Below are positions 1 to 64,000 of a stretch of 64,000 bases of DNA, piece by piece. The stretch comes from a virus. Position numbers and translations under genes: made by a program. Each line of letters begins with the position of its first letter. Within the stretch, counting starts at the first letter, position 1. The notes under the pieces are model-generated. The model made no database searches. It was not told where the DNA came from and saw only the letters and a list, made by a program, of their open reading frames with translations. The stretch lies in the IMG/VR virus record IMGVR_UViG_3300008451_000399, positions 22,412 through 86,411 of that record, one strand, 5' to 3'.

Positions 1-3
1 TCT

Positions 4-318
4 TTGCCCAAATGCACAGCCGAGTTTCTAGTCCTTTTGTTTTATGAGCTTGGTCTTTCTGGACAGGGTGCGAATGGGGCTACTCCTATTACGTGGCAAG
101 AAATTGAAGCTTTTAACAGAATTGCAGATAAAAGACTTACCCCTTGGGAAGCAGAAATGTTGCACAAGATGAGTGAAGCTTATGTACATGAAGTACATGC
201 AGGAACAGATAAAGGTCGTACAGCTCCATATTCTGATACAGATATGACAGTGGTTAAACGACAAAGCGTAGCAAGTAAATTTAGGGCTTCTATGGAAGCT
301 GCAAAACAAAATAGATAG
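4..318 (+). CDS. tail assembly chaperone (5' end uncertain at window edge)
   Basis: PITWQEIEAF...LTPWEAEML motif typical of tail chaperone T proteins; lies immediately upstream of the tape measure gene. Confidence 0.7.
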   Translation: MPKCTAEFLVLLFYELGLSGQGANGATPITWQEIEAFNRIADKRLTPWEAEMLHKMSEAYVHEVHAGTDKGRTAPYSDTDMTVVKRQSVASKFRASMEAAKQNR

Positions 319-326
319 GGTTTAAT

Positions 327-3300
327 ATGGGAATGACAACGAGCGAACTGTCAATGAAAGTTAAGTCAGAGGGTATTGCACAAGCTGCCATTGACTTAGG
401 TAATCTCGCTAAAGCAGCGTCTTCTGTTGACGCAGAAACTCGCTCGTTTATTGTTTCACAACAGAAGATGAACTCTTCGAGTGATAAATCTGCTAAAGCT
501 TCTGAATTATTAGATTTAAAAATAACTAAACAAAAACTCTCTATTCAAGCTCTAATTGAGAGAACAGAGCGTCTAGCAGCAGCGAACACTTCTTTGCAAG
601 CAAAGCAAGAACAAATTGCTAATAGCAAGCTTGCTGCTGAATTGGAGAGACAAGCTTCTGCAGCGCAAAAAGCAGCTCAATCTGCTGAGGCTCATGAACG
701 TGCAATGACCAAGCAACACATTCAAGCTTTGAAAATGAATGAAGCTTTTGACAAGCAAGCAAAAGGGTTGGATGAAGTCAATCGTAGAGGTAATGTTTAT
801 GTCAACACATTACGTTCTATGGCTACAGCAGCTTTAGCTTATGTTGGTGTGAATTTCTTCACTGATGTTGTGAAACAAGCTGACGCTTGGAGTTTAGCGC
901 AATCTAAATTAAAACTCGCTGTCGGAAGTATGGAAGGTGCTATTGTAGCACAAAAAGACTTGTATGAGATTTCTCAAAAACTTCGTGTGCCATTAGAAGA
1001 TACGACAAAGTTATTCACTCGTATGATGGTTCCATTACAGAAGATGGGGAAAACCAGCTCAGATGCTAAAGAAATGGTTTCTGCATTTTCCACAGCCCTA
1101 AAGCTGTCTGGTGCTACAGGGCAAGAAGCAGCTTCAGCTATGCTACAGTTCTCTCAGTCCTTAAACGCTGGACGTTTAAATGGTGGTGAGTTTAATTCCA
1201 TTGCAGAAGCTTCTCCTAATATTCTACGTGCAGTAGAAGCTGAATTCAAACGTCTTGGAGTCAGTGTAGAAGGTACTTCTGGTGGCTTGAAGAAATTAGC
1301 TGCAGACGGCAAAATCACCACAGAGATTCTTTACAATGCAATTAAGAACGCTTCCCCAAAATGGGCTAAAGAGTTTGAAACACTTCCATTGACAGTAGAT
1401 GGTGCATTAACACGTATTAAGAATGCTTGGGGCAAAGCGATTGGTGAACTTGGGCAGGACACAAAGTTCAATGAGAAAATGGCAGCTTCTCTTAAGAAGC
1501 TTGAAGAAATGTTGCCGAGTATTGCTAAAGCCATTGTAGGTGTATTTTCATTTATAGTAGATAATGGGGATGTAATTCTCAAAGTGTTTGCTGGTATTGC
1601 ATCAGCTACAGTGTTGTTTAATATTGGTAGTTTAGCTACAAAGATGTGGTTAGCTTATCAAAGTGTTGTTGCTGTCACAGGCGCAGTTGGTGGCTTGACT
1701 AAAGCTTTTGCGTTGATTGGTATTACTCCTGTTGGCGCAGCTTTGGTTGTGCTAGGTACGATTATAGCAGGTGGTATTGCACTTTGGAACAATTGGAACA
1801 AGGAAGTATCTGACTCTGAAAAAGCTCGTAAGAAAATAATAGAGGATTCTGATAGTATTGTTTCAAAAATCAATGCTGAGAACAATGAGATTAAAAAACA
1901 AATTGACTTATTACTATTAGCAACAGGACAGCAAGCTAGATATAACATTGAGAAGAATGGTGGTTCCGCAAGTAAGACAGACGTAGATACACAATTTGTT
2001 ACTGCAACTGAAGCTTATAAGAACTATGCTAAAGCAGAAAAAGACTTAAGTGACGCGATAAAAGCAAAAGGAAGGGTTCCATTTCAACTTTACGAAGATG
2101 TTAGGAAAAACAGAGATATTGCTTATGCTGCTAATATAAAGTATGAGAATGCATTGGCAGGTTTCAGAGAACAGCAAGCTTTGAAAGTTGAACAACAAGA
2201 TCGTCTTGCTATAAAAAATAGACAAGAAATTCAAGAAACTCAATTAAAAGCTCTAATGAGCGAAGCGGAACTTGCAAAAAAAGTTAGGCAAGACAGTTTA
2301 AAGCAACTAGAGGATGATGCTAAAAAAGAAGCTTGGCTTCCTAGCATGGTGGCTAATCAGAAGTTGATTATCGAGAAAAAATATCGGGAAGACCTTGAAA
2401 AAATAAAAACTCCAAAATCAGAGAAAGAAGCTGACAAAAACTTAAAAGCGCATCTTGACAGAATGACAGAGATGGCAGATAAGCTTCGTAACATGCGTAC
2501 AGAACTTGAGGGTATGCAAAAGTTTGGTGTTGATTGGGATAAGATGCTTCCAGAGGAAAAAGCTTTTGCTGATATTTCTAACAATATGAGTTCTTTAATA
2601 TCTAAAATTGGTGCTAAGAGAGCTGAGGAAGAGAAAGCTAGAGCTGGCGAAATAGAAGCTGCTGCTAAAGAGAAAAGAAGCTTAGAAGAGAAAGTAGCTA
2701 ATCAATTGAAAGGTATTGAACTAGCTAAGTCTGGTATGCAATCAGCCCAAGATGAATTAACCAGAAATGAAGCTTTATTAGAGTCTGAAGAAAAACGTGC
2801 AGAAGTTTTGGCTAAGATTGCTGCAGTCAAGGCTTACGATGAGTATCAAACAAAACAACTTGACCCAACTGTTCATGAAAAAGAGTTGGCATTTCTTTAT
2901 GAGAGATACCTTCTGCTTCAGAAGAATGCAGAAGTAGTGAATAAAAAAGTTGAGAAGGACGAAACTAATAAAGCAGATGAAGAAGCTAAAAAACTCTTAG
3001 ATGCTATGTTTGACACAACCAAAATAGATAAGTGGGAAACTGCTTCGTCTAAAGCTATGAAGGGAATGTTGAAAGGTGTTGTTGACTTAACCAAAGCATT
3101 TGATAAATTGAATGCCAAGAAAGAGACTTTAGCAGAGGCTGAAAAAGCTAACGAGAAGAGATTTAAGACAAATAAAATCTCCGAGATTGAGTATGAACAA
3201 AACAAAGCTAAGTTACAAGAAAAATCTACAGAGTATTACTTATCTTCCCTTGCTGAAATGACTGATGCTTCTAAGAACTTTTTTGACGAGGGTTCTAAGG

Positions 3301-5852
3301 GTTATAAAACGCTTGATGGTATTTCTAAAATTGTACACACTGCACAAATGGCTCGTAATCTAGTTGAAATGGGTCAGATGGCTATTAAAGCTGTGATGAA
3401 TCAAGCTAGTGGCGATCCATACTCTGCATGGGTTAGAATGGGTGCAATGGCGGCAGCAATGGCAGCGTTAGGTTTTGCTGTTGGTGGAGGTTTTAGTAGT
3501 TCTGGTAGTGGTGGCATGAAAGCTGCTGACGTACAGAAAGCACAAGGTTCTGGTAGTGTGTTTGGAGACTCTGAAGCTAAGTCTGATAGTGTTAGGAAAT
3601 CATTAGAACTTCTTAAATCAAGTTTTGACAAGCTTTATCCTGTCAATCAAGGTATGTTGAAAGCTTTACAATCTATTGAGAATAGTATGACAGGTTTGAC
3701 TAATCTTGTTGTACGCTCAGGAGGTGTTGCTGAAGGCACAAACATGGGGATTAAAGAAGGTGTTACATCTAAGAGTAGTATTGGCTGGATTCCTTCTATA
3801 ATATTAGGTGGTGTGACAGCTCCTGTAATTAAATTCTTAGGAAACTTATGGGGCAAAACTACACAAAACATTGTTGACTCTGGTATTCAGTTTGGTGGTA
3901 GTTTAGCTGGAATGAAACAAGGTCAAGGCTTTAATCAGTATGCCTCTGTTGATACAACTAAATCATCTTGGTTTGGTTTGAAAAAAGACACAACAAATAC
4001 TGTGCAAACTCAAGGTTTGAATGAAGAAATCTCTAAACAATTAGGTATGGTGTTTGGCAATATGCAGACAGCATTAGAAGAAGCTGGTAAAGCATTGTTT
4101 GGTTCCTCAGACGGAATTACAAAAGCTCTTGATGCCTTAGTGTTGACTACAAATAAAATCTCTTTGAAAGGATTGACAGGTCAAGCTTTAACAGACGCTA
4201 TCAACGCTGTAGTTTCTAAGGGCTTAGATGAAATGGCTTCTGCTGCTTTTAAAGGTTTTGAAGAGTTTCAAAAAGTTGGTGAAGGTATGGCACAAACAGT
4301 GCTTCGTGTTGCAAATAACTTTGCCACAATGAATGCTACTTTAGCTAAACTCAATTTGACAACATTTGAAACATCTATGGCTGGTGTAAAGGCTTCAGAT
4401 TCATTCTTGAAGTTGTTTGACAGTTTAGAAGATTTCCAATCAGCATCATCAGCTTACTACGACAAGTTCTTCACAGAAGCAGAGAAGAATGAAAAAGTTA
4501 TGAATGCTTTGAAGATTCAATTCCAAGGGATGAATTTAGAGCTTCCTAATTCTATCAAAGCGTATCGACAGCTTGTAGAAACTACTACAGACCCTGTTAA
4601 ATTAGCAGCATTATTAAAACTATCTGGTGCTTTTGCAGAATTGTTTGGAACTGCTTCAGCAGGTACAGAGAAGATGAGGGAAGCTATTGACGAGACAGCT
4701 AAATCAGCAGAGCGTTGGCTGAGTATTCGTAATCAAGCAGCATCTTTACAAGACTCTATTAACTCTGCAATGGGTAATCCTGAGCGTGACCCTGCTGTAC
4801 GAATGAAGAAGTTGTGGGACGATATGGCTGCTGACATTACTCCTGAACAAAAACTTGCATTAGCTGGTGAATTGAAAGATTTAATATTAGCTAAGTATCA
4901 AGTTGAAAAAGAAGCAATGACAAAGCTAATTGAGTTTGGTAAGCAACTAAGAAGTTATGTAGAAAGCTTGAAAGTTGGTAGCTTGTCTCCACTAACATTG
5001 CAAGAGAAATTGTTAGAAGCTAAGAAACAATATGAGGCAACTTTAGCTAAAGCCCAAGGCGGAGATGTTACAGCACAAGGAGCTTTACAAGGTAAATCTG
5101 ACACGTATTTGCAATTAGCTCAAACAGCTTTGGCATCAAGTGGACAATACCAAGAAGTATTTAACTCTGTGACAAACAGCTTAGATGCATTAGGTGTTGA
5201 AAGCATGTCTGCTGCTGAACGTGCAACACAGATTGCTAACAGTCAACTTGAGCAATTGCAAAAGTTAAAAGATTACGCTAACTCAATTGAAATTACTTCT
5301 GATAGGTATTACAATGAAAGCATTGTCAAACTTTCTTCTCAAGTGATGTTGCTAGACTCTATGAACAAGAAAATGGGTGTGTTCGACACGATTGCTGTTA
5401 CATTGGCTGGCATGTCTGCTCAGATAGCTGCTGCTGTAGCTGGTAAAACAGGTAGTGGTGTTACAACAGGTATTACAGGAACAACTCAAGACTTTATCAC
5501 ATCATTGTACCAACAATACGCTGGTAAGTCTGCTTCTCAAATTGATGTTGGTGGTATGGAGTATTGGAAACAAGAGTTGTTACAATACGGAAAAGACTAT
5601 GTAACTAAGGCTTTTGCTGAATCTGTTAAAGCTCCTGCTCCAACACAAAGTAATGCTGCACTTATTGATGAAATAAAAGCACTCCGAGAAGAAGTAGTTG
5701 GATTACGTGCGGATAGTGGAGTCAATACAACTAACACAATTCAAGCCGTTATTATGTCTAACAACGACAATGCTAAACAAGTTGTTGATGGTACAAATCA
5801 AAATAGACAAACACAATCGTGGGTAGAATCTAATTCTCCTGCTTTAGTTTAA
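327..5852 (+). CDS. tail tape measure protein (1841 aa)
   Basis: N-terminal tape-measure domain (AMLQFSQSLNAGRLNGGEFNSIAE); long Ala/Lys/Glu-rich coiled coil with a hydrophobic stretch; position in tail module. Confidence 0.95.
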   Translation: MGMTTSELSMKVKSEGIAQAAIDLGNLAKAASSVDAETRSFIVSQQKMNSSSDKSAKASELLDLKITKQKLSIQALIERTERLAAANTSLQAKQEQIANSKLAAELERQASAAQKAAQSAEAHERAMTKQHIQALKMNEAFDKQAKGLDEVNRRGNVYVNTLRSMATAALAYVGVNFFTDVVKQADAWSLAQSKLKLAVGSMEGAIVAQKDLYEISQKLRVPLEDTTKLFTRMMVPLQKMGKTSSDAKEMVSAFSTALKLSGATGQEAASAMLQFSQSLNAGRLNGGEFNSIAEASPNILRAVEAEFKRLGVSVEGTSGGLKKLAADGKITTEILYNAIKNASPKWAKEFETLPLTVDGALTRIKNAWGKAIGELGQDTKFNEKMAASLKKLEEMLPSIAKAIVGVFSFIVDNGDVILKVFAGIASATVLFNIGSLATKMWLAYQSVVAVTGAVGGLTKAFALIGITPVGAALVVLGTIIAGGIALWNNWNKEVSDSEKARKKIIEDSDSIVSKINAENNEIKKQIDLLLLATGQQARYNIEKNGGSASKTDVDTQFVTATEAYKNYAKAEKDLSDAIKAKGRVPFQLYEDVRKNRDIAYAANIKYENALAGFREQQALKVEQQDRLAIKNRQEIQETQLKALMSEAELAKKVRQDSLKQLEDDAKKEAWLPSMVANQKLIIEKKYREDLEKIKTPKSEKEADKNLKAHLDRMTEMADKLRNMRTELEGMQKFGVDWDKMLPEEKAFADISNNMSSLISKIGAKRAEEEKARAGEIEAAAKEKRSLEEKVANQLKGIELAKSGMQSAQDELTRNEALLESEEKRAEVLAKIAAVKAYDEYQTKQLDPTVHEKELAFLYERYLLLQKNAEVVNKKVEKDETNKADEEAKKLLDAMFDTTKIDKWETASSKAMKGMLKGVVDLTKAFDKLNAKKETLAEAEKANEKRFKTNKISEIEYEQNKAKLQEKSTEYYLSSLAEMTDASKNFFDEGSKGYKTLDGISKIVHTAQMARNLVEMGQMAIKAVMNQASGDPYSAWVRMGAMAAAMAALGFAVGGGFSSSGSGGMKAADVQKAQGSGSVFGDSEAKSDSVRKSLELLKSSFDKLYPVNQGMLKALQSIENSMTGLTNLVVRSGGVAEGTNMGIKEGVTSKSSIGWIPSIILGGVTAPVIKFLGNLWGKTTQNIVDSGIQFGGSLAGMKQGQGFNQYASVDTTKSSWFGLKKDTTNTVQTQGLNEEISKQLGMVFGNMQTALEEAGKALFGSSDGITKALDALVLTTNKISLKGLTGQALTDAINAVVSKGLDEMASAAFKGFEEFQKVGEGMAQTVLRVANNFATMNATLAKLNLTTFETSMAGVKASDSFLKLFDSLEDFQSASSAYYDKFFTEAEKNEKVMNALKIQFQGMNLELPNSIKAYRQLVETTTDPVKLAALLKLSGAFAELFGTASAGTEKMREAIDETAKSAERWLSIRNQAASLQDSINSAMGNPERDPAVRMKKLWDDMAADITPEQKLALAGELKDLILAKYQVEKEAMTKLIEFGKQLRSYVESLKVGSLSPLTLQEKLLEAKKQYEATLAKAQGGDVTAQGALQGKSDTYLQLAQTALASSGQYQEVFNSVTNSLDALGVESMSAAERATQIANSQLEQLQKLKDYANSIEITSDRYYNESIVKLSSQVMLLDSMNKKMGVFDTIAVTLAGMSAQIAAAVAGKTGSGVTTGITGTTQDFITSLYQQYAGKSASQIDVGGMEYWKQELLQYGKDYVTKAFAESVKAPAPTQSNAALIDEIKALREEVVGLRADSGVNTTNTIQAVIMSNNDNAKQVVDGTNQNRQTQSWVESNSPALV

Positions 5853-5867
5853 TTAAAGGAAATAAAT

Positions 5868-7343
5868 ATGGCAATTTCAGACAGTGAATACATCTCTTGG
5901 CTTTCTTCTCCATCTGCTATCAGATGTATTCTTGTCGAAGCCAAATGTAATTCTGGCGGTACAGAGGTAACTCGTTATTTATCTAATCGAGGTTATGTAA
6001 CAAGTCCATCTTCAACTCCAGCTAACACTGAATACAAAGGTGTTATCAAAGCTGGAGTTAAGCTGACAGAAACCCTTTCTCTGGAATCTAACGCAACCCT
6101 TTCTTACGGGGATATTGAGCTAGATAATACATCAGGAGAATTAGATTCTTGGCTTGACGATGTGTGGGACAATAGAGATGTAGCTGTATTTTATGGAGAT
6201 GTGAAATGGGAACGAGCTGACTTCAGACTTGTATTTGACGGAGTGTTGTCAGGTGTTGGTAGCTCTTCACGTACATCCCTTAATCTAATGTTAAGAGACA
6301 ATTTACAGAAACTCAACACCCCTATTTCGGATGTAAAGCTTGGTGGAAGCTCTACTAACAAGGATAGACTTATTCCTATTACTATCGGGGAATGTCACAA
6401 TGTAAGTCCTTTGTTGACAGACGCTGTAAATCATGAGTATCAAGTACACACTGGAGCTATTGAGTCTATTATTGAAGTGAGGGATAACGGTGCTCCTATC
6501 ACAGTGACACCCCTCTTGTCAACAGGGAAATTTAGATTAACATCTTCCCCCGTTGGAACAATTACTTGCTCAATCCAAGGTGCAAAATCATCCACATACA
6601 GTAATCAAATTGTGGATGCTATTAAATTGTTAGTCAAGTCTTTTGGCACACCGGCAAACAGGTTGACAGATTCAGATTTAGATGGTACAAATCTTTCAAG
6701 CTTTGCTTCTTCAAATACAGCTCCAATAGGGTTTTATCAATCTGACAGGATTAACTTATTAGAAGCTATTCAACAATTAGCTGGAAGTGTTGGGGGACAG
6801 ATAACTACATCTAGGGCTGGATTATTGAAAATACTTCGTATTGATTTTCCTCCTTCTGGAACTCCTGTGCTTATTAATACGGATCACATTGTAGAGAAAT
6901 CATTCGGGGTAGACAGCAGACTCCCTATTCAATCTTCTGTTAAGATTGGTTATTGTAAAAACTATACAGTAGAAAACAATCTTCAAACCGTTATTCCAGA
7001 AGAGCATAAGAGTTTATATGAACAGGAATGGCTTACTATAACACAATCTGACAGTACAGTGGCTACTAAGTATAAACAAATAGCAGAGCCTGTGCAGAAA
7101 GACACTTTGTTATTAACTACAGCTACAGCAACAACAGAAGCAACAAGACGTTTGAATATTGTCAAGCAACAACGTACTGTATACAAGATGACTTGTTTTG
7201 CAAGTATGTTTAATTTAGAACTTGGTCAGGCTGTTACTTTGAAACACCCTCGTTTTGGACTCAGTTCTGGAGTATTAGGGGTTGTTGTAGGGCTAGAACC
7301 AGATTGGATAAATGCAAGAATAACAGTGAAAGTAATGGTGTAA
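5868..7343 (+). CDS. tail tip / baseplate hub protein
   Basis: Follows the tape measure gene; PITIGECHNVSP and C-terminal LELGQAVTLKHPRFGL resemble siphovirus hub proteins. Confidence 0.65.
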   Translation: MAISDSEYISWLSSPSAIRCILVEAKCNSGGTEVTRYLSNRGYVTSPSSTPANTEYKGVIKAGVKLTETLSLESNATLSYGDIELDNTSGELDSWLDDVWDNRDVAVFYGDVKWERADFRLVFDGVLSGVGSSSRTSLNLMLRDNLQKLNTPISDVKLGGSSTNKDRLIPITIGECHNVSPLLTDAVNHEYQVHTGAIESIIEVRDNGAPITVTPLLSTGKFRLTSSPVGTITCSIQGAKSSTYSNQIVDAIKLLVKSFGTPANRLTDSDLDGTNLSSFASSNTAPIGFYQSDRINLLEAIQQLAGSVGGQITTSRAGLLKILRIDFPPSGTPVLINTDHIVEKSFGVDSRLPIQSSVKIGYCKNYTVENNLQTVIPEEHKSLYEQEWLTITQSDSTVATKYKQIAEPVQKDTLLLTTATATTEATRRLNIVKQQRTVYKMTCFASMFNLELGQAVTLKHPRFGLSSGVLGVVVGLEPDWINARITVKVMV

Positions 7344-7344
7344 T

Positions 7345-8997
7345 ATGGCAACAGTTGTAAATACAAGAGATGTATTGTTATTAGCAGCTTCTCCGCGTTT
7401 GTTGTGGACTGGTGTTCGTGGAGTAAAGATAACAGCAGATTCTACTACATTTAAAGTGACAGCCGCTGGTTCACCTACGCCTTCTACAATTAACCTAACA
7501 AGTGCATTGAATGGTGTTTCAGGAACAGTGAATTGGACTGTCACATTTGGCACTGCAACATTGTCAAGTTCTACAGGAGCTACAACATCTCTTGTATATA
7601 GCAACATGACCACAAGTGTTGTTACTATCAAAGCAACTGTAACGGATGGTGGAGTTGCATACACAGACACTATTACTTTATCTAAAGTTGTTGATGGCGC
7701 AACAGGGGCTACAGGAGCCACAGGTTCAGCAGGTGCTGCAGGAGATCAAGGAGCAAGTTCTCGTATTGCTTACACTTTAATAGATGGAAATAGCTTAAAC
7801 TCGACACCGACAAGTGTTACAGTTTCTGGTGATTCTAAACCCTCTTCTGGAACTTGGGGAGAAACTAGATCATGGACTAATTCACCAAGTAGTCCCTCTG
7901 CAGGTCAAGCTGTTTTCCAATCTACAGGAACTTATAATCCTACTACGAATCAGACAGTTTGGGTGGTTCCTTACTTGAGCAATTTAAAAGTTGGGCAACT
8001 ATCAGCTATTACAGCAGACATTGGTACAATAACAGCAGGGAGTTTAACAGCTAATGTGACTATTGTTTCCAATGGGAATATTAAAGCAAGTGGACAGAAC
8101 TCTAACTTATCAAGTGTATGGGGAGATAACCCGAATACGAATAGTTATGGCGTAGCTGGAACTTGCAATACAACAGGAGGTACTGGAGTATTTGGTGTTG
8201 GGACAGCTCAAGGTGTCTATGGTTCTAGCCCATCAGGAAAGGCTATTTATGGGAATACCGACACAGGGTATGCTGTATATGGTATTTCAAGTAGTTCGTC
8301 TGGTGTAGGTGGATACTTCACCGCAGTAACAGGCTACGCTTTGCAAACAAGTGGTAAAAGCTTATTCCAAGAGTTTGATGCTATTACACTGACTTCAGAA
8401 TGCAGCTCATCTAGCTATTCATCAGGTGTATTTAGAAATACAAGTAGTGGTAAAGTTATTTCATTAGGTGGCGGTAGTTATGCTGCTTACAGTGGAAGTG
8501 GTGATGGCAAGATTTATGCTGTAGATGGTTTTACTCCTTTTACTGGAAGCCACAATGGGCTAATACTGAAACGACAGTTTCCAGAAGTAGGTGATATTGT
8601 ATGTGATGTTGCTACAATATTCAAGCATGATGTAAGCAATACATTAAGTGAAATTGCTTGTAGTTCTGTTGCTAATGATAAAAGAGTTATTGGAGTATTT
8701 GTATCAGAAGAACATGATAATCCTCTTGACATTCCTGATGAAGAATGGTATAATTACAAGGAAAAATATTCTTTAATTTCTTTCAATGCAGTTGGTGAAG
8801 GATGTATCAATGTATGTGGAGAGAATGGCAATATTGAAATAGGTGATTTAATTGTAACATCCTCTCAATCTGGAAAAGGTATGAAACAATCAGATGATAT
8901 TGTACGAAACATAACTGTAGCAAAATCCAGAGAAGATGTCAAGTTCGATTCACCTACGCAAATTAAACAAATAGCATGTATTTATATGTGCGGATAA
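7345..8997 (+). CDS. tail fibre/spike with C-terminal intramolecular-chaperone-like domain
   Basis: Collagen-like GAT triplets, GVYG-type beta-solenoid repeats, PFTGSH followed by GEGCINVCGENGNIEIGDLIVTSS (peptidase G2/IMC-like). Confidence 0.75.
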   Translation: MATVVNTRDVLLLAASPRLLWTGVRGVKITADSTTFKVTAAGSPTPSTINLTSALNGVSGTVNWTVTFGTATLSSSTGATTSLVYSNMTTSVVTIKATVTDGGVAYTDTITLSKVVDGATGATGATGSAGAAGDQGASSRIAYTLIDGNSLNSTPTSVTVSGDSKPSSGTWGETRSWTNSPSSPSAGQAVFQSTGTYNPTTNQTVWVVPYLSNLKVGQLSAITADIGTITAGSLTANVTIVSNGNIKASGQNSNLSSVWGDNPNTNSYGVAGTCNTTGGTGVFGVGTAQGVYGSSPSGKAIYGNTDTGYAVYGISSSSSGVGGYFTAVTGYALQTSGKSLFQEFDAITLTSECSSSSYSSGVFRNTSSGKVISLGGGSYAAYSGSGDGKIYAVDGFTPFTGSHNGLILKRQFPEVGDIVCDVATIFKHDVSNTLSEIACSSVANDKRVIGVFVSEEHDNPLDIPDEEWYNYKEKYSLISFNAVGEGCINVCGENGNIEIGDLIVTSSQSGKGMKQSDDIVRNITVAKSREDVKFDSPTQIKQIACIYMCG

Positions 8998-9009
8998 TAA
9001 GAGGTTTTA

Positions 9010-9840
9010 GTGAGTAATATTAGAATTGTTTACAACAATGCAGCAGACAGAGCTACTATTACAGCTTCTTCAACAGCAGGTAGTTTAGCAGCTTCTAATT
9101 TAAAGACAGATTTTAAGTCTGCTATCTACCGTAGCACAGGAACAACTACAACAATTACACTAACTTGGACAACTGCTGAATTTGTTGGTATGGTGGCATT
9201 ACCTTTTAGTAATCTTACAAGTCCTGCAACACTTCAAGTAAAGTGCTACACAGAGTCTACAGATGTTTCTCCTGTGTTAGATACAGGTGTTGTTAGTGCT
9301 TGTGCAGCAGCTCCGCTAGGAGCTTGGGATTGGGGTAATGTTCCATTAGGTGTTAATGCATATTCGTATGTAGGTAGTGCTTATGGTAGAGCTTGGTTCG
9401 AAACAAATGCTATTAAGAAAATGGAAGTGATTATCTCAGATACAACAAATCCTTCAGGATACATTGAAGCATCTCGTATTGTGTGTGGAGCCTATTTTGA
9501 GCCAATTAACAATGCAGAGTTAAATGCTCAATGGGCTGTCAATGAGACTAGCACAAATACACGTAATGATAGCTCAGATTTGATTACAGATTTAGGTAGT
9601 AAGAGTAAGAAGATTTCTTTCAGTTTGGAACATATGACTCCTTCAGATAGAGCTTCTGTGACCAATATCCTGAGAGGTAATGGTATTGCGCGTCCTGTAT
9701 TCTTAAGTTTGTTTCCTGAAGACAGTGATGCTAGTCAAGAACAACTATATCAAGTGTATGGTAAATTAAGTCAACAATCTGCTGTGAGTATTGCCTATTG
9801 GAATGCATATAGTAGTACATTAGAAGTGGAGGAAAGTTAA
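9010..9840 (+). CDS. tail tip protein (Dit-like / beta-sandwich)
   Basis: IISDTTNPSGYIEASR motif and position between two fibre genes; inference from similar tail modules. Confidence 0.5.
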   Translation: MSNIRIVYNNAADRATITASSTAGSLAASNLKTDFKSAIYRSTGTTTTITLTWTTAEFVGMVALPFSNLTSPATLQVKCYTESTDVSPVLDTGVVSACAAAPLGAWDWGNVPLGVNAYSYVGSAYGRAWFETNAIKKMEVIISDTTNPSGYIEASRIVCGAYFEPINNAELNAQWAVNETSTNTRNDSSDLITDLGSKSKKISFSLEHMTPSDRASVTNILRGNGIARPVFLSLFPEDSDASQEQLYQVYGKLSQQSAVSIAYWNAYSSTLEVEES

Positions 9841-12677
9841 TGCCTACATCAGTTTTTTATGCAGGTCAAGCAGATTATATCCCTAAGTTGAACGCTTTGT
9901 GGGACAGAGGAACAGCCTCATTGTACGGCACAAGTACAGATAGCGAAACACTTTCATTAGGTGCTAAAACCTTGACAACACAGACAGGGTTGCAGTTCTA
10001 TACGGGCAGTCAGATTACAATTACTTATGCTAGTGATTTGACGAAATATATGTCAGGAGTTGTGTCTGATTATGACTCAGAAACAGGGGTTTTAGATATA
10101 AACATCACCTCAGTAAGTGGTAGTGGTACATTTGCAAACTGGACTCTCACTCTGTCTGGTGCAGCAGGAGCTGCTGGTATTGCTGATAATATCAGTATCG
10201 GTACAGTTGCACAAGGGGTAACAGCTTCGGCAAATATTACAGGCACAAGTCCTGATAAGTATTTAAACTTAGTGTTACAAAAAGGTGACAAAGGAGATAA
10301 AGGGGACACTGGTAACGTAGGTGCTCCTAACGTATTAACTATTGGTACAGTTGCTCAAGGTACTGCTGCAGCTTCTATCACAGGAACAAGTCCATCTCAA
10401 GTGCTGAACTTAACTCTCCCAAAAGGGGATAAAGGAGATACGGGTGACACAGGGGCAGCAGGTCTTGTTGCTAAAGGCGCTTGGAATAGCGCAACAAATT
10501 ATGCACAGAATGATTGGGTTACTTATTCAGGCTCATCTTACTATCGCAAAGTAGCAGGTACAACTGGTACAGACCCTGCAACGGACACAACCAATTGGGG
10601 TATACTAGCACAAAAAGGAGCTGATGGTACAGGAGCTGTTTCTAGTGTTACAGCTAGTGCTCCTTTGTCTAGTTCTGGTGGCGCAACTCCTAACATTACT
10701 ATTGCAACAGCAGATACATCTACTACAGGTGTATTGACAAGTGCAGATTGGAATACATTCAACAGTAAACTTGGAAGTATCCCTAATACAACAGTTTCAG
10801 TGGGTTCTTATGGTAGTGCTACACAATCTCCTACATTCACAGTTGGTGCAGATGGTAGGCTAACTGTAGCGAGTAACGTTACAGTTACACCTGCATGGAC
10901 TTCTGTGACAGGTAAGCCAACGTTTGCAACTGTTGCAACAACGGGGGCTTATAGTGACTTAACAGGCACACCTGCTGCATACAGCTTACCGACAGCCTCC
11001 ACAACTATATTAGGTGGTGTTAAGGTTGATGGCACAAGTATTACAATTAGTAGTGGTGTGATTAGTGCGTCAGGTGGTGGTATAGTTGTAACAGATGTCT
11101 CTACTACCGAGTATGGGCAACTTACAACACTTCCTGATGCTACAACACTATCTGTAGGTCAAACTTATACTTACATGAACAATGGAGAGTTTCCTAGAAG
11201 GGTGAATGACTTTAGCGGTAAATTGTTAGGGTTCATTCCTTCCAAAGATGCTTCTATAATCACACTGCAAGATAATTCTACAACAACAGGTGTTTGGTCT
11301 TGTAATAACATAGATGTGTTTGCTGTATCTGCACAGTTTAGCAGTCAAGTGGCTCTAGGAGGAGGTACATCTATTAGTGTAAACTTTATTGTAGACATTG
11401 ACTCTGATAGACAATTATTTATATTCTCTGGTGGTATAACAACTTGTTACGGTATTGTGTACGATAGGTCTAGTAACACGTGGGGAACACCCACCCTCAT
11501 TAGAAATGCTAATTGTTCTGTGTCTGCAATTTTGTATGACACAAATAAAGTAGTAGTTATTACAAATGCAGCTTCAACTGCAATGGAAGCAGTAATGTTA
11601 TCTATTTCAGGAGTTAGCATCACTGTAGGAACTGCTGCAACTCAGACAGCGACAGTCTCGCCAACTTTCTTCGGTATTGTTGTTTGTAGCGGAAAAGTAG
11701 TCTTAAGCACACAAGAAACTGCTGGTACTCTCAGAGTTATCGATGTTAGTGGTACAACTTTGAGTTGGGCTTCCTCGACTACTTCTGGCACTGGCGCTCA
11801 GAAAAGATTATTTAAAGTTTCTGAAACGCAAATACTCACGATTGCATGGAATACTAATATTTATGCAACTCCATTCTCTTTGTCAGGAACTACGTTAACA
11901 TTAGGTACAGAGGTTAATACAACTACTACAACTAACCCGTTTAGAGCTGTTCAGATGTCTGATGGCACAGTTTTGGTGGTTGCTACTAACACTAATACAA
12001 TGGCATGTTTAGCTTCAGTGACTTCAAATGTAGCAAATTTGTCGGTGGTTCAAGACGTTATCGCAAATGCCCTATCAAGCAATGTGACAACATTTTTGGA
12101 TTGGTCAATAATATCTGCTGATAAAATACTAGTAGTTGGTCAAACTACTACAACAGGTTATCGTGCTAATATCATCAGTAAATCAGGAAATTCCATAACA
12201 AAAGGCACTGAGCTAACTGTTTCGGGAGCGACTGTTTCAGGAAGTGCTAATTGGGGTATCGCTCATACAACCTCTTCAATTGCTTATCTGCAAGCATCTT
12301 GGGCTGGTTCATCCAGTAGAATATCTCTGAATATATCAGGAACATCTCCTACTCTAGCTAAGATTGACAGAGCTTTTGAAGGGACTACCTATAAACCTTT
12401 GACAGTAAGTAATTCTTTTTACCAAGGGAATAGTGGGAATATGGGTATTTTTCCAGCAGAAGGTATTCTAAAAACTTCACAAGGGTCTTTAGCTTATTCG
12501 CAAACTACATCTGCGCCAGAAGCAACTTTAGTCACATCCAGTGGAATAACCTCTATACCAGCTAAATTTTATAGGGCTTCATTCAACAGAGCAAGAGGAA
12601 ACAGGTTAAATGAGGAGTGGATTATTTCTGGCTACGGGGATGGATTTACATTGCAGAAAGTTGAGACAAGTTTATGA
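9840..12677 (+). CDS. tail fibre / receptor-binding protein (945 aa)
   Basis: KGDKGD collagen-like segments, duplicated IGTVAQG...ITGTSP..LNL.L unit, Thr/Ser/Gly-rich C-terminal beta repeats. Confidence 0.85.
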   Translation: MPTSVFYAGQADYIPKLNALWDRGTASLYGTSTDSETLSLGAKTLTTQTGLQFYTGSQITITYASDLTKYMSGVVSDYDSETGVLDINITSVSGSGTFANWTLTLSGAAGAAGIADNISIGTVAQGVTASANITGTSPDKYLNLVLQKGDKGDKGDTGNVGAPNVLTIGTVAQGTAAASITGTSPSQVLNLTLPKGDKGDTGDTGAAGLVAKGAWNSATNYAQNDWVTYSGSSYYRKVAGTTGTDPATDTTNWGILAQKGADGTGAVSSVTASAPLSSSGGATPNITIATADTSTTGVLTSADWNTFNSKLGSIPNTTVSVGSYGSATQSPTFTVGADGRLTVASNVTVTPAWTSVTGKPTFATVATTGAYSDLTGTPAAYSLPTASTTILGGVKVDGTSITISSGVISASGGGIVVTDVSTTEYGQLTTLPDATTLSVGQTYTYMNNGEFPRRVNDFSGKLLGFIPSKDASIITLQDNSTTTGVWSCNNIDVFAVSAQFSSQVALGGGTSISVNFIVDIDSDRQLFIFSGGITTCYGIVYDRSSNTWGTPTLIRNANCSVSAILYDTNKVVVITNAASTAMEAVMLSISGVSITVGTAATQTATVSPTFFGIVVCSGKVVLSTQETAGTLRVIDVSGTTLSWASSTTSGTGAQKRLFKVSETQILTIAWNTNIYATPFSLSGTTLTLGTEVNTTTTTNPFRAVQMSDGTVLVVATNTNTMACLASVTSNVANLSVVQDVIANALSSNVTTFLDWSIISADKILVVGQTTTTGYRANIISKSGNSITKGTELTVSGATVSGSANWGIAHTTSSIAYLQASWAGSSSRISLNISGTSPTLAKIDRAFEGTTYKPLTVSNSFYQGNSGNMGIFPAEGILKTSQGSLAYSQTTSAPEATLVTSSGITSIPAKFYRASFNRARGNRLNEEWIISGYGDGFTLQKVETSL

Positions 12678-13246
12678 TGTTATTTATCAGTAATAAGTTT
12701 TTTGGCAATTTCAGAGAAATTAATGTTGAATCAGAAGGATTGTCCTGTGATAACAGTTTTCTGCCATTCAGCGTTATTGGAACTAACTATGCAATTGAAG
12801 ATGGCTGGTTTGATAATACAATTGTAAAAACAACAGAAGAAATTAACAAAGAAAAACTTTCTATATGGGAAGATATTAAACTCCACAGAACTAAAATCTT
12901 GGATGGTAATTTCTTTCATAATGGACATTGGTTCCATTGTACAGATAAAGATAAGATTGTATTTAGTAATCTGAAATCAACTGTACTGGAGCGTAGACTG
13001 GATAGCTTACCACTTAATGAAACTGCTACGCATGACGGTACTCCAGTGTATCTCAAGACAGTCGATAATGGGGCGATTACAATCACCTACGAACAGGTTG
13101 GTGGTATTGTAAATGCTTGCACATCTCATGTCAAGAAAACTTACGAGTGTGCAGCATATCATCAGGTTATGTTGAACGCTTCTAACAGTCCCTCCTCTTA
13201 CAATTGGAAAACAGGTTGGCAAATTCAATATGAGGATGAAACATGA
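12674..13246 (+). CDS. tail fibre assembly chaperone (DUF4376-like)
   Basis: Overlaps the fibre stop codon; WEDIKLHR...GHWFHCTD and terminal YNWKTGW. Confidence 0.65.
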   Translation: MMLFISNKFFGNFREINVESEGLSCDNSFLPFSVIGTNYAIEDGWFDNTIVKTTEEINKEKLSIWEDIKLHRTKILDGNFFHNGHWFHCTDKDKIVFSNLKSTVLERRLDSLPLNETATHDGTPVYLKTVDNGAITITYEQVGGIVNACTSHVKKTYECAAYHQVMLNASNSPSSYNWKTGWQIQYEDET

Positions 13247-13794
13247 AGATAGCTTTTTATAAAGGTACTAGGAAAGGACTTGCTGGTATTTACAGTAGAG
13301 GTGTTCGACTTGTCACAAAAGGCAGGTATTCTCATTGTGAAGTTGTATTTAATAATGGTATGAGTGCATCAGCTAGTTTTATTGATAAAGGTGTACGCTT
13401 TAAACGTATTGAGTACGACCCTGCTAATTGGGACTTCTTAGAAATTGATGATAAGTATGAGTTGAACGCTTGGAAGTGGTTTAAAGAACACGAAGGGGAA
13501 AGTTATGACCTTCTAGGGAATATCCACTTCCTTTTACCATTTGTAGGGGATGATAGACACAAATGGAGTTGTGCAGAGAGTGTAGCAGAAGCATTACAAA
13601 TTAGAGACAGTTGGAGAATCCATCCAAATAGTTTGTATGCATTAATTAGTAGTTTTATTGTTGTTAACCCAAAGAAAGAAGATATGAATAAATTTTATAT
13701 GAGTGCTGATACAGAAACACCAACAGACCCTGATGAGCCAGTAAAAGACGCTGGAGATGGTTTGCCACCACGTAAACCGCCAACGAATCCATAA
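13243..13794 (+). CDS. permuted papain-like (NlpC/P60, YiiX-like) protein with Pro/acidic C-terminal tail
   Basis: YSHCE, G.SYD and WSCAE motifs (His before Cys, permuted order). Confidence 0.7.
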   Translation: MKIAFYKGTRKGLAGIYSRGVRLVTKGRYSHCEVVFNNGMSASASFIDKGVRFKRIEYDPANWDFLEIDDKYELNAWKWFKEHEGESYDLLGNIHFLLPFVGDDRHKWSCAESVAEALQIRDSWRIHPNSLYALISSFIVVNPKKEDMNKFYMSADTETPTDPDEPVKDAGDGLPPRKPPTNP

Positions 13795-13796
13795 TC

Positions 13797-14198
13797 ATGA
13801 TTGCAGCTATTCTTATAGTAGCTGCTTTCCTTTTAAATATTAGAGACTTAAAATCTTTATTGTTATTAGGAGTCATCACAAGTATTGTATACGCACCTTT
13901 CAGCTATATCGAGGATTACCGTATTTGGTATTTGTCTTGCATAGCAGCGGATTGTTTTATAGCAGTTTTAAGTTATTATTTGAAGTCACAATCTTCTATC
14001 ATACTCATTCCAGCTTGTGTAGTGTTGGTATGTTCACACATCGCTTCGTGGTTATCTACAAGCATGTTTAATTACCACACAGTAGCTGTCACGTTGGAGT
14101 TACTACAAATAATCTCTTTAATCATAACTTCTCCAATCGTCTTATCTTTCTTGACGAATGCCATAATTAAACTAATAAAAATAAGGGGATTTAAGTGA
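13797..14198 (+). CDS. multi-pass membrane protein, function unknown
   Basis: 4-5 hydrophobic segments in 133 aa. Confidence 0.75.
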   Translation: MIAAILIVAAFLLNIRDLKSLLLLGVITSIVYAPFSYIEDYRIWYLSCIAADCFIAVLSYYLKSQSSIILIPACVVLVCSHIASWLSTSMFNYHTVAVTLELLQIISLIITSPIVLSFLTNAIIKLIKIRGFK

Positions 14199-14566
14199 GT
14201 GACACTAATATCTGGTTAGCATTGCTGTCTGGAGCAGTTGCTTTTGTAATAGGCTTAGTAAAAATAATATACAATCGAGTTCAACAAGAGCTTGACGTTC
14301 AACGAGAAGATATTAAGAAAAAAGCTGATAAAGAAAAACTTCAAGAGTGTGATGACAGATTTATCAGAGAGATAAAACGTATTGAGGATAGACATGATAG
14401 AGATATTGAAATTCTTGTAAGTCGTCAAGAAAGAGAAGTGGATAACTTAAAAAAGGATTTAACAGATCAAATGTCTGCTGTCAGAGATCAAATGAGTTCA
14501 ATGCGAGATGATTTAATGGCTCAAATGAAGCTCATGATGGAAATGATGAAAGGAACTAATAGATGA
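14195..14566 (+). CDS. membrane-anchored coiled-coil lysis protein (holin-like or i-spanin-like)
   Basis: One N-terminal TM followed by a charged coiled coil; overlaps the endolysin start. Confidence 0.5.
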   Translation: MSDTNIWLALLSGAVAFVIGLVKIIYNRVQQELDVQREDIKKKADKEKLQECDDRFIREIKRIEDRHDRDIEILVSRQEREVDNLKKDLTDQMSAVRDQMSSMRDDLMAQMKLMMEMMKGTNR

Positions 14567-15030
14567 GTGATATGTTATCTGAACATTTCTCATTAAAAGA
14601 ACTTACACATTCTGATAAAGCTATTAAGCTTAAGATTGACAACACCCCAACACCTAATGCTTTAGCTTCGTTATACATCTTAGCAAGCACTCTAGAACTT
14701 ATTAGAAAGGCTGTTGGCAAGCCTATGAAGATTTCTAGTGGGTATAGATGTCCTGAACTTAACGCTGCTATTGGAGGCTCTAAAACGTCAGCGCATTGTC
14801 TAGGATTAGCTGCGGATTTTACTGTAGCAGGTATGACTCCAAGACAAGTTGCTGAGAAGATTGTTGCATCTGATATTATTTTCGATCAGTGCATTTTGGA
14901 AAATATTTCAGCAACAAATCCTGACGGTGTGTGGGTTCATGTAGGACTCTCTACAACAAAGAACAGACAAGAAGTATTAACAAAGAAAGTTGGAGATAAG
15001 AAGTATTACTCTGGACTTATCCACTATTAA
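14563..15030 (+). CDS. endolysin, peptidase M15 family
   Basis: SEHFSLKEL, SSGYRC..LN..IGG...SAH..G.AAD and WVHV zinc-peptidase motifs. Confidence 0.92.
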   Translation: MSDMLSEHFSLKELTHSDKAIKLKIDNTPTPNALASLYILASTLELIRKAVGKPMKISSGYRCPELNAAIGGSKTSAHCLGLAADFTVAGMTPRQVAEKIVASDIIFDQCILENISATNPDGVWVHVGLSTTKNRQEVLTKKVGDKKYYSGLIHY

Positions 15031-15044
15031 ATAAAGGAACCATT

Positions 15045-15350
15045 ATGTTTGAAAAATTAAAATCATTCTTTGACTTATTCCGTAAAGGTCAGGAAATCAG
15101 TAACGCAGAAGCATGGAAGAAAGGTACTATTTCTGTATCAGCTCTTTCTGCATTCTTATATGCTATTGTAAAATTAACTAAAGGGACACAATATGAAGTT
15201 CCTCTCGATGAAGCATCTGTTGAAGCTTTCTCTGGTGCTGTGCTTACTCTTGCAGCTACAGTCATGCACATTATCACCTCAAAGAAAGCTGGTGTATTAC
15301 CAGCCAAAGCTCCAATCGAGGAACATAGTTATCCCTCCCTCGACAAATAA
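15045..15350 (+). CDS. holin-like two-TM protein
   Basis: Two hydrophobic helices, directly after the endolysin, good RBS (AAAGGA). Confidence 0.55.
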   Translation: MFEKLKSFFDLFRKGQEISNAEAWKKGTISVSALSAFLYAIVKLTKGTQYEVPLDEASVEAFSGAVLTLAATVMHIITSKKAGVLPAKAPIEEHSYPSLDK

Positions 15351-15489
15351 GTGTAACATAAAAATAAAGCCTTCTATCACTCTTTCACCTTTGCTAGAGG
15401 TAATTGAGCAAGAGAAGGCTTTGAATAATACAGAAATTGTAAAAGACTCTTTCAAGGGAATTGATTTTACAATTGTATGTAGAATATAA
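15193..15489 (+). CDS. overlapping lipoprotein, o-spanin-like (start 15193 or 15208)
   Basis: Signal peptide with lipobox LQS-C, in the +1 frame overlapping the previous gene; ends just before the terminator. Confidence 0.65.
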   Translation: MKFLSMKHLLKLSLVLCLLLQLQSCTLSPQRKLVYYQPKLQSRNIVIPPSTNKCNIKIKPSITLSPLLEVIEQEKALNNTEIVKDSFKGIDFTIVCRI

Positions 15490-15515
15490 ATAGAGTTTTA
15501 GTCTGAGAGGACTTT

Positions 15516-15549
15516 AGAGAGCTATCCTGAAAAGGACGCTCTCTTTTTT
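15516..15549 (+). terminator. rho-independent terminator at convergence of the two gene blocks
   Basis: AGAGAGC-TA-TCCT-GAAA-AGGA-C-GCTCTCT followed by a T-tract. Confidence 0.85.
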
Positions 15550-15558
15550 ATTGTCTAG

Positions 15559-15813
15559 TTATTTGCCACTAAAGAAGCCAGTAGCTTTCATAATAGATGT
15601 AGCTACAGCAATAGCTTTGTTGAAAGCTGTAGCATAGTTCTCTTGACTCACATCTGTAGCCACAGAAGATACATCTGACAACATCTCTTGCAATAATTTC
15701 ATCTTAGTAGCACCTTGTCCTTGAGCTGGAATTTGTGTTTCCAATACCTTCATAGCTTCAATTACAATTGGAATGAGTTGTAATACTAACTTAATAATCT
15801 GTAAAAAATTCAT
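15559..15813 (-). CDS. small amphipathic/membrane protein (LLH holin-like)
   Basis: Hydrophobic N-terminal helix, GQGATK motif, AGGAG RBS. Confidence 0.5.
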   Translation of the reverse strand: MNFLQIIKLVLQLIPIVIEAMKVLETQIPAQGQGATKMKLLQEMLSDVSSVATDVSQENYATAFNKAIAVATSIMKATGFFSGK

Positions 15814-15825
15814 TTTGATTCTCCT

Positions 15826-16188
15826 TTAATTAAATTTACTCTCAAGGAAAGCAAAAGCATTCCCCTTCTCTTTTACCACTGCGACTGCCTCATCACTTTT
15901 GATAGCTGCTTTAACATACTGTTTAGTGACAGCAGGTTTAAAACTGAAGTCCTTAGACACAATCTTAGCAGCCTTACCAAACTCTTTGGACAACTCTTTA
16001 ATCTCATTTGTCAGAGCAAAGATTTCTGTATCAGCAGCAATAGCAGCTTTGCGCTTATCTTGCAATTCTTTAATCTCTGCGTCAATTGTTTGCACAGCTT
16101 CTAATTGTGCAATGTAGTCCTTCAACAATTCTTGTTTCTTGTTGAGTTCTACTGCACGTTGTTTCAAATCATCAAATACGTTTGTCAT
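15826..16188 (-). CDS. coiled-coil hypothetical protein
   Basis: ORF with GGAG RBS, packed with neighbours. Confidence 0.7.
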   Translation of the reverse strand: MTNVFDDLKQRAVELNKKQELLKDYIAQLEAVQTIDAEIKELQDKRKAAIAADTEIFALTNEIKELSKEFGKAAKIVSKDFSFKPAVTKQYVKAAIKSDEAVAVVKEKGNAFAFLESKFN

Positions 16189-16200
16189 TGTTATTTCTCC

Positions 16201-16497
16201 TTAAAATGTTGTTGGTTTAGCTACAGCACGAGTGAGCTGCATAAAGCCTAATTTCAAATCTTTCTTACCTGCCAAAACCCACCCGTATGCATCTTCACAG
16301 GACTCATAATAGTCTTCTGTATCTGGATTGTAATCAAAAACATCAGAAGCTTTGGTAAATTCATCAGCAGCTTTATCTTCTAATTCCTTAACAAGCTCAC
16401 CCACTTGCTCTGCTAAAGCTTTAATCTTATTCATCAAGTCGATTTCCTCTTGTGATAAGTCTCGATAGCCCTTAATTTGTTTGTGTTGATCTTTCAC
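16201..16497 (-). CDS. acb2: Acb2-family anti-CBASS cyclic-oligonucleotide sponge
   Basis: N-terminal QHKQIKGYRDLSQEEIDLMN.IK and C-terminal W...GKKDLKLGFMQLTRAVAKPTTF closely match the Acb2 sequence as I recall it. Confidence 0.88.
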   Translation of the reverse strand: MKDQHKQIKGYRDLSQEEIDLMNKIKALAEQVGELVKELEDKAADEFTKASDVFDYNPDTEDYYESCEDAYGWVLAGKKDLKLGFMQLTRAVAKPTTF

Positions 16498-16527
16498 TTA
16501 CGTTCACCTTTGTCCATTCAATTCTCC

Positions 16528-17984
16528 TTATAAATCCTCTGTCATTAACAAGCCATAATTGGCTCCACGTTTTACTACAATAAACTCTGAACACACAACA
16601 CCTTGAGTAGTTTGTTTCATAAAACTATCAAAGCTATTTCGCATCAGAGAGTATGTTACACCAGTTTTGATGTCTTGTACAATAAATCGTACACTGCTAC
16701 GTCCTTGCTGAAATCCTTTATACTCTAACGTAGCAAAGAAAGGTTTCATGTCGAGCCAAGTTACTGAGCCATTCTGATACCCTAGATAATCAATCATATC
16801 TCCAGACGCATCTACAGGGTATTTACCTTTTGTGTCAGACATCAATTCTCCTTAAAAGTTTCAGCTTCTTTGCGTTCAACAGCTTCATTAACTAACACTA
16901 ATGTTTCCATAAGCTGTTTGATTCCCCATTTCCATAAAACAATCACAGACCAACCCACTGTAGCTACTACAAATAATCCTCCGATTGCGATAGCAGCAAC
17001 TAACGTCATAAAATCATACATCACTCATCTCCTTTCTTGTACTTTCTGTACTTATTAGGCTTAAACACTTCTAACCGCTTCTCCCACTCCAGTCGTTGCA
17101 AATCACCCATCTTCACTACAATCTTAGCTGTATCAGATGACTCTGTAGACACAAAGAAGTATTCTCCACAATGACTGACCTCTGCTACATATTTAGTAAA
17201 GCTAACCCCACTCCCTTGGTCTGGATTACCATTCCTATCTTCATTCAACAGCTTAAATCGAAACTTCTGTGGAAAGTGTGGATTGTTCTTCATAGATAAT
17301 ATCTGATACTCTAAAGCATTGCATTGTTCTATGAACATATTAGCAATACGCTCTTTAGCAATCCTATGCGACTCTTTAAATTGCTCAACGTTTTCAGGAT
17401 TGCTAAACCACTCCGTTGCTCTCTTGTTCATCTTCAGATTCCTCTATTAAATCAAACAAACCTTTACTAAGTCCAATATCAATTACATCTGGTGCATAAT
17501 AACGTGCAAACACTTCAGGAGTTCCTCTATGTCTTATTACCAATACAGCAGGAACTCCTTCTACTAATACATGTTCGTAATCAACAATTTCCCCTGTCTC
17601 ATTAAATATAAATTTCATGATAGACGTTTCCAAAGACCGCGATTGATAAGAGCACACACTTCGTTATATTCAAATAGTGAGAAGTAAATGTCTTCTATAA
17701 AGCTAATACGAAATGTATCTGAGTAAGCATCGTATTCTGCTTTACAGAGTTTATCATCTTCATTTGTAAACTTAAATGGTTCAATGTCGAATATATCCAT
17801 ATTACTCTCCTTTGACACACATATTCAAATGTACAGTGTATCCTTTACTTTCAGCTTGACGAATGAGTGCTCTCTGAGCAATCATACAAGCTTCAACTGT
17901 TTTGAATGATGGAACTACAGTTGTGGATAGATTTACAGCACTGGCATGTGTGTATAACGAAAATACAAATACTAATGTCCACAT
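16528..17984 (-). other. run of six small hypothetical ORFs (16528-16845, 16842-17024, 17021-17431, 17403-17657, 17615-17818, 17802-17984)
   Basis: Overlapping or abutting ORFs, several with GGAG RBS, downstream of the promoter at 18016-18044. Confidence 0.65.
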
Positions 17985-18015
17985 ACTTTTCTCCTTTAGT
18001 GATGTAGAAGCCTAC

Positions 18016-18044
18016 ATTGTAGACCTCTACGGTTTGATTGTCAA
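18016..18044 (-). promoter_or_regulatory. sigma70-like promoter
   Basis: TTGACA-17nt-TACAAT. Confidence 0.8.
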
Positions 18045-18047
18045 CAA

Positions 18048-18272
18048 TTATTTCAACATTTCTTGAAGTCCTTTAAATCCATTCTGCACATATAAATTAC
18101 CTTGGCTATCAAAGATTTGAGGAAAGCTGCGAAGACCTTGCGACACAATGAAATCAAAAGAATCCCAATCTTCATCACAATTTTTTACCACAAATTCAAT
18201 ACCACGACTTGATAATAAAGCTTTAGCACTTTCACATGATTGGCAATTATTTTTACTATAGACTGTCAGCAT
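18048..18272 (-). CDS. glutaredoxin / NrdH-like redoxin
   Basis: VYSKNNCQSC (CxxC), RSFPQIF, GF; near nrdB. Confidence 0.92.
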   Translation of the reverse strand: MLTVYSKNNCQSCESAKALLSSRGIEFVVKNCDEDWDSFDFIVSQGLRSFPQIFDSQGNLYVQNGFKGLQEMLK

Positions 18273-18630
18273 AATATTTCATCTCCTTGTAACGTAACTC
18301 TTGACTATGGAAGGAATTTCTCAAAGCCATTGATAAAACAAATAATCTATGTTGATTGTGTCTATCACCCTCATACAGTATCTGCATCTCATCTAGTAGC
18401 AGTTCTAGATTTAGTTCTTCTTTGCCGAATTCCTCATCATCTTTTACAATATCTTCATCATCAAGTGCCAATAAGAACACAATGTCTAATGCTAAGTTAC
18501 TTACAAACGTAATATCACACAAAGTACTATTCTCATAGTTTTGACTCAAATAATTTCCTAGTTCCTTAATACAATGTTCTAACGTGTTATGTGCTTCTTG
18601 TGCATCTTTTATCGCGAACAAATCTCCCAT
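18256..18630 (-). CDS. acidic hypothetical protein
   Basis: ORF packed between nrdB and glutaredoxin. Confidence 0.6.
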   Translation of the reverse strand: MGDLFAIKDAQEAHNTLEHCIKELGNYLSQNYENSTLCDITFVSNLALDIVFLLALDDEDIVKDDEEFGKEELNLELLLDEMQILYEGDRHNQHRLFVLSMALRNSFHSQELRYKEMKYYADSL

Positions 18631-18631
18631 A

Positions 18632-19600
18632 TTAATACTCCCATTCTCCAGTTAATGATTGTTTACTATAAGCTGTGATTGTACTTTCAAAGAAGTTACC
18701 AAACACGCCATCCCCTGTAATTTCTTCAATGAAAGGTAAAGGATTTTTCTCTACGTTAAATTGAGGTTTAAATCCCATCTGTTGCATCCGAATGTCACAA
18801 ACAAATCGAATGTAGTCTTTCAAATCTTTCTTTAACAACTTCTCATTATCCTCGATGTTGTAGCACAAGTCAATGAAATCATCTTCAAGTTTTACAACTG
18901 TTCGAGCTGTCTCGTAGATTGTTTTCTTGAATTCCTCATTTACAACAGAAGGGTTCTCAGCAACAAATATCTTGAACAACTCAGACAACCCTTGTACGTG
19001 AAGCTGCTCGTCAATAATCGACCATTGGTTAATACTTACAAGTCCTGACAACTGTCCTTGACGAGAGAAGTTTAAAAGCATTGCAAAGGACGCGAATAAC
19101 GAAACTCCTTCTAACAGAATCTGTTTAGCTAAATATTCAGCAATGCCTTTATTAGACCTCATGTTTGATTGCTCAATAAAGAATGTGTGCTTATCCGCCA
19201 TCTCTTTATATTGCAAGAACTCAGACATAAAAGCTTCTGTGTCATACCCAAGTGTGTCATTTAATCGTTTATACGCTTTAATGTGTGTCACTTCACGACT
19301 AGCAAATGACAACAACATCATACGAGCGTCTGCTTGCTTAAATACTGGTAACAGCTTCTCAACATAACCTGAGCATACATCCGTATCTGCTTGAGTGAAC
19401 AAACGTAGAATCATCTTAACAAACTCTTTACGTTGTGGGGCAATGCTTCCATCTTTCCACTGTGTAACATCTTGAGCCATGTCAGCTTCATCTTCAATCC
19501 AATGACTTCGCTCGTGCTTTCCTAACAGCTCTTGCAGTACGTGGTACTTTGGTACAAAAATCTCTGTGGCTTCTGTAATCTTACTCATATTATCCTTCAC
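18632..19600 (-). CDS. nrdB: ribonucleotide reductase class I beta subunit
   Basis: FTQAD, E.THIKAY (radical Tyr), EGVSLF and DEQLH di-iron ligands; NFFE tail. Confidence 0.95.
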   Translation of the reverse strand: MKDNMSKITEATEIFVPKYHVLQELLGKHERSHWIEDEADMAQDVTQWKDGSIAPQRKEFVKMILRLFTQADTDVCSGYVEKLLPVFKQADARMMLLSFASREVTHIKAYKRLNDTLGYDTEAFMSEFLQYKEMADKHTFFIEQSNMRSNKGIAEYLAKQILLEGVSLFASFAMLLNFSRQGQLSGLVSINQWSIIDEQLHVQGLSELFKIFVAENPSVVNEEFKKTIYETARTVVKLEDDFIDLCYNIEDNEKLLKKDLKDYIRFVCDIRMQQMGFKPQFNVEKNPLPFIEEITGDGVFGNFFESTITAYSKQSLTGEWEY

Positions 19601-21422
19601 AACTTAAACATGTTGACTTTGTAGGGTCTTGCCAATCGACAAGAGCTTTACGTTCAATTTTCTGTGCAATGTCGATATTACCCTCTCGTTCTGTTCGGAA
19701 GTAGTACAGGGTGAGCACATTAGGACTATGCAAGAACTTACGATGCACAGAATTAACATACTTACGACTACTACCAAATGGGAAGAACAAGTTCAAGCTA
19801 CTTGCTTGACATACACTCTTACCTCGTGCTTCCGCAATTTCAATCAACCAATGTTGGTCAATCTCCATAGCCGTAGCATACACTTTCTTCTCGTGATCTG
19901 TCAAGAACTCTAAGTGACTTACCCGACCTTCATTATCTTGAATACTCTTCCACACTTCATCTGTATCCATATCATGTTTCTTCAACACATTTACAAGATT
20001 GCCATTCTTCACTGTAAATGTACCAGCACGAGAGCTTTGTAAGAATACATTACGGAAGTATGGTTCAATACTCGGACTTGTATTTAAGATAGAAGCACTG
20101 TTAGAGTTTGGTGCAACTGCCATTAATCGACTGTTACGCAATCCAGTTCCAACCATATCATCAGGTTCACCTCGCTCTTTAGCAAGACGTTTACTTTCTT
20201 CCACAGCACGTTTCTTAATCAATCCAAACAATCGTTCTGTCATTGTTACAGCATTGTTTAAGCTGTCAGCTCCCTCTAAAGGAATTCCTTTGTTTTGCAA
20301 ATAACTATGAAACCCCAAAGTACCTAACCCTAAACCACGTTCAGATTTAGCAGAGAATCGGGCTTTAGACAATGTAGCAGGAGCGTTATCAATAAAACTC
20401 TGCAATACATTGTCTAAGAATCGAATCAAATCTTCTACAATCTTTGTATCTTTCCATTCATCAAACTTCTCCAAATTCAAGCTAGATAGACAGCAAACAA
20501 ATGTGCGATTCTCGTCTGTTGGCATGAGGATTTCTGAACATAAGTTGCTACCGCGAATCTTCAACCCTTTTGCTTTCTGTGTCTCTGGAAGCTTACGATT
20601 AGCTTCATCAATCTTCAATAAATATGGCTCACCTGTCAATGCACGATTCTCTAAGATTGTTTCCCACACTTCACGAGCACGTAGTTCTTCATATACACGA
20701 CCACTGTGAGGGCATACTAACGGGTATGTGCTGTCAGATTCTACTGCTGCAATAAACTCATCTGTAAGATTCACAGCAGAATGGTATTGTTGTCGGTTAT
20801 CACTACGTCTTTTTGCGTCTCCTCCAGCTTTACGGAAGTTGATGTGTTCTATAATGTCAGGATGATCTACATTGCAATAAGCTGCAATTGCACCACGTCT
20901 ATTTTGTTGTCGGAAATAACCAATTGCAGAATCCATTACTTTCTGGTAAGGAATATTGCCAACAGCCTTACCGCCTACTCCACGAATACTCAAATGAGCA
21001 CCTGTACCCCCACCACTCATAGACAACGTTGCAAGCTCTTGAATTGCCTCAACTTGACCTTGTGCTGTATCAGGTACATCAAATGCAAAACAACTAATAG
21101 GTAGTCCACGGGCTTTTTCTTCTGCAATAAATGTGCTTGTGTACCAATAATGTTTACCTTGTTTCTCAGGGTCTTCTACCCACTTACCTTTTGCTGCATT
21201 ACTCAATACAGGACTTGCATACATAAACCAACCATTGTACACATATTCATAAATTCTTTGTGCCAATTCATAATCACCATAACAATACGCTGCTGCAGGT
21301 CTTGCTAAAGCCATTGGGATAGTTTCATCATCTCGTTTATAAAAACCATCTAATAATGTTTTTGAGAACTCTGTAATGTATGAAGGGTCTTTCTCGTGAA
21401 TCTTAATTCCCAAATATTCCAT
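19590..21422 (-). CDS. nrdA: ribonucleotide reductase class I alpha subunit without ATP cone (start MEYLG)
   Basis: ASPVLSN, PISCF, SNLCSEI, CCLSSLNL, APNSNS, TLYYFR, C-terminal CLSCEG; RBS supports 21422 rather than 21476. Confidence 0.95.
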   Translation of the reverse strand: MEYLGIKIHEKDPSYITEFSKTLLDGFYKRDDETIPMALARPAAAYCYGDYELAQRIYEYVYNGWFMYASPVLSNAAKGKWVEDPEKQGKHYWYTSTFIAEEKARGLPISCFAFDVPDTAQGQVEAIQELATLSMSGGGTGAHLSIRGVGGKAVGNIPYQKVMDSAIGYFRQQNRRGAIAAYCNVDHPDIIEHINFRKAGGDAKRRSDNRQQYHSAVNLTDEFIAAVESDSTYPLVCPHSGRVYEELRAREVWETILENRALTGEPYLLKIDEANRKLPETQKAKGLKIRGSNLCSEILMPTDENRTFVCCLSSLNLEKFDEWKDTKIVEDLIRFLDNVLQSFIDNAPATLSKARFSAKSERGLGLGTLGFHSYLQNKGIPLEGADSLNNAVTMTERLFGLIKKRAVEESKRLAKERGEPDDMVGTGLRNSRLMAVAPNSNSASILNTSPSIEPYFRNVFLQSSRAGTFTVKNGNLVNVLKKHDMDTDEVWKSIQDNEGRVSHLEFLTDHEKKVYATAMEIDQHWLIEIAEARGKSVCQASSLNLFFPFGSSRKYVNSVHRKFLHSPNVLTLYYFRTEREGNIDIAQKIERKALVDWQDPTKSTCLSCEG

Positions 21423-21462
21423 AACTTCCTTTCTATTTATATATTCTGAAGAACGAAACAAT

Positions 21463-21491
21463 AGTATATCATCCATCCTTCAGAATTGCAA
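21463..21491 (-). promoter_or_regulatory. sigma70-like promoter for nrdAB
   Basis: TTGCAA-17nt-TATACT. Confidence 0.7.
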
Positions 21492-21496
21492 CAATC

Positions 21497-22084
21497 TTAC
21501 ACTGCAGGCTTTAAACTTTCTTGCCACTCTTGATAAACCTTCAATCCACCATTCTCCCCAATACTACAGCCCCGAATATGTGTAGCTAAATCATTGAGCA
21601 TATCAATTTGCTTCTCAACAGCTTTATAACCATCTTCAAAGCTATCTTGATAATCTCGATCATTTTCTACATCTTCATCAGCGTCTTTGCCATAGCTGAA
21701 ATTACCTCCTTGCAGCTTCTGTAGTTCTTGTACAAGTGTAACGTCCTGTCGCAAATTCGACAGAGTGCGTAATTCTGCTGTACATAAACTGCTATTACGA
21801 AACTCCTTGTCATTACGAATCTCGCCAATCAGACGATAGCCAATGACAGGTTGATTCTTGATATTGAGGTGTTGAGATGCTTCATACTTGAACCCCTGAG
21901 TAATGTCCATCCCGACTGTGAAAGCTTCTTGTAGCACATCGTAGTCGTTCTTAGGGTGAATTAACTCAGCTTCATTCATGTGTTTGAACTTATCTACTTT
22001 AAGAATATCTGATACTGATATTGACATCATATTAATAAGCCTTTCCACCGACAGCTTCTCGGTTTTCTTTTTTGTGGTCTGCAC
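21497..22084 (-). CDS. hypothetical protein
   Basis: 195-aa ORF; true start probably near 22030. Confidence 0.65.
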   Translation of the reverse strand: MQTTKKKTEKLSVERLINMMSISVSDILKVDKFKHMNEAELIHPKNDYDVLQEAFTVGMDITQGFKYEASQHLNIKNQPVIGYRLIGEIRNDKEFRNSSLCTAELRTLSNLRQDVTLVQELQKLQGGNFSYGKDADEDVENDRDYQDSFEDGYKAVEKQIDMLNDLATHIRGCSIGENGGLKVYQEWQESLKPAV

Positions 22085-22400
22085 GATTAGCGTTATACTT
22101 TAATTTTTCTACAATAGCCCCACCTAAGTCCATGTTATAAGCTCCAGCTAAATCAAAGATACGGATAACAGCATCTGCCAACTCTACTTCTCGCATATCT
22201 CGGTGCGGTAGTTTATCATCCATGCTGTCTTTACGATCACCTTCCATTGCCTCAGCAATCTCTGACACAATCAGCATAAGTTTCTGACTAAAACACATAG
22301 GATTTGTTCGTGTATCATATCCTTCTTTATCAACCCACCAACCTGCATCATAAGAAGCTTTGTGACAAATATCTACTACATCATTAATTTTATATTTCAA
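22032..22400 (-). CDS. MazG-like all-alpha NTP pyrophosphohydrolase
   Basis: KLMLIVSEIAEAMEGDRK...EVELADAVIRIFDLAG...EKLKYNANR. Confidence 0.88.
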   Translation of the reverse strand: MKYKINDVVDICHKASYDAGWWVDKEGYDTRTNPMCFSQKLMLIVSEIAEAMEGDRKDSMDDKLPHRDMREVELADAVIRIFDLAGAYNMDLGGAIVEKLKYNANRADHKKENREAVGGKAY

Positions 22401-22570
22401 TTTAAATCTCCTTGTCCGTTAATTCTTCTACATTTAACACTTGTAAATTGTGTGGCTCCCACTCACTGCCATCGTAAGGTAGGTATTGAATAAGTGTATT
22501 TACTGCATCCTCTGGTATATCATTATACCCTACATCTATTGTGCAGAGTACCCTGAATGTTTTATTCACA

Positions 22571-23470
22571 CTATTTCTCCTTAAACATATAACTAAAAGC
22601 AGCTTTAGTTTTTATTTCATTAATCTTGCGTTTATCTTCATCTTCCATTGAGTTCCAGACATCAGGTGAGATGTAGGCTTCTTGGATAGAAACTTTCAAT
22701 CCTTTTCGTTTCATCTCACAAGGACAATAAGTGTCTGTACCAGATGCTCCCATACATGCACATAAGTTCATCACACTTCATCCTCACAAATCACTCTACC
22801 CTCTGGGTACATTTTAGCATTGATTGCTTCCCAAGCATCTAATTCTGTTTTAAAACGTCTACGGTCTTGATACCAAATATCTTCCCATACCAGCAAAGCT
22901 TTGTATTGAGCTTTGAACATTCCATAGTTTGCAATAATTCTTACTTTCATAACACCTCCTAAAAATTAAAATGAAACCCTTTCATTTGCTCCCTCATTTG
23001 TTTCTCTACAGCAAACTGATTATGAATTACACTGATGTCCAAGTCAAGTGATTTCAAGTAACTTAATAAATCTGGTTCTTGCTTATAGTCAATCATTATA
23101 CCATAGAAGTATTGCTTCACACCTACTGAGAAACCTTTGTCATCATACATTGCAATACCGTCTACAAGAGTTCCAAAGTTTCCTTGTGGTGATAGTGCAA
23201 TCATACCATTCTCAAGGAATGTAATGTTAAGCGGTAGTGTTCCTAAGGGAGTTGTTATTTGTTGCATATAACCTCATCGAATAAAACTGTATTAAACCCT
23301 TTAGAATAACCTACTAAATACACTTCTGAATGCCAACTCCATACGTCAATGAAATTTACTTCGTATGTTTCTCCTACAGTTAAATACTCGTTAGCTCTGT
23401 CTTTGCAAGCTTGTAAGCCTTCTTTTGCAGTGTACACTACTTTAGTTCCTTTGGGTGAGTAGATGTTCAT
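22571..23470 (-). other. small hypothetical ORFs (22571-22774, 22959-23267, 23255-23470)
   Basis: Tightly packed ORFs. Confidence 0.55.
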
Positions 23471-24042
23471 TTATTTTCCTTCCCATGACGGTCTGTGTAT
23501 CCTGCACCCTGAGAGTTTAATTCTTCAATCATCTTCTGACGATGGATTACTGCATCTCTGAATGCAACCATGATTCCTAGTTTCTTTACTGAAAATGATT
23601 TTGTCACTTTAGCTCCGTTTGTGAGATTACACCAAGAGGCTCTGACATATAACTCTTTTATCCAATTTTCTTGAAAAGTTACTCCAGTAACACCAGAACT
23701 GTTTCTACTATTCATCTTACAGTTTCTAGCATTCTTAATTAACTCTATCACCCTCAAATTGGTTATAAAATTATTCAGAGAATTTCCGTCTCTATGATCT
23801 ACGAGAAAACCCTCTGGAACTTTTCCTTTGAACATTTCCCAAACAATAATGTGAGCAGGACGTTTAATTCTTTTAACACAATTATACCAATACCCATCTG
23901 TACCGATACTACCAGCAGCATCTCCAGATATAGCTATAAAGTTATTGTGATGTTTTGTATTAGTCCTACTGACTTTCCATCTTAAACAACTAGGAGAAGT
24001 CTCATCATAATAGAACCAATCATTCCAATTAATCTTTTCCAT
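23467..24042 (-). CDS. HNH homing endonuclease
   Basis: YDETSPSCLRWK; AHIIVWEM...VDHRDGNSLNNFITNLR; NSSGVTGV; C-terminal DNA-binding domain. Confidence 0.9.
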   Translation of the reverse strand: MEKINWNDWFYYDETSPSCLRWKVSRTNTKHHNNFIAISGDAAGSIGTDGYWYNCVKRIKRPAHIIVWEMFKGKVPEGFLVDHRDGNSLNNFITNLRVIELIKNARNCKMNSRNSSGVTGVTFQENWIKELYVRASWCNLTNGAKVTKSFSVKKLGIMVAFRDAVIHRQKMIEELNSQGAGYTDRHGKENK

Positions 24043-25075
24043 ACTGTTCTTTCAGCCAATCAATAGAGACAAACACAGGGTTATAGCTTCCGTTTTTGAC
24101 ACCATGCTTTAATACCACTCCACGCCAATGCTTGTTGCCCTGTACACCCTTGTAATCTTCCTCATGCTCGTAGTAAGAACCACACTGTAAACCCCACTGT
24201 TGCGTACCATCTACTTGTAAGAATCGTGTAGCAACATCTAGCGTCTGTTTGTGCCCAACACTGAACGATTTTCCGATTGTCTTCAGCATTGTGGCTGCAT
24301 TTCCACCAAGCGGTTTGCCATTCATTACATTCTGTAGATAATGAACGTAGTGTACACCACCAACATTAATTGGGGTTAGAAATGGAATCACCTCCCACCC
24401 AAACTCTTCATACTTTAAGTCTGAGATACTTAAAAAGCCATGTAAAGCTGGTGTGGCATCTACATACCGATTAATCCTGTTCTCATGATTTCCCAAAGTC
24501 AGAATAAGTCGTGGTTTGTATTTAATCACTCCAAACTCTTCTAACTCTGCTTGTTGTAAGTTGTATAAAGGTTCTAATAAAGCTTCCATTCCTTCGATAG
24601 CTGAGTTAATATCTTCTTGCACTCGCTTACCTTCAGCAGACTTCTTACCTTTATCGTACTCGGATAAAGACTCCATGTCAGCATGATCGCCAGCATGAAT
24701 AATTACATCTGGTTTCTTGCGCACAATATACTGTCCAAGCCATTTCAGGTAGTCTAAAGAGATATTAGGCTTACATTGTGTGTCTGGAATGAATAAATGA
24801 GTACCTTCTTGTTTTGTCGAGTCTGTGTCAATTTTGAATACCGATTCATAACTAACTGACTCCTTATCAGCAACAACACTAGCTTGTTCATACATCTCAT
24901 CAACCCGCTTAACAGCATCAGTGTCATCATCCACTTTATCACGCATCTTATAATACTCTCGCAAGAAATCTGAACACGTGCTTTTTGGCACATCCAATTC
25001 TCGTGCAATACCACGCCAAGATAATGCGCCAGTTTCCGCTAACTTGATTGCATCTAATTGCCATTCTTTATTCAT
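24029..25075 (-). CDS. calcineurin-like metallophosphoesterase with N-terminal HTH
   Basis: IPDTQ, AGDHAD, LGNHE, GHKQ motifs; N-terminal SWRGIARELDVPKST. Confidence 0.9.
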   Translation of the reverse strand: MNKEWQLDAIKLAETGALSWRGIARELDVPKSTCSDFLREYYKMRDKVDDDTDAVKRVDEMYEQASVVADKESVSYESVFKIDTDSTKQEGTHLFIPDTQCKPNISLDYLKWLGQYIVRKKPDVIIHAGDHADMESLSEYDKGKKSAEGKRVQEDINSAIEGMEALLEPLYNLQQAELEEFGVIKYKPRLILTLGNHENRINRYVDATPALHGFLSISDLKYEEFGWEVIPFLTPINVGGVHYVHYLQNVMNGKPLGGNAATMLKTIGKSFSVGHKQTLDVATRFLQVDGTQQWGLQCGSYYEHEEDYKGVQGNKHWRGVVLKHGVKNGSYNPVFVSIDWLKEQYGKD

Positions 25076-25259
25076 ACATTCTCCTCATCAATAATACAAC
25101 CTAATTCAAACTCATAACTATCTAATGCAGTTAACATAACATCATAAACACTGGCTACAACATATGGGTCACATAAATCAATAGGGTGTTGTAATTCTAT
25201 ACTGGAAGTAACTTCCCCAACAGTCCACGTCTTCTTTACCTTGAAGTATTGCTTATCAC

Positions 25260-25847
25260 TCATACACTTACTCCTTTCAAAATAGCCCTAACAGCTTCCT
25301 TGCGATTTGGGGCATTGTTTGTATTGTACTCGTTATGCCAATTATAGTCAAGTATGAACTGAACAATATCTTCTTTCTTTTCGTTCTTAAAAATAGCTAT
25401 TAGCTCTTTCTCCAGTCTAGCATCTTCAAAAGTAATTCCATGACCTTGCGCATAAGTTATAATCCCGTGGCACTCTTTACAGGCAATACGTAACCAAGAG
25501 TCATCTACATAGTACAAGTGCTTGGCATAAGCTTCAATGTCCTCTATAGACCGTAGAGAACCTTCATCTCCAATATGATCTACTTCAACAGACTTATCAA
25601 ATGGAAACTGCTTCCCACAAATCTCACAGTCGATCTTGTTAATCTCTGGGAACCTTTTCATTGATTTAGGGTTAGTGTTCTTAACTTTATACTTCTTAGA
25701 GTTCTTGTAATTGGTCTTAATAGCATAGTTACTCCAACCTTTTCTCAAAACTCCACGAAGCCAGTTAAGCCACTTACCTTCAGTCTTCCAAGGATTACCT
25801 TCTACTTCCCAAGGGAGGATTTCAGGACGCTTCATAGTTCCAACCAC
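25260..25847 (-). CDS. HNH-type endonuclease with Cys ligands
   Basis: CEIC...VEVDH...LRIACKECH. Confidence 0.75.
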   Translation of the reverse strand: MVGTMKRPEILPWEVEGNPWKTEGKWLNWLRGVLRKGWSNYAIKTNYKNSKKYKVKNTNPKSMKRFPEINKIDCEICGKQFPFDKSVEVDHIGDEGSLRSIEDIEAYAKHLYYVDDSWLRIACKECHGIITYAQGHGITFEDARLEKELIAIFKNEKKEDIVQFILDYNWHNEYNTNNAPNRKEAVRAILKGVSV

Positions 25848-26012
25848 CTTTCTCGTAGCTACTCATACAAGCCTTGTCAATTTCCCACAAATGCTCAGAC
25901 ACTTCTAAAGATATTCCAGCGTTCCATTCTTCAGGCATTGCACATAAGCTCATAGCTTCTCGTTTAGCCATATCTTCAAATAGCATCCATGCAGGTATTA
26001 CGTTGTTCCAGC

Positions 26013-27020
26013 TCATTGTTGTCCTTTTAGTTTCTTCAACACATCCGAAGCCACAACAACATCACCATCATAACGTAACATTCGACACATGTCAAAACAT
26101 TCGTTCATAACATATTCCCAATCAATAAGAATGTCGTCACCTCTCCAGCCTATTACATTCTTAGGTTCAGGATAAAGCTTCTTAAACACTTTCTCAATAT
26201 TCAGCCAAACTTCTTTATCATTCTTTGATTCATGTAACGCATTGAAAGCAGATACATCAGCCCACTTTAAATCTGAGAAACAGTTAGCAGCATAGTTATC
26301 TGAAGTGTCGTTCGAGCATAGTTGGAAGTAGTTGAACATCCTACCATAACCACGTACATCACCTTTCTCGTTACGCCAAAGTTTGCCAAAACAATCTCCG
26401 TTAATAATACCTTCGTCTACGCGATTAACATTGAAGAATCTGACAGGGCATCCGTAGAAATCTTTATCAACCCCTGTGACAATATTGTTGGGTTGTTTGT
26501 AGGCTTCTTGTACCACTCTATCATCATTCTCAATGTTTGTCACAATCTCTGCATCATATTTCTTTGCGAGGTACTCTGACACATCGTTCAAGAATAGTGC
26601 CTTTAAGGAGTCTGTTCTGTTCCCCTTATACTTCATCAGAGTAGATCGTTGCACACGAAAGCTCTCACCTTTACCTACGAATGCTTTATATTGTGTTGTA
26701 CCTAGATTGTACAGCGCAGCTTCTACCATTGATTTTGCTGTGTGTAGTACATTCTCAATAGGCTCTGGAGTTTGAATATCTGTGATTGTAAAGTCTGTAT
26801 AGAGCCAATCTTTACCTTGAGCCTTGTTGAATTCCCCAAGCCACCCTTCATCTTTAGACTTCTTACGCCCATACATCTCTGTACGTGTTGCAAATTCAAA
26901 CTCATCCCCTGTTGTGTTATGCACAGCTTTAATGCTGCGCTTTTCTCCTACAGAAGCGGCTGTATACTTGCACCAATCTAAGTCCAGAATCGCTGTTAGT
27001 TTAGTCATCATCATCTCCAA
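26013..27020 (-). CDS. 5'-3' exonuclease (FEN/PIN-like)
   Basis: ILDLD, KYKGNR, ENDD, VDKD and DTSDNY motifs. Confidence 0.9.
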   Translation of the reverse strand: MEMMMTKLTAILDLDWCKYTAASVGEKRSIKAVHNTTGDEFEFATRTEMYGRKKSKDEGWLGEFNKAQGKDWLYTDFTITDIQTPEPIENVLHTAKSMVEAALYNLGTTQYKAFVGKGESFRVQRSTLMKYKGNRTDSLKALFLNDVSEYLAKKYDAEIVTNIENDDRVVQEAYKQPNNIVTGVDKDFYGCPVRFFNVNRVDEGIINGDCFGKLWRNEKGDVRGYGRMFNYFQLCSNDTSDNYAANCFSDLKWADVSAFNALHESKNDKEVWLNIEKVFKKLYPEPKNVIGWRGDDILIDWEYVMNECFDMCRMLRYDGDVVVASDVLKKLKGQQ

Positions 27021-27232
27021 ACAATTCTTCCTGAGTAAAACTCTCCTTGATAAACCACTTCAACGCTTCGCTTCCAACCAACTCTCGCACAGCATCGAAC
27101 ATATCTGAGCCTAAACTTCTAGCTTCATCATTGTTCAATAAACCTGATTCAATTGTTGCACGAAACTCTGAAACCTTAAGCTCTAAATAACCACTACACT
27201 GAATAACATCAAATTCCATATTCTTCTCCTTA

Positions 27233-27272
27233 TAAAACTAAAAGCCCCCACCCCACGAGGAGCAAGGGCTTT
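27233..27272 (-). terminator. rho-independent terminator after the SSB gene
   Basis: AAAGCCC...GGGCTTT hairpin followed by TAGTTTT on the minus strand. Confidence 0.7.
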
Positions 27273-27302
27273 GTCAAGCTACATCAAATAGTTGTTATAA
27301 TA

Positions 27303-27956
27303 CTAAAACGGTGCTAGTTCATCGTCTGTATCTACAGGAACTTCTTTAGCTTTCTTAGCTGGAGCAGCCTTCTCAGGACGTGCTTCAAGAACTTCTTTAC
27401 GAGGAGCTTCTGTCTTCACTGGCTTAGAGCCAAACTCATCACCCGCCTTACCACTACCACCTGAAGATTCATACTCAATGAAATTATCCTCTTCCATTAA
27501 AACATTCTGCAAACGAGCAAATGTACCGAAGTCATTTGTAGAGATGTAATACGACACTTTACCAAATGAGCCATTAGCAATCAAACGACTTTGACCAATC
27601 TCTGTACGATTGCCTTCTGCGTCATCTACAAACACCTTTGGACGGAACTCTTCATCCACTGGCACACCATCATTTGTAGCTTGACGTTTGAGTTTAATGC
27701 CAAAGACATTCTTCTCATTCTTCAAAGAATCAGGTACAGGAATCTTGTATTTAGCTTCAAATTCAGAAGATTTAATCTTCTTAGCTGGTTGCTTTTTAAA
27801 TTGCTCATTCCATTCATCTGCTGTATCTTCATCTACGATAACTTCAATACTCCACTCTTTGTCTGTACTCTGGTATTTTGTATCTGGCTGTCCCACTTTA
27901 GCGTAGACGAAAGTACCTTCGATAGTACCATATTGAGATTTTTGTTTAGTTGCCAT
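27303..27956 (-). CDS. single-stranded DNA-binding protein (gp2.5-like)
   Basis: LIANGS.GKV motif; acidic C-terminus ending DDELAPF. Confidence 0.8.
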   Translation of the reverse strand: MATKQKSQYGTIEGTFVYAKVGQPDTKYQSTDKEWSIEVIVDEDTADEWNEQFKKQPAKKIKSSEFEAKYKIPVPDSLKNEKNVFGIKLKRQATNDGVPVDEEFRPKVFVDDAEGNRTEIGQSRLIANGSFGKVSYYISTNDFGTFARLQNVLMEEDNFIEYESSGGSGKAGDEFGSKPVKTEAPRKEVLEARPEKAAPAKKAKEVPVDTDDELAPF

Positions 27957-28037
27957 TATTTAGTTTCCTTTATAGAAATTGCTTATTAGATTTTCGTAGA
28001 GCACTTGCCTAAAGACACTACGCTGCCTTGTTAATTC

Positions 28038-28114
28038 TGGTGTACCGTGTGTGATTTGAACACACGACCTTGGTGTTATGAGCACCCTGCTACTGACCTC
28101 TGAGCTAACGGTAC
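28038..28114 (-). tRNA. tRNA with CAT anticodon, probably Ile2 (lysidine) rather than Met
   Basis: Cloverleaf: GTACCGT/ACGGTAC acceptor, loop CTCATAA, TTCAAAT T-loop, encoded CCA; C4-G69 and C5-G68 present; no initiator GGG/CCC stem. Confidence 0.85.
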
Positions 28115-28116
28115 AA

Positions 28117-28194
28117 TGGTGACACTGGCAGGAGTCGAACCTGCGACCTATGGAGTAGAAATCCACTGCTCTAAATCCTCTGAGCTACAGTGCC
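28117..28194 (-). tRNA. tRNA-Arg(TCT)
   Basis: GGCACTG/CAGTGTC acceptor, anticodon loop TTTCTAC, GGTTCGACTCC T-arm, encoded CCA. Confidence 0.92.
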
Positions 28195-28205
28195 ATTGAA
28201 ACGAT

Positions 28206-28234
28206 ATTATATACCACCTAAAAATTATTTGCAA
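28206..28234 (-). promoter_or_regulatory. sigma70-like promoter for the tRNAs and SSB
   Basis: TTGCAA-17nt-TATAAT ending 11 nt before the tRNA-Arg 5' end. Confidence 0.8.
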
Positions 28235-28247
28235 GCTTTATTTCACT

Positions 28248-29273
28248 TTAATTGCTGTAAGCACCGATGCGTTTCTCAAATTTATTTTTTAATCGTTCAT
28301 ACTCTTTTCGTTCATTCTCCTGAATACGTACTAGGAGTTCCATCTCCTTACGGGATACCTCTTCAACTTCCTCTTTAGTTTGTTCTCGCTCTAATTCAAT
28401 ACAAAAAGATGTGTCGTAGTCCCAACGAAAGAGGAAGTCTATTCTGGCATTTTCATCATACCTTTGCAAAACTTCTACAGCTTGCTTAATCGTCATTGAG
28501 TTAATTGACAAATCTTCTGCTAATACTGACTTAATCATTTCTGGTTTCATGCTAGCTCCTTTACTATTTTATTCAAAACATCATCTACAGATTGTCCTAA
28601 TACATCACAAGCATTAAATTGGAAGTAAATTGGGTTGAGTGAGATACAGGCATCTTTCTCCCACAGGTCAATGTCAGTTATGGTTAGACGTGATAGGAGG
28701 TAGTTGTACTTGACTTCTATAGTTGGTTTAGTATTCATCAGGTACTTTCATGTCAACAGTGATATCTGTGTCAAACATTTTTAATCGTTTGTCTCCACGA
28801 TTTGTAATGTAATCTAATACAATCCCATAAGCTTGAAACACTTTATCCTGATATACTAACTGTTCATTCACTGTCGTATTAGGGATTTTAACTCTGGAAG
28901 CATCTGCAAACAACTTAGCACGGACGATTTCTTCCATTATATCTTCATTTGAATGTTTTGTAAAATCAATTTTCATACTTTCTCCTTAATATGTCTGTCA
29001 TGTAAATATACTGTGAACAATAATAACATTATTGTTAAACTCTAAGTGGAACTTACTTATAGAATTAAACACAGATGTCCAGCTTTTAGGTATATCCTCT
29101 CCATTCTGTAAAGCTATCCTCACAAAAGCACTAGGACGTAGTGCAGGATGTTGAAGTATATCAGTGAATACTTTGTCTGTCACAACATACGCACCCTCTG
29201 GAAGTTTTTCAAAATAATCTAAAGCATTGAATGTACACTTCTTTAAATTTTCTCCAAGTTCTTCAACATTCAT
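28248..29273 (-). other. four small hypothetical ORFs
   Basis: Closely packed ORFs 28248-28550, 28547-28738, 28728-28976, 28998-29273. Confidence 0.6.
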
Positions 29274-29542
29274 GGCTTCTCCTTCGTAATAAACCTACTA
29301 TGAATCCACATACCCAACATTGCCCCAAGCCCACTTCCAGTGCCTATCCAAAACACTAACCAACCCCATCCATGCTTGCTAATTACTGTAATAGTCCAAA
29401 CTTCAAGTGCTCCCATCATTAGAGATACTGGAAGGATTAGCATGTAGTGTTTACCAGCGACTGATAATTGTTGAAATGCTTTGAGTGCAACGAAGCAGAA
29501 GCTTGCAAAGAATGCTAGGAAGTACATTGCAGGTGGATTCAT
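29270..29542 (-). CDS. small three-TM membrane protein
   Basis: Three hydrophobic helices; AFQQLSV and GTGSGLGAMLG. Confidence 0.7.
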   Translation of the reverse strand: MNPPAMYFLAFFASFCFVALKAFQQLSVAGKHYMLILPVSLMMGALEVWTITVISKHGWGWLVFWIGTGSGLGAMLGMWIHSRFITKEKP

Positions 29543-30261
29543 TTAAAATCCTTAGCATAATAATGTCTAGGGTTCTTCTCCTTGTGCAACTCCTTCAACT
29601 GCTTCACCATTGGAGTAAGAGCCTTGTAAGCCTCTAATTGCCCTGTACACAGTGGTCGATCATCAATCAATGTACCTGCTGCTTGTGCTGATAAAATGAT
29701 GTCACAATTAGCTCCAATCGCGCCAAAGTGATTTACACCATCGACTTCATCCACCACTTCACCCATCTTAATCTTATCAAGGTGACGTTGAATAGCATCT
29801 AAGTAGATTGACATAACAACTTCTGTTCCAATGTAGTTTGCCAAACCGTACTTCTCAGCTCCGTTCAATTTTCCAAGGGCTACATGAGCTGAAAACAAAG
29901 GACTAATCATTCCCATTGGGAGTGCATGTGAGCCTATTTGTGCTTTGGGATTCACTGCGTTAGAGTTTACTTCCACTTGCTCAGGTGTTCCTGTTCCAAA
30001 ATTCTTTAATAACACAAATCCTTGACTTTCCAAGTATTTCTCATAAGTAATTACCTTTGAGTCATATTCTCGCACATAGAATCTCTTAGGTGAATATTCT
30101 GGATGATCTCCACCAATAGATATACAACACTCGTCTGTGTAAGGTAGTGATTCAAACTTATTTTTAATACCACATTCAAGAAACCACACTTGATTAGCTT
30201 CTTCTACTGTATCTACTCGTACTACTGTGTCGTAATTCATAATTCCTCCTATTAATTCCAA
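29539..30261 (-). CDS. dATP/dGTP diphosphohydrolase-domain protein (DUF5664-like)
   Basis: NPK..IG, GAEKYG..NY, YLDAIQRHL, GE..D...G.NH and LIDDRP motifs in the C-terminal half. Confidence 0.75.
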   Translation of the reverse strand: MELIGGIMNYDTVVRVDTVEEANQVWFLECGIKNKFESLPYTDECCISIGGDHPEYSPKRFYVREYDSKVITYEKYLESQGFVLLKNFGTGTPEQVEVNSNAVNPKAQIGSHALPMGMISPLFSAHVALGKLNGAEKYGLANYIGTEVVMSIYLDAIQRHLDKIKMGEVVDEVDGVNHFGAIGANCDIILSAQAAGTLIDDRPLCTGQLEAYKALTPMVKQLKELHKEKNPRHYYAKDFK

Positions 30262-30560
30262 CTACGGTGACGTTCTTTTACAGATTCCAGACCATCGTAA
30301 TCGTCAATCTCCCACTCGATACCATCTGGAATTTCTACAACTCTTAACTCAGCATGATCACCACTTGCCTCATTAACACCCAGAGACTCTACAGCTTCTA
30401 CTAATAGGGGATCATTTCGTTCTGTCTCGTGGAGATATCCATAGAATTCTTTCTGACTCAACATTTCAATGGCTTCCTTACTACCACGATTTGCCATATA
30501 TTGCACAGCTTCTTTTGATAGTGAGAAGCCTCCAAAACACCGATTGATAACTACTTTCAT
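30252..30560 (-). CDS. conserved phage hypothetical protein
   Basis: VVINRCFGGFSLS...RNDPLLV.AVE.LG...WEIDDYDG.E; RBS supports start at 30560. Confidence 0.75.
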   Translation of the reverse strand: MKVVINRCFGGFSLSKEAVQYMANRGSKEAIEMLSQKEFYGYLHETERNDPLLVEAVESLGVNEASGDHAELRVVEIPDGIEWEIDDYDGLESVKERHRSWN

Positions 30561-30573
30561 AATTTCTCCTACT

Positions 30574-30759
30574 TTATTTAAATAAACTTTTAATGTTCTC
30601 ACAATCTATCAACTTAGGAGTGCGAATCGGATTGTTAGAGTATAACTCAAAGTACATCCGTTGCTTTGCAAACAGCCTCTGTTCAGGTGTAACTTCTTCG
30701 TAAGGTACATTGAATAATTCTGATGCATGTTGTCGGTGCAAGTCTATATGTTCACTCAT
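30574..30759 (-). CDS. small hypothetical protein resembling a PolA finger fragment
   Basis: DLHRQHASELFNVPYEEVTPEQRLFAK resembles the family-A polymerase D.H...A..lFgv....VT...R..AK segment; strong GGAGG RBS. Confidence 0.6.
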   Translation of the reverse strand: MSEHIDLHRQHASELFNVPYEEVTPEQRLFAKQRMYFELYSNNPIRTPKLIDCENIKSLFK

Positions 30760-30790
30760 AATTCCTCCTTCTGTTTAGTTAATAAATGAC

Positions 30791-30819
30791 ATTATAGAGC
30801 GTTTTCATGGGTGTGTCAA
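30791..30819 (-). promoter_or_regulatory. sigma70 consensus promoter
   Basis: TTGACA-17nt-TATAAT. Confidence 0.85.
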
Positions 30820-30825
30820 GCAATA

Positions 30826-31140
30826 TCAATGACATGTAGCCCAATTCGTCCCAATCATGTAACCTGCTGTCAGTTCCACATTCAACTTGTAATACTCTCC
30901 AGCTAGTCTTACAGCTTTAGTTGCAAGCTCCCCTGCACGATTATATGCTACATAGTACATCTTATCTGTGTGCATGACATCACTCCACACTCTGTCAGTT
31001 TGTGCCTCTTTAAATGCTTTAGCAGCAGCTTCTGCCTTCTTTTCGGCTTGCTTTCTCAACTCTTTATCACTACCTTCATACTCTATTTTAAACGTCTTAA
31101 ATTCAACGTCAGAGCGTCTTACCTCGTACTGCGCTTCGTC
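30826..31140 (-). CDS. DNA polymerase family A, exon 2
   Basis: Begins GAC GAA GCG CAG (DEAQ), completing motif C (AYH|DEAQ); ends GTNWATCH. Confidence 0.92.
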   Translation of the reverse strand, partial: DEAQYEVRRSDVEFKTFKIEYEGSDKELRKQAEKKAEAAAKAFKEAQTDRVWSDVMHTDKMYYVAYNRAGELATKAVRLAGEYYKLNVELTAGYMIGTNWATCH

Positions 31141-31383
31141 CTTGTAATTGTACACTCGTTACGTGTTTCGTTATTTTCATAACTAATTGGACTATATCAC
31201 CACCCTGACAGGGTGCTCACCGTTTCGAGTTCACTTGAACCCTACTCCATCTCTGGATAGTCTCTGGGCATTTAGGAAGCAAGCTTCCATTTAGCACAGT
31301 GGTTAGCGTAGCTCCCGCCTTAGCTTTCCCTGTTTAGATGAGTTATCATTTACAGATTACTCTGTAAAGCCACAACAATGTTT
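31141..31383 (-). ncRNA. ORF-less group I intron (IA2-like, 243 nt)
   Basis: 5' exon ends in U, intron ends in G; P1 CCAU/GUGG; P2 with GUAA loop; P3 CUCAUC/GGUGAG; R CAGAGACUA; S GAUAUAGUCC; P7.1, P7.2, P8 and P9 hairpins. Confidence 0.93.
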
Positions 31384-33528
31384 ATGGTACGCAATAAGCT
31401 GTTGACAGAAGTTTTTATTCTTCCAATCGTCCTTAAAGAAATCCACACTAAGCCCTTCATCCTTCAGCATCTTATCGTGGAGCACCATCGCACGTTTGGC
31501 AGCAATAACACCACAACTTTGAAACTGACTATTAACTACATTTCCTTTAGATCGAATAGGTAGCTTACGTCCATCAATACCGAGTAAGAATTTCTTCTGC
31601 CCAGTAGTCTCCCAATACTTCTGCATGTTCTCTTTCAACTGCTTTAGAGGATATGCTTGAGTCCAGAAAGCATTAAAAATAATATTACCTGTTTCTAAGT
31701 CGCAACCTACTGTCTTCGCTACTCGCTTTGGTTGAGCATTATAACTGCAACCGTACTTTACATTCTTAGCTGTTCCACGAGGAAATGGTCTTCCTAGTAA
31801 TTCAGTAATACTTGCAGCAAGCACAGAATGACAGTCATTAGGTTTCTCTGCTGTCAAGCTGTAACCGTACTCCTTGCCTCCTTCATACTTGTAAACAAAG
31901 GAAGCTTCAACTTTAGCCTCAAGGCTGTCGAAATCAAAAGCCATCTGAAGGAACCCGTCTTTAACATCCACTCCGAACAAACTGCGCATCTCCTTACCAT
32001 AAATACTTGTCGTTCTGCTAATATTTGCAACTTTACGGTGCTTGAACCTAGAAGTCCCAGCTCCGCAAGTATCAGCAGGTGTTGGAATCCTATGATCTAA
32101 GTTCAATCGCGGCTCACTTAGAAAACCCTTCTCAGGCTCTTCGTCATCTGCGTCAGGGTCTACACCTCCTCCAAGAATACTGTTACGTCTGTGAGTGTAC
32201 GTGAAGTAATCAGACACCAACTTAGCATGAGGAAACTTATCAGCAATCTCTAGCAAGTTAGGGTCAATCTCTTTCTCTTGCCCTACTGTCAGTGTCGGGT
32301 TAGTATAAACCTTCAAAGGACGTGAGATGTCATGCTTCATTAACTTCTCTCGCAGCTTCTTAGGAGTTGTCTCCAACTCATCACAACGGTCTTTACAGAA
32401 AGGACTACTTAAAGTCTGCTCTACGTACTTCTCAACTGCTGCTTCAAATTTCTCTCTACTAATCTTTTTCTTCTTTGAGTCACAAGTAAGGTCACGCTCC
32501 TTGTACTGCGTTGGAACCCATTTAAATTCTTGCACTAGCCACCCTTTAATGTGAGAGCTGTCTGCTGCACTGCTACTCAACTTACCAGCTTCGGTTGAAA
32601 TTAAAGGCTCACATGGAATTGGTAATGCCATACTCTTATCAAAGATTGTTGCTACCCACTTTCCATCTACTTCCTCTAGAGTTCCATTGTGCTTGCTAAT
32701 AAAGTTTTTAATGTGTGTACTAGGTTGCCCACTTTTCAAGAATTGAGTATTAGGTGGAGTGTACTCTTTCTGCTTCGTCTTCGGTAGAGACTTAGGTGGA
32801 ATAAGAGGTTCAACAATGTCACGTATTGTATCCATCTTTTCGTCTAAATCTCGTACACAGTCTTCGGCTTTATCTTTATCAAACCAGAAGCCTCTGTGCT
32901 GTTGTCGTGTAATGATTTCAGCAACAGCTTGTTCCAACTTAAAAGCATCAGTCCAATTCCAATCACCCCACTCTTTCATCAGAGCTTTATAGACTAAGTG
33001 ATTAACTTCTACGTCTCGAATGTTATACACAAGCATTTCTGGATGGTACTGTTTAAATTCATCTCCGTCAGAAGCATCCTTTCCAATCAGTCCCATCTCA
33101 ATAGCCTTGCTTCGCCAGTCAATCTTCTCAAGTCCTAGTGTCTTACCCCAAGCATCAATACTATGACCTCCATAGCGGTCTGGATTAAGAGCTTTTGACA
33201 AAATTAGGGTATCCCATATCTCTACAGGCTTACCATCTATCTTGTCAATGTCTCCTATTTCGTAGTCAATACCTAAGTACAATTTAATAGCCAACAAGTC
33301 AAAGTTGATTTGGTTGTGAGCAATAACCATTGTAGCTTGTTTAAAGAAAGCTGGAAACTTAGTTTTCACTTCGTCTTCTACGAATGTGTAAATCTTGCCA
33401 GTGTCTATGTCTTTAGCAGCTATACAGTGAATCTTAAACGTGTCTAAGAGTTTGTAAGGGCTGCTAGTATAGTCTACACTCGTGTGGTCGATGAAGCCAT
33501 TGCTCTCAATATCCCATACAATTCTCAT
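31384..33528 (-). CDS. DNA polymerase family A with 3'-5' exonuclease, exon 1 (spliced product 819 aa)
   Basis: WDIE, AHNQINFD, YNIRDV exonuclease motifs; AFDFDSLE (motif A); AKNVKYG (motif B); ends AYH. Confidence 0.93.
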
Positions 33529-33530
33529 AA

Positions 33531-34355
33531 TTACTCCTTTATAAATCCATAGTATTTAAGTTCTGCTTCTTCTCTTGCTTTTACCGCGCTATCATAACTG
33601 TGGAAAGTCCCTAAGTGGATTAACTTGTCCTCTGCACCAATAGCTGCAGTCCATGTGTTAGGTTTTACACAGTATACTCCTGTCCTACCAGATGTATTAT
33701 TTATTCTGATATTGGTATTGTAACCCTGCATATTTTTTGAGTCCCAGACACAATTTTCTTTGCAGTAGTTTCCATTGCAATCTTTTCTTTCTATAGTAAG
33801 ACCTTCTGGGCAATCACCCATGTCTTTGTAGAACTGTTCAAAATTATTTAACCACTCATCACATACTTTAATACCTCTTGCTCCGTACCTGTGATAATTA
33901 TCCTTATTAGGGTCATAACACCTTTGCTTCATTGCAGCCCATATTCCATACTCTTTTGTGCCTGTCTTTCCGTGTGTCTTATTTACTTCTCTAACAACTT
34001 CATCTCTAAAACATCCGCACGAAGTTGTGTGCCCTGAAGTTAATGCTATAGTTGTAGGATAACTGGTGTTACCACAGTCACATATGCACTCCCATTTAGT
34101 ATTAGCAGCTCCTGACTGTGAAACTCTCTTTACCACGGTTAGGCGGTTAAACTTATCCCCTGTAGATATTACTGCTTTCTTCTTAGACTTTAACGAATTA
34201 TTACGGATACTCTTGTAGTCCGTTATGCGTGTTACGCCTGAATCAAGAAATTGAATCTTAACACCTCCAGTTTTTACGCTGCAACTAATTATCTCTAGTA
34301 TAACGTAAGATTCGCCTCCGTTTGTTATTCTAATATCGCCTACTTTAAAACCCAC
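33531..34355 (-). CDS. free-standing HNH/AP2-type homing endonuclease
   Basis: WECICDCG, SCGC, W..MKQRC, YGARGIKVC..W, TIERKDCNGNY..ENC.W, C-terminal AP2-like LGTF...AVKAR. Confidence 0.9.
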   Translation of the reverse strand: MGFKVGDIRITNGGESYVILEIISCSVKTGGVKIQFLDSGVTRITDYKSIRNNSLKSKKKAVISTGDKFNRLTVVKRVSQSGAANTKWECICDCGNTSYPTTIALTSGHTTSCGCFRDEVVREVNKTHGKTGTKEYGIWAAMKQRCYDPNKDNYHRYGARGIKVCDEWLNNFEQFYKDMGDCPEGLTIERKDCNGNYCKENCVWDSKNMQGYNTNIRINNTSGRTGVYCVKPNTWTAAIGAEDKLIHLGTFHSYDSAVKAREEAELKYYGFIKE

Positions 34356-34380
34356 TATATACTCCTTGTGTCAAAATATA

Positions 34381-34409
34381 ATTATAGCATATTTAGGATG
34401 CCAAGTCAA
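34381..34409 (-). promoter_or_regulatory. sigma70 promoter with extended -10 for HNH and polymerase
   Basis: TTGACT-17nt(TGc)-TATAAT. Confidence 0.8.
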
Positions 34410-34428
34410 CTGTATTATCGTAACTTAA

Positions 34429-35574
34429 TTATTCATTATCCAAATTCCCAAGCAAAAGCTCTACCAAAGGCTCTAACAACTCCTCAGCAGCTTCTTCCCA
34501 AGCTTCGTCTAAAGAACTTTCATTACCATAAGTGTAGAATACCTTTTGTCGAAATTCAAAAGCATATCTAGCAGAGTGACAACCTAATCCAAAGTTAGTA
34601 GGTGCTTCGCTGATAAACTTAAGTCCAAGTGCTTCTGCAATATCTACTTTAGTTAGTTTCATTATCACTCTCCAATAGTTTAAGTAGAAGCGTAATATTA
34701 CTCGCTAAATGGTTTCCATCAACAGAATATCTCTGAGAAGGAGGGATGTTGTCATTTTCTTCGTATTTTGAAGTTTCTTGCAAAGAAAGCTCCAAAAATT
34801 GCTTAATTTGTTGTACGTTCATTTCTTCTCCTCAATAGTATAACACATAAATTCCATATAGAAAGCTTCTACAAGAAAATAAGTAGCTTTGGTATAATTG
34901 TCTGTGTATGCGTAATAGGCTCCAGAGAATAAGCAGACAATGTTTAAGATTTTGAATAAGTGGTACATTATTTGTTGTCCACTAACTCAAAATCATTAAT
35001 CCATCTCCCACGCTCTACACCCAAACGCTTCATGACAACAGCCATTACAGCGTCTTCAAATTCTTGTTGTGATGAGAATACAATCATGTCAGGAATTTCG
35101 TAAGACTCTTCAAATCTCGTATGCTCAAACCATCTATTTACACCTTCATCAGATCGTATCATGTAGTTCAATCCATCGTTGTGCAATACTTTATAGGAAT
35201 TATCGCTAGTTAAATCGCCATCCCAACCACTACTATCAATACACTTCACGTATTTAGCCATTTTGTTTAGCCTCCTTAATTAACATTTCCAAGTGAGCTG
35301 CCATGTCTTCGTAGGTATAATATTTACCAGCTTTTTCATCATCCGTATAGCTGGTCGGTTCTCCAATATCCCTCATACCCTGATTAGCAAACTCCAAAGC
35401 TTTCTTCAACATTTCCTCTGCTGAGGGTTTTGGAGGCTTACATTTCGGCATAGGAGGGTAGTGCGTAGGTGATGGCACAGAGAATTCCAATGTGGCTCTA
35501 TCATCATGTACACAAAGATCACCTCTGTCAGTATCACCTATACTGTGTAATTTATTTACTTTCATGTAGTCCAT
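34429..35574 (-). other. small hypothetical ORFs (34429-34668, 34968-35261, 35254-35574)
   Basis: Packed ORFs with RBS. Confidence 0.55.
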
Positions 35575-35587
35575 GTCAGTTAATCTC

Positions 35588-36151
35588 CTAGTCTAAAATT
35601 GTTTTAGCCATTGCATCGAAGCTTCCATAATACGTCATCTCAGGAAACTTAGCAAGAATTTTCTGAATATATTGATGCTCATTGTTGTAAATGTCATTCG
35701 TTTTGTAAATAGCTTTAAACTTCACAGAACGTAAGAAGTCTTTACCGTAATGAGCTTTACCATTCTTCCACCAAGCTTTACAAATACTCAAAGGAAACTT
35801 ATCTATGACACTGTTCCACGTTGGCTTACTCATACGCATAAGTTGTACCTTAACACCGTGAATAGAAGTTTCATACACAGCTTTTAGGTAAGGATTTTTC
35901 TTATACCACTCTGGGATATTCCCTCCAAGTTTTGTCTCAGTGATTTCAAAACCAGCTTTCTTTAACATATCTTCCATACGATACATAGTAGAAACTTGTG
36001 GACAATGAAAGAACAAGTCAATATCAGAAGCTTCTTTATCAAAGTACCAATCACGCACAGCTCCTCCAGCTACGATGCTGTAAGGGTCTATTAAATACAT
36101 CATGTCAAGTGCTTTGTTGGCTGCTTCTTTTTGTATATCTATTGTATTCAT
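35588..36151 (-). CDS. nucleotidyltransferase (CCA-adding/poly(A) polymerase head-like)
   Basis: IVAGGAVRD...SDIDLF pol-beta-family signature. Confidence 0.85.
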   Translation of the reverse strand: MNTIDIQKEAANKALDMMYLIDPYSIVAGGAVRDWYFDKEASDIDLFFHCPQVSTMYRMEDMLKKAGFEITETKLGGNIPEWYKKNPYLKAVYETSIHGVKVQLMRMSKPTWNSVIDKFPLSICKAWWKNGKAHYGKDFLRSVKFKAIYKTNDIYNNEHQYIQKILAKFPEMTYYGSFDAMAKTILD

Positions 36152-36799
36152 AAAATCTCCAAAAGTCTAGTATTATTACGATAGTATTCTGCTACCCACT
36201 CTTTAGGAATCTCTTTACCAGCTTCCAAATAACGTATCACAGCTTCTTGTATTTCTTTCTGACGATGTTCTAAAACAATGAATTCTGGTCGTAGTCCTAG
36301 TGGTGGCTTCTCAACTACGTCATTTGACAAAACTTCCTCAAATCTCTCTTTAAAGAATGTAGACTCTTTGCCCCCATCGTCAACTATCCAAATACAACCT
36401 TGATTTCCTAAGTATGGTTTGCTCTCTTTGTAAATCTTACCTTTTGTGATAAGACCTTCGTGAGTTTCTAGTGCTTTAAATTGTCGCATATCAATCCTTC
36501 TTAACTAACATTAATAAATAACTATCTCTACTATCATTCATCCTAATCTCCTCTTTAATAGCCTTCTGAATTGCTGCTAATTGTTTGAGGGATTTGGAGT
36601 TCTTTTGAACACTCTCTAGTTTCCTAGTTTTGTCTGCGTAGAGAGCTTTAAGATACATAGAGTTATCTCCAAGACATAAATCTGAAATCTCCATGTTAAT
36701 CAATCTGAGTTTATCTTTTAATACACCTTGATTATATGTTAACTCGTTAATAAGCTCTTTATTCCTTGCAAGCATTGATTGTAATATGCTAGTTTTCAT
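36148..36799 (-). other. two hypothetical ORFs (36148-36489, 36491-36799)
   Basis: Abutting ORFs. Confidence 0.6.
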
Positions 36800-36808
36800 T
36801 TGTTCTCC

Positions 36809-37705
36809 TTATTTATTAAACTCAGGGAATATTGTAGCGAAATATTCTTTGATTGTCAAATTATTTTGTCCATAATAAACAGTATCACCACTCCTACTGC
36901 TTGGTGCAAAGTATCTCTGAACAGCATTAATATAAAAACTGTATTCATGTTGATATGTGGTATCCCAATCCTTTACGAATCGCTTCACATTTAATTGTTC
37001 TAGAGCAAGGTTATCGAATGAGACAATATCAAAAATCTTAAACAACTCGTGTATTTGTCTGTACCATTTACGATGCGAAGCAGAAACAATTTTGACTTTA
37101 CCTAAATTGAACCCAAAATCTTTCTCTCCTAATACAAGAATCTTCTTAACTCCATTGTCACGTAATTTCTTAACATCTTCGATGTCATCAATACCAGCAA
37201 TTACGTGCACAACCATGTTAGAGTATTGCGTCAAAGCTACTGGAATATCTCTCATACCTTTACGATAACTGATACCTAAGCCTTTTACAGCTTTACTGAG
37301 AATTGCCAAGTGAATGTTGATAATATCTCTGTGTACCAACCCTTGATTAACTGTCAGATTCACAACAAAGCCCTTATCTCGACATTTATACAAAAACTTA
37401 AGTAATTCATCTGTAACTTCGTTAGCTCCAATAGCAAGCTCTATGCCAGATGGAAGGTTTTTAAGAACTTCAAACAACTCTGTAAGATTAGCATCACTAC
37501 CATCTGTTGTTGCAGATTCATGACAGAATCCACAAATAGCTTTTCCTGTAGATTTGTTCAAACCAAATGCGCATTTCTCTGACACTCGTATATCAATGTT
37601 TAAAGGATATGTAAGTTTAATATCTCCCTCACACTCAATAACACGAGTACCATCATTGTACAATTTAATATCTGCGTTTCCATTTTGGTAGTGATGTAAC
37701 AACAT
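36809..37705 (-). CDS. radical SAM-like protein with CX12CX2C motif
   Basis: IDIRVSEKC-AFGLNKSTGKAI-CGFCHES, ELAIG, NLTVNQ, GLGIS, SFDNLALEQL. Confidence 0.8.
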   Translation of the reverse strand: MLLHHYQNGNADIKLYNDGTRVIECEGDIKLTYPLNIDIRVSEKCAFGLNKSTGKAICGFCHESATTDGSDANLTELFEVLKNLPSGIELAIGANEVTDELLKFLYKCRDKGFVVNLTVNQGLVHRDIINIHLAILSKAVKGLGISYRKGMRDIPVALTQYSNMVVHVIAGIDDIEDVKKLRDNGVKKILVLGEKDFGFNLGKVKIVSASHRKWYRQIHELFKIFDIVSFDNLALEQLNVKRFVKDWDTTYQHEYSFYINAVQRYFAPSSRSGDTVYYGQNNLTIKEYFATIFPEFNK

Positions 37706-37722
37706 TATTTCTCCTCTCTCTA

Positions 37723-38172
37723 TTAATGGTTGTCGTTGTCAGTTTCAATCCAAGAACTACTATCAAAGATAAATGACTTCAATAATGATTTATCTTCAAA
37801 AATGTAGTGCAAGTCAGCACTTTCTACAGATTGGTGGTCAATATACCCGTAGCCATCGTTCCATTTCTTCCCAAATACTTCATGCGTTACAGCACCAGCT
37901 CCTGTGTGCTCACATACAACCTCTTGCAAAGTTTTTATAAACTCATCCCTCTTGTCTCCACTCCAATCCATCGCATAAATGTAAGCGTATGCTAAACGAG
38001 CTTCGGGATATGAATATGTTTCTTGACTCCAACCAAACTCATGAGAATCGTCTACAATAATTAGATTATCCTCATTTGGTGTGATTCCATCGTAAGTTCC
38101 ACTTGCACCAATTGACAGACTGTGGCATGAGCTACTGTTTGTTTCAAATACTCCGTGACGTACTAATTTCAT
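37723..38172 (-). CDS. conserved phage protein with N-terminal FETNSSSxHS motif
   Basis: VRHGVFETNSSSCHS, FGW, YIDHQS and terminal DNDN. Confidence 0.8.
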   Translation of the reverse strand: MKLVRHGVFETNSSSCHSLSIGASGTYDGITPNEDNLIIVDDSHEFGWSQETYSYPEARLAYAYIYAMDWSGDKRDEFIKTLQEVVCEHTGAGAVTHEVFGKKWNDGYGYIDHQSVESADLHYIFEDKSLLKSFIFDSSSWIETDNDNH

Positions 38173-38182
38173 TATTTTCTCC

Positions 38183-38506
38183 TTATTTCAATTCTTTAGG
38201 AATCTTGGGGCAGTTATTATGTTCCCACCATTCACTACCGTCATATTCTCCACGACTACTCCAAGTACCACCTACATACCAGATCGTGCCATATAACTCT
38301 TGTCCACCAAACCCTGAGTCATACACAAAATCTAAAGAGGACAAGAATTTCTCGTAATCTTCGTCTGAGTAACCAACCTTCAATCGACATACATCTATGT
38401 CTTCATCGTCGTAGATGTAGCCAATCTGTACTTCAGCAGCTTTAACTATCTTCTTGGAATCTTTTATGTGCATTAAAAACTCTTCTTTAGCATTTTTGTC
38501 ACTCAT
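38183..38506 (-). CDS. conserved phage hypothetical protein
   Basis: YDSGFGGQELYGTIW...GTWSSRGEYDGSEWW. Confidence 0.75.
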   Translation of the reverse strand: MSDKNAKEEFLMHIKDSKKIVKAAEVQIGYIYDDEDIDVCRLKVGYSDEDYEKFLSSLDFVYDSGFGGQELYGTIWYVGGTWSSRGEYDGSEWWEHNNCPKIPKELK

Positions 38507-38732
38507 TATATTCTCCTCAGTCTGTCACAACAATCTTCAAACCATCGAACCCATAAACTGCAGGGAATCTATCCATACAGTCACTAGAAACCACTTTTGT
38601 AATGTCTGTAATAGTGATGTTCTTTGGAGTATATCCTAAGTCTTGAATAACAAGTTGCTTTAATTGCTCCATGTTTAAAGTGAATGTTTTAGTTGTTCCT
38701 ACGCTATTTAAAATTGACATTTGTTTTCTCCT

Positions 38733-39143
38733 TTATTCCGCTAATAAATTCATCTGCTTAGAATACTTCAAAACACGCTTCATGTCAAGTCGTTTCAAGC
38801 TTTCATTTAAATTGCATTGTGTGTCATGCATCTTGACAATCTTGGCAAGAGCATTCCCTTTCACCTTAGCAATGTAGTCTTCGTAGCTTTCGTCAGCTAC
38901 TTTTGTAATAGCTCGCACAGCATTAACAACATTATCTTCAAACAATCCGTACAATACATCTAAGCTACAATTCGTATCTTCAAGAATATCATGGAGAATA
39001 GCAATAATTGGGAGTCTGTCGTCAACGTGACAGCTCACACTATCTGCTACAGCTAGTAGATGCACAGTATAAGGCTCATTGCCATACTTTTGTCCAGAGT
39101 GAAATTTTGTTGCGATTGTTAGGGCTAGTTCGTAGTCTGTCAT
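38733..39143 (-). CDS. stand-alone HD hydrolase (RelA/SpoT-HD, Mesh1-like)
   Basis: H.GQ.Y...PY..H, AILHDILEDT, VK..D...N; AGGAG RBS supports start at 39143. Confidence 0.88.
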   Translation of the reverse strand: MTDYELALTIATKFHSGQKYGNEPYTVHLLAVADSVSCHVDDRLPIIAILHDILEDTNCSLDVLYGLFEDNVVNAVRAITKVADESYEDYIAKVKGNALAKIVKMHDTQCNLNESLKRLDMKRVLKYSKQMNLLAE

Positions 39144-39171
39144 GATGTCTCCTGTAAATTGAACAGACTCT

Positions 39172-39200
39172 ACTTTATAGGAGTTGGTAGAATCTGTCAA
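39172..39200 (-). promoter_or_regulatory. sigma70-like promoter
   Basis: TTGACA-17nt-TAAAGT. Confidence 0.6.
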
Positions 39201-39209
39201 GAGGTTTGT

Positions 39210-40982
39210 TTAGAATGTTGCAGGGTTGGCTTCCAAATAATCATCCAAGTCCCATAACTTATGCTTCTCATTCTCATAGTAATACTTACCAACAATTCCA
39301 GTATCTCCGACACCACGTGCCTTAGATAACTTCATTAATGTTGTATTCTTATCTAAATCAGAATCTGCTTCTTTATCTCGCATAATAATAATGTTGATGC
39401 CACCAGATTTGAAAATAGTAGAGCTTCCCATAATATCTTCCTCTGATAAGTCTGCACCTTTAGAATTAGCCTTCTGTCCTTGTCCATTCTTGCGAACGTG
39501 ATTTACATTGACAAACATTACTCCTGTCTTCATCCAACCTTTCATCCAACCCATGAACTTCGCTTGTTCATCCTCTCCAAGCATATCAAACACATCTTGC
39601 AGTGGGTCAATGATAATTATCTTACAACCTAGACTAACAATCAAATACTCGATACGATCTTTCATTGTTTCAGCTTCAGCATCAAGAATGTAGAAACGAG
39701 GGTTCCCATCACTGTCATAAAACAACTCATCTTGTAATTGAACAATATCTTCTGAGTCAATGAAGTTAAGACGGTCTTCTACTGTCTCAAATAAATTCAT
39801 TTTGACTTCGGCGTAGGATGACAGAAGATTTACTCCATACTCACCATCTCCCGTTTCCATTGGGACAATTCCAACCTTACTATTTTCATTCATAATCCAA
39901 TGCAAGATCATTGCATCTACATAAGTCGATTTTCCAGTACCTGAGGCAGAAATTAGGTTTAGGATACAAGATGCTGGAATTCCTCCTCGTAGCTTCTTCT
40001 GTAACTTGTGCATAAAAGGTGGAAGCGTAATACGAGGCATACTCAGAAACTCTCGCATTTTATCTTTGATGTCCGTACTAGCTGTTACACCTGAAGGTAC
40101 ATACTTCTTAGCTTTCAAGAAGTCTTGGATAAACTCTTGTTGCTTGCCAGCTTTAACATAATCATCAGCATCCTTGTAACGCATACGCATCACCCAAGCC
40201 TTACCTTTAGGTAAAACTTTAATGATTTGTTCTGTAGCTTTCTGTCCAGCTTCATCTTCATCCATACACACAATAATCTTCTTGAATTGATTAAAGAATT
40301 CATACTGAGCTTGCACTTGCTTGTGTGCTCCGCTTTCTCCTAGTGTAGAACATACAACTGCAGTTGTTTCATACTGCAAAGCATTACGTTGTGTCTGATT
40401 GTCCAAAAGCATTTGATATGTGCTCAAAGCCTTCGTTTCACCTCCTGTAATGATACAAGTGTTTGTGTGTGTCTTGAAACGGAATTGAAACACCATATCG
40501 CATTCCTTCCCAACCTGTCCTACAGGATGTGAGAAATCTTTGGGGAATGTGCGAGTGCGATAACCTGATAATTCCCCGCCAATTGTTGTTGGAACATATT
40601 GCTTAACAGGCTCACCTGTCTCTTCATCATACGAATAACGCACTCCGAAGAAATTGTTTGTGGCTGTCTTAATACCTCTGTACCCTTTACCATCTGTGCC
40701 AGTGTATCCCTTAATACGTTCATTCTCTTCTGGTGTAATTTTCTCTCTTGTACTCACTTCACTCTCCTCATAATAATCCTCTTCCTCATCCCATCCCATA
40801 GCGTCACGATGCTCTTGACTAGCAATAGTCCAGCCACAACTCCAACAGTGGGCAGACTCTGTACTGGCATAGACATGTAAATTGTTTCTGGAATTATCTC
40901 TGCCTTCTCGTATACAACGAGGACAACCTGTTTTGTGCTCTCGTGTTAAATCAATTCCATACTTCTCTGCTATTGCTGACAT
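39210..40982 (-). CDS. primase-helicase (T7 gp4-like)
   Basis: CPRC/CWSC zinc finger, TOPRIM MDEDEAG, Walker A SGTGKST, IIIDP, NHVRK, GSS, KAR. Confidence 0.93.
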   Translation of the reverse strand: MSAIAEKYGIDLTREHKTGCPRCIREGRDNSRNNLHVYASTESAHCWSCGWTIASQEHRDAMGWDEEEDYYEESEVSTREKITPEENERIKGYTGTDGKGYRGIKTATNNFFGVRYSYDEETGEPVKQYVPTTIGGELSGYRTRTFPKDFSHPVGQVGKECDMVFQFRFKTHTNTCIITGGETKALSTYQMLLDNQTQRNALQYETTAVVCSTLGESGAHKQVQAQYEFFNQFKKIIVCMDEDEAGQKATEQIIKVLPKGKAWVMRMRYKDADDYVKAGKQQEFIQDFLKAKKYVPSGVTASTDIKDKMREFLSMPRITLPPFMHKLQKKLRGGIPASCILNLISASGTGKSTYVDAMILHWIMNENSKVGIVPMETGDGEYGVNLLSSYAEVKMNLFETVEDRLNFIDSEDIVQLQDELFYDSDGNPRFYILDAEAETMKDRIEYLIVSLGCKIIIIDPLQDVFDMLGEDEQAKFMGWMKGWMKTGVMFVNVNHVRKNGQGQKANSKGADLSEEDIMGSSTIFKSGGINIIIMRDKEADSDLDKNTTLMKLSKARGVGDTGIVGKYYYENEKHKLWDLDDYLEANPATF

Positions 40983-40991
40983 TATCTCTCC

Positions 40992-42825
40992 TCAACAAAC
41001 GTACCAATATCCAATTCCAACATCGTCAAGAACATGTTCATCACTGAATAAGAAATCTTCAGCTTCATCTCCTAGTTCATTTACAGACCTGACTTCTATG
41101 AAGCTACCTCCGTAAGTGTCTCGCACAGATTTTGTTGACAACATTTCATATACGTAATATTTCTTGAAGCCCATATTCAATAATCCCCCCATCGTTCTAC
41201 ATGCCATCGGTGATATACTCCAATAGGTTCCTTCAGTGTTTTAGCAGTCCTTAACTTGCTTCGCAAATATGCATAAACATCGTTATCCACAATATCCGCT
41301 AAAAATAAGTGTGTAATTTGCATTCCACCCCACTTACCGCAACATTCATGATGATTTATTGGAGTAATTCCAAACACTATTGTACCAAGACTTTTATAAA
41401 TACCTTCACACTTATTAGTCATATTAGATTTTATTTTTACATACGCTTCCACATTATGCACAAGAAATAGTATATAAGCATTCTCATCATTGTCTACAAT
41501 ACTCTTCGCGTATTCTAACATCTCTTCAGTTGTTTTCATAAACTCAATTCTCCCGATCATCATAGACATCTTCCAGATTGCAACCCGACATCTTTGCAAC
41601 AACTTTCAGTCTACTGATATATCTGTTAGCTTTATATAAATTCTCTCTTTGAGTTTCTATGATATTTGAAAACATAGCTATCACACCAAGACAACAAATT
41701 AACCAGACACTTAACATGAATATCATATTATCCCTTTCCTCATTATTTCTCCTAATTATCTTCACAAGGTATTCCATCTATCAGTAATTCACGCAACTCT
41801 TTCAACTCCCTCTCGTCAACTATCAATTGTCGAAGGAGTTGCTTATCAACTTTCTGATCTTCTCCTAAAGCATTAGCACGCTCCTTGATAAAATAAATAT
41901 AGCCAAAACTGGTAAAATCCCCAAGAGATTGATACTTCTTCCATAGGATTTTTAAATCATTTCTACGCTTTGCAATCCTACTCTGCAACACACTCATCAA
42001 CTTTAATTTTGACATTCACAAGCCTCCAATGTAAATTTAACATCCTTGCAAGCATCTTGATATCCAACAGCATATCCTGCGTCGAAAGGAGATTGTAGCA
42101 TCTTTAGCAGAGCTTTGTCAACTTTCTGTTCGTAGCCTAGTTGTTGTGCAGTATCTTTGTCAATTGTGTAGAGACGCTTATACTTCTCGTATTCTCTCCA
42201 GAAGAATGTGATAACAGCTTTTCTCTCTGCAATCCTACTTTGTAGTGCGCTAATTAGTTTTTGTTTGTTCATAATGAATACCACCAATCTCCACGTTTAA
42301 CTCTGCAACCTACTTCCCTGCCATAAAACACCTTCTCACTAGGATTTTCTTTCTTGAAAGCTTCGCAAGATTGTTGTTGGTAATTGTAGTCTCTTTCCTT
42401 CTTCAAATAAAAAGAGTATTCCATACTTCCGATTAATGCACCAGCAAGCAACACCCCTGTCAATACCGCAGATAATATAAATTTGTTTGTGCTGTCCATC
42501 ATATATCCTCCTCAAAACACTTCCAATATTCTTCTTGACTAACCCATAAGAAATCGTCAGTTGCGATGTATCCATCAAAAAGAATATCTAACTGAACACT
42601 CTCAGGATTCTCAAAATCCTTGGTATCCTCTTCGCCTTCATAGCAATAGGCATTCCCATTAGGTGCTCCATCTTCGTCTAATGCTGTCCATTGGTACTCT
42701 GCTTGTATTTCTCTAGGTTCAAATCCTTCCATATCAAAGCAGGAAGTTTTTCTCAACCAGATAATATCCTCTTGATGTTGCGGCTTCTTCTCAGAAATCT
42801 TGTAAAACGTAATTGTTACTGGCAT
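40992..42825 (-). other. cluster of seven small hypothetical ORFs
   Basis: Overlapping ORFs, including two apparent paralogues and two single-TM proteins. Confidence 0.55.
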
Positions 42826-42977
42826 TGTACATTCTCCTCAATAAACCTGTCATACTCATCAGTGCCAAACTCAAGTACATAATAGTCATCACTCTTCCAA
42901 ATACTGTCGTACCAATCTTCACGATACATCCAGCTACCGTCTGCCCACACAAATATATCTTCTAGACTTGTCATAGG

Positions 42978-43889
42978 TTATTCACTCATGTCAGTTTCAG
43001 AGCGCATACTAACAAATCTTGGGAAACGAGGCTTATCTTTTACTCCCGTATCCATACTCTCATATTTAATAAACTTCCCAATAATCTCAGAAGGATTATT
43101 CCAGTAATGCTCTCTATCAGAATGTTCCATTTTACCAGCTCCTACTGTAATTGTGTTACCTGTTGCAACATCTTTACAAATTAAACTTCCAACCATACCT
43201 TTGCCAATTTTATTTTCTTTATGAGAACTACGTTCTGTATGCCCAAGTTCATTCACTTTAGCTTGGTTAAGGTTTTGCATAGCTTCTGTCAATTCTAACA
43301 CAATAGCCTCTTTATCTGAAGATGGTTTTAATCGAAAGTAAGAAGCTTCTTTCTCAGTTGCTCTTCCGTTTTTGTGTTTACCAATACAACTACGACCAAT
43401 CAATCCTTCATATCCCTCTTTTAGCCATTCTTGGTAATTACTCTCAACCTCTTCTTTATCGTTAGCTATACGATAAGGTACTACATAAATGTTTTGAGAG
43501 TTCAGTCCTTTTTCTGCAACGTAATCATTCAGCAATTTCCAGCGAGTTTCGTAAGGTAGATGAATAACATCTCCTCGAAGGAAGTCAAAGACAAACCAAG
43601 TAGATTCATCTCCACCTTCTATTGTGTTTACTAGACTTGTTGTTAGATTACACAACAATTTCTTCTTAGGGTCGTATCCAGCAATAAGCTCACCGTCAAA
43701 ACCTGAATACTCTTCTTTAGAATATTTCTTAGTTAATGCTCTGTTGTCGAATTGTTTAAGCGAACGTCCAACTGAGTTTCCGTTAATATTCAACATACGA
43801 ACACCATCAATTTTTGTCATTGTGATTGCTGGAAATTTCACTTTATCAAGATTTCCGTCACAGCATAAATGCGGTTTAAAATTGCTCAT
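42978..43889 (-). CDS. ATP-dependent DNA ligase
   Basis: KIDGVR, FDGEL, VFD, EGLIGR, RLK and PRFP motifs. Confidence 0.93.
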   Translation of the reverse strand: MSNFKPHLCCDGNLDKVKFPAITMTKIDGVRMLNINGNSVGRSLKQFDNRALTKKYSKEEYSGFDGELIAGYDPKKKLLCNLTTSLVNTIEGGDESTWFVFDFLRGDVIHLPYETRWKLLNDYVAEKGLNSQNIYVVPYRIANDKEEVESNYQEWLKEGYEGLIGRSCIGKHKNGRATEKEASYFRLKPSSDKEAIVLELTEAMQNLNQAKVNELGHTERSSHKENKIGKGMVGSLICKDVATGNTITVGAGKMEHSDREHYWNNPSEIIGKFIKYESMDTGVKDKPRFPRFVSMRSETDMSE

Positions 43890-44296
43890 TAACAATTCTC
43901 CACCCAAGGTTATTATTTATTTTAAAAACTGCTCGTGGTAATTCAGAAAAGTAGTCCTCTTCCCACACAATACCATCAGAGTCTACCATATATTCATCTT
44001 GATAAGGTTTTTTCTCTCCTGTTTCTTTATTATAGAATTCAATCTTCATATCACCCTCCAAAATAAATACAATCTTGAGTCTCTGACTCAACAATTTCAA
44101 ATTCCATTAAAATGTCTGGCAAGCTCTTGCCGTTTTCATTTACACGTAACACCGTCAATAGATTCTTACTGATATAAAGTGTTGTTGGACGTTCACACCA
44201 AGCTCTCCAATAATCATTATGCTTCCTACTGAGTTCCTTGGTAATTTCATACTTTGTCATATTCTCTCCTTATGTAATAAAAGCCTCAGAACGCTC

Positions 44297-44325
44297 ATAA
44301 TAAGACATTCCAAGGCTTCTGTCAA
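44297..44325 (-). promoter_or_regulatory. sigma70-like promoter
   Basis: TTGACA-17nt-TATTAT. Confidence 0.7.
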
Positions 44326-44535
44326 GCATCTTTTAAAGAATTACAAACTTACTTTCATATTCCTCAGCTTCTTCTTCGTAAGAAGTCCAATCCTCCCAAA
44401 GTGAGTGGCTTAATTCATTAGTGTATGCTACAGACGGAGTAGAAGTTTTCTCAGGGGATTGTCCGTGGTCGCAATAGGAATATACTTCTAAATCTTGTGG
44501 CATTTCTTTCAGTAATTCAATTAGTTCAAAAACTT

Positions 44536-45480
44536 TCATGTTGTTCCTCCTTTATAGCATTCCCCATCAATTGTTTTACGATGTTGGATAAATCCTTTGA
44601 AATTACCACTCCATAAATTACCACAACGATCTACGTGAGAGATACCTTTTTCCCATGTGCGAGAACAAATAGGTACATTTTTTGCAGTTTCAAAATTAGA
44701 CACAGTGTTTGCAATAGGCGTTGCTTGGTGTTCCAAAGCAGAGCTATGCTTACGTTCATCACCTACAAGACGCTCATACAATTGCAAACACTTCTCTAAA
44801 CCGTAGTCTTCATTGCGATAAGATACAGCAGCGCAACGTGCAGCAGACACTTTGATTGCGTCTTGTAAACTAATTCCTTGAAATAAACCTTTAACAACTT
44901 CAATCTCGTAAGTTTGTTTGCCATCTTCTGTGTAGTATTTTGTATCAACGTAAGGTAAGTGCCACTCTCCAGCTTTCAACAACTGAGGAGTGCTATTGTC
45001 GTAAGCCTCTTTCATCTTACGTGCAAGCTCTGCAATTGTAGGGTCTGCCATAACATCATCTCTAAGCCAGAAGAAGTTGCTATACTCTGTTGCTGACACA
45101 ATAGCTTTAATCATTTGAAATGGTTCAGTCAAGCGATTGTAGATTTGCTTATGGTATCCGTAATCCTTGAGACTACGAGAATATGCAATTGCAGAATGTT
45201 TAGCATGATTCCAAATAGCACGAGGGTCGATAGTTGTTACATGCTCTTCTAAACTATCTTGCATACCTTTCTGTGCAGCTCCAAAGCGGCTAGGAGTTCC
45301 ATTAAGCTGCTCTAACATCTTATCAAATGGAATAGCTCGTGAGCTTGCAGCATTGCGTGAGAACTGTCTGTGTGTCATGAATTCCGACCAAATTATACGA
45401 GGCACTTCAATCTCGAATGTTGTTAGGCGATTACCATTCTCGTTAATACTGTCTGCTAAAATTTTTCCTTTAATCATCAA
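44536..45480 (-). CDS. thyX: flavin-dependent thymidylate synthase
   Basis: EFMTHRQFSRNAASSR, HKQ..NRL.EPF, SAARCA.VSY, H.SALEHQA. Confidence 0.88.
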   Translation of the reverse strand: MMIKGKILADSINENGNRLTTFEIEVPRIIWSEFMTHRQFSRNAASSRAIPFDKMLEQLNGTPSRFGAAQKGMQDSLEEHVTTIDPRAIWNHAKHSAIAYSRSLKDYGYHKQIYNRLTEPFQMIKAIVSATEYSNFFWLRDDVMADPTIAELARKMKEAYDNSTPQLLKAGEWHLPYVDTKYYTEDGKQTYEIEVVKGLFQGISLQDAIKVSAARCAAVSYRNEDYGLEKCLQLYERLVGDERKHSSALEHQATPIANTVSNFETAKNVPICSRTWEKGISHVDRCGNLWSGNFKGFIQHRKTIDGECYKGGTT

Positions 45481-45640
45481 TCCTCCATGTCTTCTACAAT
45501 TTGCACCAACAATAACAACCCTTCCAGAATCTCACTATCATCTAGGAAATCCTTTAGTGGTGCTCCACAACTCTCACTCTTCAATACACCCTTCTTAATA
45601 CGTGTATAGAGAGCTTTCTGTTCTTTTGTTTTAAATACCA

Positions 45641-46466
45641 TCAGTCGTCCCTGTCACTTTCTAAGTCATTCAAATATTCTTCAGATTCCTCTTCCTCTGA
45701 CAAGTAATGGAAAGGATTATAACCAGATTCTAGACACACTCTAATCTTAGCAGCCATACTAATAAACTCTTGGTTGTCTGTGACAAGTTTAATATCACCT
45801 TCATCCATACGCCCGTAAATTTCACTGTGTTTGCCTAGAATTTCACCAAAATACACTTCTTTGTTAGTAATATTTTCAACGTCTTCTGCAGTTGCTAAGA
45901 AACGCCCACAAACATTTCCACCGCGAAAGCTCCATTCAAATTCGTATAAGTTTTTCATAATTCCTCCTATTCAATAACAATCCGAATACTCTTAGCTGTG
46001 AAAGAATCAACCACTCCAAAGTTTAAAGACATATATCCTTTAGAAGCATAAGCCACTTTGTCACCCACTTTAACCTCTTTTCCTGCAGCATCTTTAATTG
46101 TCATATTAATTCTCCTCAACTAATTTGCACAGTATAAACAACTCCTGCTTCCACATTTGGAAATAAAGCTTTCCAGCTATTCTCAGCTTGTACAATACTA
46201 TCTGCCAATCCTTCTAGTTTATGTGGATACACTCCAAATCCTACCCAATAATAGTCTCCAGAATAATAGTTTAAACAGTCTACATTCAGCTTAGATGAAT
46301 GTCCTGACATAAACTCAATAATACCATCTTCACTGATTTCTTCATGATCTTTCTCGGAAATAATGCCCTGCTCTTCCAAGAATTCTACAACTTCGCATCG
46401 ACTATCAAACTCTAAACCAATACCTAAGATTGGTGTGTAATCTACTCCCATATTAATCCTCCTCAA
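45641..46466 (-). other. acidic hypothetical ORFs (45641-45958, 46116-46466)
   Basis: Strong GAGGAG RBS; GEILGKHSE motif in the first. Confidence 0.65.
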
Positions 46467-46774
46467 TATTCAATAATAACATCATAACCCCACCCTTGCA
46501 ACAACAGCTTGAAAGCATCTTCAATCTCATACGTTGCACCTCCATAGCAGTGTACCACAACACTCACAATCGTCTATCTCTATTGTGCGTATAATTTTAA
46601 CTTGGTTCATTTGTTCCCTCTAAATCGTCCTCATCAGGACAACCATCTTTATACCGTTGTTCTCTTAACTCTACAACTCTCTTCATTAAGTTCATCTTAC
46701 GCTGAGCCTCATAATTTGGGCAAGCTTCGCAAGGCTGAAACTCTCGTAATAATGAACATTCGCAGCACACCATG

Positions 46775-47215
46775 TTATTTCTCCTTTTCCCTAGAAAACA
46801 CTAAATTTCCAATACGTCTGTGCTTTGTAGCCCATTGATGCTTATTCTTATAATCATTAAAGAAGATATACTCATTACTCAACACAGGAGCCATTATAAG
46901 CGCATTCCAGAATTTCGTCAAGAACTTCTTATCATTCACTTTACGAATACCTGTACGGGTTATATAAGGGAACTGATTAGGTTTGCGAACCGTTACTAAA
47001 ATCGTTTCACGATTCTTCTTAGCCCTATTAAGCACAACGTCTAAGACAGCCCTAATCGTCACAATACTTTCTCCTCTTGCTTCCTTGTAAGCTATCCACT
47101 GAAGCGTCTGAATATCTGTAGGAGATTTTATTGCATAATTTTTTATGCTAGAGGTATTAGCTGCAACAGAGCTGCATATGATAGAGAGGATTATTGCAGC
47201 TAATAAGTTTCTCAT
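46775..47215 (-). CDS. SleB-like cell-wall hydrolase (Hydrolase_2) with signal peptide
   Basis: AYKEARGES, VVLNR, QF, IGN.VF; N-terminal signal sequence. Confidence 0.85.
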   Translation of the reverse strand: MRNLLAAIILSIICSSVAANTSSIKNYAIKSPTDIQTLQWIAYKEARGESIVTIRAVLDVVLNRAKKNRETILVTVRKPNQFPYITRTGIRKVNDKKFLTKFWNALIMAPVLSNEYIFFNDYKNKHQWATKHRRIGNLVFSREKEK

Positions 47216-49341
47216 AAGATTTTCTCATTAAATCTATTAGCAATTGCCATTGCGGAGCCAATACTCAACTTCTCATTCTCTTGTAAGCAATCAAAAATAT
47301 CTGCCCACTTTACTTTCTTGTTGGAGTTGATGTATTTAGTAGATTCACATCCCCTTGTTGTTTTAGCTTGTTGAAAGAGTTTATTCTCAAGCTCATCATT
47401 AATCTCTTTCAGCTTACGAAAACAATACTGAGCATTCTCTTTATCTGTTTGTAGCTGCTCATTCTCAGCTTTCAACTGAGAAATCTCCATCTGATACTGA
47501 CGACAAAACTCACGCAGACATTCCAGCTCTCGTAAATGTTCTCCATTTAAACTCATAACCCCCTCCAATCAATTAAGAAGCCTCTATATTAAACACTTCC
47601 AATTCCTTTGTCAACATTTCTTTTAAATTTCTCTGGTACGTAACAATTCCATAACGTATAATCTGTGTCGTACAACTTTTGCATACGTATAATTTGTTTT
47701 CGCTTAATATTCCAAGCATCCCACACACGGAAGTCATCTGAATAGTCGTCATCCCAAGAGAATTGCTCTAAAGCTTGGATGTAGAGGGCTATTGACATGA
47801 TTGTTCCCATTCTGTTAGTTTGATTAAAACACTCTGCCAAGAGAGTTTATCACAGGATTGTCCTAATTCGTATTGATACTTATCAGGGTCTTCTATTCTT
47901 TGTCTGTTGTCTAGTTTGAAAGCATATTGCAATTCACGCAGAATAAGCTTCTTAGTTTTCTCAGGAATTTCTTCAAAATGCTCTGAGAAAGCTTCTTCAA
48001 AATCTGATACAATATAAGAGCTTCTTCCTAAGCAATAACGGAAGGAACAGAACCAGAGTGTTTCTAAGTGTTTTTGTTTCATAATGCATCCTCCATTTGA
48101 TATTTAGCTACGTCAGCAAGCCTTGTTAAAGCATTATACATTTCTTCTGGTGTATAACAATCAACATCTCGCAATATCCTAGACAAGTTTTCTCTAAAAT
48201 ACCTTAAATCAAGTCCATATTCATTTGTCATTGTCATCCTCTTTTGGCTCTGTACAATACTCGTCAAAGTATCTATCTATGTAACTTCTTTGATCTCCAA
48301 AATTTGATTCTATGACCTTCCAGACTACATCACCTAAATAGTAGCACATACAAACCGAGTATACAGAAGCTACCGCATACAAAACATACCAACCGTATTT
48401 TACAACAACTACCAATGAAAGTAAAATTACCATTACAACCGAGAACCCTATAATAAATTTCAATATGTGTTTCATAATCACCACTCCACTTTCTGTTGAC
48501 TCTTCTCCCAATTCTTCATTTGTTCCTCCGTCATTTCATCTGGACAGTACTCTATCATAAGTTTATCAATTTGATATTGCAGATATTCATTCTCAGCTTC
48601 TAATTCCATATTCTTCAAACTAATCTGTAAATTCCATTCGTGGCAGATTCTAGCAGAATTCTCGTAAGCTTTGCTTTCTTCTTGGAGTTGTTCGATTTGT
48701 TTAGTTTTATTAGAAGGGAATAATTTTGCAATTTTGTCATAAAAGCTTTTATCCATATCTGAATCTTTCATTATTTCCCCTCAAATTTCTTTAACCATTT
48801 ACCATATGCTCGTAAGGAACAATCTTCATCATCGTGCAATCTTACTTTGAATACATTTTTGAAATTGTAATTGTTCCAATATGTGCCTTCACGCTTATTA
48901 CGTGAGATTAAATATCGTTTGTTGTCTTTCATAAATTCCTCCAAGTTCTAACAAATTCAGGCGGATTCAACCCAAGACAGTGTTGGTCTAAATATTGATT
49001 CTTTCCACAACCACAGGAGCGAGTTGCTGGAGTTGTTGGCATTTCAAGTTCAATTTCAAAAGCATTGCTGTAGACAGCTTTTGTGTAACTCCACTTGTGA
49101 ATACCAATTCTACACAAGAATCTCATACACCCTCCTTACGACCAATAGAATGCGCTGGATGAAGAATGTACAATGTTCCCATAGCTTCCTTCACAGCAGC
49201 TAGACGTTCTTCATTACGTTGTTGTAGCTCTGTTAATGTTGACACAGCATACATGGAATTTGTAATTGTGTGTGCGTTGTCATCGCTTGTCATGCATTTT
49301 GTTTTGAAATAGTTTAGAATGCTCATATTAAATCCTCCCAA
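47212..49341 (-). other. cluster of small hypothetical ORFs
   Basis: About eight packed ORFs, including an FRYCLGR.SY-motif protein (47789-48082). Confidence 0.6.
47586..47614 (-). promoter_or_regulatory. sigma70-like promoter
   Basis: TTGACA-17nt-TAATAT. Confidence 0.6.
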
Positions 49342-49388
49342 TTAAGTTATTCAGTAGTTTACTAGGCTTCACATCCACAGAAGATGTA

Positions 49389-49417
49389 ATAATATTCCCA
49401 TTTTCAATTCGTGTCAA
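49389..49417 (-). promoter_or_regulatory. sigma70-like promoter overlapping the recombinase stop codon
   Basis: TTGACA-17nt-TATTAT. Confidence 0.7.
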
Positions 49418-50061
49418 GATGTCTTAGCAGAAATTTGTTGTTGCAGCTTTTCCCACTTAGCTTCAAGCTGCTGGAAAGCCTCAGCACAAGCATATTGCTT
49501 CTTGTATGTACTTACAGTTTTCTCAGAAACTTGGTGACGATATGCTACGTCCATACGAGACACACCTGCTTGTAAGTCTGCTAGGATTGATTTGATTTTG
49601 TCTGGGGAATTTTGCATCTGTCTACCAAGAATTGTCCCTTGAGCTTTAGTACGTGCAAGACCTGCTGTAACACGCTCTATTGTCAAGTTACGCTCCATCT
49701 CAGCTACAGCAGCAAGCATTGTCAATACAAGCTTCCCCATAGAACTTGTCAAGTCAATCATGTCAAGTTGTAACACACGTAGCTTGATCTTGTGCTCCTT
49801 GAAGTATTCAACTGTTTGTAACACATCAGAGGCTGTACGACCAAGCCTGTCAATCATGATACACACAACAGAATCGTTCTCTTGTAACACACCGAGCATT
49901 TCCTTGAAAGCAGGACGTTCAAATGCTGGAGTAGAGCCTGACACACCGACATCTGCAAATACTTTGTCAATTGCAAAGCCAGCGTCTGCAATGAGCTTGT
50001 CTTGATTTTCAGTGGTCTGGGTTAATTTTGTACTTACTCTTGTGTAACTGTAGGTTGCCAT
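49414..50061 (-). CDS. small serine recombinase (resolvase/invertase) with C-terminal HTH
   Basis: YTRVST..Q, GVSG, RP.F, IDRLGR, AEMER..TIER..AGL...KAQG..LGR; RBS supports start at 50061. Confidence 0.95.
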   Translation of the reverse strand: MATYSYTRVSTKLTQTTENQDKLIADAGFAIDKVFADVGVSGSTPAFERPAFKEMLGVLQENDSVVCIMIDRLGRTASDVLQTVEYFKEHKIKLRVLQLDMIDLTSSMGKLVLTMLAAVAEMERNLTIERVTAGLARTKAQGTILGRQMQNSPDKIKSILADLQAGVSRMDVAYRHQVSEKTVSTYKKQYACAEAFQQLEAKWEKLQQQISAKTS

Positions 50062-50074
50062 CAAATCTCTCCGC

Positions 50075-51337
50075 TTAGTAATCAGTAATTGAATAATACT
50101 CTTCATCAGTAACCTTGTCAAGTCTTTGTTCAACAAAATCTAAAAGTAAATCTCTGTCATTTGAAGACACAGCTTCTTTAATAAATCCTGCAACACCCTG
50201 ATCTATTATCTCAAAAGTCCTCTTTATCTCAGATTCTATAGCAAGAACCTGTCTACCTCTTCCTGTAAAAAGATGAGAGTAGTTAATTGTTTTACCATGT
50301 TTTTGCAGATTGTTTCTATGAGTTTTCAACCTCTCAGTTGGACTATTAGTTATTCCAAAACCTACAAAATCTTCCTTCTCTTCTTTATAAATATCTAAAA
50401 TATAGAGATACCCATCTTTACTTGATTTATACCCTCCCATTGATGAACAAGAAGGACAAGTACAAAGCTTATTATCGAAGTTTATACTAGAATAGCTCTT
50501 GACATAATATCCATGAATATCACAGCTAAATATTATTCTGCGGATATTCTTGTGTTTCGTTACTTGGCTGACAATTCCCTCGAACTTACAATGAGTTATT
50601 CCTTTTTCACTGAAAATCTCCTCAATTTTGAATTTAATTTGCGCATCAGTATATTTAAATTTATCAGAACACCTACATGGTTTATTTGCAGATTTAGTTA
50701 AGGTTGTTTTAAATACTCCATCACATAACCCTGCTTGAACAAATTTATCATAACTACAAATTCCACAATTTAAAAACATCACCTTACCTGATCTGTGACC
50801 CTCTTTACTCAGAGGTCTATTGATCTCTGACCTTAGAATAAACGTACCATCTGGAAACTCTTTTAGAACTCCGCTATAGTCTTCTAAATTTTTTGTTTTT
50901 CTACTAGAGATAAACTCCTTTTCACAATCAATGCACATTCCTTTGTGTCTCTCAGATAGAAACGTGTGGATACTTACTGATTCTGTATACGTTCCGTGTG
51001 TGCTGCATCTAGTAGTCAGTTTAGAATCAATTCCGACACTATTATAATCGAAATCCACTAATTCTAAATGTGGAAACTCTTTTAGTTTTCGTCTAACTCT
51101 TATCTCGTATTGCTTAGGAGAGTAGTTAGCAGATTTAGAGCACCCACATGGCAATATTCCTCTTGTAAAATTACTGTAGAAAATTTCAAACTCACCATTT
51201 CCAAACATTTCAGGGTCATTTTGGCATATTTTGCAGGTAACAATAACATGCCTTTCTCGATCTGATAGTCTCAAAATCTCTAAGTTTCCTTTTATCTCGC
51301 CAACCCTATCTACTAATTTCACTCGCTTACTCTTCAT
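50075..51337 (-). CDS. putative homing endonuclease: Cys/His zinc repeats plus C-terminal GIY-YIG-like domain
   Basis: Repeated C..C, C..HG and PC.CS units; GYLYI...FGITN...RL..H...IE. Confidence 0.75.
   Translation of the reverse strand: MKSKRVKLVDRVGEIKGNLEILRLSDRERHVIVTCKICQNDPEMFGNGEFEIFYSNFTRGILPCGCSKSANYSPKQYEIRVRRKLKEFPHLELVDFDYNSVGIDSKLTTRCSTHGTYTESVSIHTFLSERHKGMCIDCEKEFISSRKTKNLEDYSGVLKEFPDGTFILRSEINRPLSKEGHRSGKVMFLNCGICSYDKFVQAGLCDGVFKTTLTKSANKPCRCSDKFKYTDAQIKFKIEEIFSEKGITHCKFEGIVSQVTKHKNIRRIIFSCDIHGYYVKSYSSINFDNKLCTCPSCSSMGGYKSSKDGYLYILDIYKEEKEDFVGFGITNSPTERLKTHRNNLQKHGKTINYSHLFTGRGRQVLAIESEIKRTFEIIDQGVAGFIKEAVSSNDRDLLLDFVEQRLDKVTDEEYYSITDY
50093..50121 (-). promoter_or_regulatory. 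sigma70-like promoter for the recombinase, inside the upstream gene's 3' end
   Basis: TTGACA-17nt-TATTAT. Confidence 0.7.
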
Positions 51338-54043
51338 TTATCACTCTCACATCACAAACATAAAAAACACCTTTGTACCAATACCCTGAGACACTTCCAC
51401 CATCTTCACCATATTCAAACTTAACACCATATTGTGCAGCTTCATCAAACTTTTCTTGAGGTGTGGGTTGAATTACCTTAGTGAGGTTCTTATCTTCAAT
51501 AACATCGATTCCAAAATCTTGTAACTTCTTTTTAATTTCCTCTTTACTTAAGTTACTCAGTATGTTTTTAGCTTTTTCTAGTAGATATTCATTCATTCTT
51601 CCTGCTCCGTAGTGTTTTCTTGTTCCAAGATGTAACGCTTAACAGCCTCGTTAGCAATAGCTCGATATTGATCTGCAGAGCACAAAGCGTCAGCTTGGCA
51701 ATACACTTCAATCAAATCATCATCTGTCATGTTTGTTGTAGGAAACACACGTTCAGGCTCCTCTGGCTTGAAGCGATAGCGTTTCAAAGGGTTCCATGTT
51801 GGGCTATTAGCAGGACAGTCATACCAATCTTCTTCTCCAGAAACGGTATTGAATACGTCATACTGAACGACACGAGAGGGATTAGCAACCCATTGTACAA
51901 TCATGTCATAATGGATGTGTTTCTTGTTGTTTGAATCTTGTTCAACTTCTACAAGCTCAAAATCATCTGGGTATTTGTCCATAGTGTAATTCCAGTCATC
52001 ATAACTCTTTCCAAAAACAAGCTGGCAATTTCTGGAGTCCTCGTCATACCCTATAGCTGTTTCTTTGACTCGTACTTTGTCACCGACTTTAAATTTACCA
52101 CTTGATTGTAAGTTACCCATATCACACCTCCAACACATCATAATGACGATTAACAGAATCTTGAATATACTCCTTCAAATCAGCCTTAAGAGCTTTCATT
52201 GTAGCTTCTGGAAGATGTTCTTTCACATTACGCTCGATAAGCTCTTTATTATCCAGCAAAGCCTTCTCAAGAATCTGATACGCTGAATTGCTTTCACGAC
52301 TCCAAGCGTCAGGCTTCTTGAACAAGTGGAACCAATCCATTTTGTTGATGATTTGTACAATGTTGGCTTCTAAAGTTAAATCTAAACCGAAATGGAATTG
52401 TTCGTCAACTAGCTTATAAACAATGTCATAAGCTGAGTTACTGATAATACGTTTTACAGAGTCTTCATCCTTGAAGTGCATAAAGCAAGCCTGTTGGAAA
52501 GCTTCCTTAGTAATCTCCTTCTTCTCTTCCTCTGTAATGTAGTCGTCAATGTTAATTTCTAGTGTGCTCATAATTTCTTCTCCTTAGTTAAAATAGCAAG
52601 TCTACTCTCAGCAATCTCTAACGCAAAATCCTTCTCAGCAATTTTCTTTCTGTTAGCCATCACACCAATCCAAATAGCTACATCCTTCTCAGCTTCTGGT
52701 TCAGGATAATCTGAGTTCTTAATAAGTTGCAACCCTTGCCAATATGCATTGTATAGGGCTTTTAGTTCTGTGTCTTGTTGGTCTTCTTCAGTCATTTCCA
52801 CCCTCCCAAGTTCCTAAATTGATTTCTATACTATCAGCCACAAGTTCTCCGTCTTCGAATACAGGATAAGCATAAATAATTATAGAATGATCTTCTGAAT
52901 AACCTCTCGTAACTGTCTCAATAGAAATCTCAGCATTATACTCGCGTAATAGAGCTTTAAATTTATCTAGGAATTCATCTTTTCGTGTCATATCATTTCT
53001 CCTTTTAATTAATTAACTCAACAAAGTCTCCAGCAGTTAATTTTACTTGATAATACCCATCACTACCAGAATGTTCCCAAGCCAGCTCAAACAACTTCTT
53101 ACGCTTAGGGTGATTTGTGATGCCAAGTTCTTCAAATAAATCTTGTTTGAATTCATTGTGAAGCTTGGACTTCTCTGCATAATGTTCTTTTTGTTGTTCT
53201 TTGAAACTGTCCTCATCTAAGACAGTTTCTTTTACAGTATAACTTGTAGGGGTGATTCTATCCTTTGAACTTCCGACACAAACTCCAGCTTTGTAATAAT
53301 ATGTTGTTTGGTGATTCTTTCTGTCTGGATAAGTTGTTGTCATTGTGGTGTAATAACTGATGTCTTTCATGATTTCTCCTTAATGTGTTGATGAAATAAT
53401 CTCTGAAACAGAGTATACAGGAATTCCAATAAAATACCAAGTAGTTTTTAATATTTTTTGTTTTGGCGCAAAAGAAGATTTTGTCTTTTCACCAGTCAAA
53501 TAATCTGATCGTTGGTTAAACAATACTTGTTTCTTGTGAATTAGCATTTTAGTTCTCCTCTAATTAAACTTTAGCTCGTTTCATCTTCTCAATAATGGCT
53601 TGATTAATTGTGTTTACATACAATTCAGCCATCCTCTTAGCTACTTCAATATCTGAATGAAGACAGCTACTCATATGCACTTTCAAATCACCTTTAGGAT
53701 TATCATTAGAGATTACAATCACTTTATCATAATAATCTCCAACAGGGTTAATCTTTCCCTCAACTCGGAAATACTCTGGGTTCTGTGAGCATTCAATAAC
53801 ATCAATACGTGTCAGTATTTCTGGTGTGTACATTTAGTTCTCCTCGTTTAAGATTATCTGGATTAATAATGTCTTAATGTCTTTTATTGTCTCTGCTTTA
53901 TGAATACAAGCAATTTTCAAATCTTTGTTTTCAGCTTTAATCTGTGTATTTGCAATAACCAATGCTTCTTGTAAGCTACAATCTTGCTCAAGTCGTATTT
54001 TATTAACCAAGGCTCCATCTACCTTCATAGGTTTGTACTCCAT
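51327..54043 (-). other. cluster of small hypothetical ORFs
   Basis: ORFs 51327-51596, 51593-52141, 52122-52571, 52568-52801, 52788-52991, 53005-53370, 53564-53833, 53834-54043. Confidence 0.65.
53412..53440 (-). promoter_or_regulatory. sigma70-like promoter
   Basis: TTGGTA-17nt-TATACT. Confidence 0.5.
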
Positions 54044-54074
54044 ATTAATTCCCCTGTTTGTTTAACATGTAGCC

Positions 54075-54103
54075 ATTATTACGCATTTAGAATTTGTTGT
54101 CAA
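54075..54103 (-). promoter_or_regulatory. leftward sigma70-like promoter
   Basis: TTGACA-17nt-AATAAT. Confidence 0.65.
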
Positions 54104-54202
54104 GGCTTTTGTTGAAGTATTTTGTGTAGGAATTTGAGTTATATGAAATAAGCATATCTCTATTATGTATTATCAATTGTAGTGATAACTGTGAATAATA
54201 AC

Positions 54203-54231
54203 TTGCAATTCTACAATGTGTTTGCTATAAT
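54203..54231 (+). promoter_or_regulatory. rightward sigma70 promoter with extended -10
   Basis: TTGCAA-17nt(TGc)-TATAAT. Confidence 0.75.
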
Positions 54232-54630
54232 TCTAAATGCGGGGCTTGTGAGTAGTAGAGTGGAATAGTTAGGGACGGGGATGATTGCATTAACATGCTT
54301 GATTCATTCTTTTTATCCTACCCATTTGCTACATATCTTCATTCTACATGATTGTAGTTTGGGGTAGGGGGCTTATGAGTAGCGAGTAAAAAGTTATAAC
54401 AAGGATGATATGTGTTCTACTGTAAATGATACTGAGATAGATACTGTAAAGTACACTTAGTTCGTTCCACTGAAGTAATGCATGGATAAATAAGATACAG
54501 AGAGCTAGTTCCTTAATTGGGATTAGCTCTTTTCGTTTATGGAGAGAAGAAATGTGTTGACATACAAAATTAGATGAGATATTATTCATCTTGTCGTAGG
54601 GAATGTGATTAACAAATTAAGGAGAATTAA

Positions 54631-55177
54631 ATGAAACAATTTAAAGCTGGTGATCGTGTGGTGAGAGTTGGTAGTACGGAATTTTGTGCTGACAACGATT
54701 TTATGAGAGTTGGAAATGAGTATGTGGTACGCAAGCACAACCAAGGTTGCCTGTACTTGGAGGGTAGTAATTTTGAATACAAGGATGAAGCTTTTAAACT
54801 TGCAGAAGAAAAACCAACATTCAAAGCCATGAAATTCAAAGTGACCTCTCCAGAACAATCTAAAGAGATTCAGGAAGCTTTGTTTTCTATGGGGTATGTG
54901 TGGGGGGTCAGGAGCAAAAGAAATTAAGTTTGAGAATGATACAGGTCTTTTTGTTGCTCAGGAAGATGGGAAGTTCTCAATGTACGATGATAAGTTCACT
55001 TACCCTAGTACATTAGGCGGAATAGACGCTCAAGAATACACAATCAAAACTACAAAATCCTGCGAGTTTATTCCTGTGGAAAATGAAGCTCCAGAAGAAC
55101 TAGTAGAGTTAATGGGACAGAAATATTCCAAGAAAGAATTGGAGGATGCTTTGCGTAGCTTGAAGCCTGTGAATTAG
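54631..55177 (+). pseudogene. single gene apparently frameshifted at a G6 tract
   Basis: Removing one G from 54902-54907 fuses ORFs 54631-54927 and 54896-55177 into 181 aa. Confidence 0.6.
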
Positions 55178-55405
55178 GAAAACCAATTATTTAGGAAATC
55201 GTCTGAAACCTTTATTTTACTTTTGGCTTGGAAAATAGGAATTCCATTTGCCTTGGAAAACGTAATTTGAGAATTATAATGGGAGTCAGAGCTGATATTA
55301 TATTGGTTATTTACAAATTATAATTGGTACAATGTAGATGGGTGCATATGTGCAACAATTTATGAATTATGATGTAAATATGCATCCACAAACTAAGGAG
55401 AAAGT

Positions 55406-55657
55406 ATGGAGAAATTGTATTATAATGGGAAGGAAGTGGTTGCTATTACCTCTCCTAATGATATGTCAAGTTGTCAAGGTTGTGTGTTTGATGATAAGAT
55501 TGTATGTGAGCTTTTATATATGGTGCAGAGTGGAAGCTATGAGAAGAAGTGGAGTTGTGTTAAGAAGGACAAGTACATTATTTATGTTAATAAGGAGAAA
55601 TGGATATATGAAGAAAATTTACCAAACAAGCCATACTGTTGGCGGTGTGAGAACTAA
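55406..55657 (+). CDS. small Cys-containing hypothetical protein
   Basis: AAGGAG RBS; CQGC motif. Confidence 0.5.
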   Translation: MEKLYYNGKEVVAITSPNDMSSCQGCVFDDKIVCELLYMVQSGSYEKKWSCVKKDKYIIYVNKEKWIYEENLPNKPYCWRCEN

Positions 55658-56150
55658 AACTCGTGAGAGTATTTTGTGGTATGGTATTAAGAATCGTTGT
55701 TATGGTGGTAGACATAAGAGTTATGCTGGATGCTCAATGTCAGAAAATTTCCTAGATTTTCAGTATTTTGCTGAATGGTGCAACAATCAGATTGGATGGA
55801 ATGACGATGGTTGGCATTTAGATAAAGACTTCTTAATAGAAGGTAATAAAATCTATGGCGAGGATACTTGCTTATTTGTACCAAGAGTTGTAAACAACAT
55901 CTTCTTAGACACTCCTGGGAATAGTAGTGGACTCACAGGTGCTGTATGGATTTCTCATAGTAATAAGTACCAAGCTAGATGCAATGAGTTTGGTAAGCAA
56001 TACACCTATGGATTGTACTCTACAGCAGAAGAAGCTCATAATGTGTGGGTTGAGAAGAAGAATGAGTATGTTCAGAAAGTGGCTGAAATGTATAAGGGCA
56101 GAGTCAGGGATGAAGTGTACCAGAGGCTTGTGAATTTCAGGGCAAAATAA
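55608..56150 (+). CDS. HNH/AP2-type homing endonuclease (LDKD type)
   Basis: W..IKNRCY, Y.GC...E.F..FQ.FAEWC, LDKD...GNKIY..DTC.FVP, AP2-like tail; RBS supports start at 55608. Confidence 0.85.
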   Translation: MKKIYQTSHTVGGVRTKTRESILWYGIKNRCYGGRHKSYAGCSMSENFLDFQYFAEWCNNQIGWNDDGWHLDKDFLIEGNKIYGEDTCLFVPRVVNNIFLDTPGNSSGLTGAVWISHSNKYQARCNEFGKQYTYGLYSTAEEAHNVWVEKKNEYVQKVAEMYKGRVRDEVYQRLVNFRAK

Positions 56151-56668
56151 TTTAAATTTTAAAAATATTTATAAAAAATTTTAAACGCAATCTGAGCAGT
56201 TATATAATCATTTCCCCTCCCCATCAATTCCCAATTCTGCAAATGACGTTTCTTGCCAGAAAATCAACATATTTCTTTTGAACAATGTTTTATTTGCAAG
56301 TAGTTGCTGAAATGTCATGAAACGCATTTAAACACGTTTTGAGCCGTTTTATTAGCTGGACATAGGAAAGCATCGACCAACTGATTTAAATTGATTGTAG
56401 CGAGTTTTGACAAGCTAGAAATGCTCTTGATAAGCTTAAATTGATGCAATGGAAGCTAGAACGAGAAAAGCGCAAAGCGTACAAGAGTACACCCTGCGCC
56501 TATATGTGCAGAATTGAGAAGCCCTTAATAGTCAAACTTAAGAGCTACATTCCTTTGGCTCAGTCTATAAATAGAGGATGACTAGGAATGGACGTTATCA
56601 ATAAAACGGATAACTAAGAAGAAATGAGATTATGGCAGCTTACAAAATTAATTGCAAGCTGATTTTAA

Positions 56669-56851
56669 TTAGTCGCAAATAATCCCATTGAAAAATAGTC
56701 TGGGAGATACTTCTTCTAATTGAATTATAAAATTTTGCGCATAAATAGAATTTATTGCTTTCAATGCATCAAATTCATTTTTAGCCCTTACGTGTTGATG
56801 TGATTCAATATTGCTAGTTTTATGAATTAGTTTGTAGATGTATGTTTTCAT
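56669..56851 (-). CDS. small hypothetical protein (MKTYIYKL...)
   Basis: ATG downstream of a leftward promoter-like element at 56890-56919 (TTGTCT-18nt-TATATT). Confidence 0.55.
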   Translation of the reverse strand: MKTYIYKLIHKTSNIESHQHVRAKNEFDALKAINSIYAQNFIIQLEEVSPRLFFNGIICD

Positions 56852-56954
56852 TGTTTGCTTTCGGTTATACAGTAAATCACTGTAGCGATAATATAGCACG
56901 ATTTTATAAAATGAGACAAGCATAAATTATTTTCGATTATTTTTAAAAATCGCT

Positions 56955-56982
56955 TTGCATAATTCAGAAATTCTGTAATAAT
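56955..56982 (+). promoter_or_regulatory. early-type promoter
   Basis: TTGCAT-16nt-AATAAT; shares TTGCAYAATTCAGAAA with the promoter at 58534. Confidence 0.5.
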
Positions 56983-57300
56983 GGAATCACTTGAGCAAAT
57001 TAACTGAGGGTAAAGATGAAAAATCTTGTAAATCCGCACAAAGTTGGTTTTGATTCAAACTGTAAACAGATCAGGTGAAAAAATGTGCGCTTATTAGTCT
57101 GCTAAACTAATACAGGGGAAGCGAGAACCCACAAAGTAAGCTTAGTCCCAAGGGACTAGGACAAGTAATTAGATTGTATAGTGCAGCATGTGGGGAACTG
57201 TAAAATCACGTTAAAATCCCGCTATACAATTTTACGAAAGCTTGCTATAATGTTGGAAGTTCTTAGTAGTACATTATTTAAATCAATCGAAAGAAACATC

Positions 57301-57651
57301 ATGAAAACAACTGTACACAAACAACATTTTATTGATGCATTTATGACATCAAGCAACTATTGTAATAATTTTAGTTATGAAGGCTTAGGTATTCTCTTTG
57401 ATTACTTGGAGCAATTGGAAGACGATTGCGGTGAGGAACTAGAATTCGATTTAGTTGCGATAGCTTGTGAATACGCTGAGTATTCTGCTGCCAATGTCAT
57501 TAACGACTACAAAATAGACATTGACGATGACGCAGAAGACGATGAAATAGTGGATACTGTACGCGAGTATTTGCAAGATAATACATCGCTTTGCGGTGAA
57601 TACACTGAAGACGACGGAACAGTTATGTTTGTGTTTTGTACTTCATTCTAA
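57301..57651 (+). CDS. highly acidic phage protein (candidate DNA mimic)
   Basis: FSYEGL..LFDYLEQLE...ELEFD.VAI.CEY.EY; many D/E residues. Confidence 0.75.
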   Translation: MKTTVHKQHFIDAFMTSSNYCNNFSYEGLGILFDYLEQLEDDCGEELEFDLVAIACEYAEYSAANVINDYKIDIDDDAEDDEIVDTVREYLQDNTSLCGEYTEDDGTVMFVFCTSF

Positions 57652-58533
57652 GGGATAATATGCAATTACAATTTGAAATTATATTCAACCCCCTAGCTTG
57701 TCAAAAGTGGCAAGCAATTGATTCTAGTGGTAAAGTGTGGAAAAGTCACATATACAAAAAAGGCTTGATTGACTGGGTTCGAGCGCAACATGCAGGTATT
57801 AAAACTAATTAATTTTTAAGAGGGAATAAAATGGAATTAACATATAAACTCAGTGAAGATAACAAAGCAAGAATTATAGAAGGTGTTAGGCATTCTTTGG
57901 ATAAACAGGGTAAACATTGGATTTGGTGCGAGTCATTAGAGCATAATTTAGCATATAAATCAGAAACATTCGAAAATGCTTTGTTATCTAGTATCGCAAG
58001 TTTGCTTTATACTATCGAGTTAAAGAACGAGCGTATAGCTGATTTACAGAAAATATCTAACTTGGCACAAGCTTTTGCCGATCAAATAAAGCCAGACTGC
58101 CAAGAAGATCAAGATTTTCTCAATTCATACCGTTAAACTAATACGAAAGAACATCATGCAAACAAACTTTACAACTATCAAAACTATTCGCAAGCAACAT
58201 AAACAAGAGCAGGGCGATAAGCCTAGCAGCAAGCAAGCTTATAAGGGCAAGACATGGACACGTGACACGAATAAGCGTAATTATGAAGGGGTGATGAAAT
58301 GATAGTTTTTCATAAATTTAATGGTCATGCAATAATACAAGGTAATTATTACTGGCATGATTTTAGTATTGACAGTTTAAGAGGGGTTTAAAATGAATTT
58401 ATACGTGATTGATTGCGAGATTGAGCAATTAGAAAATGATTTAGACTTTATTTCTTTTAATTCCGAAGAGGATTTTATTACATACATTGATAAAATACTT
58501 CAGTTGATACAGTTGAAAGTAAAAAGAAATAAT

Positions 58534-58562
58534 TTGCACAATTCAGAAAACTAGCGTATATT
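58534..58562 (+). promoter_or_regulatory. sigma70-like promoter
   Basis: TTGCAC-17nt-TATATT. Confidence 0.6.
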
Positions 58563-60171
58563 GTTATTTATGCGCTAGGGAGTGCAAATAACTTAGGAAA
58601 TATCATGTTTTTACTTACCATCGTTTTACCTGTTTTTGCTGCTAGTTTTGTTACTTGGATTGTTTGCCAATGCTTTACAATTCCAAGTAATAAGATTGAG
58701 ACAGTGTTGAAATTTCCAAGAGTTGAAAGCATTGCAGAATGCACAATGTGGACAAGTGGATTTTCTGCAATATTTATTGGCTATGTTTTACAATTCTAAT
58801 CGAGGAAGTGCCATGTTTCTGTCATCTTTCGAAAGCTTTATTGTAATTTCACATGCTAAAATGTTATTAGCTAAACATGGTACATTGGCGACTGCTAAGT
58901 ATTTGCATAAAAATAATGTTTGTATTTGTGTGGCTAAACTTTTAATTTTGGGGAAATAATTATGCTAAAATCAAAATCACAAGTTTGGAAAGCTGCGGTT
59001 AAGCTGTCAAAGAGAAAATATTGTAATTCTAAGCCTGTAGCTTTGTCTGAGTGTGGACAATACGTAACAATGCAAAGCCTGATACGCGGTAACACTTGGC
59101 AATATTCACTTAATGAATTATTAACTTTATTGAATAGGAAATAATATGTTATTCGATTTATCTACTATTGATTTAGAATTATTAAAACTTCAAAAAGAAG
59201 TTTTATTTGAAGTTATCCCAATCACAGAAGTGAGACAGAGAGAACTGCTGGATGGAGTTTTAAATTTGCTTGACTGTATCCAAGATGAGCTAGAGGGGTT
59301 TTAATTATGTTTGAATCCAACATGTTAGAAAACATGCAAGAAATGCAAGAATGGAAAAACCCATGGCGTTTGCTTGTTAGTGCAGAATTCAAGGAGTTCT
59401 TAGACTCTATGTCTACAAGCAAAAAGGTTGTTAATGTTGATTGTGAGGATGAGTTATAATGTTAAATAATATTCCAGTACGATTTTTTATCTTTGACTTT
59501 TGCGAAGATGAGCAAGAGTTCGATATAGTTGAAGTAGAAGAAGCAGAGTTTCTAAGCTTTGAGGGTGAAATATCATACGAACGAAACAATATGTTTTTAA
59601 ATGGCTGTAATCAAATTTGCTTAACTAAAGGACTTCCTAAAGGGTGAGATTATGACACTAGAACAAATAAAGAAAGATAAGCGATACACTGTAGAACGCT
59701 TACCTTATGGATTTTATAGTATGTATGTAGCTTGTTTTGAAGGCAGACAAATAATGGTACATTCACCACTGGAAGACTGTAATGCTTATAATAGTGCTTG
59801 GCATTCTTGTGTAGATCATTTTAATAATCGGTTATCTGGGAGGTGATGCATAATGAAATACGCGCAAATCAGAGAATTAATTAAAACTAGTGAGTGCAAG
59901 CAAATGTTAGTTTTTGTGTATAAACCGAATCTTTCGAGTCTAGTCCACTCAATCGACAGATTAGACGAAACTTTGAATTCATGGAACAATTGGCACGAAG
60001 CGATGGAAAGTTTTCGTCAGAAAGATAGTTTCGCTAATTTCAAAGTATGTAAAAGAATTGTTATTGACGCTTTAAAATCCAATTTCGATTCTAATTTATC
60101 AGAGTATGAAATCACAGTATGTACAGCTTTTTCAGTGTGGTCTTATAATTGAGAAAGTAGCAGCAACATGC

Positions 60172-60198
60172 AAGAACCATTAAATAATGGCTCTTTTT
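60172..60198 (+). terminator. rho-independent terminator
   Basis: AAGAACCATTA-AA-TAATGGCTCTT followed by a T-tract. Confidence 0.6.
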
Positions 60199-60219
60199 GT
60201 CGTTTATTCGCTAAAATAC

Positions 60220-60249
60220 TTGCACATTTCTTTTATTCTCGATTATAAT
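60220..60249 (+). promoter_or_regulatory. sigma70-like promoter
   Basis: TTGCAC-18nt-TATAAT upstream of the ORF at 60296. Confidence 0.65.
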
Positions 60250-60763
60250 AGAATCTCAGTAGCAGCACACAACAAACGACAAATAAGGAAATATCATGAC
60301 TCAAGTTATCTCTAATAATTCTCTTGGTTTTATGGCTGTACAAAACAAATCAGGTGCTTGGTTTTGTCGCTGGGAGTATAACGATTTTTACGGTGTTAAG
60401 ATGTCTAAATGGACAGCAATAGAGTATATCAAGGTTTTTGCTGATTCTACGATATCAGTAAAGCCAATAGGTAAAGATTTGTTTTGCCAATGTGTTTTTG
60501 CTAGTAGCGATAAAGCCTACAGAGTACCGTCTACAGCTAGCTGCACATCCATCGAATATCCTCTAGATGGCTTATATATAGAAGACAAGTATAACGACTC
60601 AATAGGTGTTTTTGAGTGTGCTTATTTGTGGGTAGGTGGCGAGCTTATCAATAGTGGTGGCAATGCTTACGATCAACATGTTTGCTTTAGAGATATGGCA
60701 GCTAATGATGTTATAGCTTATATCAGTAAGCGATAGATGTGGCAGCATAATCTAGTAGTATTC

Positions 60764-60791
60764 AAAGAGCCTTCATAGGCTCTTTTCTTTT
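60764..60791 (+). terminator. rho-independent terminator ending the plus-strand block
   Basis: AAAGAGCCT-TCAT-AGGCTCTTT followed by TCTTTT. Confidence 0.85.
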
Positions 60792-61765
60792 ATGTGCAGC
60801 GTACCGAATAGAGCACTATATAGAGGCTTATACAGTGCTCTATACAGTAGTTTATACAGCACTCACAATACTACTGTATAAGTGTACAGTGTCTTATGTG
60901 TTTCTCGCAACCTTGTAAGCATACCACCCGACAAACAAACAAAGTTGTATATACAAGTGACAAATTCTGTCACATTCCAAAGTATTACCAATACCACAAC
61001 ACCTGCACCATTCGAGTGCATAACATAGCGAAATGCTAACAACTAGCACACGCATAGCACCATTCCATACGCTACCCTACCCAGTGACACACTCATAGCA
61101 GTACACTAGCACATCACACAATACCGTTTATAATGGCTATAGCATACCTACAAGGCACGTACTCATGCTGTCCTATACGTGTGCCTAGGTGTACTGTCCA
61201 ATGGGCTTGTAGAGCCTGTACCATGTGACATAAACATGTGATTAGTTCCTATTCATGCGGTTCTTCAAGGAGTGTAGATATTTTAACAACTGTTCCACGC
61301 TTGTTCCACGGGCTAGACGGGGCGTTAAACAACCCTTGCGCCTCTGCCCAATTTTGAAGATGCTTCCAACATCTCCCTCTCAGATATATTTCCAAATAGC
61401 TGAAATTGTTCTGCCAATAAATGTCACTCCATGAAAAATTTTTAGATAAAATTTGACGTTTGAAACACTCTTTGCAGATATTTTCTGTACAGAATAGCAT
61501 CAGAATTGATGCAGATAGCATTATAATGTGTCTCGAATACAACAATATTTTGAAGTTTTCGTTTTTATTGCTATTGGGGAAATTATCGGGGAATATAAAT
61601 AGGGATATTGCAGCCTTTTAATACAGTATAAGGAAGCAACAAAATGGGAATATTACTTGGGAATTAGACGTAAGAAAGCTCTCGAAACACTAAAATGGTG
61701 GTACTATACCATAATACTATTAAGAGAGCTTTTAAGGGTGATTTTGTAAGGATAAGACAGCTACA

Positions 61766-62350
61766 TCAATCAGTAATTTCTACAACATAATTGTTCAAGG
61801 CTTCAATCACTTTAGGATGAACAAGTCCTTCATATTCTTTTGCTAACTGTTTTGCTAAGGCTTCTTTGTAGGTTTTGTAGACAAGGAATGCTTCTTCTGG
61901 AGTGTTGTAGTGCCCTAGTGATTTTCTAATACTTCCTTCATTTACACGTGATGAAAACTTGTTCATTGATTTGTTGAAACTTACACCGATAGGGAATTCA
62001 CCCCTCGAAGTTACACTTTTAGGTAAGAAAGCATTGAGTCTAGCTGGAATAAAGAAACACGTACTTTCAGAATATTGCTTATTTCCCTTGAATACAATAT
62101 CCTTATCTAGTTGATACCCTTCTACACCAAACATTACCTGATTGTGGCACCACCTAGCAAAGAACTGAAAATTCTTAAAATTTTCAGAGACTGAACACCC
62201 AATGTAACTAGGATGCCTTAATTGACATTTGCTAGAATAGCATCTTTGCAGCATACCAATCCATAGTGCATATTCCTTAGTGTTAATTCTGTCTATGCTT
62301 GCAACGTAATTACCTTTCTCATACACACCGACTCCATGCACCAACTTCAT
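61766..62350 (-). CDS. HNH/AP2-type homing endonuclease (LDKD type)
   Basis: LVHGVG, W.GMLQRCY, YIGC.V.ENF.NFQ.FA.WC, LDKD...GNK.YS..TC.FIP; GGAGG RBS. Confidence 0.88.
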   Translation of the reverse strand: MKLVHGVGVYEKGNYVASIDRINTKEYALWIGMLQRCYSSKCQLRHPSYIGCSVSENFKNFQFFARWCHNQVMFGVEGYQLDKDIVFKGNKQYSESTCFFIPARLNAFLPKSVTSRGEFPIGVSFNKSMNKFSSRVNEGSIRKSLGHYNTPEEAFLVYKTYKEALAKQLAKEYEGLVHPKVIEALNNYVVEITD

Positions 62351-63982
62351 AATCCCTCCTTTAACTCTAAAATAACTCCTGCTGCAGCATATGCACTCCA
62401 CGTAGGATTGTTCTCCACAAAATACTTCATTGACGTATAGTGGCTGTTGAAAGTCTCAACCTCCACACCAGCCTTCCTAAGATATTTACGTAGAATCTTC
62501 GCAGAAACACCCTCATCTCGTGAAGGCATTCTCACTTTATACTTAGAAGCCAATCCTTCCCAATATCCCATATCAAGATAGCTTGTCTTGTACAAATGTT
62601 TGTTAGATTGAATATCTAGCTGTTTCTGCTTTCGTGCTTCTTGTGCCTTAGCTAAAGCTTCTGTACGTTGCTCTGCTGTCATGTTTGTTATGAATGTCAT
62701 ATCCCCTCCAATGCACTATCCAATGCTTCATAAAAATCACAACCACCATTGTAATACATCACTTCAAAGCTTATTGTGTCATCATCTAAGCGATGGGCTG
62801 ATGATACGCTGTATGGGTCTAGTTTTTCCTTTTCTACAAGGTACAGATTGTCTTTGTAAATGTGATAGTCTCCAAACTCTCTCAATCTTTCTAGAGCTTC
62901 TTCATAGTCGTCAGATTTACGAACCCATAAGTGATTACCAATCTGAACAAGTTCTGTATTTAGTTGATGCTTTAATAGCATAGAACCATGATATAGCTTT
63001 ATCAGTTTCCCTTTATAATGCACTGTTTCACTCATTCTCTATCCCCTTCCTTATATGTGATTTTCTTAATTGCTATAAACTGATAACCAAACTGCTGCTT
63101 CATAACTGCTGCCTCCAACTCCTCACGAGAATTATGTACTCCAATCATAACCTTAGCATCTTCACTCCAATGCTTATATCGGAATAGCTCCAACCACACT
63201 GTTTTTTCTTCTGGCTGTTCTATGAGGTCAAGAGGAGAATCATAACCTACATCGTGATTCCCATAACGAGTAAATGTCTCTGGTGTAGACCCCTCTACTA
63301 AAGCTACAACAGGGAAATTTGAACTACGAGCATCAAGACACAATAATCTCACATCACGTCCATCACGAGTTTTATATTTCTTGTCTATAGAAACAGCCTT
63401 TTTAGTTTCATCTGTACTCTTACTCATATTAATACCCCCTATCTGGATTACACGTATTTGCATTTTTCTTAACAGAAGCAATTGCTTCTCCGAACGTCTT
63501 TACATTCATATCTCGAATATCATATCCACCAGATGCAAGCCAGAAATTTCCGTCTAAGTCTCGATAACCAGTTTCAACATCTCGAATACCTGTCCCATAC
63601 CCTGTTTCACGATCTAATACAGTTATAGTTCCTAAGTTTGTGTGCAAAGCCCATTGATAATTTCCGTTAAGTCTACTACTCACTTCATGAAATAATGATG
63701 CATCAAAATCATCACTAATCTCTACTTCTTTGTAGCACTCTTTACCATAGTCATTAATATACTTCTCCATTAATATTCCTCCTCAATTCTATAAACATCT
63801 TTAACACAAAACAAATACCCATCACTCTTACGCTTTACAGTGTACTTGAAAGGGCTTGTATTGTCAATAGCTTGAACAATACATTCATGAGCATTTCCAT
63901 CCACTGTGTATGCTATTACAGCTTCTCCTTCGTAATGTGGCTCTACGTGTTCTACTTTATTGAGCATATACACAGAAAACAT
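62347..63982 (-). other. five small hypothetical ORFs
   Basis: Overlapping ORFs 62347-62700, 62697-63035, 63032-63481, 63429-63770, 63770-63982. Confidence 0.65.
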
Positions 63983-64000
63983 AATAAACCCAATAGACGC

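Follow-up and report, generated by a model that had tools for sequence, protein, structure and literature searches.

What might two adjacent phage genes do together when one resembles a radical SAM enzyme and the other encodes a small acidic protein with a serine-rich N terminus? The question is raised by a locus within a 64,000-nucleotide stretch of viral DNA (the window). The upstream gene (37723-38172, minus strand) encodes a 149-aa protein with a pI of 4.6, and the downstream gene (36809-37705, minus strand) a 298-aa protein. The TAA stop codon of the first (37723-37725) and the ATG of the second (37703-37705) flank a spacer of 17 nt that carries an AGGAG ribosome-binding site (37706-37722, minus strand), so the first-pass annotation was right to describe adjacent, co-oriented genes 17 nt apart. 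The module sits in the replication block of the window, not in the structural block, and replication and nucleotide-metabolism genes surround it here and in Ma-LMM01. A megablast search of the region against phage records returned no match.

A predicted radical SAM enzyme whose cluster loop is expanded

Homology and the fold model both identify the 298-aa protein as a radical SAM enzyme, in which an N-terminal beta-sheet (residues 2-25) precedes a barrel without an auxiliary cluster. Its cluster-binding motif, C45-x12-C58-x2-C61, followed by an H62-E63 pair, was checked codon by codon at 37523-37573 on the minus strand. In alignments of 27 and 46 enzyme sequences, C45, C58 and C61 are the only invariant or near-invariant cysteines; the remaining two of the window enzyme, C24 and C108, are not conserved, and no auxiliary-cluster (SPASM or twitch) cysteines were found. 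Since the three cluster cysteines alone are conserved in this way, we conclude that the enzyme has no SPASM or twitch cysteines. The first-pass annotation, which read the motif as an expansion to CX12CX2C, had likewise seen no evident SPASM domain.

How general is this expansion? The canonical spacing CX3CX2C was found in 53 of 110 distinct enzymes and CX12CX2C in 43. On this survey, the expanded loop marks one clade, and the other half of the family keeps the canonical spacing. Ma-LMM01 gp128, which is 34.5% identical to the window enzyme (E = 7e-41), aligns with it across a 9-residue gap that results in CX3CX2C, and it matches PF04055 above the cutoff. Of the canonical-motif homologues that were compared, all 10 match this Pfam family at E ≤ 0.1, 6 of them above the 29.5-bit gathering cutoff. 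The window enzyme itself has no Pfam match at E ≤ 1. We attribute its failure to match PF04055 to the 9-residue insertion, because it is homologous to relatives that do match. Among the PHROGs, it matches phrog_16999 ("Fe-S oxidoreductase") with an E value of 2e-28. An extended spacing of the first and second cluster cysteines is likewise tolerated by QueE of Burkholderia multivorans (PDB 4NJG), whose motif is CX14CX2C. However, the fold similarity to QueE is remote (Z 8.5), QueE acts on a small molecule, and the insertion described here is specific to one clade of the window enzyme's family.

The AF2 model of the enzyme (pLDDT 90) is recognized by Foldseek as similar to SkfB, CteB, SuiB and EpeE, each with a probability of 1.0. 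A VIA structure search gave SkfB at Z 18.1 (255 residues aligned) and SuiB at Z 16.1 (267 residues), and all of its best 15 matches are radical SAM enzymes (Z 18.1-11.5). The alignment with SkfB spans residues 2-293 of the model and thus includes the N-terminal domain. The superfamily and the fold are therefore directly supported, and the closest solved folds in the VIA search are peptide-modifying maturases. Sequence and profile searches of the enzyme against PDB chains gave nothing meaningful.

A conserved N-terminal tag on unrelated proteins

The 149-aa protein carries R5, the string FETNSSSCHS (residues 9-18), YIDHQS (residues 110-115) and a C-terminal DNDNH. The first-pass annotation had built a single family on three such motifs, R/FETNSSSxHS, YIDHQS and DNDN. 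All three are present in the window protein, and the single family did not survive, since only the N-terminal motif is universal. This element, which we call the tag, comprises residues 1-18 (MKLVRHGVFETNSSSCHS; 38119-38172, minus strand) and has the core R-x3-F-E-T-N-S-S-S-x-H. It is invariant in homologue alignments, R5 and the FETNSSS-type motif being unchanged across 38 homologues. Among 359 distinct tagged proteins, the arginine is kept in 356, the phenylalanine in 359, the glutamate, threonine and asparagine in 358 each, the three serines in 359, 358 and 354, and the histidine in 356. Position 16 varies (T, C, A, S, V or M), and the tag holds no conserved cysteine in any position of this set.

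The tag is also the only conserved part of these 359 proteins. When 45 representatives of 28 other post-tag families were compared, the residues R, F, E, T, N, S, S, S and H were all that they had in common, with a mean column identity of 13%. Both the conservation and the modularity of the tag are thus directly supported: it precedes at least 29 unrelated bodies, to one of which YIDHQS and DNDNH are confined. The tagged proteins are 90-330 aa long, 96% of them are acidic, and the tag always starts ~9 residues from the initiator methionine. A word search found 202 homologues of the window protein, none with a Pfam domain, and a profile search for one body alone reached 5652 clusters at 50% identity (E ≤ 1e-3).

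Existing resources say little about these proteins. Pfam, NCBIfam and PADLOC matched neither protein of the window, and of all the libraries only PHROGs did, the tagged protein falling in phrog_28997. The miss in NCBIfam extends to any radical SAM maturase systems curated there; the His-Xaa-Ser system is one example of a radical SAM maturase system. The AF2 model of the tagged protein has a pLDDT of 87, with residues 1-11 below 50, and places tag residues 15-20 in a strand of the protein's own sheet. Against solved folds, it had no Foldseek match in the PDB at E ≤ 1e-3 and a best Z of 2.7 in the wide VIA search, and sequence and profile searches against PDB chains gave nothing meaningful. A BFVD search retrieved only uncharacterized family members and one 461-aa protein named Radical_SAM-containing (E = 0.098), which we take to be a putative fusion.

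Domains fused to the tag could have been informative about function. Among 32 long viral tagged proteins, 46 long representatives and 45 representatives of other families, the only known domain was Tad2-like (PF11195), a C-terminal addition found in 5 of the 32 long relatives and only there. The window protein has no Pfam match and hence lacks it. Isolated weak matches to tRNA_int_endo (5e-4) and YtxC (2e-3) were discounted. A word search for longer relatives found 8, without Pfam domains among them, and an Atlas search with a C-terminal extension returned nothing.

Linkage of the two genes across phages

Is the pairing in the window accidental? All 50 viral loci seeded with the enzyme contain tagged genes on the same strand, 1-3 in each, and Ma-LMM01 and the window hold the pair in addition to these. 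In the opposite direction, the enzyme lies within 8 kb in 77 of 80 viral loci seeded with the tag, a set that overlaps the first in some contigs and is not independent of it. One of the three exceptions comes from a 98%-complete genome that does encode the enzyme, ~18 kb beyond the part retrieved around the tagged gene. The remaining two are fragmentary, with estimated completeness of 38% and 11%. In bacterial and archaeal assemblies, 21 of 77 tag-seeded loci have no enzyme within 8 kb, and many of these contigs span only 2-8 kb. No third gene family is common to the loci, the next most frequent occurring in 22 of 52. Finally, two loci (L097 and L098) encode a natural fusion of 453 aa, in which the tag directly follows the enzyme.

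The pairing is thus near-obligate and far beyond chance. The families co-occur, and the proposal that they form a recurrent two-gene phage module without an assigned function is supported. This recurrence probably marks an undescribed protein-modification system. Loci hold between 1 and 9 tagged ORFs, and one enzyme may serve many tagged proteins.

Predicted docking of the tag

If the two proteins act together, how could they interact? Co-folding of the pair gave a median ipSAE of 0.85, and the best of three controls reached 0.30. Of the solved complexes, 58 of 80 attain the mark used here, as do 2 of 110 mismatched pairs, a calibration that holds only roughly for this run, which used its own alignments and riding ligands. 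Contacts agree between runs to at least 96%, and the partner has a pLDDT of at least 71. On the side of the tagged protein, the predicted interface comprises residues 1-23, 25-32, 36, 88-91 and 137; on that of the enzyme, it comprises the strand 18-29 and the barrel-lining residues 62-63, 89-94, 116-118, 141-144, 163-167, 188-195 and 269-271. In the model, residues 1-23 of the tagged protein are threaded into the barrel, and residues 2-7 pair as a strand with enzyme residues 18-24 in the manner of a leader peptide.

Binding is here a prediction, as is the chemistry discussed below. The good score may stem from remembered RiPP complexes such as SuiB-SuiA, which could lead the models to put any flexible N-terminal peptide into such a barrel; it would then reflect likeness rather than binding. 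Moreover, since residues 15-20 form a strand of the protein's own sheet in the monomer model, the tag could be fully inserted only if it were still free when the client had yet to fold. The first-pass annotation had regarded the serine-rich motif as either a modified substrate or an autoprocessing site. The co-fold makes it a likely contact point or substrate, whereas autoprocessing of the pyruvoyl or Ntn type found no support, the model of the tagged protein matching no solved fold.

Possible functions of the pair

On balance, we favor the reading that the enzyme modifies the tag. The 298-aa protein would be a radical SAM maturase, with the 149-aa protein as its client. The first residues of the client (approximately 2-7, including the invariant R5) would dock as an added beta-strand on the N-terminal sheet of the enzyme, as leader peptides do on maturases of the SkfB or SuiB type. 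The FETNSSSxH segment would then enter the barrel above the [4Fe-4S]/SAM site, where the 5'-deoxyadenosyl radical would abstract a hydrogen from one residue of the tag, the likeliest candidates being the three serines, T11 and N12. This abstraction would lead to a covalent change of the tag, for which we would consider, in order of preference, a cross-link within the tag involving F9 or H17, an aldehyde formed by oxidizing a serine, as happens when sulfatases mature, and an epimerization. The modified tag could arm or stabilize the acidic body of the client, which would probably be active early in infection, possibly against host defense.

Several observations argue against a maturase. The invariant string E/T/N/S/S/S/H would suit a loop for catalysis or metal binding just as well. 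Fusions of an enzyme with its substrate are unusual, and the one in L097 and L098 fits an obligate subunit at least as well. In addition, the characterized serine oxidases (anSME) and epimerases (EpeE) use an auxiliary cluster or an extra cysteine; the absence of both an auxiliary cluster and a conserved extra cysteine from this enzyme counts against maturase chemistry of that type. The 21 tag-seeded loci of bacterial or archaeal assemblies without a nearby enzyme also speak against this reading, short as many of those contigs are.

In an alternative that we regard as unlikely, the tagged protein is an obligate subunit. The tag would complete the active site or bind a second metal or a small molecule, and the heterodimer would act on a third substrate (e.g., a nucleotide, a nucleic acid or a host molecule) with the acidic body providing target specificity. 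The natural fusion is consistent with such an arrangement, as are a tag rich in near-invariant E, N, S and H, residues that commonly act as ligands or in catalysis, a predicted interface that also takes in body residues 88-91 and 137, and the replication and nucleotide-metabolism genes around the module, both in the window and in Ma-LMM01. Yet up to 9 tagged genes with unrelated bodies per enzyme gene fit clients better than stoichiometric subunits. The nearest folds belong to peptide maturases, whose mode of substrate binding is the one predicted here, and neither a third conserved gene nor a gene of a small-molecule pathway travels with the pair.

It is improbable that the tag instead processes itself, by cleavage at N|S or S|S as in pyruvoyl or Ntn enzymes, or that it serves as a signal for targeting (e.g., to the capsid) or for cleavage, the enzyme being linked to it for other reasons. 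Ser-Ser and Asn-Ser junctions are classical sites of self-cleavage, the tag always lies ~9 residues from the initiator methionine, and in the fusion its position directly after the enzyme means that cleavage would free a protein starting with serine. However, this leaves unexplained both the near-obligate linkage to the enzyme and the predicted threading of the tag into the barrel. The model of the tagged protein resembles no solved pyruvoyl or Ntn enzyme, a missing match that is weak evidence, and the module lies among replication rather than structural genes.

We consider it very improbable that the enzyme places a stable backbone radical on a serine or threonine of the tag, making the client a miniature aminoacyl-radical enzyme comparable to glycyl-radical enzymes with their activases: the absence of auxiliary clusters, a fold match to the PFL activase (Z 11.0 over 185 aligned residues) and the demonstrated stable alpha-carbon radicals that partner activases make on Ser, Thr and Ala (PMC11528403) are in its favor, but the client has no conserved cysteine for a thiyl radical, no RVxG-type motif and no ten-stranded barrel, and the oxygen-dependent class I ribonucleotide reductase of the window phage, together with a relative that infects oxygenic Microcystis, suggests oxic hosts, in which radicals of this kind would not survive.

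Comparison with known systems

Which characterized systems come closest to a maturase acting on tagged clients? SkfB (PDB 6EFN) and SuiB (5V1Q/5V1T), both radical SAM RiPP maturases, are the best fold matches over nearly the whole enzyme model. They resemble the window enzyme in having an N-terminal domain before the barrel, which serves peptide recognition in SkfB and SuiB, and the predicted docking, in which a strand is added to the sheet and the substrate then enters the barrel, would be similar. In contrast to them, the window enzyme lacks SPASM and twitch cysteines and has no sequence similarity to them (its profile search against PDB sequences gave nothing), and the module is phage-borne. 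The clients also differ from those of RiPP systems, being folded proteins of 90-330 aa with a universal N-terminal tag rather than short leader-core peptides. A thioether is impossible here, because the tag lacks a conserved cysteine.

The sulfatase maturase anSME (PDB 4K36; fold match Z 12.8) is similar to the proposed system in that a single radical SAM enzyme modifies several folded clients, each at a Ser or Cys within a short motif that they share. It is a SPASM enzyme with two auxiliary clusters, and the motif of its sulfatase clients is (C/S)xPxR, whereas the window enzyme lacks auxiliary-cluster cysteines and the motif is FETNSSSxH. Unlike sulfatases, the clients described here are small and acidic and match no solved fold.

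PFL-AE (PDB 3C8F) and the AARE activases are small radical SAM enzymes that lack SPASM domains and act on a specific loop of an adjacently encoded partner, as the window enzyme would. Ser and Thr radicals have a precedent in AARE activases, and for glycyl and aminoacyl radical enzymes a fingerprint of the RVxG[FWY] type and a catalytic cysteine in the client are described (PMC11528403). Neither was found in the 38 aligned clients. PFL-AE also differs in being a weaker fold match (Z 11.0), and the hosts here are probably oxic.

Biological role and implications

What would a modified tag be good for? A counter-defense role is a lead, since the proteins are acidic and some of their relatives are fused to a Tad2-like domain. 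The nucleotide- or DNA-modifying product proposed at first has its only tie in the position of the module within the replication gene block. The window also encodes a dGTP_diPhyd_N protein and an HD protein, which suggested a phage with 2-aminoadenine in its DNA (Z-genome). This idea was dropped, as no PurZ-like protein was present among 20 neighboring ORFs scanned, and it would not account for the module anyway because relatives sit in unrelated phages. A link to thymidine hypermodification was also set aside, because the pair is not accompanied by a hydroxymethylase, kinase or transferase.

A more ambitious and decidedly tentative possibility is that phages of many lineages share a virus-specific system, in which one compact enzyme without auxiliary clusters puts a novel protein-derived group, perhaps a cross-link, aldehyde or radical, on a portable tag and thereby arms a wide and rapidly diversifying set of small acidic counter-defense effectors. 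In the main text of openly searchable papers, we found no description of the enzyme-tag pair, and "ETNSSS" occurred in 0 papers.

The phages that carry the module range from those of cyanobacterial blooms to gut megaphages. If the modification of the tag is real, they would encode a large unannotated radical SAM system that acts on whole proteins rather than on peptides, and it would do so without the auxiliary clusters that most chemistry of this kind is believed to require. Its chemistry would then be new to radical SAM enzymology. The portable tag of 17 residues could become a tool for site-specific protein modification. By the same reading, the acidic client families would be good candidates for anti-defense proteins.

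Results

Gene neighborhoods bear out the co-occurrence of the two protein families proposed in the first-pass annotation. In all 50 viral loci retrieved with the radical SAM enzyme, as well as in Ma-LMM01 and the window, one to three co-oriented genes no more than about 4 kb away encode proteins with an N-terminal tag (residues 1 to 18 of the window client; core R-x3-F-E-T-N-S-S-S-x-H). The tag is present in all 101 partner matches of the enzyme-seeded loci, starting about 9 residues past the initiator methionine. Among 80 viral loci retrieved with the tag, a set sharing some contigs with the previous one, 77 have the enzyme within 8 kb. The exceptions are a 98%-complete genome of 212 kb, where the enzyme lies elsewhere, about 18 kb beyond the sequence retrieved for the tagged gene, and two genome fragments with estimated completeness of 38% and 11%. 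Clustering the neighbors of 52 loci revealed no third gene family common to them; the runner-up occurs in 22, every one from a single phage group. A search for the tag pattern in 185,579 prokaryotic species, one genome per species, retrieved only 157 stretches, mainly contigs of metagenome-assembled genomes (MAGs), and 56 of the 77 loci fetched have the enzyme within 8 kb, many of the other 21 being contigs of 2 to 8 kb. Enzyme and partner genes are about 1.6 kb apart in Lak megaphages, and they are fused in two contigs (L097 and L098, 6109-7470 in each; L numbers denote fetched loci, with local coordinates), where the tag immediately follows the C terminus of a canonical CX3CX2C enzyme in a single ORF of 453 aa. 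A separate tagged gene lies downstream of this fusion (7995-8555). Arrays of up to nine tagged ORFs were found in the prokaryotic loci. The nine-ORF arrays of L143 (3390-12738) and L150 (2356-11713), on contigs assigned to Fibrobacter and Prevotella MAGs, encode mostly unrelated bodies and have one enzyme gene, 1 to 2 kb upstream of the first ORF.

The window derives from a record of 86,411 bp with an estimated completeness of 100% (CheckV). The module lies in an annotated minus-strand run of early and replication genes, which includes a primase-helicase (39210-40982), an HD-domain (HD_4) protein (38733-39200), a 107-aa ORF, the 149-aa client ORF (37723-38172), a 17-nt spacer with an AGGAG site, and the 298-aa enzyme ORF (36809-37705). 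Farther along this run are a family A DNA polymerase, a dGTP_diPhyd_N protein, a class I ribonucleotide reductase, ThyX, and a ligase. Inspection of both ORFs and of the homolog alignment showed that the coordinates, spacing, and motifs initially described were all right. A protein with a dATP/dGTP diphosphohydrolase N-terminal domain (29539-30261) and the HD_4 protein are reminiscent of MazZ and DatZ, which are paired in 2-aminoadenine phages; the 20 window ORFs scanned included no PurZ-like protein. Two genes for probable homing endonucleases of the HNH type, at 23467-24042 and 25260-25847, lie interspersed with a metallophosphoesterase close to those for the class I ribonucleotide reductase (18632-21476); one of the two has an AP2 domain. 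A 420-aa protein (50075-51337) has a CapR homology domain (PF21817, E 1.9e-19).

The enzyme belongs to the radical SAM superfamily. It has no match in Pfam or NCBIfam, and its sole library match among these and PHROG is PHROG 16999, "Fe-S oxidoreductase"; no Pfam domain was found among 120 listed of the 1189 homologs retrieved by word search. All 10 canonical-loop homologs examined match Pfam Radical_SAM at E<=0.1, six above the gathering score. The AF2 model (pLDDT 90) retrieves SkfB, CteB, SuiB, and EpeE with Foldseek, each with probability 1.0. VIA aligns it best with SkfB (Z 18.1, 255 residues, model span 2-293), followed by SuiB (16.1), then PqqE, viperin and BlsE (15.1), EpeE (14.7), and ChlB (13.8), and lower by CteB (13.0), anSME (12.8), and PFL activase (11.0). 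The only cysteines conserved across two alignments, one of 27 and one of 46 family members, are C45, C58, and C61, which agrees with the initial description of an expanded CX12CX2C loop and no SPASM domain: since it lacks auxiliary-cluster cysteines, the enzyme is, judging from its sequence, outside the SPASM/twitch group. In the alignment with its homolog gp128 of the Microcystis phage Ma-LMM01 (34.5% identity, E 7e-41), a 9-residue gap brings the motif back to the canonical CX3CX2C. A survey of the fetched loci gave 110 distinct family members, in which the first two cysteines are spaced as CX3 in 53, CX12 in 43, CX11 in 2, CX14 in 1, CX8 in 1, CX5 in 2 (plus 2 scored as 15 by the script owing to an upstream cysteine), and CX4 in 1, with 5 unresolved. 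The expanded loop is thus specific to a clade, in a family whose background is canonical. Within the CX12 clade the window module, with its single client, is typical.

Some homologs have unusual architectures. Those of L138 (3629-5704, ~691 aa) and L125 (11612-13153, ~513 aa, with an N-terminal extension of 216 residues) are in overlong ORFs that may contain inteins or additional domains. In L123 (5700-8017) and L128 (5652-8017) the enzyme breaks off exactly ahead of its third cluster cysteine. Its N-terminal ORF closes with C-x3-C-x2 followed by an intein-like start (C-F-P-A-G); the second ORF opens with 37 intein-C-like residues that end in V-S-N, directly before C-H-E; and an 81-aa HNH-like ORF separates the halves. 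The arrangement resembles a split intein or one that an endonuclease has disrupted, and its site seems to mark the third cysteine as essential.

The client matches nothing in Pfam, NCBIfam, or PADLOC, where no curated family covering it was found, and fold searches with its model (pLDDT 87, confident save for residues 1-11) gave no solved-fold match. With a profile of 38 homologs, 5652 clusters (50% identity) are retrieved at E<=1e-3 and, under the stricter cutoff of E<=1e-10, 3249; the family is thus very large, and it is unannotated. Residues R5, FETNSSS, H17-S18, GW, Y62, YIDH-S, and D147 are invariant in these homologs. The fetched loci yielded 359 distinct tagged proteins, whose post-tag parts form at least 29 groups without mutual BLAST similarity. 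What 45 representatives of the 28 non-main groups have in common is limited to R, F, E, T, N, S, S, S, and H (mean column identity 13%). The tag counts for the 359 (R 356, F 359, E 358, T 358, N 358, S 359, S 358, S 354, H 356, last S 273) are partly circular because selection demanded 7 of 10 pattern matches; R5 was outside the pattern used to pick the 45 representatives and is still invariant there. Tagged proteins are acidic (median pI 4.6, 96% below 5.5; window client 4.59).

Discussion

We propose that the module probably pairs a radical SAM maturase with its tagged client proteins. No published description of the pair was found in the open-access article texts searched. Co-folding, an earlier suggestion, supports binding in the predicted complex: the median score was 0.85, against 0.30 for the best of three controls. 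Of 80 solved complexes 58 attained that mark, as did 2 of 110 mismatched pairs, but this calibration is only rough here because custom alignments and riding ligands (4Fe-4S cluster and SAM) went in. Runs agreed on at least 96% of contacts, with partner pLDDT of at least 71. The predicted interface comprises partner residues 1-23, 25-32, 36, 88-91, and 137. Its surest contacts place partner residues 2-7 against enzyme residues 18-24, a strand of the N-terminal sheet. The remaining tag is predicted to touch conserved residues lining the barrel (H62-E63, 89-94, N116-T118, 141-144, 163-167, 188-195, S269-R271). This placement matches the leader and core binding geometry of SuiB-type maturases, so the model may draw on those solved complexes. 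Such a complex could also consist of obligate subunits acting on a third molecule, which we consider unlikely. It is still less probable that the tag serves self-processing or targeting independently of the enzyme.

Under the maturase reading, which we favor, the enzyme would recognize the tag and modify one of its residues via a 5'-deoxyadenosyl radical. A serine aldehyde would follow the anSME route, and epimerization a route with an EpeE-type hydrogen donor. The enzyme has neither an auxiliary cluster nor an extra conserved cysteine, so either route would require variation. A thioether product is impossible. The T, N, and S residues of the tag are flanked by the invariant aromatic F9 and H17, which makes an intra-tag cross-link, carbon-carbon or ether, plausible. 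Of the rival readings, the least probable is a stable radical on Ser or Thr, like those of the aminoacyl radical enzymes in PMC11528403.

What could such maturation serve? A Tad2-like C-terminal domain (PF11195; best match E 5.8e-8, 33.6 bits for a cutoff of 25) was found by Pfam in 5 of 32 long client relatives and is absent from the window client; the client model is also similar (TM 0.64) to a cluster of 261-aa Tad2-like proteins in the Atlas. These relatives (L021, L026, L027, L034, and L036; e.g., L027 11699-12487), from a phage group of ~68 kb, are ~262 aa long and in tandem with one or two further tagged paralogs downstream of the enzyme. Tad2 is reported to act as a sponge for Thoeris signals. 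The module lies in the early and replication block. Its clients are small, acidic, diverse, and multiplied, traits typical of phage counter-defense proteins, and we tentatively suggest that counter-defense might be the purpose of the module.
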